From an uncultured Planctomycetaceae bacterium (GTDB taxonomy: Bacteria; Planctomycetota; Planctomycetia; Isosphaerales; Isosphaeraceae): DNA of 64,000 nucleotides. The DNA lies in assembly GCA_963833985.1 (NCBI GenBank), contig CAWIAD010000002.1:1856001-1920000 (forward strand), in the 5' to 3' direction. The notes beneath the pieces are model-generated. The model did not search any database. It was not told the DNA's origin and was given only the letters and a program-made list of their open reading frames with translations. Positions 1 to 64,000 of the stretch are shown here, piece after piece. How positions within the stretch are numbered: the stretch's first letter is position 1; each line of letters starts with the position of its first letter. The translations under genes were made by a program, and so were the position numbers.

Positions 1-731
1 TGCGAGCACCTCGACGATCACCCCCAGCGCGAAGCCCTTGTGGCCGCCCAGGGGAAGCAGTGCGCCGGGAGGGGTTGCATAGAAGTCCTTCGGGTCGGTG
101 GTCGGCCGCCCTTCGGCGTCGAGCAGGCAGCCCTCGGGGACGTGCGTGCCCCGGTTCGCCGCCAGCCGCACCTTGCCTTCGGCGATGACGCACGTGGATG
201 CGTCCAGCAAGAGAGGCGGGCCTCCGGGAACCGGCACGCCCACGGCGATCGGGTCAGCCGAAAGCCGGCGCTGGGTGCCTCCGTGGGCGCGACCAGGATG
301 CCTCCGCCGCCGGTGTTCACGAAGATGAGGGCGATCTTGTTCTCGCGCGCGGCCATCTCGGCCCAGTCGCCGATCCGGCCCAGGTGCCCCGAGTTGCGCA
401 GGGCCAGCAGCGAGAGCCCGAAGCGGGCACTCTTGTCCAGCGCGATCCGCATGGCCTGCTCGCCGATCACCTGGCCGAAACCCAGCCGGCCGTCGAGGAC
501 GGCGAGGACGTCGTTTTCCAGCACGATCTCCGCGGTCTGGTTGGGCACGACCTGTGCCGCCCGCATGCGCTCGACATACCGCGGAACCTGGATCACGCCG
601 TGCGAGTCATGCCCGGTCAGGTTCGCCTCGACCAGGTAATGCGCGATCCGCTCGGCCTCGTGCGCGTGGCTTCCCGCGGCCGCGAAGATCTTGCCCACCA
701 GTTGCTTGAGGGCCTCATGGCCGATCGTCAT
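1..731 (-). CDS. Ldh_2 family oxidoreductase (malate/lactate/ureidoglycolate dehydrogenase-like); 3' end runs off the window, frameshift near 285
   Basis: ORF 18..863 has [11 protein letters not shown] and [14 protein letters not shown] motifs. After GILVAP another frame continues [17 protein letters not shown]...EGKVR...[11 protein letters not shown]. Start could be 776. Confidence 0.8.
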
Positions 732-958
732 CAGATGCTCCTCATGGCCGGGCCGTCGCGCCGTCAATCGGGCCATGCGGACCGGCGCCCGGTGCCACCA
801 TTCTCCGGCCCCGCGGGGCCGGCCGCCAGCGGAAAGAGCGCCGGTACCTCGGCTTTGGGGCATTGCGGCAACCCAGGACCGCCGTTACGCTTCATGAACC
901 GTGTGCACCACGCCCGGATCACTTGACGCTGCGCACTGCCCCTGGGAGAGCTGTCTTC

Positions 959-1999
959 ATGGAAACGATGCTGGCCCTTGTGAAGAAAGAGGCCAAGCCC
1001 GGACTGTGGCTGGATCATGTGCCGGTTCCCCGCATCGGCATCAACGATGTGCTCATCAAGATCCTCCGCACAGGAATCTGCGGGACTGATGTGCATATTT
1101 ACGAATGGGATGCCTGGGCGCAGCGGACGATCCCCGTGCCGATGGTGGTGGGCCATGAATTCGTCGGGCAAATCGCCGATGTCGGCTCGAACGTGAAGGA
1201 CTTCCACGTCGGCGAGATCGTCAGCGGAGAGGGGCACGTGGTCTGCGGCCGCTGCCGCAACTGCCTGGCCGGGCGGAGACATCTCTGCAAGGACACGAAG
1301 GGCGTGGGCGTGAACCGGCCCGGAGCCTTCGCCGAGTATTTGAGCCTGCCCATGACAAACGTCTGGGTGCATGACACGCAGATTCCCCGCGACGTGCAGG
1401 CCATCTTCGACCCGTTCGGCAACGCCGTGCACACGGCCCTCCAGTTCGACGTGCTGGGCGAGGACGTGCTCATCACCGGGGCCGGACCGATCGGGGTCAT
1501 GGCGGCCCGGATCGTGCGCCACGCGGGCGCCAGGCATGTCGTGGTGACGGACGTCAACCCGTTCCGGCTGGAGCTCGCACGCAAGATGGGCGCCACCCGC
1601 GGCGTCGATGTGCGCAGCCAGACGATCGCCGGCGTCCAGCAAGAGCTGGGTATGAAGGAGGGGTTCGACGTCGGCCTGGAAATGTCCGGCAATCCGCACG
1701 CCTTTCGCGACATGCTGGCGAACATCTGCCACGGGGGAAAGATCGCCATGCTCGGCATCCCGACCGAAGACATCGCCATCAACTGGCAGACCGTCGTCTT
1801 CAACATGATCACCATCCGCGGCATCTACGGCCGCGAGATGTACGAGACCTGGTACAAGATGACCGTGATGCTCCAGTCGGGCCTGGACATCTCACCGGTC
1901 ATCACCCACCGGTATGGCTTCGAGGATTTCGAGAAGGGGTTCGACGTCATGCGCTCGGGGCAGTCCGGCAAGGTGATCCTCACCTGGAGCGATGGTTAA
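959..1999 (+). CDS. tdh: L-threonine 3-dehydrogenase
   Basis: [41 protein letters not shown] zinc motifs, [14 protein letters not shown]; adjacent to kbl. Confidence 0.96.
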
Positions 2000-2026
2000 G
2001 TTTGAAGCCCACGGATACAACGAAAC

Positions 2027-2056
2027 CGAACTGAACTGAGTTGAACTGAATTGAAC
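2027..2056 (+). repeat. Imperfect pentanucleotide repeat (TGAAC)x6 in the tdh-kbl spacer
   Basis: cgaac tgaac tgagt tgaac tgaat tgaac. Confidence 0.7.
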
Positions 2057-2077
2057 CGGAGCGGGAGCCTCTTGACG

Positions 2078-3260
2078 ATGTACGGCGCCATCCAGCAGCA
2101 CCTTGCCGACCAGCTCGAGCAGATCCGCAACGCCGGCCTGTGGAAGGGCGAGCGCGTGCTCAGCTCACCCCAGCAGGCCCACGTGGGAGTTGGTGCGCGT
2201 TCGGATGTTCTGAACATGTGCGCCAACAACTATCTCGGCCTGGCCGATCATCCCGAGGTGGTGCAGGCCGCGCGCGGCCCTGGAGCGCTGGGGCAACGGC
2301 ATGGCGTCGGTTCGCTTCATCTGCGGGACCCAGGAGCCGCACAAGGCGCTGGAGCGGGCCATCTCGGAGTTCCTGGGCACCGAGGAGACCATCCTCTATT
2401 CCTCATGCTGGGATGCCAACGGCGGCCTCTTCGAGACGATCCTCGGGGCCGAGGATGCCGTGATCTCCGATGAGCTCAACCACGCCTCGATCATCGACGG
2501 CATCCGCCTCTGCAAGGCCCAGCGGCTGCGCTACAAGAACACCGACATGGCCGACCTGGAGGCGAAGCTGCTGGAAGCCGGCGATGCCCGGTTCAAGCTC
2601 ATCGCCACCGACGGCGTGTTCTCGATGGACGGCATCATCGCCGACCTCCAGTCGATCTGCGACCTCGCCGAGAAGCACGGGGCGCTGGTGATGGTGGATG
2701 ATTCGCACGCCGTTGGATTCCTGGGCAAACATGGCCGCGGCACACACGAGCACTGCAATGTCATGGGCCGGGTCGACATCATCACCGGCACGCTGGGCAA
2801 GGCGCTGGGAGGCGCCAGCGGAGGCTATACCAGCGGCCGGGCCGAGGTCGTGTCGCTGCTGCGCCAGCGGTCGCGCCCGTATCTCTTTTCGAATTCGGTC
2901 GCACCGCCGATTCTGGGCGCCTCGCTGAAGGCGATCGAGATCTGCCGGCGCTCCACCGAGCTGCGCGACCGGCTGGCGGAGAACACGCAATTCTTTCGCG
3001 CGGAGATGACACGCCGCAAGTTCCAGATCGTTCCGGGCGAGCACCCGATCACGCCCATCATGATCGGCGACGCCGCGCTGGCCGGCCGCATGGCCGACCT
3101 GCTGCTGGAACGCGGTGTCTACGCCGTCGGCTTCTCCTACCCCGTGGTCCCCCAGGGCAAAGCGCGCGTGCGCGTGCAGGTGTCGGCCGCGCACAGCCAC
3201 GCGGACCTCGAGTTCGCCATCGAGGCGTTCACGGCCGTGCGGGATGAGCTGGGGATCTGA
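2078..3260 (+). CDS. kbl: Glycine C-acetyltransferase (2-amino-3-ketobutyrate CoA ligase), frameshift near 2275
   Basis: [17 protein letters not shown] in ORF 2051; [23 protein letters not shown] and [10 protein letters not shown] (PLP Lys) in ORF 2301. Confidence 0.93.
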
Positions 3261-3290
3261 TGAGCTGAGGCGCGGCTGACAGTAGGGCAG

Positions 3291-3410
3291 CAGGTCGGGC
3301 TGCGGAGGCGGGTAGGTCGGGCTGCGGGAGCGGGTAGGTCGGGCTGCGGAGGCGGGTAGGTCGGGCTGCGGAGGCGGGTAGGTCGGGCTGCGGGAGCGGG
3401 TAGGTCGGGC
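3291..3410 (+). repeat. 22-bp tandem array (GGGTAGGTCGGGCTGCGGRRGC) x ~5.5 ending in REP-like copy 1
   Basis: Unit starts at 3310, 3332, 3354, 3376, 3398 (period 22), with a partial unit at 3291. Confidence 0.95.
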
Positions 3411-3436
3411 TCACGCCCGAGGTTGGGGGCTTCGCC
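3400..3436 (+). repeat. REP-like element copy 1, GTAGGTCGGGCTCACGCCCGAGGTTGGGGGCTTCGCC
   Basis: GTAG followed by hairpin TCGGGC-TCAC-GCCCGA; near-identical copies at 3679-3715 (-) and 4493-4529 (+). Confidence 0.9.
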
Positions 3437-3625
3437 AGTAGAAAACCACGGCCTTACGGCCGTGGCCGCGTGTGCCGAGCGCCGTGGCCTGTGTGCCGTG
3501 GCCGCGTGTCTCGGGCTTCCAGCCCCTGTCCGGCTGTGGCCGTGTGTATCGGGCCCCACGGCCTCGGGGGGCCGCGGCCGGGTGTATCGGGCCCCACGGC
3601 CTGGCGTCCGTGCCCACGTCCGTGG
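3437..3625 (+). repeat. Second hairpin GTAGAAAA-CCACGGCC-TTAC-GGCCGTGG followed by degenerate GGCCGCGTGT(ATCGGGCCCCACGGCC) repeats
   Basis: Perfect 8-bp stem; the same module recurs at 4530-4640. Confidence 0.8.
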
Positions 3626-3678
3626 ATCATGAGGATGGTGAGCGAAGTGACCATGCCCGTGAGGGCATGGTTCGGACG

Positions 3679-3715
3679 GGCGAAGCCTCCAACCTCGGGC
3701 GTGAGCCCGACCTAC
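3679..3715 (-). repeat. REP-like element copy 2 (inverted relative to copy 1, forming a REPIN-like pair)
   Basis: ggcgaagcctccaacctcgggcgtgagcccgacctac is the exact reverse complement of copy 3. Confidence 0.9.
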
Positions 3716-3853
3716 ACCGCCGACGTGATCCCGACCTACAGTGCCGACGTGATCCCGACCTACAGTGCCGATGTGATCCCGACCTGTGCTGCCGGCGTGA
3801 TCCCGACCTCCTTCTCTGCCGTGATCCCGACTCTTTTCCATGGAATCCCGACC
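3701..3853 (+). repeat. 24-bp period array: conserved GTGATCCCGACC core plus progressively variable ~12-bp segment, x6.5
   Basis: Cores at 3701, 3725, 3749, 3773, 3797, 3821 and a partial core at ~3845 directly before the ATG at 3854. Confidence 0.9.
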
Positions 3854-4387
3854 ATGCGTCCGCGCTACACCACCACCTGCCTCATCGAGCATCACCATGA
3901 GGTGACTCGCTACGAGATCGGAGGGCACACGCACTACAAGCTCGACTATCATTTCGTCTGGCGCACGAAGTACAACCGCAAGCTCCTCGGGCCGGTCTTG
4001 ACGCCCTTCCTGGTCGATGAGGTCGAATCGATCTGCCGGGAGAAACATGTGAAGCGGCTCGGCCTTGCCATCGCCGTCAATCACGTGCACCTCTGCCTGC
4101 GTCTCCGGCCCAGCCAGTCGCCCGCCCAGGTCATGAGCTGGATCAAATCCACAACCAGCAGGAACGCCTTCGAGCGATTCCCGGAGCTGGGTCATCGTCT
4201 CGGCCTGCGGCATCTCTGGGCCACCGGCTATCACGTCGAGAGCCTGGGCGACAAGCCGGTCTTCGCCATCCTGGCCTACCTCGGCCGGCAGGACGAGAAG
4301 CATGACCTGCGCGCGCTGGAGAGCTACATGGACGAGGTGGATCGGTTCCTGCTGTCAAGCGATACGGTGGACGATGAAGCGGAGTGA
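3854..4387 (+). CDS. tnpA: IS200/IS605-family Y1 (HUH) transposase, possibly REP-associated (RAYT-like); no tnpB
   Basis: HYKLDYHFVWRTKY, HUH motif NHVHL, LWATGY, catalytic YxxxQ (YLGRQ). Confidence 0.88.
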   Translation: MRPRYTTTCLIEHHHEVTRYEIGGHTHYKLDYHFVWRTKYNRKLLGPVLTPFLVDEVESICREKHVKRLGLAIAVNHVHLCLRLRPSQSPAQVMSWIKSTTSRNAFERFPELGHRLGLRHLWATGYHVESLGDKPVFAILAYLGRQDEKHDLRALESYMDEVDRFLLSSDTVDDEAE

Positions 4388-4448
4388 GAACGCCCTCAGA
4401 CAGCAGGTCGGGGTGAGGGTAGGGGAGCAGGTCAGGCCAGGGGAGCGT

Positions 4449-4640
4449 GTAGGTCGGGCTGCGGGAGCGGGTAGGTCGGGCTGCGGGAGCGGGTAGGTCG
4501 GGCTCACGCCCGAGGTTGGAGGCTTCGCCAGTAGAAAACCACGGCCTTACGGCCGTGGCCGCGTGTATCGGGCTCCCAGCCCCTGTCCGCCCGAGGCCGC
4601 GTGTATCGGTCCCCACGGCCTCGGCGCCGTGGCCGCGTGC
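4449..4640 (+). repeat. Downstream module: 22-bp units x ~2, REP-like copy 3 (4493-4529), CCACGGCC hairpin and GGCCGCGTGT repeats; direct repeat of 3376-3570
   Basis: 4469-4566 matches 3376-3473 with one mismatch; similarity continues with indels. Confidence 0.9.
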
Positions 4641-4693
4641 GTTGGAGCGCCAGGGGCTTGCGGCCGCCGGGCGCCGGCGTTTCTGCTTGCGGA

Positions 4694-5488
4694 TCACGGC
4701 TTGCGCGCGATGACGATCCAGCCGCCGGCACGCACGCTGTGCAGAAGGCCGGGGTGGACGATCGGCCGGTACGAGACGTCCTCGAGGGGGATCACCTCGG
4801 TGATCTTCAGCCCTGCGCCGCGGAACTCGCGTTTCAGCTCGGCCCAGCGGTAGAGGTGGACCTCCATGCCGGGAATGCCGCGGTAGGTCATCCGCCGGTC
4901 GCCCACGCCGGCTTCCATCCGCAGGGCCTTGCCGAACTGGCCGAGCAGCCAGAGCCGGCCCTGCGGGTCCCGGAGATTGAGCCAGAGATTGTGCGCGTGC
5001 AGGGCCAGCCGTCCGCCGGGTCGCAGCAGCCGGGCGGTCTCGTGCAGGGCTCGCTGCCGGGACGTCCGGCCGCGGATCATGCCCAGAGTGCTGAACATCG
5101 ACAGGGCGTAGTCGAACGAGCCGCTGGCCAGGCACCCCAGGTGGCAGAGGTTCGCCTGCAAGACATGCAGCGATGGCAGAGTCTGCGGATTCGCAGCCTT
5201 GCGCTGGACTGTCTGGAGCATGGGACGCGAGAGATCGACGGCGACCACCGAGAACCCCTTGCCGGCGAAGCGCAAGGCGTGCCGCCCGGCACCGCAGCCC
5301 AGATCGACCAGCCGGCCGGGCTGCGTGAAGCGCGCGTCAAGAATCTCCGCGTCGATCTCGAAGAGTGGATGGCCTGCGAAGTAGGCGTCTTCCTCGACGG
5401 CCAAGCGAGGCGTGTGTGTGTACTCCCAGAGCGGCACGTTGACGCCTTCGGGAAGACGCCAGCGGGGAGGGGCTCGGTGCACGGTCAT
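4694..5488 (-). CDS. Class I SAM-dependent methyltransferase
   Basis: LVDLGCGAGR motif I, VAVDLS, FDYALSMFSTL, RLLRPGG. Confidence 0.9.
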   Translation of the reverse strand: MTVHRAPPRWRLPEGVNVPLWEYTHTPRLAVEEDAYFAGHPLFEIDAEILDARFTQPGRLVDLGCGAGRHALRFAGKGFSVVAVDLSRPMLQTVQRKAANPQTLPSLHVLQANLCHLGCLASGSFDYALSMFSTLGMIRGRTSRQRALHETARLLRPGGRLALHAHNLWLNLRDPQGRLWLLGQFGKALRMEAGVGDRRMTYRGIPGMEVHLYRWAELKREFRGAGLKITEVIPLEDVSYRPIVHPGLLHSVRAGGWIVIARKP

Positions 5489-5534
5489 CGCCGGGGCCCC
5501 GGGGTTGGTCGGACGGGTCTGGGTCTGCCAGTGC

Positions 5535-6996
5535 TCACGACAGCTGCGGTGTGGCCAGGACGACGCTCGAGCGGGGCGGAAGCTCGACGGGGAACTGGCC
5601 CTCCCGAACCCGGCCCCCCTGGCGCGTCCATACATCTTCCAGGATGGTGCCGTCCGCAACCAGACCTTGCACCGGAAGATGGAGCCGGCTGTTCGATCGG
5701 GCCGTATTGAACACGGCGATCAGCGTTTCCTCGCCCAGCTGACGTGCGTGGGCGAAGTGCTGGGGACCGGCCGCCAGGATGGTGTAGGTGCCTCGTCGCA
5801 GGGCCGGACGAGCCCGGCGCAGGGCGATGAGACGCTGGAATTCATGAAGCAGCGCGTGGTCCCAGTTCTCGGGACGGTGCCAGGGGAAGGCGCCGCGATT
5901 GGCCGGGTCGTGGCCGCCCCGCAAGCCGATCTCGTCACCGTAGTAAACAGACGGAGCGCCGGAATAGGTCATCTGGAAGGTCGTCGCCAGCCGCAGGGCC
6001 GTCTGGTCTCCCCCGGCCAGCGTCAGGAACCTGGCCATGTCGTGACTGCCCAGCAGGTTGAGCATCACGGCGGTGATTGCCTGCGGATAGAGACCATTGA
6101 GCCGCCTGATGGCCGCGGCGAACGCCTCTCCGCCGGACGGCCCGGCGGGATGCAGGCAGGTGTGGCGCAGTTCGGCCTCGTCCACCTCGGTGCCAATGAA
6201 GAAAGCAATGCAGGCGCGTGTGAAGTGATAGTTCATCACCGCGTCCCACATGTCGCCCTTGAGCCAGCGTACGGCGTCGGTCCAGACCTCGCCCACGATG
6301 TAGGCGTGGGGATTGCCTGCCTTCACCCGCACCCGGAACTCGCGCCAGAATGAGTCGTCGTCAATCTCGTTGGGCACGTCGAGCCGCCAGCCGTCGATGC
6401 CGAAATCGATCCACTGGCGGCCGATCCTCCAGAGAAACTCGCGAACCTCGGGGCTGCCGGTATTGAACTTGGGCAAGGCGGGCAGGCCCCACCAGGCCCC
6501 GTAGTTCGGCTTCTTGTCCGGGTCATAGGCGTTGAGCGGAAAGACGCTGACGTGAAACCAGTCGAGATAGGCCGAGTTCGGCCCGTTCTCCATGATGTCA
6601 TGGAACTGGAAGAACCCCCGGCTGGCATGGTTGAACACGCCGTCGAGGACGACCCGGATCCCCCGCGCATGGGCCTCGTCGACCAGCCTGCGCAGGGCGG
6701 GATTGCCGCCGAGCATCGGGTCGACCTTCTCGTAATCATGCGTGTGGTAGCGGTGGTTCGAGGCCGACTGGAAGACCGGCGTGAAGTAGATGGCGTTGAT
6801 GCCCAGGTCCTGAAGATAGTCCAGGTGTTCCACCACACCGACGAGGTCGCCGCCCTGGTAGCCATGGTAGGTGGGGGGTGCCCCCCAGTCGTCGAGATGC
6901 CCGGGCTTGGGAACGGCCACGCTGCGCGAAGCGGTCGGGGAAGATCTGGTAGAAGATTGCGTCGCGCACCCACTCGGGAGTTTGGGGATCGGCCAT
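5535..6996 (-). CDS. GH13 alpha-amylase family (neopullulanase/cyclomaltodextrinase-like), frameshift near 6925
   Basis: [19 protein letters not shown]-terminus (ORF 6736..6996); [30 protein letters not shown] in ORF 5535. Confidence 0.92.
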
Positions 6997-7108
6997 GGAG
7001 ACTCACTCACATGCGGAACGCGGAGAGGCGAGCCAGATGGTGGAATGCAGAGGGTGGAATCCGGGTGCGGCGCGCGGACCTCATCCTGGCGGCCGTGCCA
7101 TTTCCGGC

Positions 7109-9442
7109 TCAGCCCACGGGCACCTTCATCCAGTACACTTGCTGGCGATCACCGCGGAGCCGGAGATCTTCCAGGAACGCGTCGAGCGTGAGCTTGACCG
7201 CACCCTTGTAGCGCGGGCGTTCGTTGATACGAACTTCCACCTTGCGCTTGAAGTCGATCATTCGGGGGCTGACCCAGATATCCACCCGCGCCAGCCCGTT
7301 CAGCCTGAGGTTGAGCAGATTGCCCTGCGTGCTGGACTTCATCTTGATGGTGGCAGGGTTCAGGTTCTGGCCAAGGATCTCCACGGCTTCGGGGGCCATG
7401 GACCGGCCGCGTACGAAGTCGTGCACGACCACGCCGTAGAACCGGGCGTCGCACAGTCGGGCGGTCACGGCGTCGAATGCCTTGGGAGCGGGCTCGCGAC
7501 GATGCCGGTCCATCCAGTCGAAGAACGTGGGGATCTCCTCGGGGAATTCTTCCAGGCCTCGATGGTAATACTCGACGTAGGTCACGTCCCAGGTCTTGAG
7601 CATCAGCGGCTTGAGGTAGGTGCCGAAGATGATCTCGCTGGAGGCGGGCGCCAGGTCGCCGACCACGAAGTAGAGCGGCATGCGTTCGTGGTGCGGGAGG
7701 TAGCGGGGGACGTACTTCGCGGGAAAGCCCGAGGCGACGACCGCTCCGGCGAACAGGTCGGGATGTCCCAGCGCCATGTCCCAGGCCATGTTGCCGCCGG
7801 TAAGCTGGCCGGCGATGAAGACGCGGTCGCTGTCGATGGCGTACCGCCTGCGCGCGTCGCGCAGGGCCAGTTCCACGGCGGCGTGTTCGCTGGGGGTGTA
7901 GCGATAGTCGTGCGGCTGGCCGGAGATGTTGTACTCCGGCGCGATCACGATATAACCGCGCCGCGCTGCCTCGGCGGCCCAGCCGTCCACGGCGGCCTGC
8001 GGCCCCTGGCCGGAATGGCATGCGATGATGGCGGGATAGGAGCGCAGCGGATGGTACTCCGGAGGCAGCCGCACCGCGTACTCGGTGGGTTCCTGGTTTT
8101 CATCCTCCAGGAGCTTGCGCAGCAAGGTTTTCTCCGGCCCCTCCGCCGGATCCGCGAGCGGGGGCGGCATGAGCTGGCTGATCCGGGTGGCGAGATCCAG
8201 CTTGTGATATCCTTCTTGCGCGACGTCGTCGGTGGGCCAGTTCAGCTCCTCGAGCTTCGCCAGGATGTTCTCTCGCCCCGTGGCACCGGAGCCCGCGAGA
8301 TAATCATGTATCAGATCGCGCGCCTGCCAGAGCGTGTCGGCGATACTCATGTCGGGAACCGCCGCGTCGCTGCCCGCGACGTATCCGGACATGGCCAGGG
8401 CGAACCGCTGCGGGTCGGTCGTGCCCCGCTCGGTGCGGGCTTTCCGCCAGGCCAGGAAACGGTCGCGGACGGCATCGGGGGCCTGCTCGATCGCCTTCAT
8501 GGCCTCCGCGACGCGCTTCTTCCAGAGTGAGCGGTCCGCGGCCGAGAGCTTTCCCTCCAGTTTTCGAAGGTCCGTCGCCAGTGCCAGGTCGCTGGCGCGC
8601 TGCTCATCCTCGCGGCGAATCACCGCGCGGACGTCCAGGAACAGTTCCGTGGCGATCTCTTTCTCCTTGAAGCTCTTGAGGATCGCGTACGCCTGCTGAT
8701 ACTGCTGAGCCTTGCGGCGCACATCCACCTCGGCCCGGAGCTGGTTGGCCTGCGCCTGGATGATGTAGGTCTTCGCTCCCGCGGCCCGCTCGCGCAGGTC
8801 GGACTGGGGAAAATCATGGATGATCCGGTCCAGCGCCTCGCGGGCTTCGGGATAGTAGCCCGCGTCCATGAGAAAGCGGACCGCGCGCTCGCGTTCGGAC
8901 TGGTCGTGCTGCTCCACGCGCGCGAGCAGGCTGGTCACCACCGTCCGGGGAATCTGGCTGGTCACCACCTGGCCCAGCCAGAAGCCGTCCACGCCGCGAT
9001 ATTTCGTGACATGCGGCCCGAGCTCGATGATGGCCTGTTCCATCGTGGTGGGCCCGGGCGCTCGCGAGCCGACGTAGCGGAACGACCTGCGGCCCTTCTC
9101 GTTCCAGGAGCCGGCCTGGACGCTGAGCACTTCCGAGGGCATCCTGCCGGCGTGAACCTCCAGGGGCTGGACCAGCCGGAACTTCTCGCCGGTGCGGTAG
9201 GTGTTGTCGCCCTCCATCTTGACGATCTTCGAGTTATTGAAGACGGTCTTCTTCAGACCGTCCCAGAGGAAGATCAGGGTGCCGTCTCTGTCCGGGGTTC
9301 CCTGGGACAGGTAGATCATGCCGTTTTTCAGAGTGATGGTGTCTGCCCGGCCTCCGGCCCACGCCGCGCAGAGCTGGACCAGCAGGCTCAGGCACAGTAA
9401 ACGGCCGGCCCGAGGTCGCGATGTCTTGCTCACGGTGATCAC
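7109..9442 (-). CDS. Exported protein with C-terminal alpha/beta-hydrolase (peptidase/esterase-like) domain
   Basis: Signal-like N-terminus; [46 protein letters not shown]. Confidence 0.7.
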
Positions 9443-9782
9443 GTCGCTTTCTCCCCGGCACCACCCTTGCGTCGCGCTGCGACCGGCACCGGCCTGTCGA
9501 GGAACCGACCGGCTCGCAAGCCCGCTGCCCGCATGAGCCTACCCATTTCGCAGCACGTGAAGCGTCTTCCGCTCGCATGCCAATTGTGACAGTCCCGCCG
9601 ATAAGGTCAAGACGGCGTGGTTGCGCGGAGGGTCGTCCGCCGGCAGCCGGCTCGCCGCCGGAGCCGCTTGCGCCCGGCACGCGGCGCGGTGTGGCATGCC
9701 CGGGCGGCTCCGCGTAGGCTGGAATCATCAAGACGCGGTAAGCGGCGCCAGGCCGAAGCACAGATGAGGAGAATGCCCAGCC

Positions 9783-10553
9783 ATGGCCGAGGAATCATTC
9801 CGATTTCGCTGCACCAACTGCCGGCAGCTGCTCGGAGCGTCGTTCCGGAGAATCGGGACGGTCATTTCCTGCCCCAGGTGCGGCGCCGAGCTGAAGGTCC
9901 CTCACCCGGAGGAACAGCCGGCCACGTCCGAACCCGCGCGTCCCGCCCCGTCGTCCGCTGGCCGGAGCCGGAGCCCGAACCCGGTTGCGCGCACCAGCGC
10001 CGCCAGCCGCGCAATCCAAACCCGCGCTCCCCTCGTTCATGGAGGAGATTGCGGCGGCCATCCCCGACGAGCTTGCGGCACTCCGTCCCGAGGATATCCG
10101 GGTCGAGGCGGAATTCGCCGACCTCGTGATCAACACCGGCCCGAGCACCACCCCATCCGTTCCATCGGCCGGATCGCCCTCAGCCGAACCTGAAGTCGAT
10201 TCGGCGGCGCTGAGCGCCTATTTGCGCAGTCGGCTCCGGCATCCCAGGCTGCACCGGTTCTCCCCGAGGAACCCCCCGCGGCTCCGGCCCCGGAGGCACC
10301 GAGGGCCGCAACACTCGCGTTCTCTCCGAATCCACCGCCCGAGCCGCAGCTCCTTGCGGCTGCGGGAGATGCCGTCCTACCGCCGATCCATGTGGAGACG
10401 TCGGGGCGATTGCTGCCGGGCCGTCCCATGCAACCCGTCAGCGAAGTCGTGCTGCAACCCGCGACGGTGCTGGCATGGTCGCTACTGGTGCTTCTTGCGC
10501 TTCCCATGGCCTTTCTGGCGGGGCTGATGATCGGTCACTTCGTCTGGAAGTGA
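9783..10553 (+). CDS. Zinc-ribbon, Pro-rich membrane-anchored protein; two apparent frameshifts (~9990, ~10220)
   Basis: FRFRCTNC...ISCPRCG N-terminus; Pro/Ala-rich middle; C-terminal [29 protein letters not shown] ending TGA 10551-10553. Confidence 0.6.
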
Positions 10554-10651
10554 GCGGGTCCCGGCGATCTCGCTTACCTTGGATGCCGCCGGGGCGTTTG
10601 CTACCATGGATCTGGATCACCGCGGTTCTCATTCCGGACGAGGCATCGAGC

Positions 10652-12562
10652 ATGCGTTCCGACACGATCAAGCAGGGCGACGCCAGGGCCGCACACCGCA
10701 GTCTGCTGCGGGCCACGGGGGTGGGCGAAGAAGACTGGGCCAAGCCCTTCATTGCGGTTTGCAACAGCCACGTGGACATCATTCCCGGTCATGTCCACTT
10801 GCAGGCCGTGGGCAACTACGTGAAGGAATGCGTCCGGGCCGCCGGCGGGGTGCCCTTCCTGTTCAATACCATCGGGGTGGATGACGGGATCGCCATGGGG
10901 CACGATGGGATGAAGTACTCGCTCCCCTCGCGCGAGCTGATCGCGGACTCCGTGGAGACGATGATCCAGGCACACATGTTTGATGGCATGATTTGCATTC
11001 CCAATTGCGACAAAATTGTACCCGGCATGTTCATGGGTGCAATGCGGGTGAACGTGCCGACGGTGTTCGTCTCGGGCGGGCCGATGGAGGCCGGCCGGAC
11101 GGCCAGCGGCAAGACAGTCGATCTCATCGATGCGTTCGTGGCGGGCGTGCAGAAGGCCAGCGGCAAGCTGACGGAGGCGGAGCTGGACGAGATCGAGAAG
11201 GCCGCGTGCCCCACCTGCGGCAGTTGTTCGGGGATGTTCACGGCCAACAGCATGAACTGCCTGGCGGAGGCGATTGGCATGGCGCTGCCCGGCAACGGCA
11301 CCATCCTGGCCACGTCGGCGGACCGCAAGACGCTCTATGAGCAGGCGTCTCGCAGGGTTGTGGAGATGGCCCGGCAGTTTGGCAAGGTCGGTCCCGGCCA
11401 CAGCCTGCTGCCGCGCGAGATCGCCTCGGCCGCGGCGTTCGACAACGCCATGGTCCTCGATATGGCGATGGGCGGCAGTACCAACACGGTCCTGCACATC
11501 CTGGCGATTGCTCACGAGGCCGGCGTGCCATACTCGCTCGAGCGGATCGACGAGCTGAGCAAGCAGACGCCGAATATCTGCAAGGTCAGCCCGTCCAGCC
11601 AGTACCACATCGAGGACGTGGCCCGGGCCGGAGGAATTCATACGATCCTGGGCGAGATCGCGCGGGGCTGCCCGGGCCTGCTCGACCTCTCCTGCATGAC
11701 CGTGACCGGCAAGACGCTGGGAGAGAACATCGCCGAGTACGACATCCGCAACCCGTCCAGCAGCAAGGCGGCGAAGATTCTCGCGGACGTCCGGCCGGGC
11801 CGTGAGCGGACCAGCCAGGCATGGACCGTGCCCAGTGTGGCCGCCGGCTCGCAGGCCGCCGGACTGGCCCTGCTGGACTCTGAAGGCGAGGATCAGGGTC
11901 CCGCCGGCGGCAGCGGTGATTCCTCAGGCAATGGGTCCGAGCCGAACGACGGCTTCGCTCCCCAGGACGTGATCCGCCCCGTCGCCAGCGCCTATTCGAA
12001 GACCGGCGGTCTGAACATGCTGCGGGGCAACCTCGCACCCCGCGGAGCCGTCATCAAGACGGCCGGGGTCAAGCCGTCGATGTACCGCCATTCGGGGCCC
12101 GCCGTGATCTTCGAGAGCGAGATGGACGCCTACAACGGCATCGTCTTCGACAAGGTCAAGCCGGGTGATGTGGTGGTGATCCGGTACGAAGGGCCGAGGG
12201 GCGGCCCGGGCATGCAGGAGATGCTGGCGCCGACCACCGCGCTGAAGGGCGTCGGTCTGGACGACCGCTGCGCCCTGATCACCGATGGTCGGTTCTCCGG
12301 CGGGACCGCCGGCGCCTCGATCGGCCATGTGAGCCCGGAGGCGGCCGTCGGCGGTCCGATCGCCCTGCTGCAAGACGGCGACATCATCGATATCGACATC
12401 CACGCCGGGACGCTCTCGGTGCGCCTCTCGGACGATGAGCTGGCCGCGCGCCGGAAGAACTGGTCGCCGCGCCCGCGGCGATTCAAGACCGGCTGGCTGG
12501 CACGGTACGCCAGCATGGCGACCAGCGCGGATACCGGTGCTATCCTTCAGTGGGCGGAGTGA
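10652..12562 (+). CDS. ilvD: Dihydroxy-acid dehydratase
   Basis: [80 protein letters not shown]. Confidence 0.97.
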
Positions 12563-12686
12563 GCCGCGCCGGCGCCGGGGGCCAAGGGCGGAGCCGGGGC
12601 CTGCGGAGACACGGGGGAGCCGCGCGGCACGCCCTGTCGCTTGAAGGACGCATTCCTGAACGACTCGCAGCGAGAGAACCGGACAC

Positions 12687-13448
12687 ATGGGCGGTGAGCC
12701 AGCGCAGACCGAGTTCCTGATCGTCACGCCCACCTATCACCGCGAAGCGCTGCTGGCCCGGTTCGTGAAGCAGGTGCGGTCGCAGGCCTATCCCCACTGG
12801 AAGCTGCTGGTGGTGCATGACGGGGCCAACCCCGACACCGGCAAGCTCATGGGCCGCCTGTCCGCGGCCGATGCACGCATCGGCTACCTGGAGACGAGTG
12901 CCCGCGGCAATGACTTCGGCGTGACGCCCAGGCTGGAAGGCCTGCGGCACGCGGTCCAGGCCGGCGCACCGCCGTACGCCGTGTTCTGGGACGACGATGA
13001 CTACTTCGTGAAGAACGCACTGGAGTTGATCGCCAGGAGCCTGCGGGCGTCCGGCTCTCCGGACCTCTTGCTCTCTCCCAACTATTACCGCAACCGCGTG
13101 ATCCCGCCGCCCGGCCTGCCGATCGCGGCGCTGGGGCCCGGACAGGTGACGACCGGCAACTTCACGGTCCGCACGGCGCTGGCGCTGCGGGCTTACGAGC
13201 AGATCATCACCATGAAGGAAGGCGCATCGCATGAAGTGATGTACGTGCAGGATTTCCTGCTGCTGGACCAGCTTCGAAAGCTGGAGCCCGCCTGCTCCAT
13301 GCACATTGCCGACGGTAGCGTGATCGGCATGCACGACGGCCTGCGGCCGCAGGTTTACATCAGGAACCGGCTGGGAATTCCCCCGCTGGGGCTGCTCGGT
13401 CGCGAGCGGATCGGCAAGTTGATGTTCTGGAAGGGCAGCCCCCGGTAA
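12687..13448 (+). CDS. Glycosyltransferase family 2
   Basis: IVTPTYHR, SQAYPHWKLLVVHDG, FWDDDD (DxD). Confidence 0.8.
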   Translation: MGGEPAQTEFLIVTPTYHREALLARFVKQVRSQAYPHWKLLVVHDGANPDTGKLMGRLSAADARIGYLETSARGNDFGVTPRLEGLRHAVQAGAPPYAVFWDDDDYFVKNALELIARSLRASGSPDLLLSPNYYRNRVIPPPGLPIAALGPGQVTTGNFTVRTALALRAYEQIITMKEGASHEVMYVQDFLLLDQLRKLEPACSMHIADGSVIGMHDGLRPQVYIRNRLGIPPLGLLGRERIGKLMFWKGSPR

Positions 13449-13500
13449 GCGCGGGTGGCCGCATGAGACGGCGGGCTGCGCCGCGCCGGAGAGCCAGACC

Positions 13501-14271
13501 GTGGCGAACCCATTCGACTTGACGGGCAAGGTGGCCATCGTGACCGGCGGCAACGGCGGCATTGGTCTGGGGATCGCCCGCGGCCTGGCCGAGGCCGGGG
13601 CTGCCGTGGCCGTCCTGGGTCGGAACGAGGCCAAGTCGCGGCAGGCGGCAGGGGAGGTCGCCGCGGATACCGGCGCGCGAACCCTGGCCATCACGGCCGA
13701 CGTGTCCAGGCCCGATGAGGTGGACCGGGCGGTCGCCGAGGCTCACGCGGCGTTCGGCCGTATCGACATCCTGTTCAACAACGCGGGCATCAACATCCGC
13801 AAGCCGCCCCAGGACCTCGACGTCCAGGAATGGTCACGCGTGCTGGAAACGAACCTCACGAGCGCGTTCCTGATGTCCCGCGCCGTCTATCCCGTCATGA
13901 AGCGCGGTGGCCGTGGCAAGATCATCAACACGGGGAGCATGACCTCGATCTTTGGCTCCAGCTTCGCGGTCGCCTACGCCAGCAGCAAGGGAGGGATCGT
14001 GCAGTTGACCAGGAGCCTGGCGCTGGCCTGGGCGGTGGACAACATCCAGGTGAACGCCATCCTGCCGGGGTGGTTTGATACCGAATTGACGCAGCAGGCG
14101 CGGCAGGAGATTCCTGGGCTGCACGAGCGTGTGCTGGCCCGGATTGCGGCCGGGCGCTGGGCGAGGCCGGAAGACATGGCCGGGACGGCCGTCTGGCTGT
14201 CCAGCTCGGCCAGCGACTATGTCACCGGCGTGGCCATTGCCGTGGACGGGGGATATTCCGCGGCGCTGTGA
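13501..14271 (+). CDS. SDR oxidoreductase (KduD/gluconate 5-dehydrogenase-like)
   Basis: TGGNGGIG, NNAG, YASSKGG, VNAILPGWFDT. Confidence 0.9.
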   Translation: MANPFDLTGKVAIVTGGNGGIGLGIARGLAEAGAAVAVLGRNEAKSRQAAGEVAADTGARTLAITADVSRPDEVDRAVAEAHAAFGRIDILFNNAGINIRKPPQDLDVQEWSRVLETNLTSAFLMSRAVYPVMKRGGRGKIINTGSMTSIFGSSFAVAYASSKGGIVQLTRSLALAWAVDNIQVNAILPGWFDTELTQQARQEIPGLHERVLARIAAGRWARPEDMAGTAVWLSSSASDYVTGVAIAVDGGYSAAL

Positions 14272-14330
14272 AGAGGAACAGTCCGCCGCGGCGCTCGATG
14301 GGCTTTGCCTGGAATGGACTGACAGTCAGC

Positions 14331-15892
14331 TCACTCGCCGTTGTCGCCGTCCTCGGCGGACGCGTCGGGGTCGGCCACGACGCGGCCGATCAGCTCCAGC
14401 TCCAGCTTCTGGTTGAAGGGAAGTCTCAGTGCCAGCGGCTTGAGCGGCATCATGAACTGGAGGCTGGGGAACGACAGGGGGCCCAGCGGGCTGTTCCGCA
14501 GCAGGTTGCTCGCCATCGAGAAGGCGGCCTTGGCGGCCCTGCCGTCTGCCTTGGCTGCCGGCCGGGTGGCCGAGCTCGCGGGCGCCGCGGGGGCCGGACG
14601 CGGCTTGTGCGACTGGGGGCTGGGACGCGGATCGGACGATCCCGCGGCGGACGTGTCGGCCTTGTCCTCCTCGGGCAGCGGAGGCAGTTCCGCGGGCGTG
14701 CCGTCGGCGTGGACGCCCTGCGGCAGCGTCCGGCTTGGCAGCGCAGGAAGGGCCAGCCTGGACGGGCTGACAGCCACGCGCGGCACGGGCCGGGGCAATT
14801 CGAGCGACTCGGCCCTGGCCGAAGCGGTCGGTTGCACGACCTCCTCGGCGCTGATCAGTGCCAGCCGTTCCCGGACCACGGCCTTGCCGTCCTTGTCGGC
14901 GACCGTGTGTGGACCGAAGCCGATGAGCAAGATCTCATCGCGCGGGATGAGCCACTCGCCGGCGATCTCCGCACGGCCGATCTCGGGAACCTGCACCTCG
15001 GCTCCGGGCGCGGCAGTGGCCGTCGCCGTGGGCTTGCTCGAGCTCGAGCATGCGATGGGCGATCCATGCCGCTCGGCCCGACCGCCGCAGTCATCGGCGC
15101 AGCAGGACTCTTCACCCGGGGCGTGCAGCCCCGCCTGCTTGGTTTCCGCGTCCGCGGTCTTCACCTCGGTCAGAGCCTGGAACGGGCGCCGGACGCCTCG
15201 ACCGGGGTGCTCCCATTCTGGACGCAGAAGTTCAGGACATCCTTGAAGGAGAGCGGCTTATCAAGGTCAATGACAATGTGATTCGCACTGAGCGCGCCCG
15301 TGGCCCCGACATCTCCCGGAACCGTATGGACGTCCGTGACGATCATGAGGTTCGCGGGTTCCTTCGCCGTCTCGGCGCTGGCCGTGCGAGCCGCATGCGG
15401 CGCCGGCGCGGGAACATGCAGCGTGTGCACCGAGCGAATGTCGGTGTCCTCGATGACGAGCTGGGCCAGCACTCCCTGGTCGATGCAGCGACCGGCGATG
15501 GTGGTGGTCATCCCTTCGCGGACGATCTCGGTGGTCTGGCGGGGAGGCGTGCCCTCACCACGCCAGGAGACCTGGGTGACGAACGGATGGTTCTTGCGGA
15601 TGGTGAAGTGCGCCGGGGCCTGGGAAAAGGAGGTGATCCGCGGCGCGGTCACAACGTCCTTTGTCGACCCTCCGGGCAGTGCCTTGAAGAAGTCGCGCGG
15701 GGCCGTCCAGACCGTGACGCCGCCCCGGCTGGCGACCGGCTTGAGCCCGCAGCCCGCCGACTGCCGCCACTCGAGGCCGCGCACCTCCACGACCTGAAAC
15801 TGATAGGTGATCTCCGGCCCACATTCTTTCGGCTCGGGTGTGCCGGCCAGGGCAAGTAAGACCACCGCAAGACCTTGCAGTGCGCTGCTCAT
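14331..15892 (-). CDS. Exported hypothetical protein, frameshift near 15190
   Basis: ORF 15170 part begins with a signal-like MSSALQGLAVVLLALAG; ORF 14331..15164 continues it; no recognisable family motif. Confidence 0.5.
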
Positions 15893-16068
15893 GCGACGAC
15901 CTCCATTTCGTCTCTTCAAAGTGAGAGTTGCGCGAGGGGGATCCACGATCGGGCCCCGGCTCGGGCGGGATGATACGACCGATAGCCGGACGCGTCAATC
16001 GCGGCTGTCGGACGGCCGGAACGGGAACTTGAGCGATTCCCGTGGTCCTTCATGGTTTTCCCGCGGTT

Positions 16069-18021
16069 TCAATCCGTATTCTTGGTGCCGGATGGGGCGC
16101 CCTCCGGCCGCGGTTCTGGGGGCGTGGGTGGCGTCTTGCGGTCCTCCTCCGCTGGCATGAACTCGATTCCTTCGACGGTGGATTCTTCGGGCGGGTCCTG
16201 AAACTCGATTCCTTCGCGGCTGGCCGCGCCGGGACCCAAGTCGTCCGGCCTTCTCGGGCGGTCGACCTCGATGTCAAAACGGTTCAGGCACGTCTGGAAG
16301 AACGCGAACGCCAGGGCGCCGTAGAAGGCGATGCTGACCAGGTAGGTCACCACGAGCACGCCCCGGTTGGGTCCATAGGAATACGCGGCGTGCAAGAAGT
16401 CCTCGAGCTCACGGAACGAGAAGAGCGAGGCAGTGACAATCACCGGCGTGACACCCGCGGCCAGCAGCACGGCGTCGTCGCCCCGCATCGCGGGGATGCA
16501 GCAGAAGAGATAGCCGCCATTGAAGAAGACGAGGATGCCGATGATCGTGGCGATAGCCCGTGCCGAACTCTTCATGCGCAGGGAAACGAACGTGCCCAGG
16601 CAGGCGATGAAGGTGAGATCGACCGCGATGGCAAGCAGCGACGCCAGGAAGCCCAGGGGATGGACGGCTCCACAGACGAGCCCCAGGAACCAGAGTGTCA
16701 GGATCAGAGCCGGCAAGGAGCGAACCCGCCAGAGCGCACCCACGATCTTGCCGATGACGATCTCCTCGCCCTCCAGCGGAGTGGCTGTCAGGCTGGTCCA
16801 GCAATCCTTTTCGCGCTCCATGGTGATTCCGGTCGCTGCGCCCGCGCCGACCACCAGGGCCGTGAGCATGTACAGGCACGCGGTAAAGCTTCTGAGCCCG
16901 GCGTTCATGGTCTCGCGGGCGTGGTAGCTGGCCGTGGCGCCATAGCCGTAGTCGAGCTGCTCCTCGAACGCGGGAATGCCTGCGTACAGGGCCCAGTAGC
17001 CGATGCCAGTCATCGCGGCCAGGCCCATGCACAGGACAACGACGGTACGCATCAGGCTGGGGCTGGAAAGCGACCCGGTGCATTCTTTCCAGAGCATGGG
17101 AGCATTGCCGCAGGGTCGCCGCGCGAAGAAGCGCCTTGGCTGGAAAGACCTCCGCGTACTGAGCCACCGCAGGCCCCAGAGACGTGCGCCCTGTTCCACG
17201 GCACGGAGCCGGAGCGTGCACCAGCCGATCAGCAAGCTTCCTTGAAGGATTTGCAGCGCAATCAGCCACAGGGCGAGTGTCGCGATCGCCTGAGGGGATG
17301 ATCCTGCGCCGATCTGGATCCGGTAGAGCACGTACATGGGGCTGCTGCCGAGGATCCAGTCCGTGACCGGGCGCGCCTCCTGCGTGAGCCGGGCAACGGT
17401 CCCGCCCGCCGACACGCAGAGCCCTTCAAAGAACGGCAAGAGCAGCCACACCAGCTCCATTAGGTAGGCGCGCAGAATGGCGTCCCTGGGCCGCGCGGAG
17501 AACGTGGAGGCGAAGATCGAGAGGGCCGCCACCAGGTAGAGCGTGGAGAACGAGGCTCCGTACCAGAGCCAGACCTGCTCCGGAACGATGCCTCCCAGAA
17601 ACAGGGCGATGCTCACCACCGGCAGCCCGACGGCCACCAGAATGACCAGGTTGATGAGCCGGGCGGCCAGCTTGCCCAGGACGATCTCGGCGCCGGTGAG
17701 CGGGCTGGCCAGCAGGTAGGTGAGCACCTTGCGATTGCGGTCCTCGGCGATGGTTCCAGCCACGAACGCGGGAGTGAGCAGCAAGATGACGATCGATTGC
17801 AGCCAGATCACGGAGCTGAAGAGGCTCATTCCCATGTAGGCCAGATCGCTGGCGGAGTACTCGTGATCCGCCTCCGGCGGGTATGAATATCCTCTCCATC
17901 CGTAAAGCGACTGGACCACGAGGTAAAGCATGAACAGGCCCAGCCCTGTGCGCAGCACGAACGAGCGCCTGCGCCGGGCCACGCTTCGCAATTCGTGAAA
18001 GAAGACGGGTCCGGGCAACAT
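16069..18021 (-). CDS. ABC-2-type transporter permease (duplicated domain)
   Basis: GPVFFHELR, AGTIAEDR...LLASPLTGAEIVLGK and a second ITMEREK...TATPLEGEEIVIGK; many TM segments. Confidence 0.85.
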   Translation of the reverse strand: MLPGPVFFHELRSVARRRRSFVLRTGLGLFMLYLVVQSLYGWRGYSYPPEADHEYSASDLAYMGMSLFSSVIWLQSIVILLLTPAFVAGTIAEDRNRKVLTYLLASPLTGAEIVLGKLAARLINLVILVAVGLPVVSIALFLGGIVPEQVWLWYGASFSTLYLVAALSIFASTFSARPRDAILRAYLMELVWLLLPFFEGLCVSAGGTVARLTQEARPVTDWILGSSPMYVLYRIQIGAGSSPQAIATLALWLIALQILQGSLLIGWCTLRLRAVEQGARLWGLRWLSTRRSFQPRRFFARRPCGNAPMLWKECTGSLSSPSLMRTVVVLCMGLAAMTGIGYWALYAGIPAFEEQLDYGYGATASYHARETMNAGLRSFTACLYMLTALVVGAGAATGITMEREKDCWTSLTATPLEGEEIVIGKIVGALWRVRSLPALILTLWFLGLVCGAVHPLGFLASLLAIAVDLTFIACLGTFVSLRMKSSARAIATIIGILVFFNGGYLFCCIPAMRGDDAVLLAAGVTPVIVTASLFSFRELEDFLHAAYSYGPNRGVLVVTYLVSIAFYGALAFAFFQTCLNRFDIEVDRPRRPDDLGPGAASREGIEFQDPPEESTVEGIEFMPAEEDRKTPPTPPEPRPEGAPSGTKNTD

Positions 18022-18342
18022 GATGGGCGCGACAGCCGTTGAAGCGACGAGGGGAACAGGCGTTTGTGCGACGCTCGCTGCCGGCCTGGCGAGCGGGGAA
18101 GAGCGGACGCATGCACCCGTGCTGCCGGCGAGACTCCACGATCGCCGATTGCCCCGTTCAGTTCAAGCCCGTCCATCCTCGAGAGGCCGCGCTCGCTGGT
18201 GCGCTGCTGGCGAAGATTGATTCCCGGACACGCGTTCCCTAAGATGACCAGAGTATGCGGGATCCGCCCGGGGGACCCTGCTGATTCCGATGTGTGAGTC
18301 GCGGGCCCGGGGAACGGCCGAAGCCGCCGGGGAAGAGGTCGC

Positions 18343-19308
18343 ATGGCCACGGACACAAGGCTCAAGGAGTCGCTCCCGGCGATCACCGATCGGCTCGTGG
18401 AGACGTACGAGGAATGCGGGGCGATCCACCACCTGGGTCACTCGCCGCTTCCCAGCTATCGCGAAGTCGTCGAGCTCATGGCCGACCTGCGCGAGGTGCT
18501 TTACCCCGGTTACGGCCGCCGCCAGAATCTTCATCTGGGAAACGTGGCGTACCACGTGGGGGATCTGATCGACAGCCTGCACGACCGGCTCACTCAGCAG
18601 ATCGCCCGGGCCTTTCGGCACAACTGCCGCGCCCAGGACCTCGACGGCGATTTCGAGGCCAGGTCCCAGGAGATCGTGATCCAGTTTCTCGGCGCGCTGC
18701 CGGAGCTGCGCCGGGTGCTCAGCGAGGATGCCCAGGCGGCCTACGACGGCGACCCCGCCGCCAGGAGCCTGGACGAGATCGTCTTCTGCTATCCCGGCGT
18801 GGCGGCGATTGCGGTCCACCGGCTTGCTCATGTGCTTTATGAGCTTGGCGTCCCGCTCATTCCCCGGATGATGACCGAGTATGCGCACGGCAAGACGGGC
18901 ATCGACATTCATCCGGGTGCGCGAATCGGCCACCGCTTCTTCATTGACCACGGCACCGGTGTGGTCATCGGCGAGACGACCGAGATCGGTAACGGAGTGA
19001 AGATTTACCAGGGCGTGACGCTCGGTGCTTTGAGTTTTCCTCGCGACGAGGCCACCGGTGAGGTTCTCCGCGGCAACAAGCGGCACCCCACGATCGAGGA
19101 CGAGGTGGTGATCTACGCCAACGCCACCATCCTCGGCGGCGACACGGTCATCGGCCACCACTCGGTGATCGGCTCGTCCGCATGGCTCACCCGCAGCGTC
19201 GCGCCGCACACCACCGTGACGATCGAGAGCCCGCGCCTGCGCTATCGGGAAGGGGGCGATGTCCCGATCGGCGATGGCTATTCCGATCGCCTGAACTACC
19301 AGATCTGA
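18343..19308 (+). CDS. cysE: Serine O-acetyltransferase (EpsC-type CysE)
   Basis: [50 protein letters not shown]. Confidence 0.93.
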
Positions 19309-19403
19309 CGGCTCGCGGATCCTGACTCTTTCCGCTCCGGGACTTCCTCCTCTCCAGGACCTCTTCCGTGACCTTGCTCGAGATTCGCCCACGCGTGCGG
19401 CGG

Positions 19404-20198
19404 ATGGCCTTCAAACCCGGCCGGCCGCTTCTACTTGCCTGGATGACTGGTGCTCTGACGGCAGTCGGCGCGCTGCCGGGCGCCGGGTCGCTGCCTGCCA
19501 GGGCCCAGCCCCTGGCCGCGCAGCGCATCAACTTCCGGCAGCCTCTTCGGGAGTACAACCTCGTGCGTCTGGGTGAAATGTCTGTCCAGGTGGAGAAGCA
19601 GCTCCAGGCCGAGGCACCGGAGATTGCCAGGAAGGCACTGGACCGATTGCAGGCCGAACGCTCCCGCGCGCTGGCCGCACTGCCCCCGAAAGCCGCCAGG
19701 CGGCTGGCGAAGATCCGATTCTTTCTGATGTACGGCCCCAAGGCGCACGGCGGAGGCAAGTCGAACGGCCTGGAGTATTTCCAGAAAACCGCCCCACAGT
19801 ACCATCCCGAGCTCGACAGCCGGTGGGGTGATGCGATCGTCGTCTACTCCGCACCCAATTACACCAGGATCTCCGACCTCTGGGCCCAGAAGGCCCTGAT
19901 GCACGAGTTGGCTCATGCGTACCAGCTCGAGCAGTGGCCGGAGCATCAGCCGGACATCCAGCAAGCCTGGGAAAATGCCCGTGACAGTGGGCTCTACCAC
20001 AATGTCAAGGACGTCGAAACCGGGAAATCGATCCCGAATGCTTACGCCCTGGTGAACCAGCTCGAGTATTTCGCCGAAGTCACCTGCATGTACTTCGCCA
20101 GGTGCAACTATCAGCCCTCCGACCGCGAACAACTGAAAGCCTATGACCCGGTGGGCTACGCCATGATTCGCAAGCTCTGGCAGCCGGAAGGCTCGTGA
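19404..20198 (+). CDS. Exported zinc metallopeptidase (zincin, lethal-factor-related type)
   Basis: Signal-like N-terminus, HELAH, YALVNQLEYFAE. Confidence 0.75.
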   Translation: MAFKPGRPLLLAWMTGALTAVGALPGAGSLPARAQPLAAQRINFRQPLREYNLVRLGEMSVQVEKQLQAEAPEIARKALDRLQAERSRALAALPPKAARRLAKIRFFLMYGPKAHGGGKSNGLEYFQKTAPQYHPELDSRWGDAIVVYSAPNYTRISDLWAQKALMHELAHAYQLEQWPEHQPDIQQAWENARDSGLYHNVKDVETGKSIPNAYALVNQLEYFAEVTCMYFARCNYQPSDREQLKAYDPVGYAMIRKLWQPEGS

Positions 20199-20238
20199 AG
20201 TCGCCAGCAGGCCGTGTTCAGGTTGCTCAATACACGGT

Positions 20239-21329
20239 TCAGTAATCGTACAGGACGGCGAAGATCGGCTGGTAACTGTACGCCTGGGGGCCGGTCATCG
20301 GCACGTTCACGTCCGCGAAGAAATACCACAGTCCCGTGCCAATCTTTTCGACGGGGCCCGGGATCTTGCAACGCATACCGGGAAGCAGGGTGAACGCGGT
20401 CTCGTGGCGCGGGGTGCCGGCGACCGTGCTCGTCTGGGTAGCGACCAGATAGAGCCACACTTGCTGGAGCCAGCCGTCCTTGGAACCAGGAAAGTATCGG
20501 CCGACCCCGAGAACGTTCTGGTACTGGGTGTACCCGGTGTGGGCAAACGGGATGACCGGCCCGGTCTCGCCTCGAATCATCCACATGCCGCCAAACGGAA
20601 ACCACAACCCTCGGAAAGACGTCGTGAGCGCGTTGTAACCTTGCCCGTTCTCCGTCCGGCCCGTGGGCGCGTTGTAACCCAGTGCCAGCCCGTATCCGTA
20701 GTTCTTGGTCTCGCAGAGCAGGGTCTTCAACCAGAAGGTCTGGTCGCCAATGTTGCTGTGGTAGGTGTTGCTGCGCCGCCCTTGTTCGAGACGATGAAGT
20801 AGGAATCAATCTGAAACTCGAGCCGCCGGTTCAGGGGAGCGAAGAGCGTGTAGCGGCCGACGTATCCGTTGCCGATTTTCTGGTTCACGCCCTGATCGTA
20901 GGCAAACGCGAAGAACCAGGCACGGAAGAACTGTCCGTCGAACGCCCCGACCCACCCTTGACGGGGAGCACCCGCACTGCTGGAGGTCGGCAGCACGAAG
21001 GGCGTGTTCCATCCGTCAGAAAAATATGTACGCAAATAGAGAGGTGTCCAGCGCGCCTTGGCCTCATCCGAATAGATGTCGTCAAAGAGCGACCTGCCGA
21101 TCACGTCCAGCACCGACAGCCGCGCCGGTGGGGCGATGTCGGGCGTGTTCGCGGGCAGGGCCTGAGGTGGGGTCACCAGCGGTTCGGCCAGCCCGGTATC
21201 TGAATAGGGCGCGGGGCTGATGGGGGTCTCCTGGGCGTGGACAAGGGAAAGCCGGAACAGGGCCAGTACAATCGCGCAGGCCATTGCACCAGCCCGGTTC
21301 CGGCTCGAATCAAAGCCGGGTCGCGGCAT
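20239..21329 (-). CDS. Exported hypothetical protein, possibly outer-membrane beta-barrel; frameshift near 20770
   Basis: Signal peptide (AIVLALFRLSLVHAQE); aromatic/Gly-rich beta-like segments; C-terminal aromatic VLYDY. Confidence 0.5.
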
Positions 21330-21551
21330 CGCATACTCCCGCAATTCAGGGTCGACGGCCAGGCCCCGTTCTCCGGCGGTTCTCAACCGAGAAACGGACC
21401 AGAGCAACGGCGGCATCACAGCCGCATGACGATGGCCTTTGGAATTATCGGAAGAATCGTCGGAGTTGCTTAAGATAGTCCCATCGACGCTGCCCGGATG
21501 ACGGCGCGACGAGCAGGTCTGCCTGGCCGGGATCAGCCCGCCGGGACGTGC

Positions 21552-21567
21552 CGGCACGGCGCTCGCA
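21552..21567 (+). promoter_or_regulatory. Candidate sigma-54 (-24/-12) promoter upstream of treZ
   Basis: CGGCACGGCGCTCGCA: GG-N10-GC spacing with GGCACG core. Confidence 0.35.
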
Positions 21568-21710
21568 CTGCAAATCAGTTGCCGGAATAGAAGTTGCAGC
21601 AGAATGCCCGGGCATGCAGGGCATGAACAGTAGACTTGGGCGAGCCGTTCGTCGCCCGCTGCTTCGCCGGCAGGGAGTACGCATTCTTCTACATCCCAGG
21701 AGCAATACCC

Positions 21711-23759
21711 TTGTCATCCCCTCCGAGCACGGATTCATCGACCACCAAGGCGGCGGGTCATGGACTGCATGAGCAGGATCAGCCGTCCCGCAGGCTGCCC
21801 ATCGGGGCCGAGGTCCAGGCGGCCGGCGGCGTCCACTTCCGGGTCTGGGCCCCCAGGTGCCGGCAGATCGAGGTGGTCTTTGAGGGCGAGGGTGAAGATC
21901 CCGGGCCTGTGGAACTCCAGGCCGAAGGGAACGGCTACTTCTCTGGGCTCGCTCCTGCCGCGCGCCACGGAATGCTCTATCGCTTGCGGATCGACGGCGC
22001 TGATTCCTACCCAGATCCGGCGTCACGCTTCCAGCCCCAGGGCACGCACGGGCCATCACAGGTGATCGACTGCGAATGCTTCGAATGGGACGACCACGAA
22101 TGGCAGGGCCTCAGGCTGGAAGGCCAGGTCCTGTACGAGCTGCACCTGGGAACCTTCACGGATGAGGGCACCTGGAGATCCGCGGCCGACGAGCTGGAGC
22201 GGCTCGTCGAGCTGGGCGTCACGGCGGTCGAGGTCATGCCGGTGGCCGAGTTCAGTGGAGCGTTCGGCTGGGGGTACGACGGCGTCGACCTGTACGCGCC
22301 CTACCACGTTTACGGCACCCCGGACGAAATGCGGCGATTCGTCGACCGGGCCCACAGCCTGGGGCTGGGGGTGATCCTGGATGTGGTTTACAACCACTTC
22401 GGTCCCGACGGCTGCTATCACCACGCCTTCTCCGAGCATTACTTGCACCGGGAACGCCACGGCAACGACTGGGGCGATGCGCTCAACTTCGACGGCGCCG
22501 AGAACGGGCCGGTGCGGGAGTATTTCATCAAGAACGCCGGTTACTGGATCTCGGAATTTCACCTCGATGGGCTGCGGCTCGACGCCACGCATGCGATCCA
22601 CGACGATTCGCCGGAGCACATTCTGGCAGCCATCAGCCGTGAAGCCCGGGCGGCGGGCGGCTCCCGGCAGGTCCTGCTCATTGCCGAGAACGAGGCGCAG
22701 AATGCGCGCCTGGTCCGGGACTTCGAACACGAGGGCTACGGGCTCGACGGAGTCTGGAATGACGATTTCCACCACTCGGCCCGCGTGGCGCTGACCGGCC
22801 GCCAGGAGGCCTATTACTGCGACTTCTCGGGCACTGTCCAGGAGATGATCTCGGCCGTGAAATGGGGCTACCTGTTCCAGGGCCAGTTTTGCAAATGGCA
22901 GCAGAAGCTGCGTGGAACCCCCACAACTGGCATCGCCGCGTCGCGATTCGTCACTTACCTGGAGAACCACGATCAGGTGGCCAATTCCGCGCGCGGGTTC
23001 CGGCTCAAGGACCTGACCAGCCCGGGGTGCTATCGGGCGGTCGCGGCGCTCTGGCTGCTGGCACCGCAAACGCCACTCTTTTTCCAGGGCCAGGAGCTTG
23101 GCAGCAGCCGGCCATTTCTCTATTTCAGCGATATGGCCGGCGAGCTGGGCGATGCCATCCGCACGGGCCGGGGCCAGGAGCTGGCGGGCTTCCGCAGCAC
23201 GACCCATCCCGATCTCAAGGCGTTTGCCACGGACCCGGTCTCTCAGGCCGCATTCCAGGAGTCGAAGCTTCCCGAGCCCGGAGACTTCCGCGCCAATCCG
23301 GTGTTCTTGCTGTTCCAGGACCTGCTCAGGTTGCGCCGCGACGACCCGACGTTCCGCCTCCAGCGGTCAGACACAATCGATGGTGCCGTCCTCGGGCCGC
23401 GGGCGCTGGTGCTTCGCTTCCGCAACGAAGGGAGCGGCGATCGGCTCCTGCTCTTGAACCTTGGCCAGGACCTCTATCCCGTGCCGAACTCCGAACCCTT
23501 GCTCGCTCCACCGGAGTCCATGGACTGGGCGATCCTCTGGTACAGCGAGCATCCCCGTTATGGAGGCTCCAGCGCGGCCCCGCTCGACTGCGGCCGTCCC
23601 TGGCGGCTCGCCGGCCACAGTGCCGTGGTGCTGGCCGCACGGCCCGCCGAGCCGCGGCCCGATCAATCGGAGATGGGTTCGCTTCATCCTGAGGATGAGA
23701 ACATTCACCCGGTGGTCCGCAGGAAGCGCAGTGAAGCCGCCGACGGACAGCCCTCGTAG
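21711..23759 (+). CDS. treZ: Malto-oligosyltrehalose trehalohydrolase (start uncertain)
   Basis: FRVWAP, PDPASRFQPQG, YELHLGTFT, WGYDGV, DVVYNH, DGLRLDATH, WNDDFHH, ENHDQVAN. Confidence 0.93.
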   Translation: MSSPPSTDSSTTKAAGHGLHEQDQPSRRLPIGAEVQAAGGVHFRVWAPRCRQIEVVFEGEGEDPGPVELQAEGNGYFSGLAPAARHGMLYRLRIDGADSYPDPASRFQPQGTHGPSQVIDCECFEWDDHEWQGLRLEGQVLYELHLGTFTDEGTWRSAADELERLVELGVTAVEVMPVAEFSGAFGWGYDGVDLYAPYHVYGTPDEMRRFVDRAHSLGLGVILDVVYNHFGPDGCYHHAFSEHYLHRERHGNDWGDALNFDGAENGPVREYFIKNAGYWISEFHLDGLRLDATHAIHDDSPEHILAAISREARAAGGSRQVLLIAENEAQNARLVRDFEHEGYGLDGVWNDDFHHSARVALTGRQEAYYCDFSGTVQEMISAVKWGYLFQGQFCKWQQKLRGTPTTGIAASRFVTYLENHDQVANSARGFRLKDLTSPGCYRAVAALWLLAPQTPLFFQGQELGSSRPFLYFSDMAGELGDAIRTGRGQELAGFRSTTHPDLKAFATDPVSQAAFQESKLPEPGDFRANPVFLLFQDLLRLRRDDPTFRLQRSDTIDGAVLGPRALVLRFRNEGSGDRLLLLNLGQDLYPVPNSEPLLAPPESMDWAILWYSEHPRYGGSSAAPLDCGRPWRLAGHSAVVLAARPAEPRPDQSEMGSLHPEDENIHPVVRRKRSEAADGQPS

Positions 23760-23808
23760 CGGCCCTTCGCATCGCGAGCGAGCGAGCCAGGATATCATCC
23801 GCCGCAGG

Positions 23809-26800
23809 TCACTCGCTCAGCAGCAAGGCAATCGGGAAAGCCGCAAAGAGCGTGGCGGCTGCCAGGGTGACCTTTCCGCCAACCTGTTCAGCGGCCACGC
23901 TCTTGCCGCTGAACACATCCGTGAGCGTGGTACCCTGGCCGAGGCCGGGCACTTCCAGGGTCGTGTCCTGCCAGACGGCCTCTCCGAGCGGGAATGATGA
24001 CTCCGTGTCCAGCCGGGTTGTCAGCCGTGGGACCGCGACGATCGCCGTGCGCCTGCCGTCGCTGCGCAAGAATGCAAAGAAGCATTCCCCGAAACGGCCA
24101 TGACCTGACAGAGCCAGGTACTCGCCGGTGGTGAAGAGATCCGGGTTCCGCCGTCTTGCTTCCAGGGCACGCCAGTGCGTATACAGCTTGAGACGGCCGT
24201 CCGCCGGATGCGCCATCATTTCGCGGACCAGCTCCGCCGGGTTGCCCTGATGCGAGGTGATCTCCTCGAGCAGCGCCGAGCGTCTGGGATAATCAATGGG
24301 ACGGCGGTTGTCCGGATCGACCAGGCTGAAGTCCCAGAGCTCGGTGCCCTGGTAGAGGTCGGGCACTCCGGGCAGCGTGATCTTGAGCAGGGTCTGGGCC
24401 AGCGAGTTGATCATGCCGTGATGGCTGATGAACCGCTGGAACGGCAGGAAATCGTCCAGGAAAGCTGAGTCCTCCGCCCGATCCAGCACTCTGTGGACAA
24501 AGCGGTCGATCGCCTCGTCATACTCCGAGTCCGGGTTCAGCCAGCTACTGTGCAGCTTCGCTTCATGAATCGATTTGGCCATGTAGGCCCGCATGCGAAG
24601 GCAGAACGCGCACCAGCCCTCGTCATCCAGATCCTCGAGGGGCCAGGCGCCCAGCAGGTTCTGGTAGAAGAAGTTCTCCTCGTTACGATCCGGGGCGTCC
24701 TTGTCGTCGATCTGCGTCTTGTGCCGCTGGTTCAGTTCAGTCCAGCGCTCCAGGGCGCTGAACCAGCGGGCGGGAACCTCGGAAAGGACGTTGATCCTGG
24801 CGCGCACGTCCTCGCTGCGCTTCGTATCGTGCGTCGACAGCGGCGTGAGGGCGAACGGAAAGCGCGTGCGCCGCTCGCTGCTCCAGTGGTGAAGCTCATC
24901 GGGCGTGACGCCGAAGCGGCCCGGTTCGCCTCCCACCTCGTTGAGCGAGACGAGGCGGTTGTAGTTGTAGAACGTGGTGTCTTCCAGGCCCTTGGCCATG
25001 ACCGGGGCGGTCACCTGCTGAAACTTACCCGCGAATTCCTCGGGCCCGGGCTCGCCAGGCGGCAGCTCCTCGACCCCCGCAAAGCGGTTCAGCAAGACAT
25101 TTCGCAGGAACCGGAAGATCGCCGGGCTGGTGAGCGGGTTCAGCCGCATCGCCAGTCGAACCGCGCGCTCCACCAGGGCCCGATCCTGGTTGCTCTGGTG
25201 TCCGGGCGTGATGTAGCTGCGATACACCGGGAACGTGGCGATCACCTGCCGCAGGACGTGCCGCAAGGCGCTCTGCGTGAAATCACGCGAGCGCCGGTCG
25301 CGCAGGGCGATCCGCTCAAGCTGGTAGGCCAGGACATGCAGCTCGCTGGCGAGCGAGACCTCGAGGATGCGCAGCTTCTTCTGACGCACCAGCTCGCGGT
25401 AGGGCGTGTGGTCGTCGATCCAGTCGTGGTAGCGGCGCGTGAACTCGGCGGCGGAGGCCGGATCGACAAACAGCCCGCTGATCCGGTTCAGCGCCTCGTA
25501 GCCGGACGTGCCGCGGGTGCGCCAGTCGCCCGGGAAGTCCTCGTCGTAACCGAGGATCTTCTCGACGACCACGTAGAGCGGTGGAGTGTCCTGGTCGTGC
25601 GGGCTGCCGGCGCCCTCCGCCAGCCGCTGGCGCAGCAGCGGCTCGATCTCATCCCACGCGGGAAGATCCGCATCGCCGGACTCGTCATGCCGCTTGCGCG
25701 CGATGGCCAGGACGTAAGCCTCCTGAAGACGGTCCAGATACTGCTGCGGGTCGAGCAGGCCGTCAGGATGGTCGATGCGCAGCCCGATGGCGCCCTGGCG
25801 GGCCACGATATCGAAGATCAGGGCATGGGTCTCACGGAACACGTCCTCGCGATCGCTGCGCAGCGCGGCCAGAGCCGAGATATCAAAAAATCTCCGGTAG
25901 TTGATTTCATCGGAAGCGACGCGCCAGAACGCCAGCCGGTAGGGTTGGGCCGCGAGCAGGCCCTCGAGAGTGTCAAAACTGCGTGGATCTCCGGGAGTTC
26001 CGTTGAGGGTCGCAAGCGCGCCGTCGATGGCCGTGGCCACGGCCGGCTGGCCGGCGACGAGCGTGCCGATCCGCCGCTTGATGACTTCCTTTTCACGATG
26101 CCTCTCGGCCACGCCGGCAGGACTGCCGCTGGTATGTTCGGGCAGGTTGCGGATCGCGGTGAGGATGCTCTGATACTCCAGCGTGTCCTGGTGATCGGCG
26201 CCAATTGCTGCGCTGACGGTCGAGACCGCCGGTTCGAGGATCGTCTGGTAGCTCCTGGGGTCCAGCGGGAACCGATGGTCGTGGTACTGCACATGGAATG
26301 CGCCGCCCTCACGCTCGACGCGGAGCGCGCCTTGCTCGAGGATTTCCCCGAAGAGGTCCCCGAGAATGGGAATCAAGAGCCGGCCGCGGTTCTCGGGCCG
26401 GGTGGGAGCCAGCCAGTCGATGTCGAAGTACTGCGCGTGGGGAGACGCCTGGCCGTTCTCCAGCACATCGTTCCACCAGGGGTTCTCGTTACCCAGGATG
26501 CCCATGTGGTTGGGGACAACGTCGAGAACCAGGCCGAGCCCATGTTCCCGCAGGGCATGAACCCAGGCGGAATGCTCCTCGAGCGTGCCGATCTCCGGAT
26601 TGAGCGTCCGGTGGTCGGTGATATCGTAGCCGTGCGTGCTGCCCGGAGCGGCTTTCAGGTAGGGCGAGGCATAGCAGTCGGAGATTCCCAGCCGGGCCAG
26701 GTAGGGGACAATCTTCAGGGCATCGTCAAACCGGAATCCGGCGTGCAGCTGGATCCGGTAGGTGGCTTCCGGGACACTGCGCCGGCTGCAAATCTCCGCG

Positions 26801-26886
26801 CGGGCCGCGGAGAGCAGCACTTCGACGTAGGCGGCGTGATCACCGGGCGCCTCCTGCTCGGCGGCTGGCTTCGTGGCGGTGGACAC
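23809..26886 (-). CDS. treY: Malto-oligosyltrehalose synthase
   Basis: ATYRIQL, GSTHGYD, DVVPNHM, INYRRFFD, GLRIDHPDGL, VEKIL, STHDTKRSED, SLVDPDNRRP. Confidence 0.96.
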   Translation of the reverse strand: MSTATKPAAEQEAPGDHAAYVEVLLSAARAEICSRRSVPEATYRIQLHAGFRFDDALKIVPYLARLGISDCYASPYLKAAPGSTHGYDITDHRTLNPEIGTLEEHSAWVHALREHGLGLVLDVVPNHMGILGNENPWWNDVLENGQASPHAQYFDIDWLAPTRPENRGRLLIPILGDLFGEILEQGALRVEREGGAFHVQYHDHRFPLDPRSYQTILEPAVSTVSAAIGADHQDTLEYQSILTAIRNLPEHTSGSPAGVAERHREKEVIKRRIGTLVAGQPAVATAIDGALATLNGTPGDPRSFDTLEGLLAAQPYRLAFWRVASDEINYRRFFDISALAALRSDREDVFRETHALIFDIVARQGAIGLRIDHPDGLLDPQQYLDRLQEAYVLAIARKRHDESGDADLPAWDEIEPLLRQRLAEGAGSPHDQDTPPLYVVVEKILGYDEDFPGDWRTRGTSGYEALNRISGLFVDPASAAEFTRRYHDWIDDHTPYRELVRQKKLRILEVSLASELHVLAYQLERIALRDRRSRDFTQSALRHVLRQVIATFPVYRSYITPGHQSNQDRALVERAVRLAMRLNPLTSPAIFRFLRNVLLNRFAGVEELPPGEPGPEEFAGKFQQVTAPVMAKGLEDTTFYNYNRLVSLNEVGGEPGRFGVTPDELHHWSSERRTRFPFALTPLSTHDTKRSEDVRARINVLSEVPARWFSALERWTELNQRHKTQIDDKDAPDRNEENFFYQNLLGAWPLEDLDDEGWCAFCLRMRAYMAKSIHEAKLHSSWLNPDSEYDEAIDRFVHRVLDRAEDSAFLDDFLPFQRFISHHGMINSLAQTLLKITLPGVPDLYQGTELWDFSLVDPDNRRPIDYPRRSALLEEITSHQGNPAELVREMMAHPADGRLKLYTHWRALEARRRNPDLFTTGEYLALSGHGRFGECFFAFLRSDGRRTAIVAVPRLTTRLDTESSFPLGEAVWQDTTLEVPGLGQGTTLTDVFSGKSVAAEQVGGKVTLAAATLFAAFPIALLLSE

Positions 26887-26904
26887 GGTCTCTCCCTTGT
26901 GCGC

Positions 26905-29134
26905 TCAGGAGTCTCGATGCCGCGGCAGCGTGGCGGAGGGCACGGGCATTTGCGGTTTGCGCGCCTCGCGGCGCAGCGATTCCACCTCGACGCGTGAGGC
27001 CGGCTGGCGGCCATCGGCCTCGTCGCGCGTGAACAGCACGACCAGGGAGCGATCGCGCAGGTCCAGGACGTCCCCGCCGTGCCTCGGCGACGGCATGTCG
27101 TCCCCGCTCGCGGTATCCAGCTCGCATTCCCAGATCTGCCCGTCCTGGGTCTTCGGTAGCGTGAACGGGATCGTTTCATGATGGGCGTTCAGGAGTACCA
27201 GGGCCGTCTCGTCCCTGATCGGCTCCCCGCGCTCGTCCACGTCGCCGATCACGTCGCCCGCCAGCCGCATGCCGATACACTTGACGAAGCCGCTGTCCCA
27301 CGCTTCGTCGCTCATCTCTTGCCCTGACGGTTCCAGGAACGTCAGGTCCTTGATGTCCGATCCGCGGAGGGCCCGGCCCTGGAAGAACTTCCGCCGCTGG
27401 AAGACGGGATGCTCGCGCCAGATCTGGCAGACGCGCCTGGTGAACTCGAGAAACTGCTTCTGCTCGTCGCTCAGATCCCAGTTCAGCCAGGTGAGCTCGT
27501 TGTCCTGGCAATAGGCGTTGTTGTTGCCTTTCTGGGTGTGGCAGATCTCGTCGCCGGCCAGCAGCATGGAGACGCCCTGCGAGAGCATGAGCGTGGCCAT
27601 GAAGTTTCGCTTCTGGCGCTGACGGATTTCCAGCACCACCGGGTTATCGGTCGGCCCCTCCGCCCCGCAGTTCCAGCTGTCGTTGCTGTTGGAGCCGTCG
27701 CGGTTCTCTTCGCCGTTGGCCTCGTTGTGCTTGTCGTTGTAGGAGACGAGGTCATGCAGGCTGAAGCCGTCGTGGCAGGTGATGAAGTTGATGCTGGCGT
27801 AGGGGGCGCGCCGGTCTGCTGGTAGAGGTCGCTCGAGCCCGCCAGCCGGGTGGCGAATTCCGAGACCGTGCCGCCATCGCCTTTCCAGAAGCGCCGCACG
27901 TTGTCGCGGTATTTGCCGTTCCATTCGGTCCAGAGCACCGGAAACGCGCCCACCTGGTAACCGCCCGGGCCAACGTCCCAGGGTTCGGCGATGAGCTTCA
28001 CCTGGGAGAGGATCGGGTCCTGATGGATGATGTCGAAGAAGGCGCCCAGGCGGTCGACCTCATAGAGCTCGCGGGCCAGGGTGCTGGCCAGGTCGAACCG
28101 GAAGCCGTCAACGTGCATCTCCACGACCCAGTAGCGCAGGCTGTCCATGATGAGCTGCAACACCTGCGGATGCCGCATGTTGAACGTGTTGCCGCAGCCC
28201 GTGAAATCCATGTAATAACGCGGGTCGGGCGCCAGGCGATAGTAGCTGGCGTTGTCGATGCCCCGGAACGAGAGCGTGGGGCCAAGCTGGTTCCCCTCCG
28301 CCGTGTGGTTGTACACGACGTCCAGAATCACCTCGATACCCGAGGCATGCAGCGAGCGGACCATCATCTTGAACTCACGCAGGGTTCCCTCGGGGCTGCC
28401 GTCGCTCGAATAGCGCGGATCGGCGCGAAGAAGCCAAGCGTGTTGTATCCCCAGTAATTGACCAGCCCCTTGTCCGTCAAGAAGCGGTCGTCGACGTGGT
28501 AATGCACCGGCAGCAGTTCCACGGCGGTGACGCCCAGGCCGCGGAGGTGCTGGATGGCGGCCTCCGACGCCAGCCCGGCGTAGGTCCCGCGGAGCTTCTC
28601 GGGCACGTCGGGCATCAGTTTGGTGAATCCCTTGACGTGCAGCTCGTAGATGAAGGTCTTGTGCCAGGGCGTGAGCGGCAAACGGTCATCGCCCCAGGTG
28701 AACGCGGTGTCGACCACCGCCGCGAGGGGAGCGAACTGGGCGCTATCGCGCTCGTCGACCGTGAGATCGGCCTCGGGGTGCTGAAGCTGGTAAGCGAACA
28801 GCGAGTCGTCCCAGGTCAGGTCCCGGCCGATCGCCTTGGCATACGGGTCGAGCAAGAGCTTTTTGGAGTTGAACCGCTGGCCGTTCTGCGGCTCGAACGG
28901 GCCATGGACGCGATAGCCGTACAGTTGCCCGGGAATGATGTCGGGAAAGTAATTGTGCCACACCTGCGCCGTCTGCTCCGCCAGCGGAAGCGTCACCGAC
29001 TCCTTGGCGTCATCGGCGGAATTGAACAGGCAGAGCTCGACCTTGGTCGCGTTCTCGGCAAAAAGACTGAAATTGACGCCCGCCCCATCCCAGGTCGCTC
29101 CCAGGGGGTAAGGTCGACCAGGCCAGACGCGCAT
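26905..29134 (-). CDS. glgX: Glycogen debranching enzyme; frameshifts near 28420 and 27810
   Basis: [61 protein letters not shown] across ORFs 28364, 27483 and 26905. Confidence 0.94.
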
Positions 29135-29213
29135 GGAGATCTCCGGAAAGTGGAAGAGGATCGTCAAGGAGCTGGATCACTCGCTCAACACAAACGTCGT
29201 GCGGCTCTCATTA

Positions 29214-29230
29214 TGCAGCTTTCGTGCCAA
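29214..29230 (-). promoter_or_regulatory. Candidate sigma-54 (-24/-12) promoter for glgX-treY
   Basis: Minus strand TTGGCACGAAAGCTGCA matches TGGCACG-N4-TTGC with one mismatch, ~80 bp upstream of the glgX start. Confidence 0.55.
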
Positions 29231-29352
29231 TGCCGTTCCGTTCCGCCGGCTTCCGTCCGGCGTCATGCCAGGATCGCTGCCACGGCTCGCCGGGTGCCAG
29301 CGGACGAGTTCGTTCGCGCCTGCCCGGCATCCCGTTTGCGAACGGCTTCGAC

Positions 29353-30459
29353 ATGAGCAAGAAACTTCCCGAGGCGCACGTTCCGGTGCCTGTTTCGGAC
29401 CCGGTCATCGCCGCGCGGGCCGCGGGGCTGCGGTACACCAGCGACGCGCACCCCGGCATCACACGCAAGCGATCGGGCAGGGCCTTTCGCTACCTGGACT
29501 CGGACGGTCACGCGGTTCGCGAGCGCGAGACCCTGAGCCGGATCAAGAGCCTGGCCATTCCCCCCGCCTGGAAGGACGTCTGGATCTGTCCCTTGCCGTC
29601 GGGCCATCTTCAGGCGACCGGCCGGGATGAGAAAGGACGGAAGCAATACCGTTACCATCCGCGCTGGCGTATGGTTCGCGACGAGAACAAGTACGGCCGC
29701 ATGATCGCGTTCGGCAAGACGCTGCCGCGGATCCGCGAACGCACGGACCGCGACCTGGCCCTCCCTGGATTGCCGAGAGAAAAGGTGCTTGCCACCGTGG
29801 TCCGGCTGCTCGAGCTCTCCCTCATCCGCGTGGGCAATGACGAGTACGCCCGCAGCAACCGCTCCTACGGCCTGACCACCATGCGCAATCGGCACGTCGC
29901 GGTGGAGGGCTCGAGGGTCCGGTTCAGGTTCCGGGGCAAGAGCGGCATCGTCCACGAGATCGACATCGCCGACCGCAGGCTCGCCCGCATCGTCAACCAC
30001 TGCCAGGACCTGCCCGGACAGAAGCTCTTCGAGTACATCGACGAGGACGGTACGGTGCAGGAGCTGAACTCGGAAGCCGTCAACGACTACCTGCGCGAGA
30101 TCACCGGCCATGACTTCACCGCGAAGGACTTTCGCACCTGGGCCGGGACGGTGCTGGCGGCCCTGGCGCTCCAGGAATTCGAGGCATTCGACTCGCAGAC
30201 CCAGGCCAAGAAGAACGTCGTCTCCGCCATCCAGCGCGTGGCCGAGCGGCTGGGCAACACCCCGGCGGTCTGCCGGAAATGCTATGTTCACCCGAGTGTC
30301 CTCGACGCCTACCTGGACGGTTCCATGATCGAGTCGCTGAAGCGCAGGACCAAGGAGGAGATGGACGAATCGCTCGGCGACCTGCGCCCCGAGGAAGCCG
30401 CTGTTATGGCCTTGCTCCAGAACCGCCTGGCCCGCGAGCACGAAGCGCGCTCGGCGTGA
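29353..30459 (+). CDS. DNA topoisomerase IB (bacterial, poxvirus-like)
   Basis: IPPAWKDVWIC, GRKQYRYH, IRVGN, FRGKSG, TAKDFRTW, LGNTPAVCRKCYVHP (catalytic Tyr). Confidence 0.93.
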   Translation: MSKKLPEAHVPVPVSDPVIAARAAGLRYTSDAHPGITRKRSGRAFRYLDSDGHAVRERETLSRIKSLAIPPAWKDVWICPLPSGHLQATGRDEKGRKQYRYHPRWRMVRDENKYGRMIAFGKTLPRIRERTDRDLALPGLPREKVLATVVRLLELSLIRVGNDEYARSNRSYGLTTMRNRHVAVEGSRVRFRFRGKSGIVHEIDIADRRLARIVNHCQDLPGQKLFEYIDEDGTVQELNSEAVNDYLREITGHDFTAKDFRTWAGTVLAALALQEFEAFDSQTQAKKNVVSAIQRVAERLGNTPAVCRKCYVHPSVLDAYLDGSMIESLKRRTKEEMDESLGDLRPEEAAVMALLQNRLAREHEARSA

Positions 30460-30506
30460 CCGGCAGCCGCCCGCTTCATTCCATTCCGCGGGCCGGCCGG
30501 CAAGGT

Positions 30507-31264
30507 TCACTGCCTGAGCTGCGTCCGGTACCGCTCCACGAAGCGGTCGTAATCCTCGGGGGTGTCGATGCCGATGCTGGGTTCCTCGACCACGGCGATG
30601 GCGATGGGATGGTCAGCCTCGAGCACGCGCAGCTGCTCCAGTTTCTCGGCGGTCTCCAGGTCGGATCGCGGCAGGGCGCTGATGGACAGCAGGAACTCGC
30701 GACGGTAGGCGTAGATGCCAAGGTGCAGGTGCGCGATCGGGCCGCCCGCGGTACCGCTGGCTGGCAGTCCGTCGCGGTGACAGGGAATCGGGCTGCGCGA
30801 GAAATAGAGGGCGCGCCCGCGGCGCGAGCAAACGACCTTCACGCAGGATGGGTCGCGGTACACGGCCGGGTCGCGGATGGGCGTGGCCAGCGTGGCCATG
30901 GGCGCGTCAGGATCCTGGACCAGGAGCGCGACGAGGCGGTCGATCGTGGTACCGGCGATTTCCGGCTCGTCTCCCTGGATGTTGACGATGATGTCGGCTC
31001 GCTCGATGCGCCGGCAACCTCGGCCACGCGGTCTGTGCCGGTGGCATGATCGCCGCGGGTCATCATGGATTCACCGCCGAAGGCGGCGACGGCGTCGGCG
31101 ATGCGCGGATCGTCCGTCGCGACGATGATCCGCTGTAGTGATTGTGCCTGCCGCGCGGCTTCCACCACGTGCTGGATGAGCGGTTTACCGGTGGCGGTCA
31201 GAAGGGGTTTGCCGGGCAAACGGGTGGAAGCGAAACGAGCCGGGATCACCGCGATGATTTCCAT
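30507..31264 (-). CDS. kdsB: 3-deoxy-manno-octulosonate cytidylyltransferase; frameshift near 31010
   Basis: [59 protein letters not shown]. Confidence 0.93.
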
Positions 31265-31949
31265 TTTCGGGGCGACCTTGCTTGATTGCTGAACCGATAG
31301 AAGGGGCACTGACCGAGGACAGGTCTCAGGCAGGGCCGTCGAAAGTCGCCCACACTCTAGAGTGTCCCATGAAGGGACACAAGACGGAGTGAACGGCCGA
31401 TCGAGGCAGCCAGGCAAGGGCCCTCTCCCCGAGGCATCGATGGCCCGCTCCCCGCACGGCGGGGCAGGGCAGAACGGGGCGAGCGGATCGCGCCGAGGAC
31501 CAGGCCGCGTGGCGGCCGGGTTCGATGGGATCGGAGGCTGCTAGCCCCGCTCTCCCTCAGGAGGTCGTTGCTGAATCACCGTTGCCGGCAGCGGGGGAAG
31601 AGTGTCCCCAGACTCTTTTGCCCCGTACCGGAGCGACGTGGATTCTCTGCGCTCAGGCTGGCGGATCGGAGGTGGCGGAGAGAGGCGTGATCGGATTGCC
31701 TGCACGTCTGGGAATCTGCAAGCGCTTCTCGAACGACGGTCAGCCGCCGTTTCTGGAACCGAACAACATTGTCACACGCTCTGTAGACCCTGTCTCGACC
31801 AGCAGTTGGGCCGGGTCTCCGGGCGCCGTGCGCTCGGCCGAAATGATTCGGCCCGCGTTCGGCGCACGCCATGGACGGGGGGCGTTCACATCCGATTTGC
31901 GGGGCGGCCTGAGCCAATGGTATGGCGGCCGTCTGGGGAGTTTCGATTC

Positions 31950-33804
31950 ATGGTATGGACCCAGAACCGCATCCGCAGTCGCCTGTCTCTGCGTCGACAT
32001 CGTCCCAACCTCGAACATCTTGATGAGCGCTGTTTGCTCTCAACCGGGGTCACCGCAAACTTGCACCACCTTGCCGCTTCGGCCTCCGCTCCGCACGCGG
32101 CCACGGCCCATGCCAACCACGCCGGGCCACTGGCCCATGCCGGGCAACCGGCCCACACAGCGCAGTCGGTGCACGCGCATCGCCTCCTGACGCGCGGGGC
32201 AAACCTGAAGGTCGCGCTTCCGGCCGCGGCAGCGCCGGCATCGGCTCCGGAGCGGCCGGCGGGAACCCTGGTCGCTGGCACGCCCACGACCTTCGATCCG
32301 ATCATCGGTGCCGCCACGGCCCGCCAGCAATACAGCGTCGACGGCACGGGCATGACCGTCGCGGTGATCGACACCGGCGTCGATTACAACAACCCGGCCC
32401 TCGGCGCAGGCTACGGCCCGAACGCCAAGGTGATCGCCGGCTACAACTTCGCCAGCAACTCCCCGGACCCGATGGCGACCGGCTCACAGCACGGCACCGC
32501 CGTCGCCGGGCTGATCGGATCGCAGGCCCCCAACGACCTGGGCGTTGCGCCCGGAGTGAAGATCGTCGCGCTGCGGGTGACCGACTCCAGCAACACCGCC
32601 AGCCTCACGAACATTGCCAATGCCCTCCAGTGGGTGATCAATAATCACAGCACTTATCATATTACTGTTGTGAATATGTCTCTGTCCGACGGCGGCAATT
32701 ACGCGCAGAACTGGTTTGCCTATGACGGCGGGGTCGGACAGCAGATCACCAGCCTGATCGGTCAGCTCTCCAGTCTGAACATTCCCGTGGTCTCCGCCAC
32801 CGGCAACAGCTTCAGCGGCCAGCAGGGTGAGGGGTTCACCTCGATCATCTCCGGGGTCATCAGCGTCACGGCCACGAACACCAGCGATCAGCTCTTGCCG
32901 GACGCTCAGCGTCTGGGCCCGACGATCGGCATGGGTACCATGACGGACCTGGCCGCCCCCGGTCAGGGCATGACCGCTCCCACGGGCGACAACGGTTATT
33001 CCACGGTCGAGGGAACCAGCTTCGCGACCCCGCTGGTGAGCGGAGCGGTCGTGCTGCTTCAGCAGATCTACCAGGCGCGTTTCGGCAGCCTGCCGACCGT
33101 CGGCCAGGTGACCCAGTGGCTGGAGCAGGGCTCGGATCCGATCCATGATCCGGTCACGGGCCTGACGATCGGCCGGCTCGATATCCCCAAGGCGGCCGCC
33201 CTCATTCCCGCGGCCCACGCGGCACAGCCGCCCACGGCTCCGCCCGCGCCCGCACCGCCGCCAGTGACGGTCTCCATCCCCGCAGTCCAGACCAGCACGG
33301 CAACGTCCACTCCGGTCTCGTACACGCCTGCCCCCACGTCGGCGGCTGCGGCCGCGACGGCCACGACAACAACTTCGACCTCGAGTTCGAGTTCGACCAC
33401 GAGTTCGACCTCGACCTCAATTTCGACTTCGACCACGAGTTCGACATCGACCTCGGCCACCACCGCCTCCGGGACGCAGTCGACTCCCGCTCCGACCGGT
33501 TCGACACTCTCCTCCAACGTGAAGGTCTTCGTCAACGGCCAGCAGGTCAGCTCGTTAAATACCGCGCCGCCGAGCGCAGTTGCCTTCCATGCCCCAGCAG
33601 AGCTACGACTCGTTGCTCAAAGCCATGAGCGCCTGGGCGGCGGGCAGCACGGGTGCGGGCCAGGCGTCGGCGAGCAACGCCAGCCAGGTACGCATCTGGA
33701 ACGCGACTTCCCAGGTCACCAGCCTGTCGCCCGCGGGAAGGATTCTTCCTGTCGGTCACCTGGCGGTGAAGCTGGCGGGGTTGCATCGCCTGCGGCACCG
33801 CTGA
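31950..33804 (+). CDS. S8 (subtilisin-like) serine peptidase with LEPR-xLL-type leader and Ser/Thr-rich tail; frameshift near 33590
   Basis: LEHLDERCLLS; VAVIDTG, HGTAVAG, GTSFATP triad; tail continues in ORF 33580..33804. Confidence 0.85.
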
Positions 33805-33868
33805 CCGCGGGCACTCGACGTCATCGCACGGCGAGTCCGCATGCGTTACAATCGCCAGGGTTCCGAGC

Positions 33869-33915
33869 AGCCCCGCGCATTCCTCACCGAGGAGGGCGCC
33901 GGGGCTTTCGGTTTT
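33869..33915 (+). terminator. Possible intrinsic terminator after the S8 peptidase
   Basis: Imperfect hairpin agccccgcgcattcctc-acc-gaggagggcgccggggct followed by ttcggtttt. Confidence 0.45.
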
Positions 33916-33956
33916 GGCGATCCGATGCATGGGTTTGCAGTGAGGGGAGGTGGACG

Positions 33957-34691
33957 TTGGCCGCGGCGTTGACGACGGCTCTGATCACCGGAGCAGGCAG
34001 TGGAATCGGCAGGGGCATCGCGCGGACGCTCGATCAGATGGGGCTGCGGCTGGCACTGGTCGGACGCGACCTGCAAAAGCTGGAACGGGTCCGCTCCGAA
34101 CTGGCCGGGGGCCGGGAGACCGCCCTGGCGCTGGCTTGCGACGTGGCCGATCGCGAGGCGGCTGCCGCGGTGGTCCGGCGCGTGCTGGAATCATTCGGCT
34201 CGATCGACCTGCTGGTCTGCAACGCGGGCACGAACGTGCGCAACCGCAGTCTCGAAACACTGGCGCCCGACGACTGGGACCGGATGATCGCCGTTAACCT
34301 GACGGGGCCGTTCAACCTGGTCCAGAACGTCCTGCCGTCGATGCGGGAACGCAAGAACGGGCTGGTGATCCAGATCTGCTCGATCTCGGGAATCCGCGCC
34401 AGCACGCTGGGCGGCGTCGGCTACTCGGCGTCCAAGTTCGGCCAGAGTGCGCTGGGGATCTGCCTGGGACGTGAGGAAGGCGCGCGGGGAATACGCTCCA
34501 CGGTCATTTATCCCGGCGAGGTGAACACTCCGATCCTCGATGCCCGCCCCGTCCCCGTTCCGGCGGAGCGGCGTGCGGCCATCCTGCAACCGGAAGACAT
34601 TGCGGCCGCCGTCCGTTTCCTGGTCGAGCTTCATCCCCGGGCCCGGGTTCCCGAGCTGGTGATCACGCCGACGGTCGATGATTTCTGCTAA
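33957..34691 (+). CDS. SDR oxidoreductase
   Basis: TGAGSGIG, CNAG, YSASKFG, IYPGEVNT. Confidence 0.9.
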   Translation: MAAALTTALITGAGSGIGRGIARTLDQMGLRLALVGRDLQKLERVRSELAGGRETALALACDVADREAAAAVVRRVLESFGSIDLLVCNAGTNVRNRSLETLAPDDWDRMIAVNLTGPFNLVQNVLPSMRERKNGLVIQICSISGIRASTLGGVGYSASKFGQSALGICLGREEGARGIRSTVIYPGEVNTPILDARPVPVPAERRAAILQPEDIAAAVRFLVELHPRARVPELVITPTVDDFC

Positions 34692-34837
34692 ATAGATCCT
34701 CGCCTCTTGGAATGTGGGCCAGCCGCCCTCGGCTGGCTCAGGACGGCCGAGGGCGGGCATTCCACACTTTCCCTCTTACGGGGAGCTATTTAGGCGCCGC
34801 GATCGGCTGAACCGGCCGCAGCCATGAGGCTGCCCGG

Positions 34838-36811
34838 TCAGGCCGAGAGTTGGGCGGCCTCGAGCTGCTCACCGTTGCTGAACTCGTTGAACTCCAGGTA
34901 GAGCAGGTGACGGTAGAGCTTGCTCTCGGTCTGGAGCTGCGCCGGTGCTCCCGCCTCTTCCACCTGGCCGTTATGCAGGAGGATGATCTGGTCGGCGGAC
35001 CGGATCGTCGCGAGCCGGTGCGGCAGCAGGATCAGCGTTCGCCCGAAGGCAAGCCGGGCCAGGGTGTCATCCAGCAGGTGGCGCACGTCCTCGTCGAGCG
35101 TGACCGCGGGCTCCTCGACGATCACGATCGAGGGATCGTGCAAGTAGGCCCGTGCCAGGGCAATCCGGAACTGCTCGTCGGGCCGCAAGTAGTGGCCCAG
35201 CGGGCCAATGATCGTGTCGTAGCCGTGGGGAAGGTCCTGGATGAACTGGTGCGCGTGGGCCAGCTTGGCCGCTTCGATCACGCGCGGCAAGCTGTTGAAC
35301 GGATCTCCCATGCCGATGTTGACCATGACCGAATCGGTGAAGACCAGGTCCGCCTGGAGCACGAGACCGACCTGGGCGCGGACGGATTCCAGCGTGACGT
35401 CGCGCAGATCGTGGCCGTCAATCAAGACGCGACCCACCTGGGGATCGGTGAGCCGTGGAATGAGGCAGGCCAGGGCCTGCTTGCCGTCCTCATCCAGCCC
35501 CATGAGAACCGTCCGGGTGCCGGCCGGAATCTCCGCGGACACGTTCTCGAGCAGGGTCCGTCCCGACCGGCTCTTGAGCGTGACTCCTTCGAGAATGATC
35601 TGCTCCTTCATGGCACCCAGGAAATGGGCGCCCACGTTCTGGTGCAGCTCCGGCGAACGCTCCAGGAATTCAAAGATGCCGGCGGCCGATCGGTTCGCCT
35701 GGCGAATCGACTTTCGCGTGGCGATCCAGACGGACAGCGGATGTGAGAGCCCAGCAAGAGAGGCCAGCAGAACCAGCATGGTGGCGATCGAGATCTGCTC
35801 GCGGATGAGCACGACATAGCCCAGCAGCCCCAGGGCGATCGCCAGCGCCGCTCCGTAGAGCAGGGCGGTGGTCGGGTTCAGCTTCGGCTCGGTGACGATG
35901 CGCCGCAGATCCGCCTCGCGGAACCGGTCGAGATGCTCGTCGAAGCGCTGGCGGTCGTAGTTCTCCGCGCCATGGATCCGCACGGTGCGCAGCAGGCCGA
36001 GATCCTCGTGCAGCAGGCAAAGCTGCACCGAGACGTCGCGCAGGGCGGCATCCTGCGCCAGCCGGGCATCCCGATTCAGTTGCCGGGAGATGTAGCCCAC
36101 CAGCAAGCCCAGCGCGCCAAGGAAGATGGTCAGGATGGGCGAAGCGACCAGGGCGATCAGGATCAGGCCAGCCGCCAGGATCTCCAGCCGCGGGGTATGG
36201 CCCAGATCGGCCAGCAGTCCGTCGCGGATGTCGTTGACTTCACGGGTCCAGATGTTCACGACCGGCCCGATGCCTTCGGTTGGCAGCGACGACTGGCCGA
36301 GGCGGTACATCTGGCGGTGGATCTGGTGCCGCAACGTTGTCGCCAGGTTGGTGGCCGCCCGCGCCATGGCGCGACGGCGCCACTGCGTGACGAACAGCAG
36401 TGCCAGCATGAGCAGCAATCCCACGGCCAGAAGCGTGGTGAGCGCACCCAGGTTGTTGCGCAAAGGGGTGATCAGAGCGGAGATAAAATCGAGCAGCCGG
36501 GCGCCGGCGCGATGGACCGGGTTCGCCGACAGAAGATTGTTGGCAACCAGGGGAAAGACCCCCGTGTTCCGGAACCGCAGCACGTCGCCATCGAGCACTC
36601 CCTGGTTGGCGACCCATGCCGGCAGGCGGTGCGCCTCCGCTCTGGGGAACCGCGCCGCGCCGCGCGAGGCCATGAGCGCCACGAACAGGCACATGGTGCC
36701 CAGCAGCGCCAGCAGCAGCAACGACTGTACGGCACCCAGAACCCGGGCGGTGATCAGGTCTGGATGGGAACCCAGAAGTGCCCGCGCGCGGCGATACGCA
36801 TCGGCTTGCAT
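34838..36811 (-). CDS. ABC exporter TMD-NBD fusion with degenerate nucleotide-binding motifs
   Basis: TM segments; Walker A GLDEDGKQ, Q-loop VLQAD, signature position LRPDEQ, Walker B IVIVEE, H-loop PHRL. Confidence 0.8.
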   Translation of the reverse strand: MQADAYRRARALLGSHPDLITARVLGAVQSLLLLALLGTMCLFVALMASRGAARFPRAEAHRLPAWVANQGVLDGDVLRFRNTGVFPLVANNLLSANPVHRAGARLLDFISALITPLRNNLGALTTLLAVGLLLMLALLFVTQWRRRAMARAATNLATTLRHQIHRQMYRLGQSSLPTEGIGPVVNIWTREVNDIRDGLLADLGHTPRLEILAAGLILIALVASPILTIFLGALGLLVGYISRQLNRDARLAQDAALRDVSVQLCLLHEDLGLLRTVRIHGAENYDRQRFDEHLDRFREADLRRIVTEPKLNPTTALLYGAALAIALGLLGYVVLIREQISIATMLVLLASLAGLSHPLSVWIATRKSIRQANRSAAGIFEFLERSPELHQNVGAHFLGAMKEQIILEGVTLKSRSGRTLLENVSAEIPAGTRTVLMGLDEDGKQALACLIPRLTDPQVGRVLIDGHDLRDVTLESVRAQVGLVLQADLVFTDSVMVNIGMGDPFNSLPRVIEAAKLAHAHQFIQDLPHGYDTIIGPLGHYLRPDEQFRIALARAYLHDPSIVIVEEPAVTLDEDVRHLLDDTLARLAFGRTLILLPHRLATIRSADQIILLHNGQVEEAGAPAQLQTESKLYRHLLYLEFNEFSNGEQLEAAQLSA

Positions 36812-36844
36812 GCGTGAGGTCCCCCAACTACGATGCCCAGCGGA

Positions 36845-37666
36845 TCAGGCCAGGTCGCGATCCTCGAACAGCAGGAATGCGAAGAGCAGGGCTGCTCCAC
36901 TGTACAACACGCAATAGCCAAATGCCGGGAGGACGTAATCAAACCACGGAATCACCGCGCCTGTGGAGATCGACGGGCCGGCGTTGAAGAACTCCAGCGA
37001 GGGTAAGAGCCACGCGAAATACCGGGCCATGAAGCTGACCAGCTCGTTCACCTGGTTCTGTGACGTCACTTCCACGAGAACCGGGCTGAGATGTCCGAGG
37101 AAGAAGATCATGATGCAAACGAGCAGGTTGACGAGCATCGGCATACGCGTCGAGATGGCGATGCTGATGCTCGTGAGGATGGTCACCTCGAAGAAGCCCA
37201 GTGCCAGCCCCGGCAAGATCTGCGTTACCTGGGCAATCCGCTTGGACGTTTCCGCCACACCACCCGCGGACTCCCTCATGTCATAAGCGTATTTGTACCA
37301 GAGCCCCCCCGCAAAGAGGGCGCCGAGCAGGATATAAAGCGCGAGCACCCCGAGCTCGATACCCACGAACTTGCCGATGATGAACTGGCGGCGATTGATC
37401 GGTTTGGACAGCAGGGTGATCGCTGTTTTCCCTTCGATCTCCTCCGCCACCGTCGAGCTTGCCGTCAACAGCGATAGCAGCATGCAGGCAAAGGAAATTG
37501 TGGTGAGCCCGGTGTCCTTGTACATCTTGATGTCTTCGCCGAAAGTGAAGTAGGGCACGAAGATCGTGAAGATCAAAAGTGCTCCGGCAAAGACGGCGAT
37601 CACGAAGAAGACAGGCTGCCGGATCGTCTCCTTGGCTGTGGCGAAGGCGATCGTCAATGATTTCAT
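36845..37666 (-). CDS. ABC transporter permease
   Basis: ATAKETIRQP, VAEEIEGKTAITLLSKPINRRQFIIGK, FEDRDLA. Confidence 0.85.
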   Translation of the reverse strand: MKSLTIAFATAKETIRQPVFFVIAVFAGALLIFTIFVPYFTFGEDIKMYKDTGLTTISFACMLLSLLTASSTVAEEIEGKTAITLLSKPINRRQFIIGKFVGIELGVLALYILLGALFAGGLWYKYAYDMRESAGGVAETSKRIAQVTQILPGLALGFFEVTILTSISIAISTRMPMLVNLLVCIMIFFLGHLSPVLVEVTSQNQVNELVSFMARYFAWLLPSLEFFNAGPSISTGAVIPWFDYVLPAFGYCVLYSGAALLFAFLLFEDRDLA

Positions 37667-37849
37667 GGTTGTGAGCTTCGCGGAGTGTGGGATGAAAGAG
37701 GAATAGGGTCGCCCGGTGTCGGCCCGTTCATCAACCTGGCAAACCCTGGTACCGTCGAGAGAGCGATAAACTGAGTCCAGGCAAAGGTTTGTTTCTCGTT
37801 CCCACGCAGAGCGTGGGCATTGTCCCACAATGGCCATGGCGCGCCGACC

Positions 37850-37876
37850 GTAGGGTGGGTCAGCGTAGCGCAACCC
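37850..37876 (+). repeat. GTAG-type REP-like palindrome (left part) interrupted by an IS; includes the left 20-bp target duplication 37857-37876
   Basis: Reconstructed empty site GTAGGGTGGGTCAGCGTAGCGCAACCCACC with a GGTGGGT...ACCCACC stem. Confidence 0.75.
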
Positions 37877-39325
37877 CATAGCGTCCAACTTAAGGAATTT
37901 GGCCTAGGAAAAAAGAAAGGAAGTCCTTAATCCAGTTCGCGTTGTATCGAGCAAGCGCGTCCTGGAAGAAGGAGCTTCCGTTGGGGATCATAAACAAGGT
38001 GGCCGTGTTGTTGCAATCGAGCTTGGGTTCGAAACTCGACGAGATCGGTCGTGCGACGGGCGTGATCCGGCGGCAACGAAAATTCTCGGGCGCGTCGCTG
38101 CTCAAGACCATGGTTCTGACTGTGATGAAGACGCCTCGCCCCCATACCAACGACTTCGTCGCGACGGCGGCACTGCTGGGTGTGAACGTGACTGCCGAGG
38201 CGATCGAAAAGCGGTTCTCGGAGAAGCTCGTCGCGCACTTGCGCGCGGGTTTGGAACACGTGTTGGAGTCCGTCGTGGAGGCGTCGGCGGCCGGCGTGGC
38301 GCTGCTGGACAAGTTCACCGCCGTCGTGATCGCCGACAGCACCACGGTGACCTTGCCCGACGAATTCGAGGCGGAATTTCCCGGCTGCGGTGGCAAAACG
38401 GGCAGTGGTAAGGCAGCGGTGAAAATTCAGGTGGCGTGGGAACTGCGCCGCGGTCAGTTGGAGAAGTTGGAGGTCCATCCCGGTCGTCACAGCGACGCCA
38501 CGAGCGTGGACGTGGACGCACCAGTGGCCTCCGGATCGCTGACGCTCCGCGACCTGGGATACTTTTGCCTGGAGCGGTTCCGATCCATCGGTGCGCAAGG
38601 AGCTTATTGGATTTCGCGTTGGCAACACGGCACGGCCGTTTTCGACGCGGAGGGGCGGCGATGGGAGATGCTGGCGTTTCTCCGACGGCAACCCGCCGGC
38701 ATGCCGGTCGACGTGTCGATCGCGGTGGGCGCGGCGGAGCGTCTGGGATGTCGGTTGATCGCCTTGCGAGTGCCTCCGGAGGTGGCGAACCGACGTCGGC
38801 AAGCGGCCTACGAAAAGGCTCAAAAACACGGCCGCGTGCCCACGCAAGAACATCTGGACTTGTGCGACTGGACGATTTTCCTGACCAACTGCCTGGCCGC
38901 ACTTCTGACGTGGAAAGAGGTCGTGGTCCTGTATCGGACGCGCTGGCAAATCGAACTGCTGTTCAAACTTTGGAAATCTCACAACCACCTCGCCGAGTCG
39001 CGTGCACACTGGACCAGCATGGAACGCCTGGCGTTGTTCTGGGCGAAACTGATCGGCGTGGTGCTTCAGCATTGGCTGCTCCTGACCGCGAACGCGGCCG
39101 ATCCCCGCCGCAGCCACTGGAAAGCGGCCCGCGTCATCCGGAACTGGATGGAATCCCTGACCCGAGCGTTGGATAACATCGACGAGCTCATACGCACCTT
39201 GAGAGACATGGCCACGACGATCGCCAGCGTCGCTCAGAAGAAACGTCGGAAGAAACGGCCCAGCCTATTCCAACTCCTTTTGGATCCAGAACTTCTGGAA
39301 TGGAATCCTTAAGTTGGACGCTATG
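37877..39325 (+). mobile_element. IS4-family insertion sequence (1449 bp) with perfect 20-bp TIRs and 20-bp flanking direct repeats
   Basis: TIR CATAGCGTCCAACTTAAGGA / TCCTTAAGTTGGACGCTATG; DR GGGTCAGCGTAGCGCAACCC at 37857-37876 and 39326-39345. Confidence 0.93.
37942..39312 (+). CDS. IS4-family DDE transposase (start may be 37981)
   Basis: IADSTT, LRDLGYF, YRTRWQIELLFKLWK (YREK). Confidence 0.93.
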   Translation: MYRASASWKKELPLGIINKVAVLLQSSLGSKLDEIGRATGVIRRQRKFSGASLLKTMVLTVMKTPRPHTNDFVATAALLGVNVTAEAIEKRFSEKLVAHLRAGLEHVLESVVEASAAGVALLDKFTAVVIADSTTVTLPDEFEAEFPGCGGKTGSGKAAVKIQVAWELRRGQLEKLEVHPGRHSDATSVDVDAPVASGSLTLRDLGYFCLERFRSIGAQGAYWISRWQHGTAVFDAEGRRWEMLAFLRRQPAGMPVDVSIAVGAAERLGCRLIALRVPPEVANRRRQAAYEKAQKHGRVPTQEHLDLCDWTIFLTNCLAALLTWKEVVVLYRTRWQIELLFKLWKSHNHLAESRAHWTSMERLALFWAKLIGVVLQHWLLLTANAADPRRSHWKAARVIRNWMESLTRALDNIDELIRTLRDMATTIASVAQKKRRKKRPSLFQLLLDPELLEWNP

Positions 39326-39525
39326 GGGTCAGCGTAGCGCAACCCACCGGCTGGCAGGGCCTTGCCTGCGCCGAACCGCACACGCCGTACGACCTCCTGG
39401 GACGATGCCTCCGCGTGGGCACAAGTCTTTCACAAATCTCTTGCCCCTTTGTAAATGAGTGCTACTTGAACCGTATTCTGGCAAACCCCGGTCCTTCGAG
39501 AAAAGTGATTGATCGCGCGTCGGCA

Positions 39526-39804
39526 TCAAAACCGGATCTGGAACCCTTGCAGGGGCGGGTCGCCGGCCGGTTCGTCGTCATCGGTCATATCGTGAATGTG
39601 TCCACCCACCTCTTGCTTGATGGCATCCAGGAACCTGTCCAGTTCGGCGGGGTCCGCCTCGGCAAGCAATTCCACGCGGCCATCGGGCAGATTCCGGACG
39701 TAGCCGGCCACCTCGAAGCCGCCGGCCAGCCAGCGGCAAGTGGCTCGAAAGCCGACACCCTGAACCCGGCCACTGAACTGGACGCGACGTCGAACCAGAG
39801 CCAT
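39526..39804 (-). CDS. acyP: Acylphosphatase
   Basis: SGRVQGVGFR, GYVRNLPDGRVE. Confidence 0.92.
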   Translation of the reverse strand: MALVRRRVQFSGRVQGVGFRATCRWLAGGFEVAGYVRNLPDGRVELLAEADPAELDRFLDAIKQEVGGHIHDMTDDDEPAGDPPLQGFQIRF

Positions 39805-40057
39805 GGACCTGGGCGTCACCCCATGCTCGACCAAGGTGATCATTCGCGTGACCGCCGACGGTGCCGCGTAAATGACACTCGGTCCCCAGTTTAGCGAGCA
39901 CCTCGAAGTCGTCGCAAGGGGCAGCAACCCTTGCGGGAACCTCAACAGAACGCTCGCCGGGCAAGAAAGGTTCGGTCGGGTCGCACGGGATGTGCAGGAA
40001 CGCGGCGAGATGCTTGCATCCCTCCACTGAACATGAGCCGGCCGCCCGGCATCTTCG

Positions 40058-41461
40058 TCAAAGCCCGTTCAGGGTCACGCGGTCGATGGTGGCCGTGACG
40101 GCCTGGATGGGTGCGAGGGCCGAACGTGCCGGACCGATTCCGAGACCGGGGAACCGGACGGGCGGGGCACCGGTCGAGTTGCCGGCCTTCACCGTGACGT
40201 CCACGAGCGTGAAGGGCAGACGGTTGTCCACCTTGAGCGTCGTGCTGCCGACGCTCCGCCGGGCCGGCTTGACAGTCACGAACGCGCTGGCCATGGCGTG
40301 ATCCACCAGCTCCAGCAGCGACTTACCGTCGAGTGCCTCGGCCGGCGGAGTATCCAGCAGGCTTGCCTTGCCCAGGGGCATCCACCGGTCCGCAGTTGTG
40401 GAATAGCTGGCCAGGATCCGGCCGCGGACCTCGCGGTTCTTGCCTTCGACCAGCTGTACCCGGACGAAGAGCGCCGCCGCGGCCCGCGGCAGCTCGGCCT
40501 GCTCCTGGACCCGCACCGGAAGCCCAAGCAAGCGGAGGCCTTCCATCTGGCCGCTGAACGCTGCCGCGCGGCTGGCCAGCGTGCCCTGGGCCTCGATCTG
40601 GACGAACACGCGATCCTCCAGCAGGGCGGAGTCGTCGACGATCTCAGCCCCTTCGGACCCGTCGAGGACCGAGACAAAACGAGCCGCCAGGGCGATTTCC
40701 TGCTCATTGATCACCTTGCCGGCCTGCTCGGCCATGGCCTCGAACGAGAGGTCGTTGCAGACCCTCCACATCACGGCCTGGGCCACTCCCTGGCTGGTGC
40801 CAATCTGGCAGAGCGTGCGCAGCGACCTGCGGACCCGGGGATCCGGGCTGTAGTCCGCAACGTCCACCAGGGTGAAGCGGTCGCGCGGGGTGGGGGTGGG
40901 CAATCCATAGTTCAGGCAGACCGCCGGCACCAGCACGTCCAGCGATTCACCGGCGGGAAGCGTGAGGAACGGGCGTGCAGCCGGGTCCGTACTGACAACG
41001 GGCCGGGGCTCGGACTCGCCGGGCCGGCGGAACTCTCCGAAGCTGCCCGGGCGGTTGGAGATCATACCCAGGCCCATGCTCTGTAAGCCTCCACCACCGC
41101 CAGCACCTCCGCCACCTCGCTGGCCGGCGGCCGCCGAGGCGACCAGCCCCGGTGGGATAACCACATTCAGCCGCTTGCTCGTCCGGTTGCCGACGGTCAG
41201 GCGAACCCGGTCTTGCCCCTGGCCTCGCGCCACCACATTCAGGGCGCCGGTCTTGCTTCCCCTGAGCAGGTCAATCGTCTCCATGGCCCGGTCGGCCGGT
41301 GCCTGCGACGGCTCCGGGTCATCCAGCCGCTCGCTCTGTGCCGGCGCAAACTTGCACCCGAAGAGCATCAGTCCGCCCGCGATCACTGCGATGACCAGGA
41401 CCGGACGGCAATGTGCTCGCTTCGCCTGACATGTCGCATGGCTGCAAGCTCCGTGGATCAC
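40058..41461 (-). CDS. Exported hypothetical protein (start uncertain)
   Basis: Hydrophobic leader VLVIAVIAGGLMLFG; VCLNYGLPTP and VAQAVMW motifs; coding-like composition. Confidence 0.55.
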   Translation of the reverse strand: MIHGACSHATCQAKRAHCRPVLVIAVIAGGLMLFGCKFAPAQSERLDDPEPSQAPADRAMETIDLLRGSKTGALNVVARGQGQDRVRLTVGNRTSKRLNVVIPPGLVASAAAGQRGGGGAGGGGGLQSMGLGMISNRPGSFGEFRRPGESEPRPVVSTDPAARPFLTLPAGESLDVLVPAVCLNYGLPTPTPRDRFTLVDVADYSPDPRVRRSLRTLCQIGTSQGVAQAVMWRVCNDLSFEAMAEQAGKVINEQEIALAARFVSVLDGSEGAEIVDDSALLEDRVFVQIEAQGTLASRAAAFSGQMEGLRLLGLPVRVQEQAELPRAAAALFVRVQLVEGKNREVRGRILASYSTTADRWMPLGKASLLDTPPAEALDGKSLLELVDHAMASAFVTVKPARRSVGSTTLKVDNRLPFTLVDVTVKAGNSTGAPPVRFPGLGIGPARSALAPIQAVTATIDRVTLNGL

Positions 41462-41523
41462 GCGATGGATCTCCCCCGCGGTGGAAGACGCCCGCTCAAG
41501 GCCGCTTATTCGACAGGACTGGC

Positions 41524-42592
41524 TCAGGCCGCCGATTCCACCGAGCCGCCGAGGGCGCCGCGCACCAGCGGCCAGACCTTCTCGGGAGTGAGCTCCGCGA
41601 AGCAGTCCAGACGGCTGCACCGCTTGCGCAGGCTCGCGGCGCACCAGACGTGGGTCTGGATGGTCTGAACGCGCGGACCGTAGGGCCCGGTCAGTCGCGG
41701 GCTGGTGCAGGTGTAAATGCCAACGACCGATGCGCCCGCGGCTGCCGCCAGGTGGACAGGACCCGTATCGTTGGAGACGAACAGGTCTGACTCCTGCGCG
41801 AGGGCGGCAAGCTGCGGCAGCGTGGTCTGGCCGCACAGGTCCAGCAGCGGGATGGGGGCGAGCGCACTGCCAATCTCGTCGGCCAGGCCGCGGTCTTCCT
41901 GGCCACCCACGCATACCAGCCCGGCCCCGAACTCATGCGCCGTGCGCTGCGCGAGGCTCGGCGAAGTGCCGGGTTGGCCAGCGCTTCGTCAGCCAGCGGG
42001 CTCCCGGATTGAGGACCACGCGCGGGCGCGGGACGTTCGCCAGGGCGGCGACGGCCCAGCGCCGGTCCGCCTCCTGGATCGGCAGATGGAACGCCGGCTC
42101 GAATCGCTCCACGCCCAGCGCCGCGGCCACCTTGCGAATGCGGTCGACCGCATGCAGGGAGCGCCGCGAGGCGTCGACCCGGTGCGTGTAGAGCCAGCGG
42201 GCTCCCTCCCGTGCATCGGCCATGCCCACGCGCACCGGCGCCCGCGTCGCGGCCGTCATCAGTCCGGAGCGCAGTAGCCCTTGCAGGTCAACCGTCAGAT
42301 CGTAGCCTTTCTCCAGGAGCCGGGCGCACAACCCCATCGTCGCCTGCGCTCTGCGCGAGGAGATTCCCGATCTCCCGCGCTGGTAGCTGATGACATGATC
42401 CACGAGCGGATGTCCATCCAGCAAGCTTTGGAACGCGCTGCTGACCACCCAGGTGATCTGGGCCTGCGGGAATAAGGCCTTGAGCCCAGGCAAGATGGGT
42501 AATGCATGCACCACATCTCCGAGCGAGCTCGGCTTGATGATGCAGATGTTCCGAGGTTCAAGACGGCGAACCCGTTCAGCCAGGTCGATCAT
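41524..42592 (-). CDS. Glycosyltransferase family 9 (LPS heptosyltransferase-like); frameshift near 41955
   Basis: IKPSSLGDVVHALP, DLQGLLRS, NPGARWLTKRWP, VSNDTGPVHLAAA. Confidence 0.9.
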
Positions 42593-42700
42593 CGACAGGA
42601 ACTCCCTTTCCCGCGAGGCGTTGGATGCCGTACTCTAACGGCGGCCGCAACGGAAAACAACGCCGTACGCTGGCGTATTCCGCATCCGGGGGGCGTGACG

Positions 42701-43681
42701 GTGCTGATCCACCCATTATTCCTGTGCGGGCTGTTGCTTCTGGATCCCTCCCCGCGCCGGATCGTCGAGTACCGGACATCGCCCCAGGAATCATCGGTTC
42801 CGGAGCTCTTCCGGCTCAAGGACCAGGCATTCTGGTACGAACTCGAGCCGGCCATGTCGACACCGACGTACAAGGTGTCGCTGCTGCGTTTTCCGTCGCC
42901 CATCACCACGCCGGATGCCGAGAATAACGTCGTCCACGCCGAGTTCTTCGAGCCAATCGGCTTTCCCGGCCGCCGGCCCGCCGTTGTCGTGCTGCATATT
43001 CTGGGTTCTGATTTTCCGCTGTCACGGTACATGGCCGCCAGGCTGGCCGATCGCGGGGTCGCGGCACTTTTCCTGAAGCTGCCGTACTACGGCGAGCGCA
43101 GGCCGAAGGGAGGCCCCGCTCCCGTACCGCGCAAGTTCCTCACGGCCGATATCGAGCGCACGGTGACTGCCATGCGGCAGGGCGTCTGCGACGTGCGCCG
43201 CGCCCTGGGGTGGCTGGCGGTACGTCCCGACCTGGATCCCACGCGCCTGGGAGTGACCGGAATCAGCCTGGGCGGGATTGTCTCGTCAATCGTCGCGGCC
43301 GTGGATCCCGCGGTCACGTCCGGCGTTTTTCTGCTGGCCGGCGGCGACCTCTCTCGCATCCTCTGGGGCATGCCCGAGACGGCCAGGTTCCGCGACGCCT
43401 GGCAGGCGGCCGGCAAGACGGTGTCCGACCTGAAGGTCCTGACAGACCCGTTCGACCCGCTCACTTACGCCCACCGGCTGGCGGGCAAGCACCTGTTGAT
43501 GATCGCCGGCAAGGTGGACGAGGTGATCCCTCCCGCATCGGTCCAGGCGCTCTGGAACGCCGCCGGCCGTCCACCGATCGACTGGTACGACTGCGGCCAC
43601 TATTCGGCGGCTGGCTACCTGCTGCCCGGCATTCGCCGCACCGTCGATTTCCTGTCCGCACCACCCGAGCCGACGCGCTGA
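42701..43681 (+). CDS. Alpha/beta hydrolase
   Basis: LPYYGERR, nucleophile elbow GISLGG, DEVIP, CGHY. Confidence 0.85.
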   Translation: MLIHPLFLCGLLLLDPSPRRIVEYRTSPQESSVPELFRLKDQAFWYELEPAMSTPTYKVSLLRFPSPITTPDAENNVVHAEFFEPIGFPGRRPAVVVLHILGSDFPLSRYMAARLADRGVAALFLKLPYYGERRPKGGPAPVPRKFLTADIERTVTAMRQGVCDVRRALGWLAVRPDLDPTRLGVTGISLGGIVSSIVAAVDPAVTSGVFLLAGGDLSRILWGMPETARFRDAWQAAGKTVSDLKVLTDPFDPLTYAHRLAGKHLLMIAGKVDEVIPPASVQALWNAAGRPPIDWYDCGHYSAAGYLLPGIRRTVDFLSAPPEPTR

Positions 43682-43710
43682 CATTGTGGGCTACAGATCC
43701 TCCGACAACT

Positions 43711-43742
43711 GTAGGGTGTGTCAAGCGCAGTGACGACGCACC
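43711..43742 (+). repeat. GTAG-type REP-like element
   Basis: GTAGGGTGTGTCAAGCGCAGTGACGACGCACC: GGTGTGTC...GACGCACC stem, same architecture as the site at 37850. Confidence 0.6.
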
Positions 43743-43929
43743 GAGCCAGCGACAGCGGGTATGGCCTACCCAGCTCTGCTGGCTCGGTGATGATCAGAAA
43801 AACCGGTCCATGCCACAGGATTCACTTGACCGGCGCCGACCCCGGATTTAGCTTCAGCGCTTGTCCCGATGACGCATCTCCTGATCTGGTCTCTGTGACT
43901 CGTCCCCTCGCGGCTCAACATTCAGTGAT

Positions 43930-44160
43930 CACGAGGACCGACAACGACGAGAACGACTTGAGCTTCGGCGGCGGCTACACGTTCGCCTGTGATAACGAGA
44001 GCAACACGATCGGCGAGCTCCAGCTCTCGAGGGGCGACGAATGGAGGTTCGGCTCCGACGTCCGCAACCGCAAGCCTATAAAGAGCAGTCGGGAAGAGCT
44101 TGGGAGGCACGAAGCTGGAGCGGGAGAACTCGAATTTGGGTGCGACGGGACGCCCTTACG
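43930..44160 (+). pseudogene. Degraded RHS/YD-repeat fragment
   Basis: ENDLSFGGGYTFACDNESNT...GDEWRFGSDVRNR, then in a shifted frame AVGKSLGGTKLERENSNLGATGR; resembles decayed YTYTYD-xGN / WTYxYDxRNR / YxYDALGRR units. Confidence 0.5.
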
Positions 44161-44343
44161 GCTCCGACGTCTGAAGCGCCCGGACCGCAGGCTGGCTGGC
44201 CTGGAAGATGGTCTCCGACCGCGGGGACGGCAACTCCGAGCCAGGCATCGTCGTCGGAGAACAGTAATGTCTCCTGGTTCCCGATTGAGTAGTTGCCGGC
44301 TTGGTCTACTTGGCACGAGCCGTCTTTCGAGGGAATGACAACC

Positions 44344-44997
44344 ATGAACCCACGAATTCACCGAGTTGAAGAGCGAGACATGGCTGAGCGCTTAGGCCTT
44401 CTCGAGTGCCGGTGCAGGACCTACAGGCTGATTTCATTTGGCTCGCTGGTGGCGTCCCTTCTGCTTTTTGTGATGGGCGCGATCAAGCCTACGACATTCG
44501 ACCGAATCGAGGCCCAGGACATTCTCTTTCGGGATGCGAGCGGGCAAGTTGTGATGGACATTGGTATCGAGCGCAGCAGCAACCGGCCGATGATCCACGT
44601 CCTCAGTAAGGATGGGATGACAACGAACACGCTCACGAGCGAGGGTGTCTACTTATACTCGGGGGTCGGGGATCACAAGGGTAGATTCAAACCCCGCGCT
44701 GAGTATAGGGTGGGGCCGAACGGCCAAGCCGGTCTCACTCTGCGAGACACACGGGGGACAGATAGAGTGGAGATTGGCGTAGAGGAGGCCAAGTCGGCGG
44801 TTATCAAGCTGCTCGACGTGAGCGAGACATGTCGCCTGCACCTTAACGTCCAGGAGGGGGGTATCCCACGACTGTCGCTGTGTGATGGTGGCCAGACGGA
44901 ACGGGCCGTTCTGACTAGCGATGAGAATGGTCGCGCCTCTCTGGGATTTAAGAGCAGCGCGGGCGCCCCAGTGAGCAGGACAGGAGAGACGAAGTAG
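44344..44997 (+). CDS. Hypothetical membrane-anchored beta-repeat protein
   Basis: Single N-terminal TM; IEAQDILFRDASGQ and repeated LxLxDxxGxxR units; visibly lower GC than the flanking genes. Confidence 0.6.
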   Translation: MNPRIHRVEERDMAERLGLLECRCRTYRLISFGSLVASLLLFVMGAIKPTTFDRIEAQDILFRDASGQVVMDIGIERSSNRPMIHVLSKDGMTTNTLTSEGVYLYSGVGDHKGRFKPRAEYRVGPNGQAGLTLRDTRGTDRVEIGVEEAKSAVIKLLDVSETCRLHLNVQEGGIPRLSLCDGGQTERAVLTSDENGRASLGFKSSAGAPVSRTGETK

Positions 44998-45008
44998 GAC
45001 GAAGTTTG

Positions 45009-45079
45009 AAGGGGACATTCTTCTGAAAGGCGACAAGGTGTCAGGGCCCGCAAAAGGGGCCCGCAAAGGGGACATTGCT
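45009..45079 (+). repeat. Cluster of AAGGGGACATT and AAGGTGTCAGG repeat half-sites plus a tandem GGGCCCGCAAA(A)GG duplication
   Basis: aaggggacattcttct (45009), aaggtgtcagg (45035), aaaggggacattgct (45065). Confidence 0.6.
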
Positions 45080-46559
45080 GAATGCCGCGAAGTTAATTTT
45101 AACTAATTGTGCCATTTGATCTTGCGCCATGGGTGAGGCTCCGGGCATCCTGTGGGAAGTACCAGGACCCACAGTTGCTGGAGGGAGCCCCACCCATGCC
45201 GCCTCGCATCATCCCTATTCTCGATCGACTGCGCCAAGATATCGCCGCGGGATTGTCCCGGGAGACGATCGAAGAAGCCTGCCGCCAGGCGAAACACCGC
45301 TGGCGGAATCGCGTTCTCGACCCCGCGACGACCATTTATCTGTTCCTTCTCCAGGTCCTTCATGGCAACACGGCCTGTCGCCACGTGGTGCACTTCGGCG
45401 CTTGGACCTTCACCGACAGCGCCTACTGCATGGCGCGAAAGCGGCTTCCGCTGGCCGTCTTCGACTGGCTCGTGGAGCGGACCGCTGCCGCCGTGCGGAC
45501 TGCTTCGGATGGCGCGCGGTGGCTCGGGCACCGAATCTGGGTCGTCGACAGCTCCAGCTTCTCCATGCCGGACCAACCAGAACTGCAACGTCACTTCGGC
45601 CAACCCAGCGGTCAACGCAAGGGCTGTGGCTTCCCGGTGGCGAAATGGCTGGCCCTCTTCGATGTCGCCACGGGCATGCTGCTGCGTTCGAGGACGGCCC
45701 CTTTGCGGACCCACGACATGTCCCAGGTCGGCCCGATCTCCGACGGCCTGGAGCCGGGAGACATCGTGCTCGGTGACCGCGGATTTTGCTCGTATGCTCA
45801 TCTGGCAATGTTACTGCAACGCGGTCTGCATGCGGTTTTCCGCGTGCACCAGCAGCAGATCGTCGATTTCACGCCGGGTCGTCCGATGGCCAGGAGGAAG
45901 GGTCCGTACCCCAGGCCGCAGGGTCTGCCGAGTTCGCGGTGGGTGTTGGCGCAGGGAACCGCAGATCAGATTGTCACATGGTTTAAATCGAAATCCCATC
46001 CGAAGTGGATGTCGGCGGATGAGTTCGAGGTGCTGCCCTCCGAGATCACCGTGCACGGGCTGAGGTACCGGGTCGAGACACCCGGGTATCGGGTGCGCGA
46101 AATCACGCTGGTCACGACTCTGTTAGACGCATCGACCTACCCGGCGACAGAGCTGGCCGAACTCTACTACAAGAGGTGGAGAGTCGAACTCAATTTTCGT
46201 CATATAAAGATTAGCATGAAGATGGATGTTCTGCGTTGCGAGACAGTCGAAGGGGTTCTCAAAGAGCTGGCGATTTTCAGCCTGGCGTATAACCTGGTAA
46301 GATCGGTCATGCTGGAGTCGGCACGCATGCGCGGCGTTGATCCAGATCGGATCGGCTTGATCGACGCGGTGCGCTGGCTGATCGGGTCCGAAGGGGGTTC
46401 TGAGCCCGCGCGGATCGTCATCAACCCATTGCGCCGCGGACGCGTCGAGCCCCGAGTCGTAAAGCGACGACCAAAACAATACATGCGGATGACTAGGCCC
46501 AGATCCGAACTCCGCAAACAGTTGCCAATGAAGCACTTCTGACTAACTTTGTGGCATTC
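45080..46559 (+). mobile_element. IS4-family insertion sequence flanked by inverted rather than direct repeats
   Basis: Ends GAATGCCGCGAAGTTA / TAACTTTGTGGCATTC; symmetry extends to 45065-45095 / 46544-46574 (31 bp, 3 mismatches); exact ends uncertain. Confidence 0.82.
45196..46542 (+). CDS. IS4-family DDE transposase
   Basis: VVDSSSFSMPD, GDRGFCSY, YYKRWRVELNFRHIK, GRVEPRVVKRRPK. Confidence 0.93.
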   Translation: MPPRIIPILDRLRQDIAAGLSRETIEEACRQAKHRWRNRVLDPATTIYLFLLQVLHGNTACRHVVHFGAWTFTDSAYCMARKRLPLAVFDWLVERTAAAVRTASDGARWLGHRIWVVDSSSFSMPDQPELQRHFGQPSGQRKGCGFPVAKWLALFDVATGMLLRSRTAPLRTHDMSQVGPISDGLEPGDIVLGDRGFCSYAHLAMLLQRGLHAVFRVHQQQIVDFTPGRPMARRKGPYPRPQGLPSSRWVLAQGTADQIVTWFKSKSHPKWMSADEFEVLPSEITVHGLRYRVETPGYRVREITLVTTLLDASTYPATELAELYYKRWRVELNFRHIKISMKMDVLRCETVEGVLKELAIFSLAYNLVRSVMLESARMRGVDPDRIGLIDAVRWLIGSEGGSEPARIVINPLRRGRVEPRVVKRRPKQYMRMTRPRSELRKQLPMKHF

Positions 46560-46641
46560 AGCAACGTCCCCTTTGGGCTCCCCCTTTGGGCTCCCTGCCG
46601 GAGAAAAGCAACGTCCCCTTTGGGCTCCTCCTTTGGGCTCC
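46560..46641 (+). repeat. Direct duplication (period 47) of AGCAACGTCCCCTTTGGGCTCC(Y)CCTTTGGGCTCC
   Basis: Copies at 46560 and 46607, each with an internal CCTTTGGGCTCC x2. Confidence 0.8.
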
Positions 46642-46741
46642 TGTCAGGAACATAAGACAAGCCGAATGAGCGGCCATCGTGAGCCGAATCGATTCCCGAC
46701 GGATCCGCTCTCGCCGCAGCAATGAGAGGTCCAGGGAAAGG

Positions 46742-47176
46742 ATGGCAAATCTCCTGGTCGCCGAATGCGGGGAGATTCACAAGAGACTGTTGAGCCATTT
46801 TTTGGCTCGTGCCGGGCAGACGGTCTCAACTGCATCAAGCGATGAAGAAGCAACGGCGAAACTTCGAGAGAACTGCTTCGACCTGATCACCATCAACCCC
46901 ATGCGCTCCGATCGCAATGGCCTCGAGCTTTGCAAGACTGTGAGATCGAGCAGCCTGACTGACTCGATCCCTGTCATTTTCCTGAAATCCCTATCCGATG
47001 ATAAGTCGCGTGAAAGGGAATTCAGGTCCGGGTGCAATGCTTTGATCACCATGCCTTATGAAATGGCGAGCTTACTCGAGGCGATCGAGGTAGCACTTCA
47101 GGGGACGATCACGAGAGAGTGCAGTGATCCGAGTGGAGGCGATAAGGTGCCCGGAACCGATAGCCACGACATATGA
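46742..47176 (+). CDS. Stand-alone receiver (REC) domain protein with degenerate active site, or decaying pseudogene
   Basis: Fold motifs LLVAE, FDLITIN, NGLELC, IPVIFL, ITMPY; phospho-Asp appears as N and conserved Lys as M. Confidence 0.6.
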   Translation: MANLLVAECGEIHKRLLSHFLARAGQTVSTASSDEEATAKLRENCFDLITINPMRSDRNGLELCKTVRSSSLTDSIPVIFLKSLSDDKSREREFRSGCNALITMPYEMASLLEAIEVALQGTITRECSDPSGGDKVPGTDSHDI

Positions 47177-47213
47177 ATTATAACGTGTCAGTTTAACGGA
47201 TCCTGACACCTTT
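47143..47213. repeat. Inverted pair AAGGTG(Y)C(M)GGAACCG...CGGATCCTGACACCTTT (TGAC-type REP-like doublet)
   Basis: aaggtgcccggaaccg at ~47143 and cggatcctgacaccttt at ~47197, with an AT-rich spacer. Confidence 0.5.
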
Positions 47214-47424
47214 GTTCTTCCTCTGCGCTCAAGGACGCATCCGGCCACCGGTGCAAGCTCATGGCCAGGGCACGGCCGTGAACCTCTCGCCCCATCGACT
47301 TTCTTTTGCCATCTCGGGTCGATTATCATCACACAACCCCCTGACTGGCATGTCCTGAAACAGCGCCGGGCCGGCCGTCGCTGCACATCGCCACGCACGC
47401 CGTCGGGGGCCGGGAGCCGAGCCG

Positions 47425-50400
47425 ATGCCACGACGCGACGACGCCCCCCGCGACCTGCTCCTCGGGCTGCTGGCGATCCGGCACGGGATGATCAGCCGTG
47501 CCCAGTTCGCCGCCACGTTCGCCGCCTGGGCCGGGGCCGACGATGAGGGCCGCACGATGGCCGACCTGCTCGTCGAGCAAGGGGCGTTCGACCCGACCCG
47601 CCGCGCCTCGCTCGACGACCTGGCCGCCACGCTTCTCGCCTCCCACGACGGCGATCCCGCGGAGGCGCTCGCCGCGCTTGGCCTCCGCCCCGCCCTCGCG
47701 GGTGAGGCGACTCAGATCGAGAGTACCGGGGCGACCGCAGCGCATCTGTTATCGTCCGGCACGCAGCTCTTATCCGCCAGGGCCGGGACGGACCAGGGCC
47801 CAAAACCCGCCGGCGACACCACGACGGCCGGCGCCGCCAGGCCCACGACGCCCACGCGCGAGTCGGAGCTCTCCGTCACCCAGGGCGCGGCGCCCTCCGA
47901 CGGCGACGGGTTGGCCTGCGGAGCGGCCGTCCGCTACTTCGGTGATTACGAGATCCGCCGCGAGCTGGGGCGGGGCGGGATGGGGGTCGTTTATGAGGCC
48001 CGGCAGGTCAGCCTGAACCGGCCGGTGGCCCTCAAGATGGTCAGGGCCGGGCTGCTTGCCGGCGGCGAGGAGCTGCGCCGCTTCCGCAACGAGGCCGAGT
48101 CGGTCGCGCTGCTCGACCACCCTGGCATCGTCCCGGTGTACGAGGTCGGCGAGCACGAGGGCCAGCACTTCTTTAGCATGAAGCTGGTCCCCGGCGGCAG
48201 CCTCGTGCCGCTCCTGGCCCAGTACAGGGACGACCCCCGGGCCGCCGCGCGGCTCGTGGCCGAGGCGGCCGAGGCCGTGGCCCATGCCCACGCGCGCGGC
48301 ATCCTGCACCGCGATCTGAAGCCGGCGAACGTCCTGGTCGACGATTCGGGCCGCCCGCACGTCACCGACTTTGGCCTCGCCAAGAAGGTCGAGGCCGATG
48401 TCGAGTTCACCGCCAGCGGCGCCATTCTCGGCACCCCGGCGTACATGGCGCCCGAGCAGGCGACCGGCCGGCGTGGGGCCGTCACCACGGTCACCGACGT
48501 CTACGGGCTGGGCTCGGTCCTCTACGCCCTCATGACCGGCAAGGCGCCATTCGGCGGCGACAGCGTCGTCGAGACGCTGCAGGCGGTAAAGGAGCAGCCG
48601 CCCGAGCCGCCCCAGCGGTCCAACCCGAAGGCACCGCGCGACCTGGAGACGATCTGCCTGAAGTGCCTGGAGAAGGACACGCGCCGGCGGTACCCGACGG
48701 CCCAGGCGCTGGCCGACGACCTGAACCGCTGGCTCGACGGCCGGCCGATCGCCGCCCGGCCCGTCGGCGCGGCGGAGCGGGCCTGGCTCTGGTGCAAGCG
48801 CAAGCCCGCCGTCGCGGCGCTGGCCGCGTCGGTGGTGCTGGCGGTCGTCGGCGGCACGGCCGCGACAATCGCGGTGCAGGCCGCCGCCAACCAACGGCTC
48901 GACCGCAAGAACGTCGAGCTGACCGCCGCCTACGCCGACCTCTCCGCCGAGAAGCTGCGCGTCCAGCAGCGGTTCGAGCTGGCCCAGGACGCGATCCGGA
49001 CGTATTACACGGGCGTCAGCGAGGACGTCCTGCTCAAGGAGCCCACCCTGAAGGACCTCCGCACCCGGCTCCTGAAGGGGGCGCGCGACTTCTACCGGAA
49101 GCTGGAAGCGCTGCTGGAGGTCCGGCCCGACCGCACGTCGCGGCTCGCCCTGGCGCGGGCCCTGGGCGACCTCACCGAGATCACCTACGCGATCGACCAG
49201 GCCGAGCCGGCCGTGGCGCTGAACCGCCGCTCTCTGGCCCTGTTCGACGCCCTGGCCCGGGAGACCCCCGACGACGGCCTCGTCCGCCGCGAGCGGGCCA
49301 GGGCCGCGTTACGGCTCGCCGGCCTGGTGAGCATGGGGTCCGGCGGCCTGGCCGAAGCCGTCCGCCTCTACGACGACGCACACCAGGCGCTCGAGGCTCA
49401 GCTCCGGGTCGACCCTTCCGACGCCGAGGCGAGGCAACTGCTGGCGACCGTGGAGGACTTTTTGGCGCCCTGCTCTCCCGGAAGGTGCCCGGCCGACAGG
49501 CGGAGGCGGTGCGGTACGCCGAGCACGCCGTCCGGTTGCAGGAGCAGCTCGTCCGCGAGAAGCCCGGCGACATCGCCCGCCAGGTCGCCCTGGTCCGGTT
49601 CACCGGCGGGTGGGCGGGCATGCTCGGGCGGCTCGGGCGGATCGACGACGCGGCGGCGCTGTACGCGAAGGCGTGCGCGTCGGCCGAGGCGCTGGCGAGG
49701 CTCGACCCGACGACCGAGTCGACCGGGCAGTGGGTCGTCCGCGTCTTCGGCAACGCGGCGGTCGCCCACCAGCCGCTCCGTCGTTTCGAGGACGCGGCGC
49801 GGCTGTCGGGCCGGGCGCACGAATTCACTCTCTCTTACGCCAGGGCGAACCCCAACTCCCTGAGCTGCCGCCGCAACCGGGCCTGGATCGAGGCCCTGCA
49901 CGCCCTGCACCTGTTCTTCCTGGGGCGCGACGCCGAGGCGCTGCGGTTCGTCGGGTCCGCCCGGGAGGCCCGGCTGGCGCTGCTCCGCGACAACCCCGGC
50001 GACCGTGTGCACCTGGAGCGGCTGATCGAGCTGGACCAGTACGAATGGGGGATCCGCGCCGCGCCGGCCTCCCCGACGAGGCCGGCGCCGCGCGGCGCCG
50101 GGCGTTCGAGCGGTTCTCCGAGCTGCGCCACGCGAACCCGGGCGACCCCGACATCCCCGCCAGGTTCGCGGGCATGCAGAACGCCCTGGCGAACGTGCTC
50201 CGGGAGTCGGGCCACCTGGAGGAGGCCCGGAAGCGGCTCCGCGACTCGGTCGCAATCCTCGAGCGCCTCGTCCAGGACTTCCCGGCCGTGCCCTCCTACC
50301 GCGACAACCTGGCGTGGACCTTCAGCCAGCTCGCCTCGGTCGCCCGCGACCAGGGCGGCGGCCGAGAGGCGGTTCGCCTGGCCCGGCGCTCCGTGCAGCT

Positions 50401-50671
50401 TTACGAAGGGCTGCCGGACGCGCTCGAGTGGGTCTGGTTCGGGAGGGCCCGCGCCCACGCCCTGCTGGCCGAGCTCGACCCGGCCGCCTCGCCCGGGGAG
50501 ACCGGCCTGGCCCTCGACGCCCTCCGCCGCGCTGCGGCGAACGCACCCTCCACACTGCTCTCCGAGCTGCACATGGACTCCGGCTTCCGCAGCCTGCGCG
50601 ACCACCCGGAGTTCCGGCTCGTCCTGATGGACCTGGCCATGCCGGCCAATCCGTTCGCAGCGGAACGATGA
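47425..50671 (+). CDS. Hanks-type Ser/Thr protein kinase with TM and TPR-like C-terminus; frameshifts near 49460 and 50060
   Basis: LGRGGMGVVY, VALK, HRDLKPAN, DFGLAK, GTPAYMAPEQ, DVYGLG; ends DLAMPANPFA. Confidence 0.9.
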
Positions 50672-50715
50672 CTTGCCCGATACGAGAGTGATCGCGAGCG
50701 CGCGTGCATCCTGGA

Positions 50716-50807
50716 AGGGCGATCAGGTGTCAGGTGAAGGCGATCAGATGTCGGGAACTGATATATCTCATGTATAAACATGATTAGTTTATCGGTTTCT
50801 GACACCT
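50716..50807. repeat. Second AGGTGTCAGG...TCTGACACCT inverted pair with an internal GGCGATCAGRTGTC duplication and AT-rich spacer
   Basis: ggcgatcaggtgtcagg / ggcgatcagatgtcggg; tcggtttctgacacct at ~50792. Confidence 0.5.
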
Positions 50808-50872
50808 GTGTCCCCCTCGCCCACGATGCGATGGGTTGACGGCGAGATCGGCTGGTGGCTCACACAAGCTCT

Positions 50873-51982
50873 TCAGAAGCCGACGACAGGATCTCCGGAG
50901 GCCTTGCGACTTGAGGGCATATCGGCGCGGGGCCGCTCGGACTGGGATTGCCGCGTGGGGCCTGAGCCGGCGGCGGGATGAGCGCGGTCCGGGCGGCTGG
51001 AACGCGTGCCGGGCGATGCCGCCAGGAGCGCCGGGGGTGCCGGCTGAGTGGCCATCGCAATGGCGTCGATCGTCTCGGCACCAAGGCGGTCGAGCGCTCC
51101 GCTGAGCCGCTCGATCCGGATGGCCAGCGAGTCATAGGCCACCAGCGCGAGGATCGCAGTGGTGAGGCCGGTGATCACGGGCGTGAGGGCACTGGCCAGG
51201 ATGGGGGCCAGAATCACCGCGCTCGGTCCGCCGCCTCTGCTCCCGGAGCTGGCAGCCAGCCCGTGAGCGATGGCGAGCAGCGTCCCTACCGCGCCGAGCA
51301 GCGGTGCCAGCCGGGCGATCCGCCGCAGCGTTCCCACGTTCCGCCGCAACAGCTCGGCTTCCGTGCGATGCGTGAGCGCGACCGCCCGCTCCAGATCGAC
51401 GGCCGGCCGGCCCCAGCGCCTGACCGCGGCCAGGGCGACGCGGGCCGCCGGGCTCGGGTTCATCTCGCAGTAGTCGAGCGCCTTGCCGCCGTCGAGCTTG
51501 CCCTCGTACAAGCGATCGAGGAACCGAGGAGTGAAATCGGCAGGGACGATCTTCCGCGGCCGGAGCTTCAGGGTCCGCTCGCCGAGCACGCTCAGGCCCA
51601 GGAAAGCGCAGGCGAGCAGTCCGCCCCACGACATTCGCTCCGTGGCCGGCGTCTCGCGGTACCACTTCAGCGCCGAGCTGGCCAGCCGCGCGGCCCACAT
51701 CTCCACGGCCCGGAGGTCCGCATTCGAAGCCGCCGGAGGCTGTGCCGCGTCCTGCGTTCCCCGGGCCATGGGTGCAGGCTCCTGGTCCGCGGGCGACGGC
51801 GCAGCGGGCGGAATCGGCGGCGTGTCGTTCCGCGCAGGGGGCTGGATCAGCGGTGTGTCGTTCCGCACATCGGGTTCCTGCCCCAGCAGCGGGATTGCGG
51901 GCAGCAAGATGAGGATGATCGCCGGGAGCCACCGGGCCAGTCCTCGGACCGGCGTAGGACCTGCGTTCGAGTCTCGTCGCAT
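50873..51982 (-). CDS. MotA/TolQ/ExbB proton channel family protein
   Basis: CEMNPSPAARV, LRRNVGTLRRIARLAPLLGAVGT, ASALTPVITGL. Confidence 0.8.
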   Translation of the reverse strand: MRRDSNAGPTPVRGLARWLPAIILILLPAIPLLGQEPDVRNDTPLIQPPARNDTPPIPPAAPSPADQEPAPMARGTQDAAQPPAASNADLRAVEMWAARLASSALKWYRETPATERMSWGGLLACAFLGLSVLGERTLKLRPRKIVPADFTPRFLDRLYEGKLDGGKALDYCEMNPSPAARVALAAVRRWGRPAVDLERAVALTHRTEAELLRRNVGTLRRIARLAPLLGAVGTLLAIAHGLAASSGSRGGGPSAVILAPILASALTPVITGLTTAILALVAYDSLAIRIERLSGALDRLGAETIDAIAMATQPAPPALLAASPGTRSSRPDRAHPAAGSGPTRQSQSERPRADMPSSRKASGDPVVGF

Positions 51983-52039
51983 CGGCGGGATCCCTCCCAG
52001 AAAAGGACGCTTGCTTGCCGTGAGTTCTGTTCGCGAACC

Positions 52040-55000
52040 CTATCCGGGTGGACGACCCCGATCGGCCTGGTGCTTGCGGACGGTGGTCAGGCGTGACGCG
52101 GCTTCCGGAGCATGCGGATCGCCTTGAAACCGCGATTGCAGCCGCTCGTACGCTTCAGCGGCATCGCTCCACTGGCTGAGCCGCTCGTAGACCTTCCCCG
52201 CCTCGAGCAGTGCGGCTGCCTGCCAGCGGGGGGCGTCGTAAAGGATATCGACCTTGAGGAACTCGGTGAGCGCTTTGCGCAGGCGATCCTCGTGAAAGAA
52301 TGTCTCGCCGCGCAGGAGATGCGCCTGGGCGGCCAGGTCGCCCCCCTTGCGGGCGTCAATCACGGCCTGGAATGCCTGGCGCGCCTCCTGCGGATGGGCC
52401 AGTCCCAGCAGTGCCCGGCCGCGCGCGAAGTCGAGCTCGGCGATGGCGGGATCACCGGCCGGGAGCTCCGCCGCGAGCTGCTTCGCCTCGGCGAGCGCCT
52501 GCTGCCAGTGCCTCGTCCCCAGCAGGCTTTGCACATGACGAGCCCGGACGAGCCGGCCAAAGCCGGTGGACTCCGACGCTCCCGGCGGCTCGCTCTGGAG
52601 CGCGGCGAGGACCGCCTCGGCGCATGTCCAGTCCTCGAGATGCAGAGCCGCCTCGGCGCGCAGCAAGCGGGCCTCGCGGAGCCGGGAACTCCCTGGATAA
52701 TCACGAATCAACCGATCCAGCATGACTGCCGCGCCCTTCCAGTCGCCCGTTTCGATCTGGCTGCGTCCCAGCCGGTAGAGGATCAGGGGCATCATCCCCG
52801 CGGAGGCGGACCCGGCCCCGGCGTCGCCCGCGTTGCGCTTCCCGGCAGGCTTGCCCTGCGCTCCGTTCCGGGCATTCGCAGGGGCCGCGGCGTTTTCGAC
52901 AACGGGCGTCAAGAGGCGGATGGCCTCGTCCGGATGGCCAGCCGCGCTGGCCGATTCCGCCAGGTTGAACCGGGCGTCGATTGCGTGGGGGCTATCGGCA
53001 TACGACCGGAGCAGCTCGGCGAAGGCGGCGTCGGCCTCGGCCGGCTTGCGTGCCCGGACCAGTGCCCAGCCGCGCTCGGCAAGCAATCCGTCGGGCGTTT
53101 CGCCCAGTCCTTTCAACTTCGCGCGCTGCGCGTCGGCGGAAAGCACCTCCTGAAAGCTCTGCGCCGCTCGCTCCGACCGGCCGGTCCGGTCCAGCAGCCG
53201 GGCCATGGCCAGCCTGGCCCGGAGGGCCTCGACGGCATCGGCGTGCTGGCGGATGAGCCGGGAATAGGCCTCGAGAGCCGAGTCGGTCGACCCGGCGGCC
53301 TCGAGCGCGACGCCCTGCTCGAGCGCGACCGCAAGGGCTTCAGGGCCGGCTCCCGCGTGATCGAGGTACTGTCCGAAGAGGGTTGCGGCATCGGCGGGCT
53401 TGCCGAGCCGCCGGAACGTGCGGCCCAGCCCGAGCCTGGCCCGGTTCACGAGCGCGCGATCCCTGGCTGCGTCAGGCGGCTCGCCGCGGGAGGCCGGTGC
53501 AGGCTGGGGGGATCCTGTTGCCCCGGGACTGATGATCTGGCGGAAGAACTCCGCCGCGCGCGGATACTGTCCGGCCCGAAGCAGGGCCTCGGCCACCCTG
53601 AGCCGGGCCTCCGGCAATAGCCGGCTTGCCGGGAACTCCCGGGCCAGCCGGGTCACCGCGTCGCTCGCCAGGTCGAGCTGCCGCAAACCGACCTCGGCGG
53701 TAGCCAGGTGCGCCAGCGCCGCGTCGGCCACCTCGCCTTGCGGGTTCGATTTCAGGTAGAGCCGGAGCGGCTCGACCGCCTCGGAGTAGCGACCCTGCTC
53801 GACGGCTTCCTGCCCCAGCAGAAAGCGGGCGTCCACGCCGACCGCACCGGTGGCCGAGGCCGTCGCCAGCTTCGCCAGTAGCGCATCGGCCTGACTGGCC
53901 CGACCTGTGGCGCGGTAGGCCAGCGCGAGGTCGTACCGCGCCTTGGCCTCCGCTGCCGGAGCCAGCTCCGCGGCGGGTGATTTACCGCGCGGTCCGGACT
54001 CCCGGCCCAGGCCGAGTAGTCCTTCGAGCTGATCGGCGGCTTCCCGGGCCTGGCCGCCGGCCAGCAGGGCCCGGGCCTCGATGAGCCGCACCTCGGCCGC
54101 GAGCTTGCTGGTGGCATGCTGCTTGCCGAACTGGCGAGCGAGCGTCAGGGCAGCCGCGGCGTCTCCCGCATCGAGTGCCAGCGCCGCCGCGCGGCAGAGC
54201 GCGTCATCAGCCCAGGGGTCTTCGGGGTACGACCGGGCCACGCGCAGGAACCGTTCGCGTGCCGGATCGGGCTGCTTCTGCTGGAGCAGTGCTTCGGCCG
54301 AGCGAAAGACCAGCGCCGGAACCAGGGGCGACTGAGGGAACCGCTTCACCGCATCATCGGCGGTTGCCAGGGCCAGGTCAGGGTGTCCGTGGTCGACCTC
54401 AAGCGTTGCCAGCGCCAGGGCGGCGCGGGGCGCCAGGGTCTCGGCTCCCCCTTCGATGAGGGCCTTGAGCAGCTTCTCGGCGTCCGGGATGCGATCCAGC
54501 CGCGCCAGCGCTTCGGCCCGGAGCAGCCGGCCTTCGCCTTGAAATGGGCTCCGGGGCGCTGCACGTTCGAGCTCCTCCAGCGCAGCCACGGCGGCCTGAT
54601 ACTGACCGGCTGCCACCTGGGTCTTGCCCAGTTCCAGCCAGGCCCTGTCTACCCAGTCGGCCGCACCGCCCCTGGCCAGCTCGTTGAGAATCTTCGCGGC
54701 CGGGCCGGCGGCGCCCATCTCCGCGAGAGTCCGCCCCAGACCGAAGCGTGCGCGGTCGGCAAGCTGTCCGTGCGGGTAATCGGCCAACGACCGCTCGTAG
54801 GAGGCCTCCGCGCCCGGGAGATCGCCAAGGCCCAGGCGGACGTCTCCCAGGTAAGTCCACGCGGTCTCCAGGTTGGGATGCCGGCCGCTCTCCCCGGTGA
54901 ACGCTTCCAGGGACAGCCGGGCGGCTCGTAGATCGCCCAGCATGTAGGCCAGTTCCCCCAGACGATACTGGGCCGTGCGGGCGCGGGGATGACCGGGTGC

Positions 55001-55381
55001 TTTTTCCAGGAACTCCCGGAACGCCTGCCGCGCCTCCCGGTAGCGGCCTTGAAAGAGCCAGGCGTTGGCCAGTCCGAAGCGGGCGTCATCCGCGTCACGA
55101 CCCGAGGGACCGGTGTCAAGGAAGCGCTGGTATTCCTGTGCCGCCAGATCAAAGCGGCGCTCGCGGAGCAAGCCGTGGGCGAAGTCCAGACCTTCAGACC
55201 TCTGCCGTTTCTGGGTCGCGGCATCGGAGGAGCGAGCTTCCTGGGCCTTGCCGGTGAGGGTGGCCGGTGCAGCGATGACCCCGAGCGCGACGGCCAGTAC
55301 CACGGCAGCGGTCGGAGGGATCCTGCACCACCCGGACGTGTTCTCGCGGCACATTGATGAGTCGGTTCGCCCGAGGGCCAT
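52040..55381 (-). CDS. Large exported tetratricopeptide-repeat protein (CpoB/BamD-like TPRs)
   Basis: Repeated A-x-F/Y-x-L-G/A and F-x-x-x-x-P-x-S TPR units; C-terminal FLKVDILYDAPRWQAAALLEAGK. Confidence 0.85.
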   Translation of the reverse strand: MALGRTDSSMCRENTSGWCRIPPTAAVVLAVALGVIAAPATLTGKAQEARSSDAATQKRQRSEGLDFAHGLLRERRFDLAAQEYQRFLDTGPSGRDADDARFGLANAWLFQGRYREARQAFREFLEKAPGHPRARTAQYRLGELAYMLGDLRAARLSLEAFTGESGRHPNLETAWTYLGDVRLGLGDLPGAEASYERSLADYPHGQLADRARFGLGRTLAEMGAAGPAAKILNELARGGAADWVDRAWLELGKTQVAAGQYQAAVAALEELERAAPRSPFQGEGRLLRAEALARLDRIPDAEKLLKALIEGGAETLAPRAALALATLEVDHGHPDLALATADDAVKRFPQSPLVPALVFRSAEALLQQKQPDPARERFLRVARSYPEDPWADDALCRAAALALDAGDAAAALTLARQFGKQHATSKLAAEVRLIEARALLAGGQAREAADQLEGLLGLGRESGPRGKSPAAELAPAAEAKARYDLALAYRATGRASQADALLAKLATASATGAVGVDARFLLGQEAVEQGRYSEAVEPLRLYLKSNPQGEVADAALAHLATAEVGLRQLDLASDAVTRLAREFPASRLLPEARLRVAEALLRAGQYPRAAEFFRQIISPGATGSPQPAPASRGEPPDAARDRALVNRARLGLGRTFRRLGKPADAATLFGQYLDHAGAGPEALAVALEQGVALEAAGSTDSALEAYSRLIRQHADAVEALRARLAMARLLDRTGRSERAAQSFQEVLSADAQRAKLKGLGETPDGLLAERGWALVRARKPAEADAAFAELLRSYADSPHAIDARFNLAESASAAGHPDEAIRLLTPVVENAAAPANARNGAQGKPAGKRNAGDAGAGSASAGMMPLILYRLGRSQIETGDWKGAAVMLDRLIRDYPGSSRLREARLLRAEAALHLEDWTCAEAVLAALQSEPPGASESTGFGRLVRARHVQSLLGTRHWQQALAEAKQLAAELPAGDPAIAELDFARGRALLGLAHPQEARQAFQAVIDARKGGDLAAQAHLLRGETFFHEDRLRKALTEFLKVDILYDAPRWQAAALLEAGKVYERLSQWSDAAEAYERLQSRFQGDPHAPEAASRLTTVRKHQADRGRPPG

Positions 55382-55934
55382 GGAACCACCCCTCCCTTGA
55401 GCGGTTCGATCCAACATTCCACCCTCTCGATTTCGTACCTGAGTTCAGGCAATATTGAGAGAATCGCGTAATCGCGGTCCTGAATCCCGCCCCGAGCGCT
55501 AGCCCTCGCCAGAACGGCCTGCCGCACAACCCTTTATATCTTGGTAGCCGCGATCTGGAAAGCCCACCGAAAAGGGGCGTCCCCGAGGCTCTCAGAGCGG
55601 CTCGCGTCCACAGGGCCCCCAACCGCTCCCTTACCACCAGCCGCGGCCATGATTTCCGGGATCCTTCCATGATCAGCAGGTTGGCTCATCACGTTGATTC
55701 CATGTTGCCGTCACATTCCTTGCAATCTCACCCTTTCCCCTTTTTTACGAGAATGGAGGTCGGCTAGCCTCTGGACAGCTAAATTGGGTCCATTTATTCT
55801 ACTAGAAATTCGTAGAATCCCCAGAACTCGCAGTTGGTATACTTGGTCTCTCGAGCATACCAGTCGAGGTCGCTATCGTGTGGCGGCTTCGAGCCAGTGG
55901 TCGAGATGATGTACTCGCAATGGAGAACGCAACT

Positions 55935-56744
55935 ATGGTGAAGTCTCGTTTGATCGGTACGGCTGCCGCAGCGCTGCTGGCCAGCACGGCATTCGCCCAG
56001 GCCCCGTCCAAGCAGATGCCGGCCGCTCAGGCCCCGTCGAAGCAGATGCCGACCGCGCAAGCTCCGGCGGCTCCGGCCAAGAGCTATCCCGCGGCGCAGG
56101 CTCCTGCTGCTCCGAGCAAGAGCTATCCCGCGGCGCAGACGCCAGCTGCCCCGAGCAAGAGCTACCCTGCGGCGCAGGCTCCTGCTGCTCCGAGCAAGAG
56201 CTATCCGGCGGCGCAGGCCCCAGCTGCTCCGAGCAAGAGCTACCCGGCGGCGCAGGCTCCGGCTGCCCCGAGCAAGAGCTATCCGGCGGCGCAGGCCCCA
56301 GCTGCTCCGAGCAAGAGCTACCCTGCGGCGCAGGCTCCGGCGGCTCCGGCCAAGAGCTACCCTGCGGCGCAGGCCCCTGCCGCTCCGGGCAAGACCTATC
56401 CGGCGGCGCAGGCTCCTGCTGCTCCGGGCAAGACCTATCCGGCGGCGCAGGCTCCGGCGGCTCCGGGCAAGACCTATCCGGCGGCGCAGGCTCCGGCGGC
56501 TCCGGCCAAGACCTATCCGGCTGCCCAGGCCGGTGCACCTGCGGCGCCCGCCAAGACCTATCCCATGTCTCAGTCGCCGGCTACTCCTGGCAAGACGGGT
56601 TACGCGACACCGGCCGCCCAGGGTGCAACGCCTGCTCCGGCCGCTCCGGCCGCAGCCCCGACCATGGAAGAGCCTCCGCCGGCTCCCCCCGCACCGGCTC
56701 CTCCGGTTCCCAAGCCCGCTGGTGCGGTGGATCGCAAGGTCTGA
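55935..56744 (+). CDS. Exported Pro/Ala/Lys/Tyr-rich tandem-repeat protein, (AQAPAAPSKSYPA)x13
   Basis: Signal peptide MVKSRLIGTAAAALLASTAFA; 39-bp repeat with synonymous third-position variation; followed by a terminator. Confidence 0.85.
   Translation: MVKSRLIGTAAAALLASTAFAQAPSKQMPAAQAPSKQMPTAQAPAAPAKSYPAAQAPAAPSKSYPAAQTPAAPSKSYPAAQAPAAPSKSYPAAQAPAAPSKSYPAAQAPAAPSKSYPAAQAPAAPSKSYPAAQAPAAPAKSYPAAQAPAAPGKTYPAAQAPAAPGKTYPAAQAPAAPGKTYPAAQAPAAPAKTYPAAQAGAPAAPAKTYPMSQSPATPGKTGYATPAAQGATPAPAAPAAAPTMEEPPPAPPAPAPPVPKPAGAVDRKV
56055..56565 (+). repeat. 39-bp coding tandem repeat, 13 copies
   Basis: gcgcaggctcc(t/g)gc(t/g)gctccgagcaagagcta(t/c)cc(c/g/t)gcg units. Confidence 0.92.
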
Positions 56745-56772
56745 GGTTCTGCTGAGCTCCGCATGAACGTGC

Positions 56773-56807
56773 AATCCCCGACCTCACAGGGTCGGGGATT
56801 TTTTTTT
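56773..56807 (+). terminator. Rho-independent terminator
   Basis: AATCCCCGACC-TCACAG-GGTCGGGGATT perfect 11-bp stem followed by a T run. Confidence 0.9.
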
Positions 56808-56948
56808 GGACTGTGGGACAGTGGGGTCCCGCCCTGTGAAGACGCCGATCAATGGCGATCAAGCGATCAAGCGATCTCCACCCATGGCGCGCCTGGTGTT
56901 GCGCTCCGTGGGTGGAGATTGCACACAGCAGCCCACAAAGAACATGGA

Positions 56949-58638
56949 TCACTTCTGGGGCGAGCTCACAGGCACAGGTTGGCTGGAAGCCGGCGGCAGG
57001 ACCTGCCGGACCACGGGAACCTGGCGGGCCACCTGCCGCGTCGTGGTGGTGTAGCAGGTGACCGGCACCGTGTACGGGACCTGCTCCATGACCTGCTGCG
57101 TGACATTCTCCGTCACCTGCTTCGTGCGGTACTGGTAGGTTGTCACCGGCACCGAGTAAGGCACCTGGGTCGCGATCTGCTGTGTGACATTTTCAGTGAC
57201 CTGTTTCTGCCGCGTCTGGTAGGTCGTCACCGGCACGGTGTAGGGGACCTGCTCGGCCACCTGCTGTGCGACGTTTTCGGTGACCTGTTTCTGCCGCGTC
57301 TGGTAGGCGGTGACGGGCACCGTGTAAGGCACACGGACAAAGACCTGCTGCGTCACGTCCTGGGTGACTTCTCGATACTGAGTCACCTGGACCATTTCGG
57401 TCTTCTGCTCGGCCACTTGCACGGTCGTCGTCACCGGCACGGTCTCGCTGACCTGGCTGGCTTGCATGGTGGTCACCGGCGCTTCATACTCCTGGACCTG
57501 CTGCTCGCAAACGGTCTCGTTGACAGTCACGGGGACCATCTTCGTGCGGGTCTCGGGCACCTGGATCGTCTGCTGGCTAGGCACCATCCGGGTCCTGGTC
57601 TGGTTCACGTAGGTCGTCTCCGGAACCTGACGGACGACCGGTCGACTGACGAAGACCTGCTCGTAGGAACAAGTGGTTCCTCCGTACCCATGGGCCACCG
57701 CGCTGTGGCTGCCACACAGGCCGCAGCCTCCGCCGCAACGATGAAGGCACAGGTGCGCAGGTGTTCGGGCAGCTTCCGGCCGGAGCCAGCGATGCCACCG
57801 ATGCGGCCCGGGTTTCATAGCAGCCCTGCTCCTCGACCACCTGCTTCATCGTCGTGACCGGAACGCACTCGGTGTAGGTCTCGGGGACCATGGTGGTCTG
57901 CACCCTGGAGGTGAGAACCGTCTCGGATTGCGGCTGCATGATGGTCCGTGTGACCGGCTTCTGAACCGTGATCACACGCTGCTGCTTGCGCATGGTGGTG
58001 ACGGGGTTGTAGACCGTGCGGGTCACCTGCTGGTTCACCGTCTGCTGCCGGGGCACATACTCGGTATACGTCCGGGGGACGGTGACCATTTCCGCGATGG
58101 TCTTCTTCTCTGGCACGGTCTGGGTTTTGGTGTCGTAGCGGTAGCGGGTCTCGTTGGAGGTGACGGGGACCTGCTCGGTGATGGTGCGCGTGACCGGAAC
58201 GGTCTGGGTCTTGTACTCGGTGCGATAGCGAGTCTCGTTGGAGGTGACGGGGACCTGCTCGGTGATGGTGCGCGTGACCGGGACGGTCTGGTTCTTGTAT
58301 TCAGTGCGGTAGCGGGTCTCGTTGGAGGTGACGGGGACCTGCTCGGTGATGGTGCGCGTGACCGGGACGGTCTGGGTCTTGCACTCGGTGCGATAGCGGG
58401 TCTCCATGGTGGTGACGGGAACCTGCTCGGTCACGGTATCGTAGACGGTCTCATAGACGATCTGGCTCTGGGGAACCGGGCTGGTCGAGGTCTGCGGCTG
58501 GGCCGTCACCGGCGCGGTTGCCGCCTGGGCGGTGGGCTGAACTCCATCGCCGGCTCGTGCCTGACAGCTTGCCATGACGGCCAGAGCCGCAAGCAGCCTG
58601 CATGAGAGGGATCCAGCTTGTCGAAAGACACTTCCCAC
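56949..58638 (-). CDS. Exported Val/Thr/Gln/Pro-rich YTV-like repeat protein with two 28-aa repeat arms; frameshift near 57745
   Basis: Signal-like LLAALAVMASCQARA; N-arm ETRYRTEYKTQTVPVTRTITEQVPVTSN x~3.5; Cys/His/Gly-rich centre; C-arm VPYTVPVTTYQTRQKQVTENVTQQIATQ x~3.5. Confidence 0.75.
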
Positions 58639-59169
58639 GTTCGCTCTCCTGTTCAGTGGTTGACTGGTGGCGGAAGCCGGTTTGCCAGTCATGGTTCAAG
58701 GTTGCCGAACTATCCCCGCTCGCTCCTGTTGCCAAACACGACGTCTCTACGCCTTTGACCCAGTCGATATTAGTTCTCTATATTCCGCAATGCCACTCAA
58801 ATGTAAAGACCGACGAGTCGCGACGCCAGAAGCTGGTTCCCGCCTGGTGCGACGATCCGCCGCCGGCCGCGCTGGAGCTTCGATCCGGATCATCGCTGGC
58901 CGCTTCGTGGCAGCACCCGTATAGACGTGTGGAGCAATCGTTTAGCCTGGATGCGCTGGATCGCGGGATGACCCGGTCAGGAATTGGGCAGTGAGTCGCC
59001 GCCAGGTTGCGGACGGGGGCGGTTTCGCTTAATCTGCGAATCAGATGAGTTGATTACCTGGGCACACCGGGTTCTGGTTCGCCGCCCTCGGATCTGGAGA
59101 CTGTCGACGGAGTGCGAATCCGAGTCCCGTTGCCCATCTACTGAGGATTTGCGGCAAGCCTTTCCATCC

Positions 59170-60228
59170 ATGTCAAAAACCGAACGCGAACGAAATCTCG
59201 CCGTCTTCATCGACCTGGAAAACCTGGCGATGGGTTTCCAGGGGCAAAGGAAGATTCGCTTCGAGGTCCAGAAAGTGCTCGAGCGGCTGGTCGAGAAGGG
59301 GAAGCTGGTCGTCAAGAAAGCCTATGCGGACTGGAGCCGGTTCCCCAGCTATACGGCGCCTTTTCATGAGTCGGCCATCGAGTTGATCGAGATCCCCAAG
59401 CGCTCTCAAACAGGCAAGAACTCGGCCGACATCCGCCTGGTTGTGGACGCGCTGGATCTCTCCTGGAGCAAGCTGCACGTTGACACGTTCGTGATCGTCT
59501 CGGGCGATTCGGACTTCTCGCCGCTGGTCTCGAAGCTGAAGGAGAATGGCAAGCACGTGATCGGCCTGGGCATGAAAGGTTCCACGTCCGACCTCCTGCG
59601 AGACAATTGCGACGAGTTCATCTACTACGAGGACCTCGAGAGACAGGAGCAGAACGAGCAGCAGTTAGCCACGAACCTCAATGCCTATCTGCCGCCCACA
59701 CTGAACGAGAAGCAGCGCGAAGTCTTCAGCCTGCTGGTGGAGGCGTGCAACGCCCTGCGGCGCGAGAATCACGAAGTGCTTTACGCGTCCATGATCAAGG
59801 ACACGATGAAGCGCAAGAAGCCGTCGTTCGACGAGAGCTACTACGGCTATCGTAGCTTCACGCACCTGATGGAAGACGCCGACAACCTGGCACTCGTGGA
59901 CATCGAGCGCAATCCCAAGAGCGGCACCTACGTGGTGACGCGCATCTGCGGCGAGGGAGAAGACCGCGCCCCGGGCACCGTCGCCGTGCCGGGCCGGAAT
60001 TCGCCGGGCGCAGCAGGTTCCAACTCCAGGCGCAAAGAGGCGGAGCCGGCAACCGCCGCTGAGCGGCCGGGTCGGGTCAAGCCGGGCCGGGCCGGCGGGT
60101 GCGCTTGCCTCGTGCACGGGGTCGAACGGATTCGCCTTCGTTCTGCTCTCTTTCTGGTTTTCCGGGAGATGCGCTATAATCGCGGGTGGGAGAGTCGGCC
60201 GATTTTCTGCTCCGGCCACGCTGGCTGA
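59170..60228 (+). CDS. NYN domain (LabA/DUF88-like) protein with OST-HTH/LOTUS domain; 3' end uncertain
   Basis: AVFIDLEN, KAYADW, GKNSADIRLVVD, SGDSDF, CDEFIYY; KRKKPSFDESYYGYRSF. Confidence 0.9.
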   Translation: MSKTERERNLAVFIDLENLAMGFQGQRKIRFEVQKVLERLVEKGKLVVKKAYADWSRFPSYTAPFHESAIELIEIPKRSQTGKNSADIRLVVDALDLSWSKLHVDTFVIVSGDSDFSPLVSKLKENGKHVIGLGMKGSTSDLLRDNCDEFIYYEDLERQEQNEQQLATNLNAYLPPTLNEKQREVFSLLVEACNALRRENHEVLYASMIKDTMKRKKPSFDESYYGYRSFTHLMEDADNLALVDIERNPKSGTYVVTRICGEGEDRAPGTVAVPGRNSPGAAGSNSRRKEAEPATAAERPGRVKPGRAGGCACLVHGVERIRLRSALFLVFREMRYNRGWESRPIFCSGHAG

Positions 60229-60260
60229 TTGCCGGTCGCACCTTTCCGGGAGCACTTCCC

Positions 60261-61586
60261 ATGGTTGCACCTCGAGCTGGCATCGTCATGACCTCGGCGC
60301 TCGGCCTGCTCATCGTCGCCGGCACCGTTGCTCACAGTCAGGATCCCGCCGCCGCCGATCACACTCCACAGCAGGTGCTCAAGGGCCATGGCCTGGAGAA
60401 ATCGGGAACCACCTGGGTGTTGCTCTCGGCGGAGAAGGGAGTCCTGAGCGACCTGGCGGCAGCCCGGGGCGTTTACCGCCAGGTGTCCGAGGGCATGATG
60501 CGGCAGCAAGCATTCGCGATGGGAATCGCTGGCCGCAAGAACGATCTTCAGACGCTCCGCATGCGAAATAATGCGCTGGGGCAGCAGATCGCGGTTCTCG
60601 ACCAGGAATTGAACGCCCTGGTCACGCCTCCCGGAGGCAACAACTTCGTAACGATGCAGCGCAACCAGCTCTCTCAGCAACGCAATGCCCTGACGGCAGA
60701 GAACAACCAGGTTGTGAACATGCTGAACGCCCTTCAAGAGCAAGCGCGCGACCAGGGCCAGGACCAGCAACTTCAGCTCAACGCCGAGGTGGCCGAACGG
60801 CGCGAGAAGTTCATGCAGGCGGTCTTCGACCTGCGGAAGTCGGTCGATGAGCTGACCGCCAAGTACGAGGAGCTTGCCGGGAACCAGGAGGTCACCCAGG
60901 CCCTCAGCGCGCTTTCCAAGGCCACCAGGAGCAAGCAGAAGCTGGGGCCGTCGGTGAAGGTCCGAGATGCGATCAAGCTGCTCCAGCAGGCGGAGTCGAC
61001 CGTCCAGAGCGACAACATCACGCTGCATCGCGAGAACGGCGTCTTCCACGTCTACGCCACGTTGGGCCGTGTTCCCACGAAGATGGTCTTCGATACCGGG
61101 GCCGGCCTGACCACCATTTCGGCCAAACTCGCCGACCGCATCGGGCTGCGGACCAGGAAAACGGATCCGACCATCCAGCTCAAGACGGCGGACGGCACGG
61201 TCGTCGAAGCGAAGCATACGGTGATCCCCTCGGTGCGTGTGGGCAAGTTCGCCATTCCCAATGTGGAATGCGCCGTGATGCCCGCGGAGAAGGGTGACGT
61301 GGATCCTTTGCTGGGCCAGACGTTCTTCAAGTATTTCAAGGTGGAGTTCAACGCCGAGGCCGGCAAGCTCAACCTGAAGAAACTGGAGCTGGACGCGTCG
61401 GTCGCCGAGGCTCCGCCCGTTGCGGATGCGACGGCAAAACCCGCCGGCAAGGCTGCCGCCAGGGGCCGGCGGAGCGCTCGGCCTCGCACCACCGCCCGCA
61501 GCAAGAAATCGGCCCAGCCGCGCGCTGCGGACGCTGGCGGCGATACCTCCTCGCTGCCCGCGGACGGTGCCTCGGATCCCGATTGA
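60261..61586 (+). CDS. Exported coiled-coil protein with C-terminal clan AA (retropepsin-like) aspartic protease
   Basis: Signal-like N-terminus, Gln/Asn-rich coiled coil, MVFDTGAG, LKTADG, LLGQTFF. Confidence 0.82.
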   Translation: MVAPRAGIVMTSALGLLIVAGTVAHSQDPAAADHTPQQVLKGHGLEKSGTTWVLLSAEKGVLSDLAAARGVYRQVSEGMMRQQAFAMGIAGRKNDLQTLRMRNNALGQQIAVLDQELNALVTPPGGNNFVTMQRNQLSQQRNALTAENNQVVNMLNALQEQARDQGQDQQLQLNAEVAERREKFMQAVFDLRKSVDELTAKYEELAGNQEVTQALSALSKATRSKQKLGPSVKVRDAIKLLQQAESTVQSDNITLHRENGVFHVYATLGRVPTKMVFDTGAGLTTISAKLADRIGLRTRKTDPTIQLKTADGTVVEAKHTVIPSVRVGKFAIPNVECAVMPAEKGDVDPLLGQTFFKYFKVEFNAEAGKLNLKKLELDASVAEAPPVADATAKPAGKAAARGRRSARPRTTARSKKSAQPRAADAGGDTSSLPADGASDPD

Positions 61587-61640
61587 CCAGGACGAACCAT
61601 CGTGCCCGCCGCGCAGCGATGAACCCCTGGCGGGGCAGGG

Positions 61641-64000
61641 TCACCGCGCCTCTCCGGCCTGAGGCAGTGTGCTCTGGCCGAGCGCTGGTGAGGGCAAGTC
61701 CGTCTCCCAGATCCGGACCACACCGTCACCGGACACGGAAGCCAGGGAAGTACCGTCGGGACTGAACGCCACGCCATGAACGCGTGCGCGGTGGCCGTGC
61801 AAGGCCAGGACTTCCTGTCCACCCTTCAGGTTCCAGAGACGAACGGTGCCATCTCCGCTCGCCGAGGCCAGGCGTGCTCCGCCCGGGTGAAACGCCAGGT
61901 CGAAGACCCAGTTGACGTGGCCCGTCAGGGTCTCGACCACCCGGCCCTCGGGCAGCTCCCGGATCTCGATCCGACCGTCTGTGCCCGCAGCCGCGACAAG
62001 CTGTCCACCGGGGCTGACGGCCAGTGCAAGCACCGGCGCCTGCGCGCTTCCAGGCTGCGTTCGAGGCGGCCTGTTTGGGGATCCCAGACCCGGATCATCC
62101 CGTCGTCTCCGGCGGAGACGAGCCGCGCACCGTCGGGTGTGAACCGGAGCGCATGAACCGAGCCAATATGTCCGGGAAGCGAATGCAAGGGCCGGCCTGT
62201 CCGGGCATCCCAGAGCCGCACGAGACGCGGTTGGTTGACCCCGCCCGACTCCTTCCCCCGTGGCTTCTGGAGCAGCCGGATCGGCTCGCCGCCTCCTGTT
62301 GCCAGCATCGACCCGTCGGGGCTGAATGCCAGGCTTGCGAACCCCCCCCGCTCGTCCTCCAGCGTCCGTTCCTCTCTCAAGGATCGGGCGTCCATCAGAT
62401 GCAGCCTGCGATCCCGGCCGATCGCGGCCAGCCATTGCCCGTCGGGGCTGAACTGAAAGGCGGTGAGCGGCTTGCTTCCGTCCAGGGGAGCCAGCCGCGC
62501 CCTGCCCGTGGCCAGATCCCAGATCACCAGGGCATGGTCGCTGTCGGGCGCGGCCAGCTCGGCCGCACCGGGACGATACGCCAGGCTGCCTGGACAGCCC
62601 GGCTCATCATCAGAGCGGCGTGCCGTGGCTTCGTGCTGACTGCTCAGCACGCGAACGCCCGGCTCGGCGGTCAGGTCCCAGACCTTCACCGTCCGGTCCT
62701 GGCTGACAGAGGCCAGCTTCTTGCCGTCGGGGCTGAAAATCACGCTGAAGACCGGCGCGGCATGGCCGGGAAAGGCTCTCAGGGGCCGGCCGGTCTCCGC
62801 GTCCCAGAGCCGCACCGAGCGGTCCAGGCTGGCCGTCGCGAGCGTCCTGCCGTCGGGGCTGAACGCAAGGCCGTCCACGCGATTGCCGAAGTCGCCGAAC
62901 CGCAGCAGTTCCCGGCCGGTCGAGAGGTCCCAGAGCCGCACCATGCGATCAGCCCCCGCGGATGCGAGCACGTGGCCTCGGGGATGGAAAGCCACACAGC
63001 GAACCGCCTGGACATGGCCCCGAAGAATCCGGTTTGCGGCAGGCGCCCCGGTCTGCAAGGGCCAGAGGCGGACGGTTCCGTCCTGTCCGGCCGACGCCAG
63101 CAGCGATCCCTGGGGGTGAAACGCAACCCCGAGCACAGGAGCCCTGTGGCCCTGCAAGACTCGCATGGGCCGATCCGTCTCGATCGCCTGGCCAGGTGAC
63201 AACGACCAGACCCGGACGGCACCGTCCTGTCCCGCCGAGGCCGCCATCCGGCAGTCCGCCGAGAAGCTGATCGCGCAGGCCCAGCCACGGTGGCCGCGGA
63301 AGACGTGCTCGAGCTTGCCTTCGGGGAGGCTCCATACGCGGACCAGGCCGCTGGCCTCGGCGCTGGCCATACGGGTTCCGGCCGGATCGAAGGCAAGACC
63401 GTACATCGTCCCTTCGTGGCCGGGAATCCGGCCGCCGGAGCTTTCCGGAGCCGTCTCCCAGAGCCGGAAGCCCCGGGGTTCGTTCGGGCATGTCAGCAAG
63501 CTGCCATCCGGCCGGAACGCGGCACCGCAAAGCGCTGCGTCGTGTCCGTGAATCGTTTGCAGCTCGGAATGAAACCGGCGGCGAAGATGGTGCCACTCCC
63601 ATTCCCGCAACCGTTCCGGGCAGCGCTCCAGCAGCTCGTCGGCAAGCGCCGGATCGTTGTTCTCCCACGCTCGCTGCGCTGCGATCAACTGCTTGAAGTA
63701 CGTCTCGTCCTGCATCTCGCCCAGTTGCGCCTCGACCCTGGCGCGCTGGTGGGTGGCCTGGTCGAGCGCCACGCCGGTCTGGACGACGTCGCTCTGGAGC
63801 CTCGCCGAGACGAGTTGACCGCGGATCGCCAGCGCCGTGGCCAGACTGAAGAGTCCGGCGAGCACGACGAGCGATGCCGCGGCAGGCCGGCGCCGCGCCG
63901 ACTTCAGCAGCCGGCGCACCGGCGTTGCGGGCCGCGCGTGGATTGGCAGGTCCCCGAGCCAGCGGTCGATGTCCGCGGCCAGTGCCTCGGCCGAGGCATA
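61641..64000 (-). CDS. Ser/Thr kinase with WD40 repeats (C-terminal part; kinase domain lies beyond the window end); frameshift near 62040
   Basis: YASAEALAADIDRWL kinase tail, TM, WEWHHL, many GH...AFSPDG...D.TVRLW repeats. Confidence 0.88.

Follow-up and report, generated by a model that had tools for sequence, protein, structure and literature searches.

The locus described here lies in a window of 64,000 nt (the whole stretch of DNA analysed) and consists of a transposase gene, tnpA, three copies of a hairpin repeat, and the tandem arrays that adjoin them (Table 1). A TnpA-like ORF with HVH and YxxxQ motifs and no tnpB had been reported in the first-pass annotation, and this was borne out. 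The catalytic motifs of the protein are H77-V-H79 and Y142-x3-Q146, and clade-specific extensions of about 20 aa and about 30 aa are present at the N and C termini, respectively. The neighbouring genes code for an aminotransferase (Pfam PF00155) and a SAM methyltransferase; the former is presumably kbl-like, a name taken from the first-pass annotation. The gene was single-copy in the 10.2-Mb genome by tblastn, and the six other Y1 genes of the genome are of YxxxNP or YxxxNA types and are accompanied by other repeats. A search for sigma-70 promoters returned none.

Table 1. Features of the tnpA locus, with positions in the window
Feature	Position	Strand	Remarks
tnpA, IS200-type HUH/Y1 transposase gene	3854..4387	+	177 aa; NHVH, YLGRQ
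Element copy 1	3402..3471	-	Inverted doublet with copy 2
Element copy 2	3645..3713	+	Putative functional orientation, on the coding strand; hairpin B towards the gene
Element copy 3	4495..4564	-	Inverted relative to copy 2; hairpin B towards the gene
Array 1	3290..3411		22-bp units (5.5; TRF 3292-3411), each hairpin B outer arm plus about 10 nt of flank
Array 2	3700..3853		24-bp units (x5.5; TRF 3700-3831), between hairpin B and the ATG
Array 3	4403..4504		22-bp units (2.9 by TRF, 4441-4504) plus two degenerate distal units
Degenerate 36-38-bp repeats	3446..3620		Reuse the outer arm of copy 1 hairpin A
Degenerate 37/74-bp repeats	4539..4640		Reuse the outer arm of copy 3 hairpin A

The 37-mer from which the repeat was originally recognised is present three times, once inverted, at 3400-3436 (+), 3679-3715 (-) and 4493-4529 (+). 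As a description of the element it was incomplete, being about half of a 69-nt three-hairpin element of which the genome holds about 120 copies. Conservation spans about 69 nt and, on the putative functional strand, is ordered as an NRTG foot, hairpin A (GTVA loop), a GNA mini-hairpin and hairpin B (GTVA loop). The three stems were paired in 98.7% of cells across 46 copies from five genomes and four metagenome contigs. Eight of the 18 stem pairs were changed on both sides, a count inflated by related copies; the 46 were hand-chosen from 81 non-redundant outside copies and the three of the window.

The strand adopted here is opposite to that used in the first-pass annotation. On it each of the large loops reads GTGA, GTCA or GTAA, whereas G-N-A predominates in the small loop between them; C-GNA-G forms a stable mini-hairpin in DNA. 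Loops of GTGA, GTAA or GTCA are likewise found in published REPs in which a GTAG foot defines the strand (DoleA01, Table S1, PMC6006769). On the basis of these loop sequences and C-GNA-G, the folded strand is probably the reverse of the one first proposed, with NRTG as its foot. Counts of G.T wobbles favoured the same strand by 121 to 6 in this genome and were reversed, 2 to 6, in a related genome (G004); the assignment leans mainly on the loops, the wobble bias coming from this genome alone and not being independent.

GTAG had been proposed as a guide, and this was rejected because GTAG precedes the 33-nt core of the repeat in 3 of 119 copies, all three at the tnpA locus, and the other strand bears the NRTG foot. 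The four bases before the core were GCAG (29 copies), GCTG (29), ACTG (15) and CCGG (11), and GTAG was not among the common 5' ends in three other repeat sets examined. Its presence at the element ends is probably incidental. The possibility that the element is a junction of right and left ends as in IS608, read by a guide of four bases, was also dropped, no foot/linker pairing being kept across variants when these were compared by eye. Rfam gave no match for the repeat in the window stretch or in five repeat-bearing loci, and identity with a known family, including Acido-Lenti-1 (RF01687), was discarded for want of a model match.

Within the genome the 33-nt core matched 119 times at no more than 8 mismatches, and a repeat profile gave 128 hits, 121 of them near full length. 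Crude gene calls contained three of the 128 copies, whereas 78.5% of random 70-mers fell within such calls. The copies are grouped in 68 clusters, of which 35 are singles, 23 are pairs and 10 are larger; neighbours are arranged in tandem, head-to-head or tail-to-tail and are joined by linkers of shared families. This is the BIME pattern, as in E. coli (PMC3333891) and in GTAG families (PMC3733652). No bias was found in the orientation of the genes that flank the copies.

Profile and fold comparisons placed TnpA with the IS200 enzymes. The protein scored 95 bits on the NCBIfam IS200 model (cut-off 55) and 27.4 bits on the REP_Tyr (RAYT) model NF047646 (cut-off 80), and its Y1_Tnp core is full-length. 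The predicted fold (pLDDT 70.6) was best matched by ISDra2 (E 2.7e-10) and IS608 TnpA; the match to TnpA-REP 4ER8 was weaker (1.3e-4). Fifty-three relatives were collected at 57-84% identity, and in the profile search scores among full-length proteins dropped from about 300 to 125 bits. One clade member is from a named strain (WP_165220555.1). A search of 8000 candidates 421-2000 aa long yielded no fused longer form at E 1e-20, which is weak evidence. Y-x3-Q was present in 41 of 42 aligned clade members and Y-x3-Q-x2-HH in one, most having KH or RH instead; the clade tryptophan is followed by G, S or A and not by Q, so that there is no WQ motif. Pro86, which follows the HUH strand, is conserved in at least 90% of the clade. 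In IS200 enzymes the matching proline is part of the surface through which the dimer forms, and the monomeric TnpA-REP has another residue in its place (PMC3479197). Given the conservation of Pro86, TnpA is likely a dimer.

A tree of 49 rows, hand-picked from 155 and with groups labelled by motif, without named reference sequences, placed the TnpA clade (100/100) on the side of class 1, separate from the six RAYTs that this genome encodes (100/99) and outside canonical IS200 (100/98). The clade shared an open fork with the subclass-1.2-type proteins (98/95) and with further Y-x3-Q-x2-HH proteins. A like split from canonical IS200 was obtained, with lower support (SH-aLRT 83), in a quick tree of all 155 rows, and both trees leave the deep branching among the class-1 groups unsettled. 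By profile, the nearest group consisted of HH proteins from other phyla. Profile identity between the clade and subclass 1.2 was 28%; with a full-length core, the C-terminal tail of TnpA aligned loosely with the tails of seven subclass-1.2-type proteins. As judged from sequence, the clade forms a discrete Isosphaeraceae group outside both canonical IS200 and the class-2 RAYTs. The phylogeny called for in the first-pass annotation accordingly separated the protein from both.

Ten homologous loci were assembled from genome and metagenome scans, with L038 left out as a weak partial match. L029/L031 and L034/L036 are near-duplicates, leaving about eight independent loci, and the related genomes are not independent of one another. 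Where records are titled, the source is Isosphaeraceae or Planctomycetota. The repeat stood on both sides of the gene at all ten loci; the nearest upstream copy had the orientation seen in the window at 10/10 and the nearest downstream copy was inverted at 9/10, one of these weak, by a flank scan whose repeat model was partly built from the same loci. The description of an IS200-type protein with REP-like flanks therefore stands, on the IS200 profile and the inverted flanking repeats at ten loci. When 86 Y1 loci of this and related genomes were scanned, the repeat was found at both clade loci (2/2) and at 1 of the 84 others, the exception being one copy of a multi-copy IS200.

Across 121 genomes of the family, the clade gene was detected in five, all of which also carry the repeat, and the repeat itself in 16 by pattern and 29 by model. 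The repeat without a detected clade gene in 24 of the 29 was counted against the explanation preferred below. One genome (G004, 99% complete) has at least 42 copies of the repeat and no Y1 gene flanked by it. Gene loss is assumed in such genomes; REPs likewise persist in E. coli strains that lack tnpA-REP (PMC3333891). Outside the family, no clade member was found in 400 other genomes of the phylum that were sampled, and a profile of the nearest sister group matched only IS200-like genes in other genomes of the phylum. Among 72,556 plasmid records none exceeded 60% identity, the eight matches listed being at 31-38%.

It is highly unlikely that the repeat is a structured RNA or a regulatory element paired with the gene by accident. 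The strong covariation could be read that way, as could the 24 genomes with the repeat and no gene and the filing of the related Acido-Lenti-1 motif in Rfam as an sRNA. However, the inverted layout is fixed at ten loci and the repeat is nearly absent from other Y1 genes, flanking-gene orientation is unbiased, Rfam gave no match, and three-base GNA loops are a feature of DNA hairpins.

The clade gene is single-copy in four of the five genomes, and the fifth (G080) has two near-identical loci near contig ends. In the metagenome loci L033 and L034, tnpA adjoins the same methyltransferase gene as in the window. Nucleotide identity to the window was 78.7% (L033) and 79.8% (L034) for tnpA, and 79.1% and 77.8% for the neighbouring genes. 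With dN/dS of 0.08-0.27 over seven pairs, tnpA is under purifying selection. Comparison of the kbl-methyltransferase interval in relatives, also suggested at first pass, gave the following result: tnpA stood beside the methyltransferase gene in none of 13 congeners, kbl was adjacent in 7 of them, a whole or decayed element was present there in 2, and in 2 the interval held a hybrid of two half hairpins joined in mid-loop. The hybrid resembles the product of a deletion that removed all the DNA from one outermost copy to the other, and for REPINs the literature mentions central deletions of this sort (PMC3116915). No further hybrid footprints were recognised in this genome.

Clade genes occupy several different neighbourhoods, and L034 and L036 share a 735-bp cassette that is 98.5% identical and extends 2-3 nt beyond the element ends, with rearranged flanks. 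From the neighbourhoods and the cassette it follows that the clade gene is not strictly immobile and has moved at times. Both observations would also suit a low-activity mobile IS200-like composite made up of the gene and its inverted flanks, with the dispersed repeats as miniature non-autonomous derivatives, and so would the patchy presence (5/121 genomes), the IS200-type catalytic motif and the conserved proline after the HUH strand. We consider such a composite unlikely. Four of the five genomes have one copy, and in the fifth the second locus may have arisen in assembly; at the shared locus the divergence of tnpA matches that of its neighbours; the flanks are inverted, whereas the ends of IS200/IS605 elements lie on one strand; no plasmid record exceeded 60% identity among the 72,556; and the clade falls outside canonical IS200.

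The tandem arrays of 22-, 24- and 22-bp units noted at the three element copies are present (TRF x5.5, x5.5 and x2.9), and together they are far above chance. All three lie on the GTAG side, as had been claimed; copies 1 and 3 also have weaker 36-38-bp repeats on their opposite side. Units become more degenerate distally, and the distal unit of array 1 retains the common GCAG end. Units of array 2 grade from hairpin-like to leader-like, and this array is enclosed by two short sequences that resemble each other; the homologue L035 also has the one nearer the ATG. Hairpin and ATG are 143 nt apart in the window and 22 nt apart in the four closest homologues, array 2 being about five 24-nt units longer than that spacing.

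In this genome as a whole, the outer part of hairpin A was duplicated no more than 60 nt away at 44 of 114 copies, against 0.15 expected from shuffled flanks, with periods of 21, 23, 33, 36-38 and 55 nt. Hairpin-B-side duplications numbered 9 of 114, including the three at tnpA, against 0.25 expected. Another duplication pattern gave 42/109 and 4/109 and missed two of the three arrays at tnpA. TRF arrays were found in 166 of 2997 other intergenic windows, compared with 24 and 38 of 128 beside repeat copies. Since 30 of the 44 hairpin-A duplications belong to one 36-38-bp linker family, independent origins are few. The duplicated stretches take in 12 to 37 nt of the element, most of them stopping near the loop; a fixed cut site was sought in the array junctions and not found, the breakpoints being variable.

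Sampled copies from other sources gave hairpin-A duplications in 0/34 (G075), 0/36 (G004), 2/31 (five congeners) and 0/35 (homologous genes). The two in congeners were both single partial duplications in G009, and the hairpin B side at homologous genes yielded one more of 35, again single and partial, in L029. No arrays like those of the window were found at the ten homologous loci, and the expectation that homologues would repeat the three-element-plus-array layout consequently failed. Array building does not occur next to the homologous genes and is all but missing from other genomes, so that it is not a conserved feature. An unrelated TIR family of this genome also forms arrays (25-27 of 46), and three REP-type families rarely have them (1/68, up to 6/101 and 0/8). 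Near-confinement of arrays to one assembly, together with a 2-nt deletion in the neighbouring kbl gene relative to a congener, raises the question of assembly artefacts. These are extremely improbable as a source, for the units differ by substitutions, degenerate with distance and fall into families common to distant loci, and similar single partial duplications occur in G009 and L029.

The arrays might instead be direct products of TnpA, a nick in or beside a hairpin loop priming synthesis, and a second nick with rejoining adding an arm-plus-flank unit at the element end, so that growth would be polarised. This was the proposal of the first-pass annotation, and it amounts to the BIME amplification model with short units. 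Duplications anchored at element ends well above expectation (44/114 and 9/114 against 0.15 and 0.25) agree with this, as do the clustering of periods at 21-24 and 36-38 nt, the ending of many duplicated copies near the loop, the degeneracy of distal units, the arrays at all three copies beside tnpA and their scarcity in the three canonical REP-type families of the genome. The half-hairpin hybrid with its mid-loop join, in the tnpA interval of two congeners, also speaks for it, and addition of whole BIME units has been modelled for TnpA-REP (PMC3333891, Fig. 7B legend). On the other hand, none of 34 sampled copies is duplicated in G075, which carries the gene together with 119 copies by pattern. 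Breakpoints are not fixed, one linker family supplies 30 of the 44 duplications, array 2 sits between two natural microhomologies, one of them also in L035, and the unrelated TIR family forms arrays too. The hybrid is probably the result of one event, and none similar was recognised in this genome. We regard direct production by TnpA as rather unlikely, and as doubtful indeed the fuller proposal that an independently domesticated IS200-type TnpA nicks the loops of its partner and writes polarised half-hairpin-plus-flank arrays at about 40% of sites. Replication slippage or unequal exchange at hairpin ends is the likelier source. Like the GTAG ends, the arrays are specific to this lineage and probably secondary.

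Taken with the pairing of gene and repeat, these results make it probable that tnpA is a domesticated RAYT-like gene that spreads the 69-nt three-hairpin repeat, and that the arrays are secondary and lineage-specific. Domestication, the functional strand, the activity of TnpA on the repeat and the origin of the arrays are what we infer from comparative data. The strand with GTVA and GNA loops would fold as single-stranded DNA and be bound by TnpA, probably as a dimer like the IS200 enzymes. Nicking through Tyr142 and rejoining would then move single elements, doublets and attached linkers. By analogy with the rule for TnpA-REP, the invariant TG of the NRTG foot may select C|A cut sites, a prediction held with low confidence. 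Arrays would grow afterwards by slippage or unequal exchange, possibly seeded by TnpA nicks. The domesticated array-building system first suggested, distinct from canonical RAYT and IS200, survives as to its distinctness, which the tree upholds, and not as to the arrays, which are not conserved.

The pair shares with the class-2 REPtrons (PMC6006769, PMC3333891, PMC3479197; PDB 4ER8) a single-copy Y1 gene bracketed by inverted hairpin repeats, which are also dispersed, extragenic, arranged in doublets, tandem units and mosaics, and persistent where the gene is missing. It differs in having YxxxQ in place of YxxxNP, no conserved GT[AG]G foot and three hairpins in 69 nt, and in the grouping of TnpA with class 1. 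With the IS200/IS605 TnpA proteins (subclass 1.1; IS608, ISDra2) it has in common the HUH and YxxxQ motifs, the IS200 profile and the best sequence and fold matches. Elements of that group are present in several near-identical copies, have small subterminal hairpins on a single strand and are often accompanied by tnpB. Unlike these, the gene is single-copy, has no tnpB neighbour, is flanked by inverted multi-hairpin repeats with about 120 stand-alone copies, and codes for a protein with N- and C-terminal extensions that falls outside the canonical IS200 clade.

Subclass 1.2, likely the IS200 group 3 of Bertels et al. (PMC5581495), is similar in being of class 1 and of low copy number, and has a C-terminal tail with which that of TnpA aligns loosely. 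Acido-Lenti-1 was above the gathering score at four of five subclass-1.2-type loci scanned, and the flanks of Isosphaeraceae subclass-1.2-type genes have a like inverted layout and share with the present repeat a GNA mini-hairpin, an ARCC linker and a GTNA-loop hairpin. The TnpA clade is nevertheless separate, and its repeat has an extra 5' hairpin and no Acido-Lenti-1 match. Subclass 1.2 has no REP assigned to it in Quentin et al. 2018 (PMC6006769), and Bertels et al. describe an IS200 group that lacks duplicates and has abundant 16-mers in its flanks (PMC5581495). The present gene and repeat appear to be a sister system to subclass 1.2/Acido-Lenti-1, with a clade and a repeat of their own.

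Class 3, which has been proposed as an intermediate between IS and REPtron (PMC6006769), is also rare, partly planctomycete, NHVH-bearing, about 178 aa long and flanked by atypical GTVA-loop hairpins. Its proteins have Y-x4-Q and its repeat is a single bulged hairpin with a CnGA foot, against Y-x3-Q and another repeat here, and membership was rejected by motif and repeat; two class-3-type CnGA-foot motifs gave 0 and 1 matches in this genome. In the TIRtron/TIRYT systems (Di Nocera et al. 2013, PMC3733652; subclass 2.1) the gene likewise lies between long inverted repeats, of which there are further copies elsewhere and some are double palindromes. These systems differ in their class-2 proteins, mostly with an HTH tail, and in a GGGGWSAS motif not seen in the consensus of this repeat.

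A literature search, with subscription papers and ISfinder outside its range, found no description of this clade or repeat, and a REPtron-like pairing on a class-1 enzyme was not found in print. Published REPtrons have class-2 or class-3 enzymes, class 1 being listed as IS-type or without REPs, and whether the passage from IS200 to REP-spreading RAYT occurred once or several times is an open question of the field (PMC5581495, PMC6006769). A class-1 enzyme with a defined cognate repeat and natural covariation makes IS200-like processing of REP-like substrates testable, and strand, guide use and the addition of tandem units (the BIME model) could be tested in this pair. The pair further suggests that DNA repeats are to be found among the Rfam-like multi-hairpin motifs of planctomycetes.

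In the profile search, the group nearest to the tnpA clade consisted of proteins with a Y-x3-Q-x2-HH motif (P0058, P0066, P0068, P0074, P0075, P0080, P0081, P0083 and P0088), two members of which had a named source, Poribacteria and Dehalococcoidia. Double-domain IS200-like proteins also ranked among the nearest matches; P0060, P0064, P0073, P0086, P0087, P0097 and others were of this type, with lengths of 270–295 aa.

Within the kbl-methyltransferase interval of the congeners G011 and G003, two half hairpins were found fused as a hybrid. The halves are joined in mid-loop, and the hybrids are possible excision footprints. At two homologous loci, L036 and L034, the tnpA cassette was 98.5% identical, and their comparison placed the cassette boundaries 2–3 nt beyond the element ends. 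This cassette sits within an inverted duplication of the neighboring gene region, an arrangement that represents either a natural rearrangement or a chimeric contig. The coordinates of these and the other features are listed below.

Positions of features at the tnpA locus, in the window and elsewhere in the genomes compared
Feature	Location
Half-hairpin hybrid, G011	L163:2298-2315
Half-hairpin hybrid, G003	L166:1472-1489
tnpA cassette, L036	L036:468-1202
tnpA cassette, L034	L034:2796-3530
RAYT/TIRYT-type gene, L002	G000:C2:3098982
RAYT/TIRYT-type gene, L004	G000:C2:2427284
kbl-like gene	window 2051-3260
Open frame continuing into tnpA	window 3470-3853
Distant tandem arrays	window 55994-58463
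Solitary hairpin A	G000:C2:98717-98745

Compared with its G011 counterpart, the kbl-like gene adjoining tnpA lacks 2 nt, a deletion that divides it between two ORFs and is attributable either to an assembly error or to a recent break. Upstream of tnpA, an open frame traverses element 2 of the three-hairpin repeat and the 24-bp array before continuing into the gene; the database protein is 250 aa long. Similar read-through starts were present in some homologues, and these extended starts are probably gene-caller artefacts. The several distant tandem arrays, with periods of 30, 39, 24 and 84 nt (multiples of three) and at most 12 copies, are probably coding repeats.

The source genome also carries a near-identical pair of YxxxNP genes of RAYT/TIRYT type (L002 and L004), flanked by an AT-rich terminal repeat in long, irregular arrays. 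Three further RAYT genes (L005, L006 and L007) each have their own REP-type family, of about 101, 8 and 68 copies. In the GTAG-type families among these, whole units are arrayed in tandem, and some REPs of this kind lie in linkers of the three-hairpin repeat. One solitary hairpin A forms a near-perfect palindrome with a foot at both ends, resembling published double-foot REPs.

Matches to the Rfam motif Acido-Lenti-1 (RF01687) were found in the flanks of four subclass-1.2-type TnpA genes of Isosphaeraceae (L022, L024, L025 and L026), which suggests that this motif is a REP-like DNA repeat.
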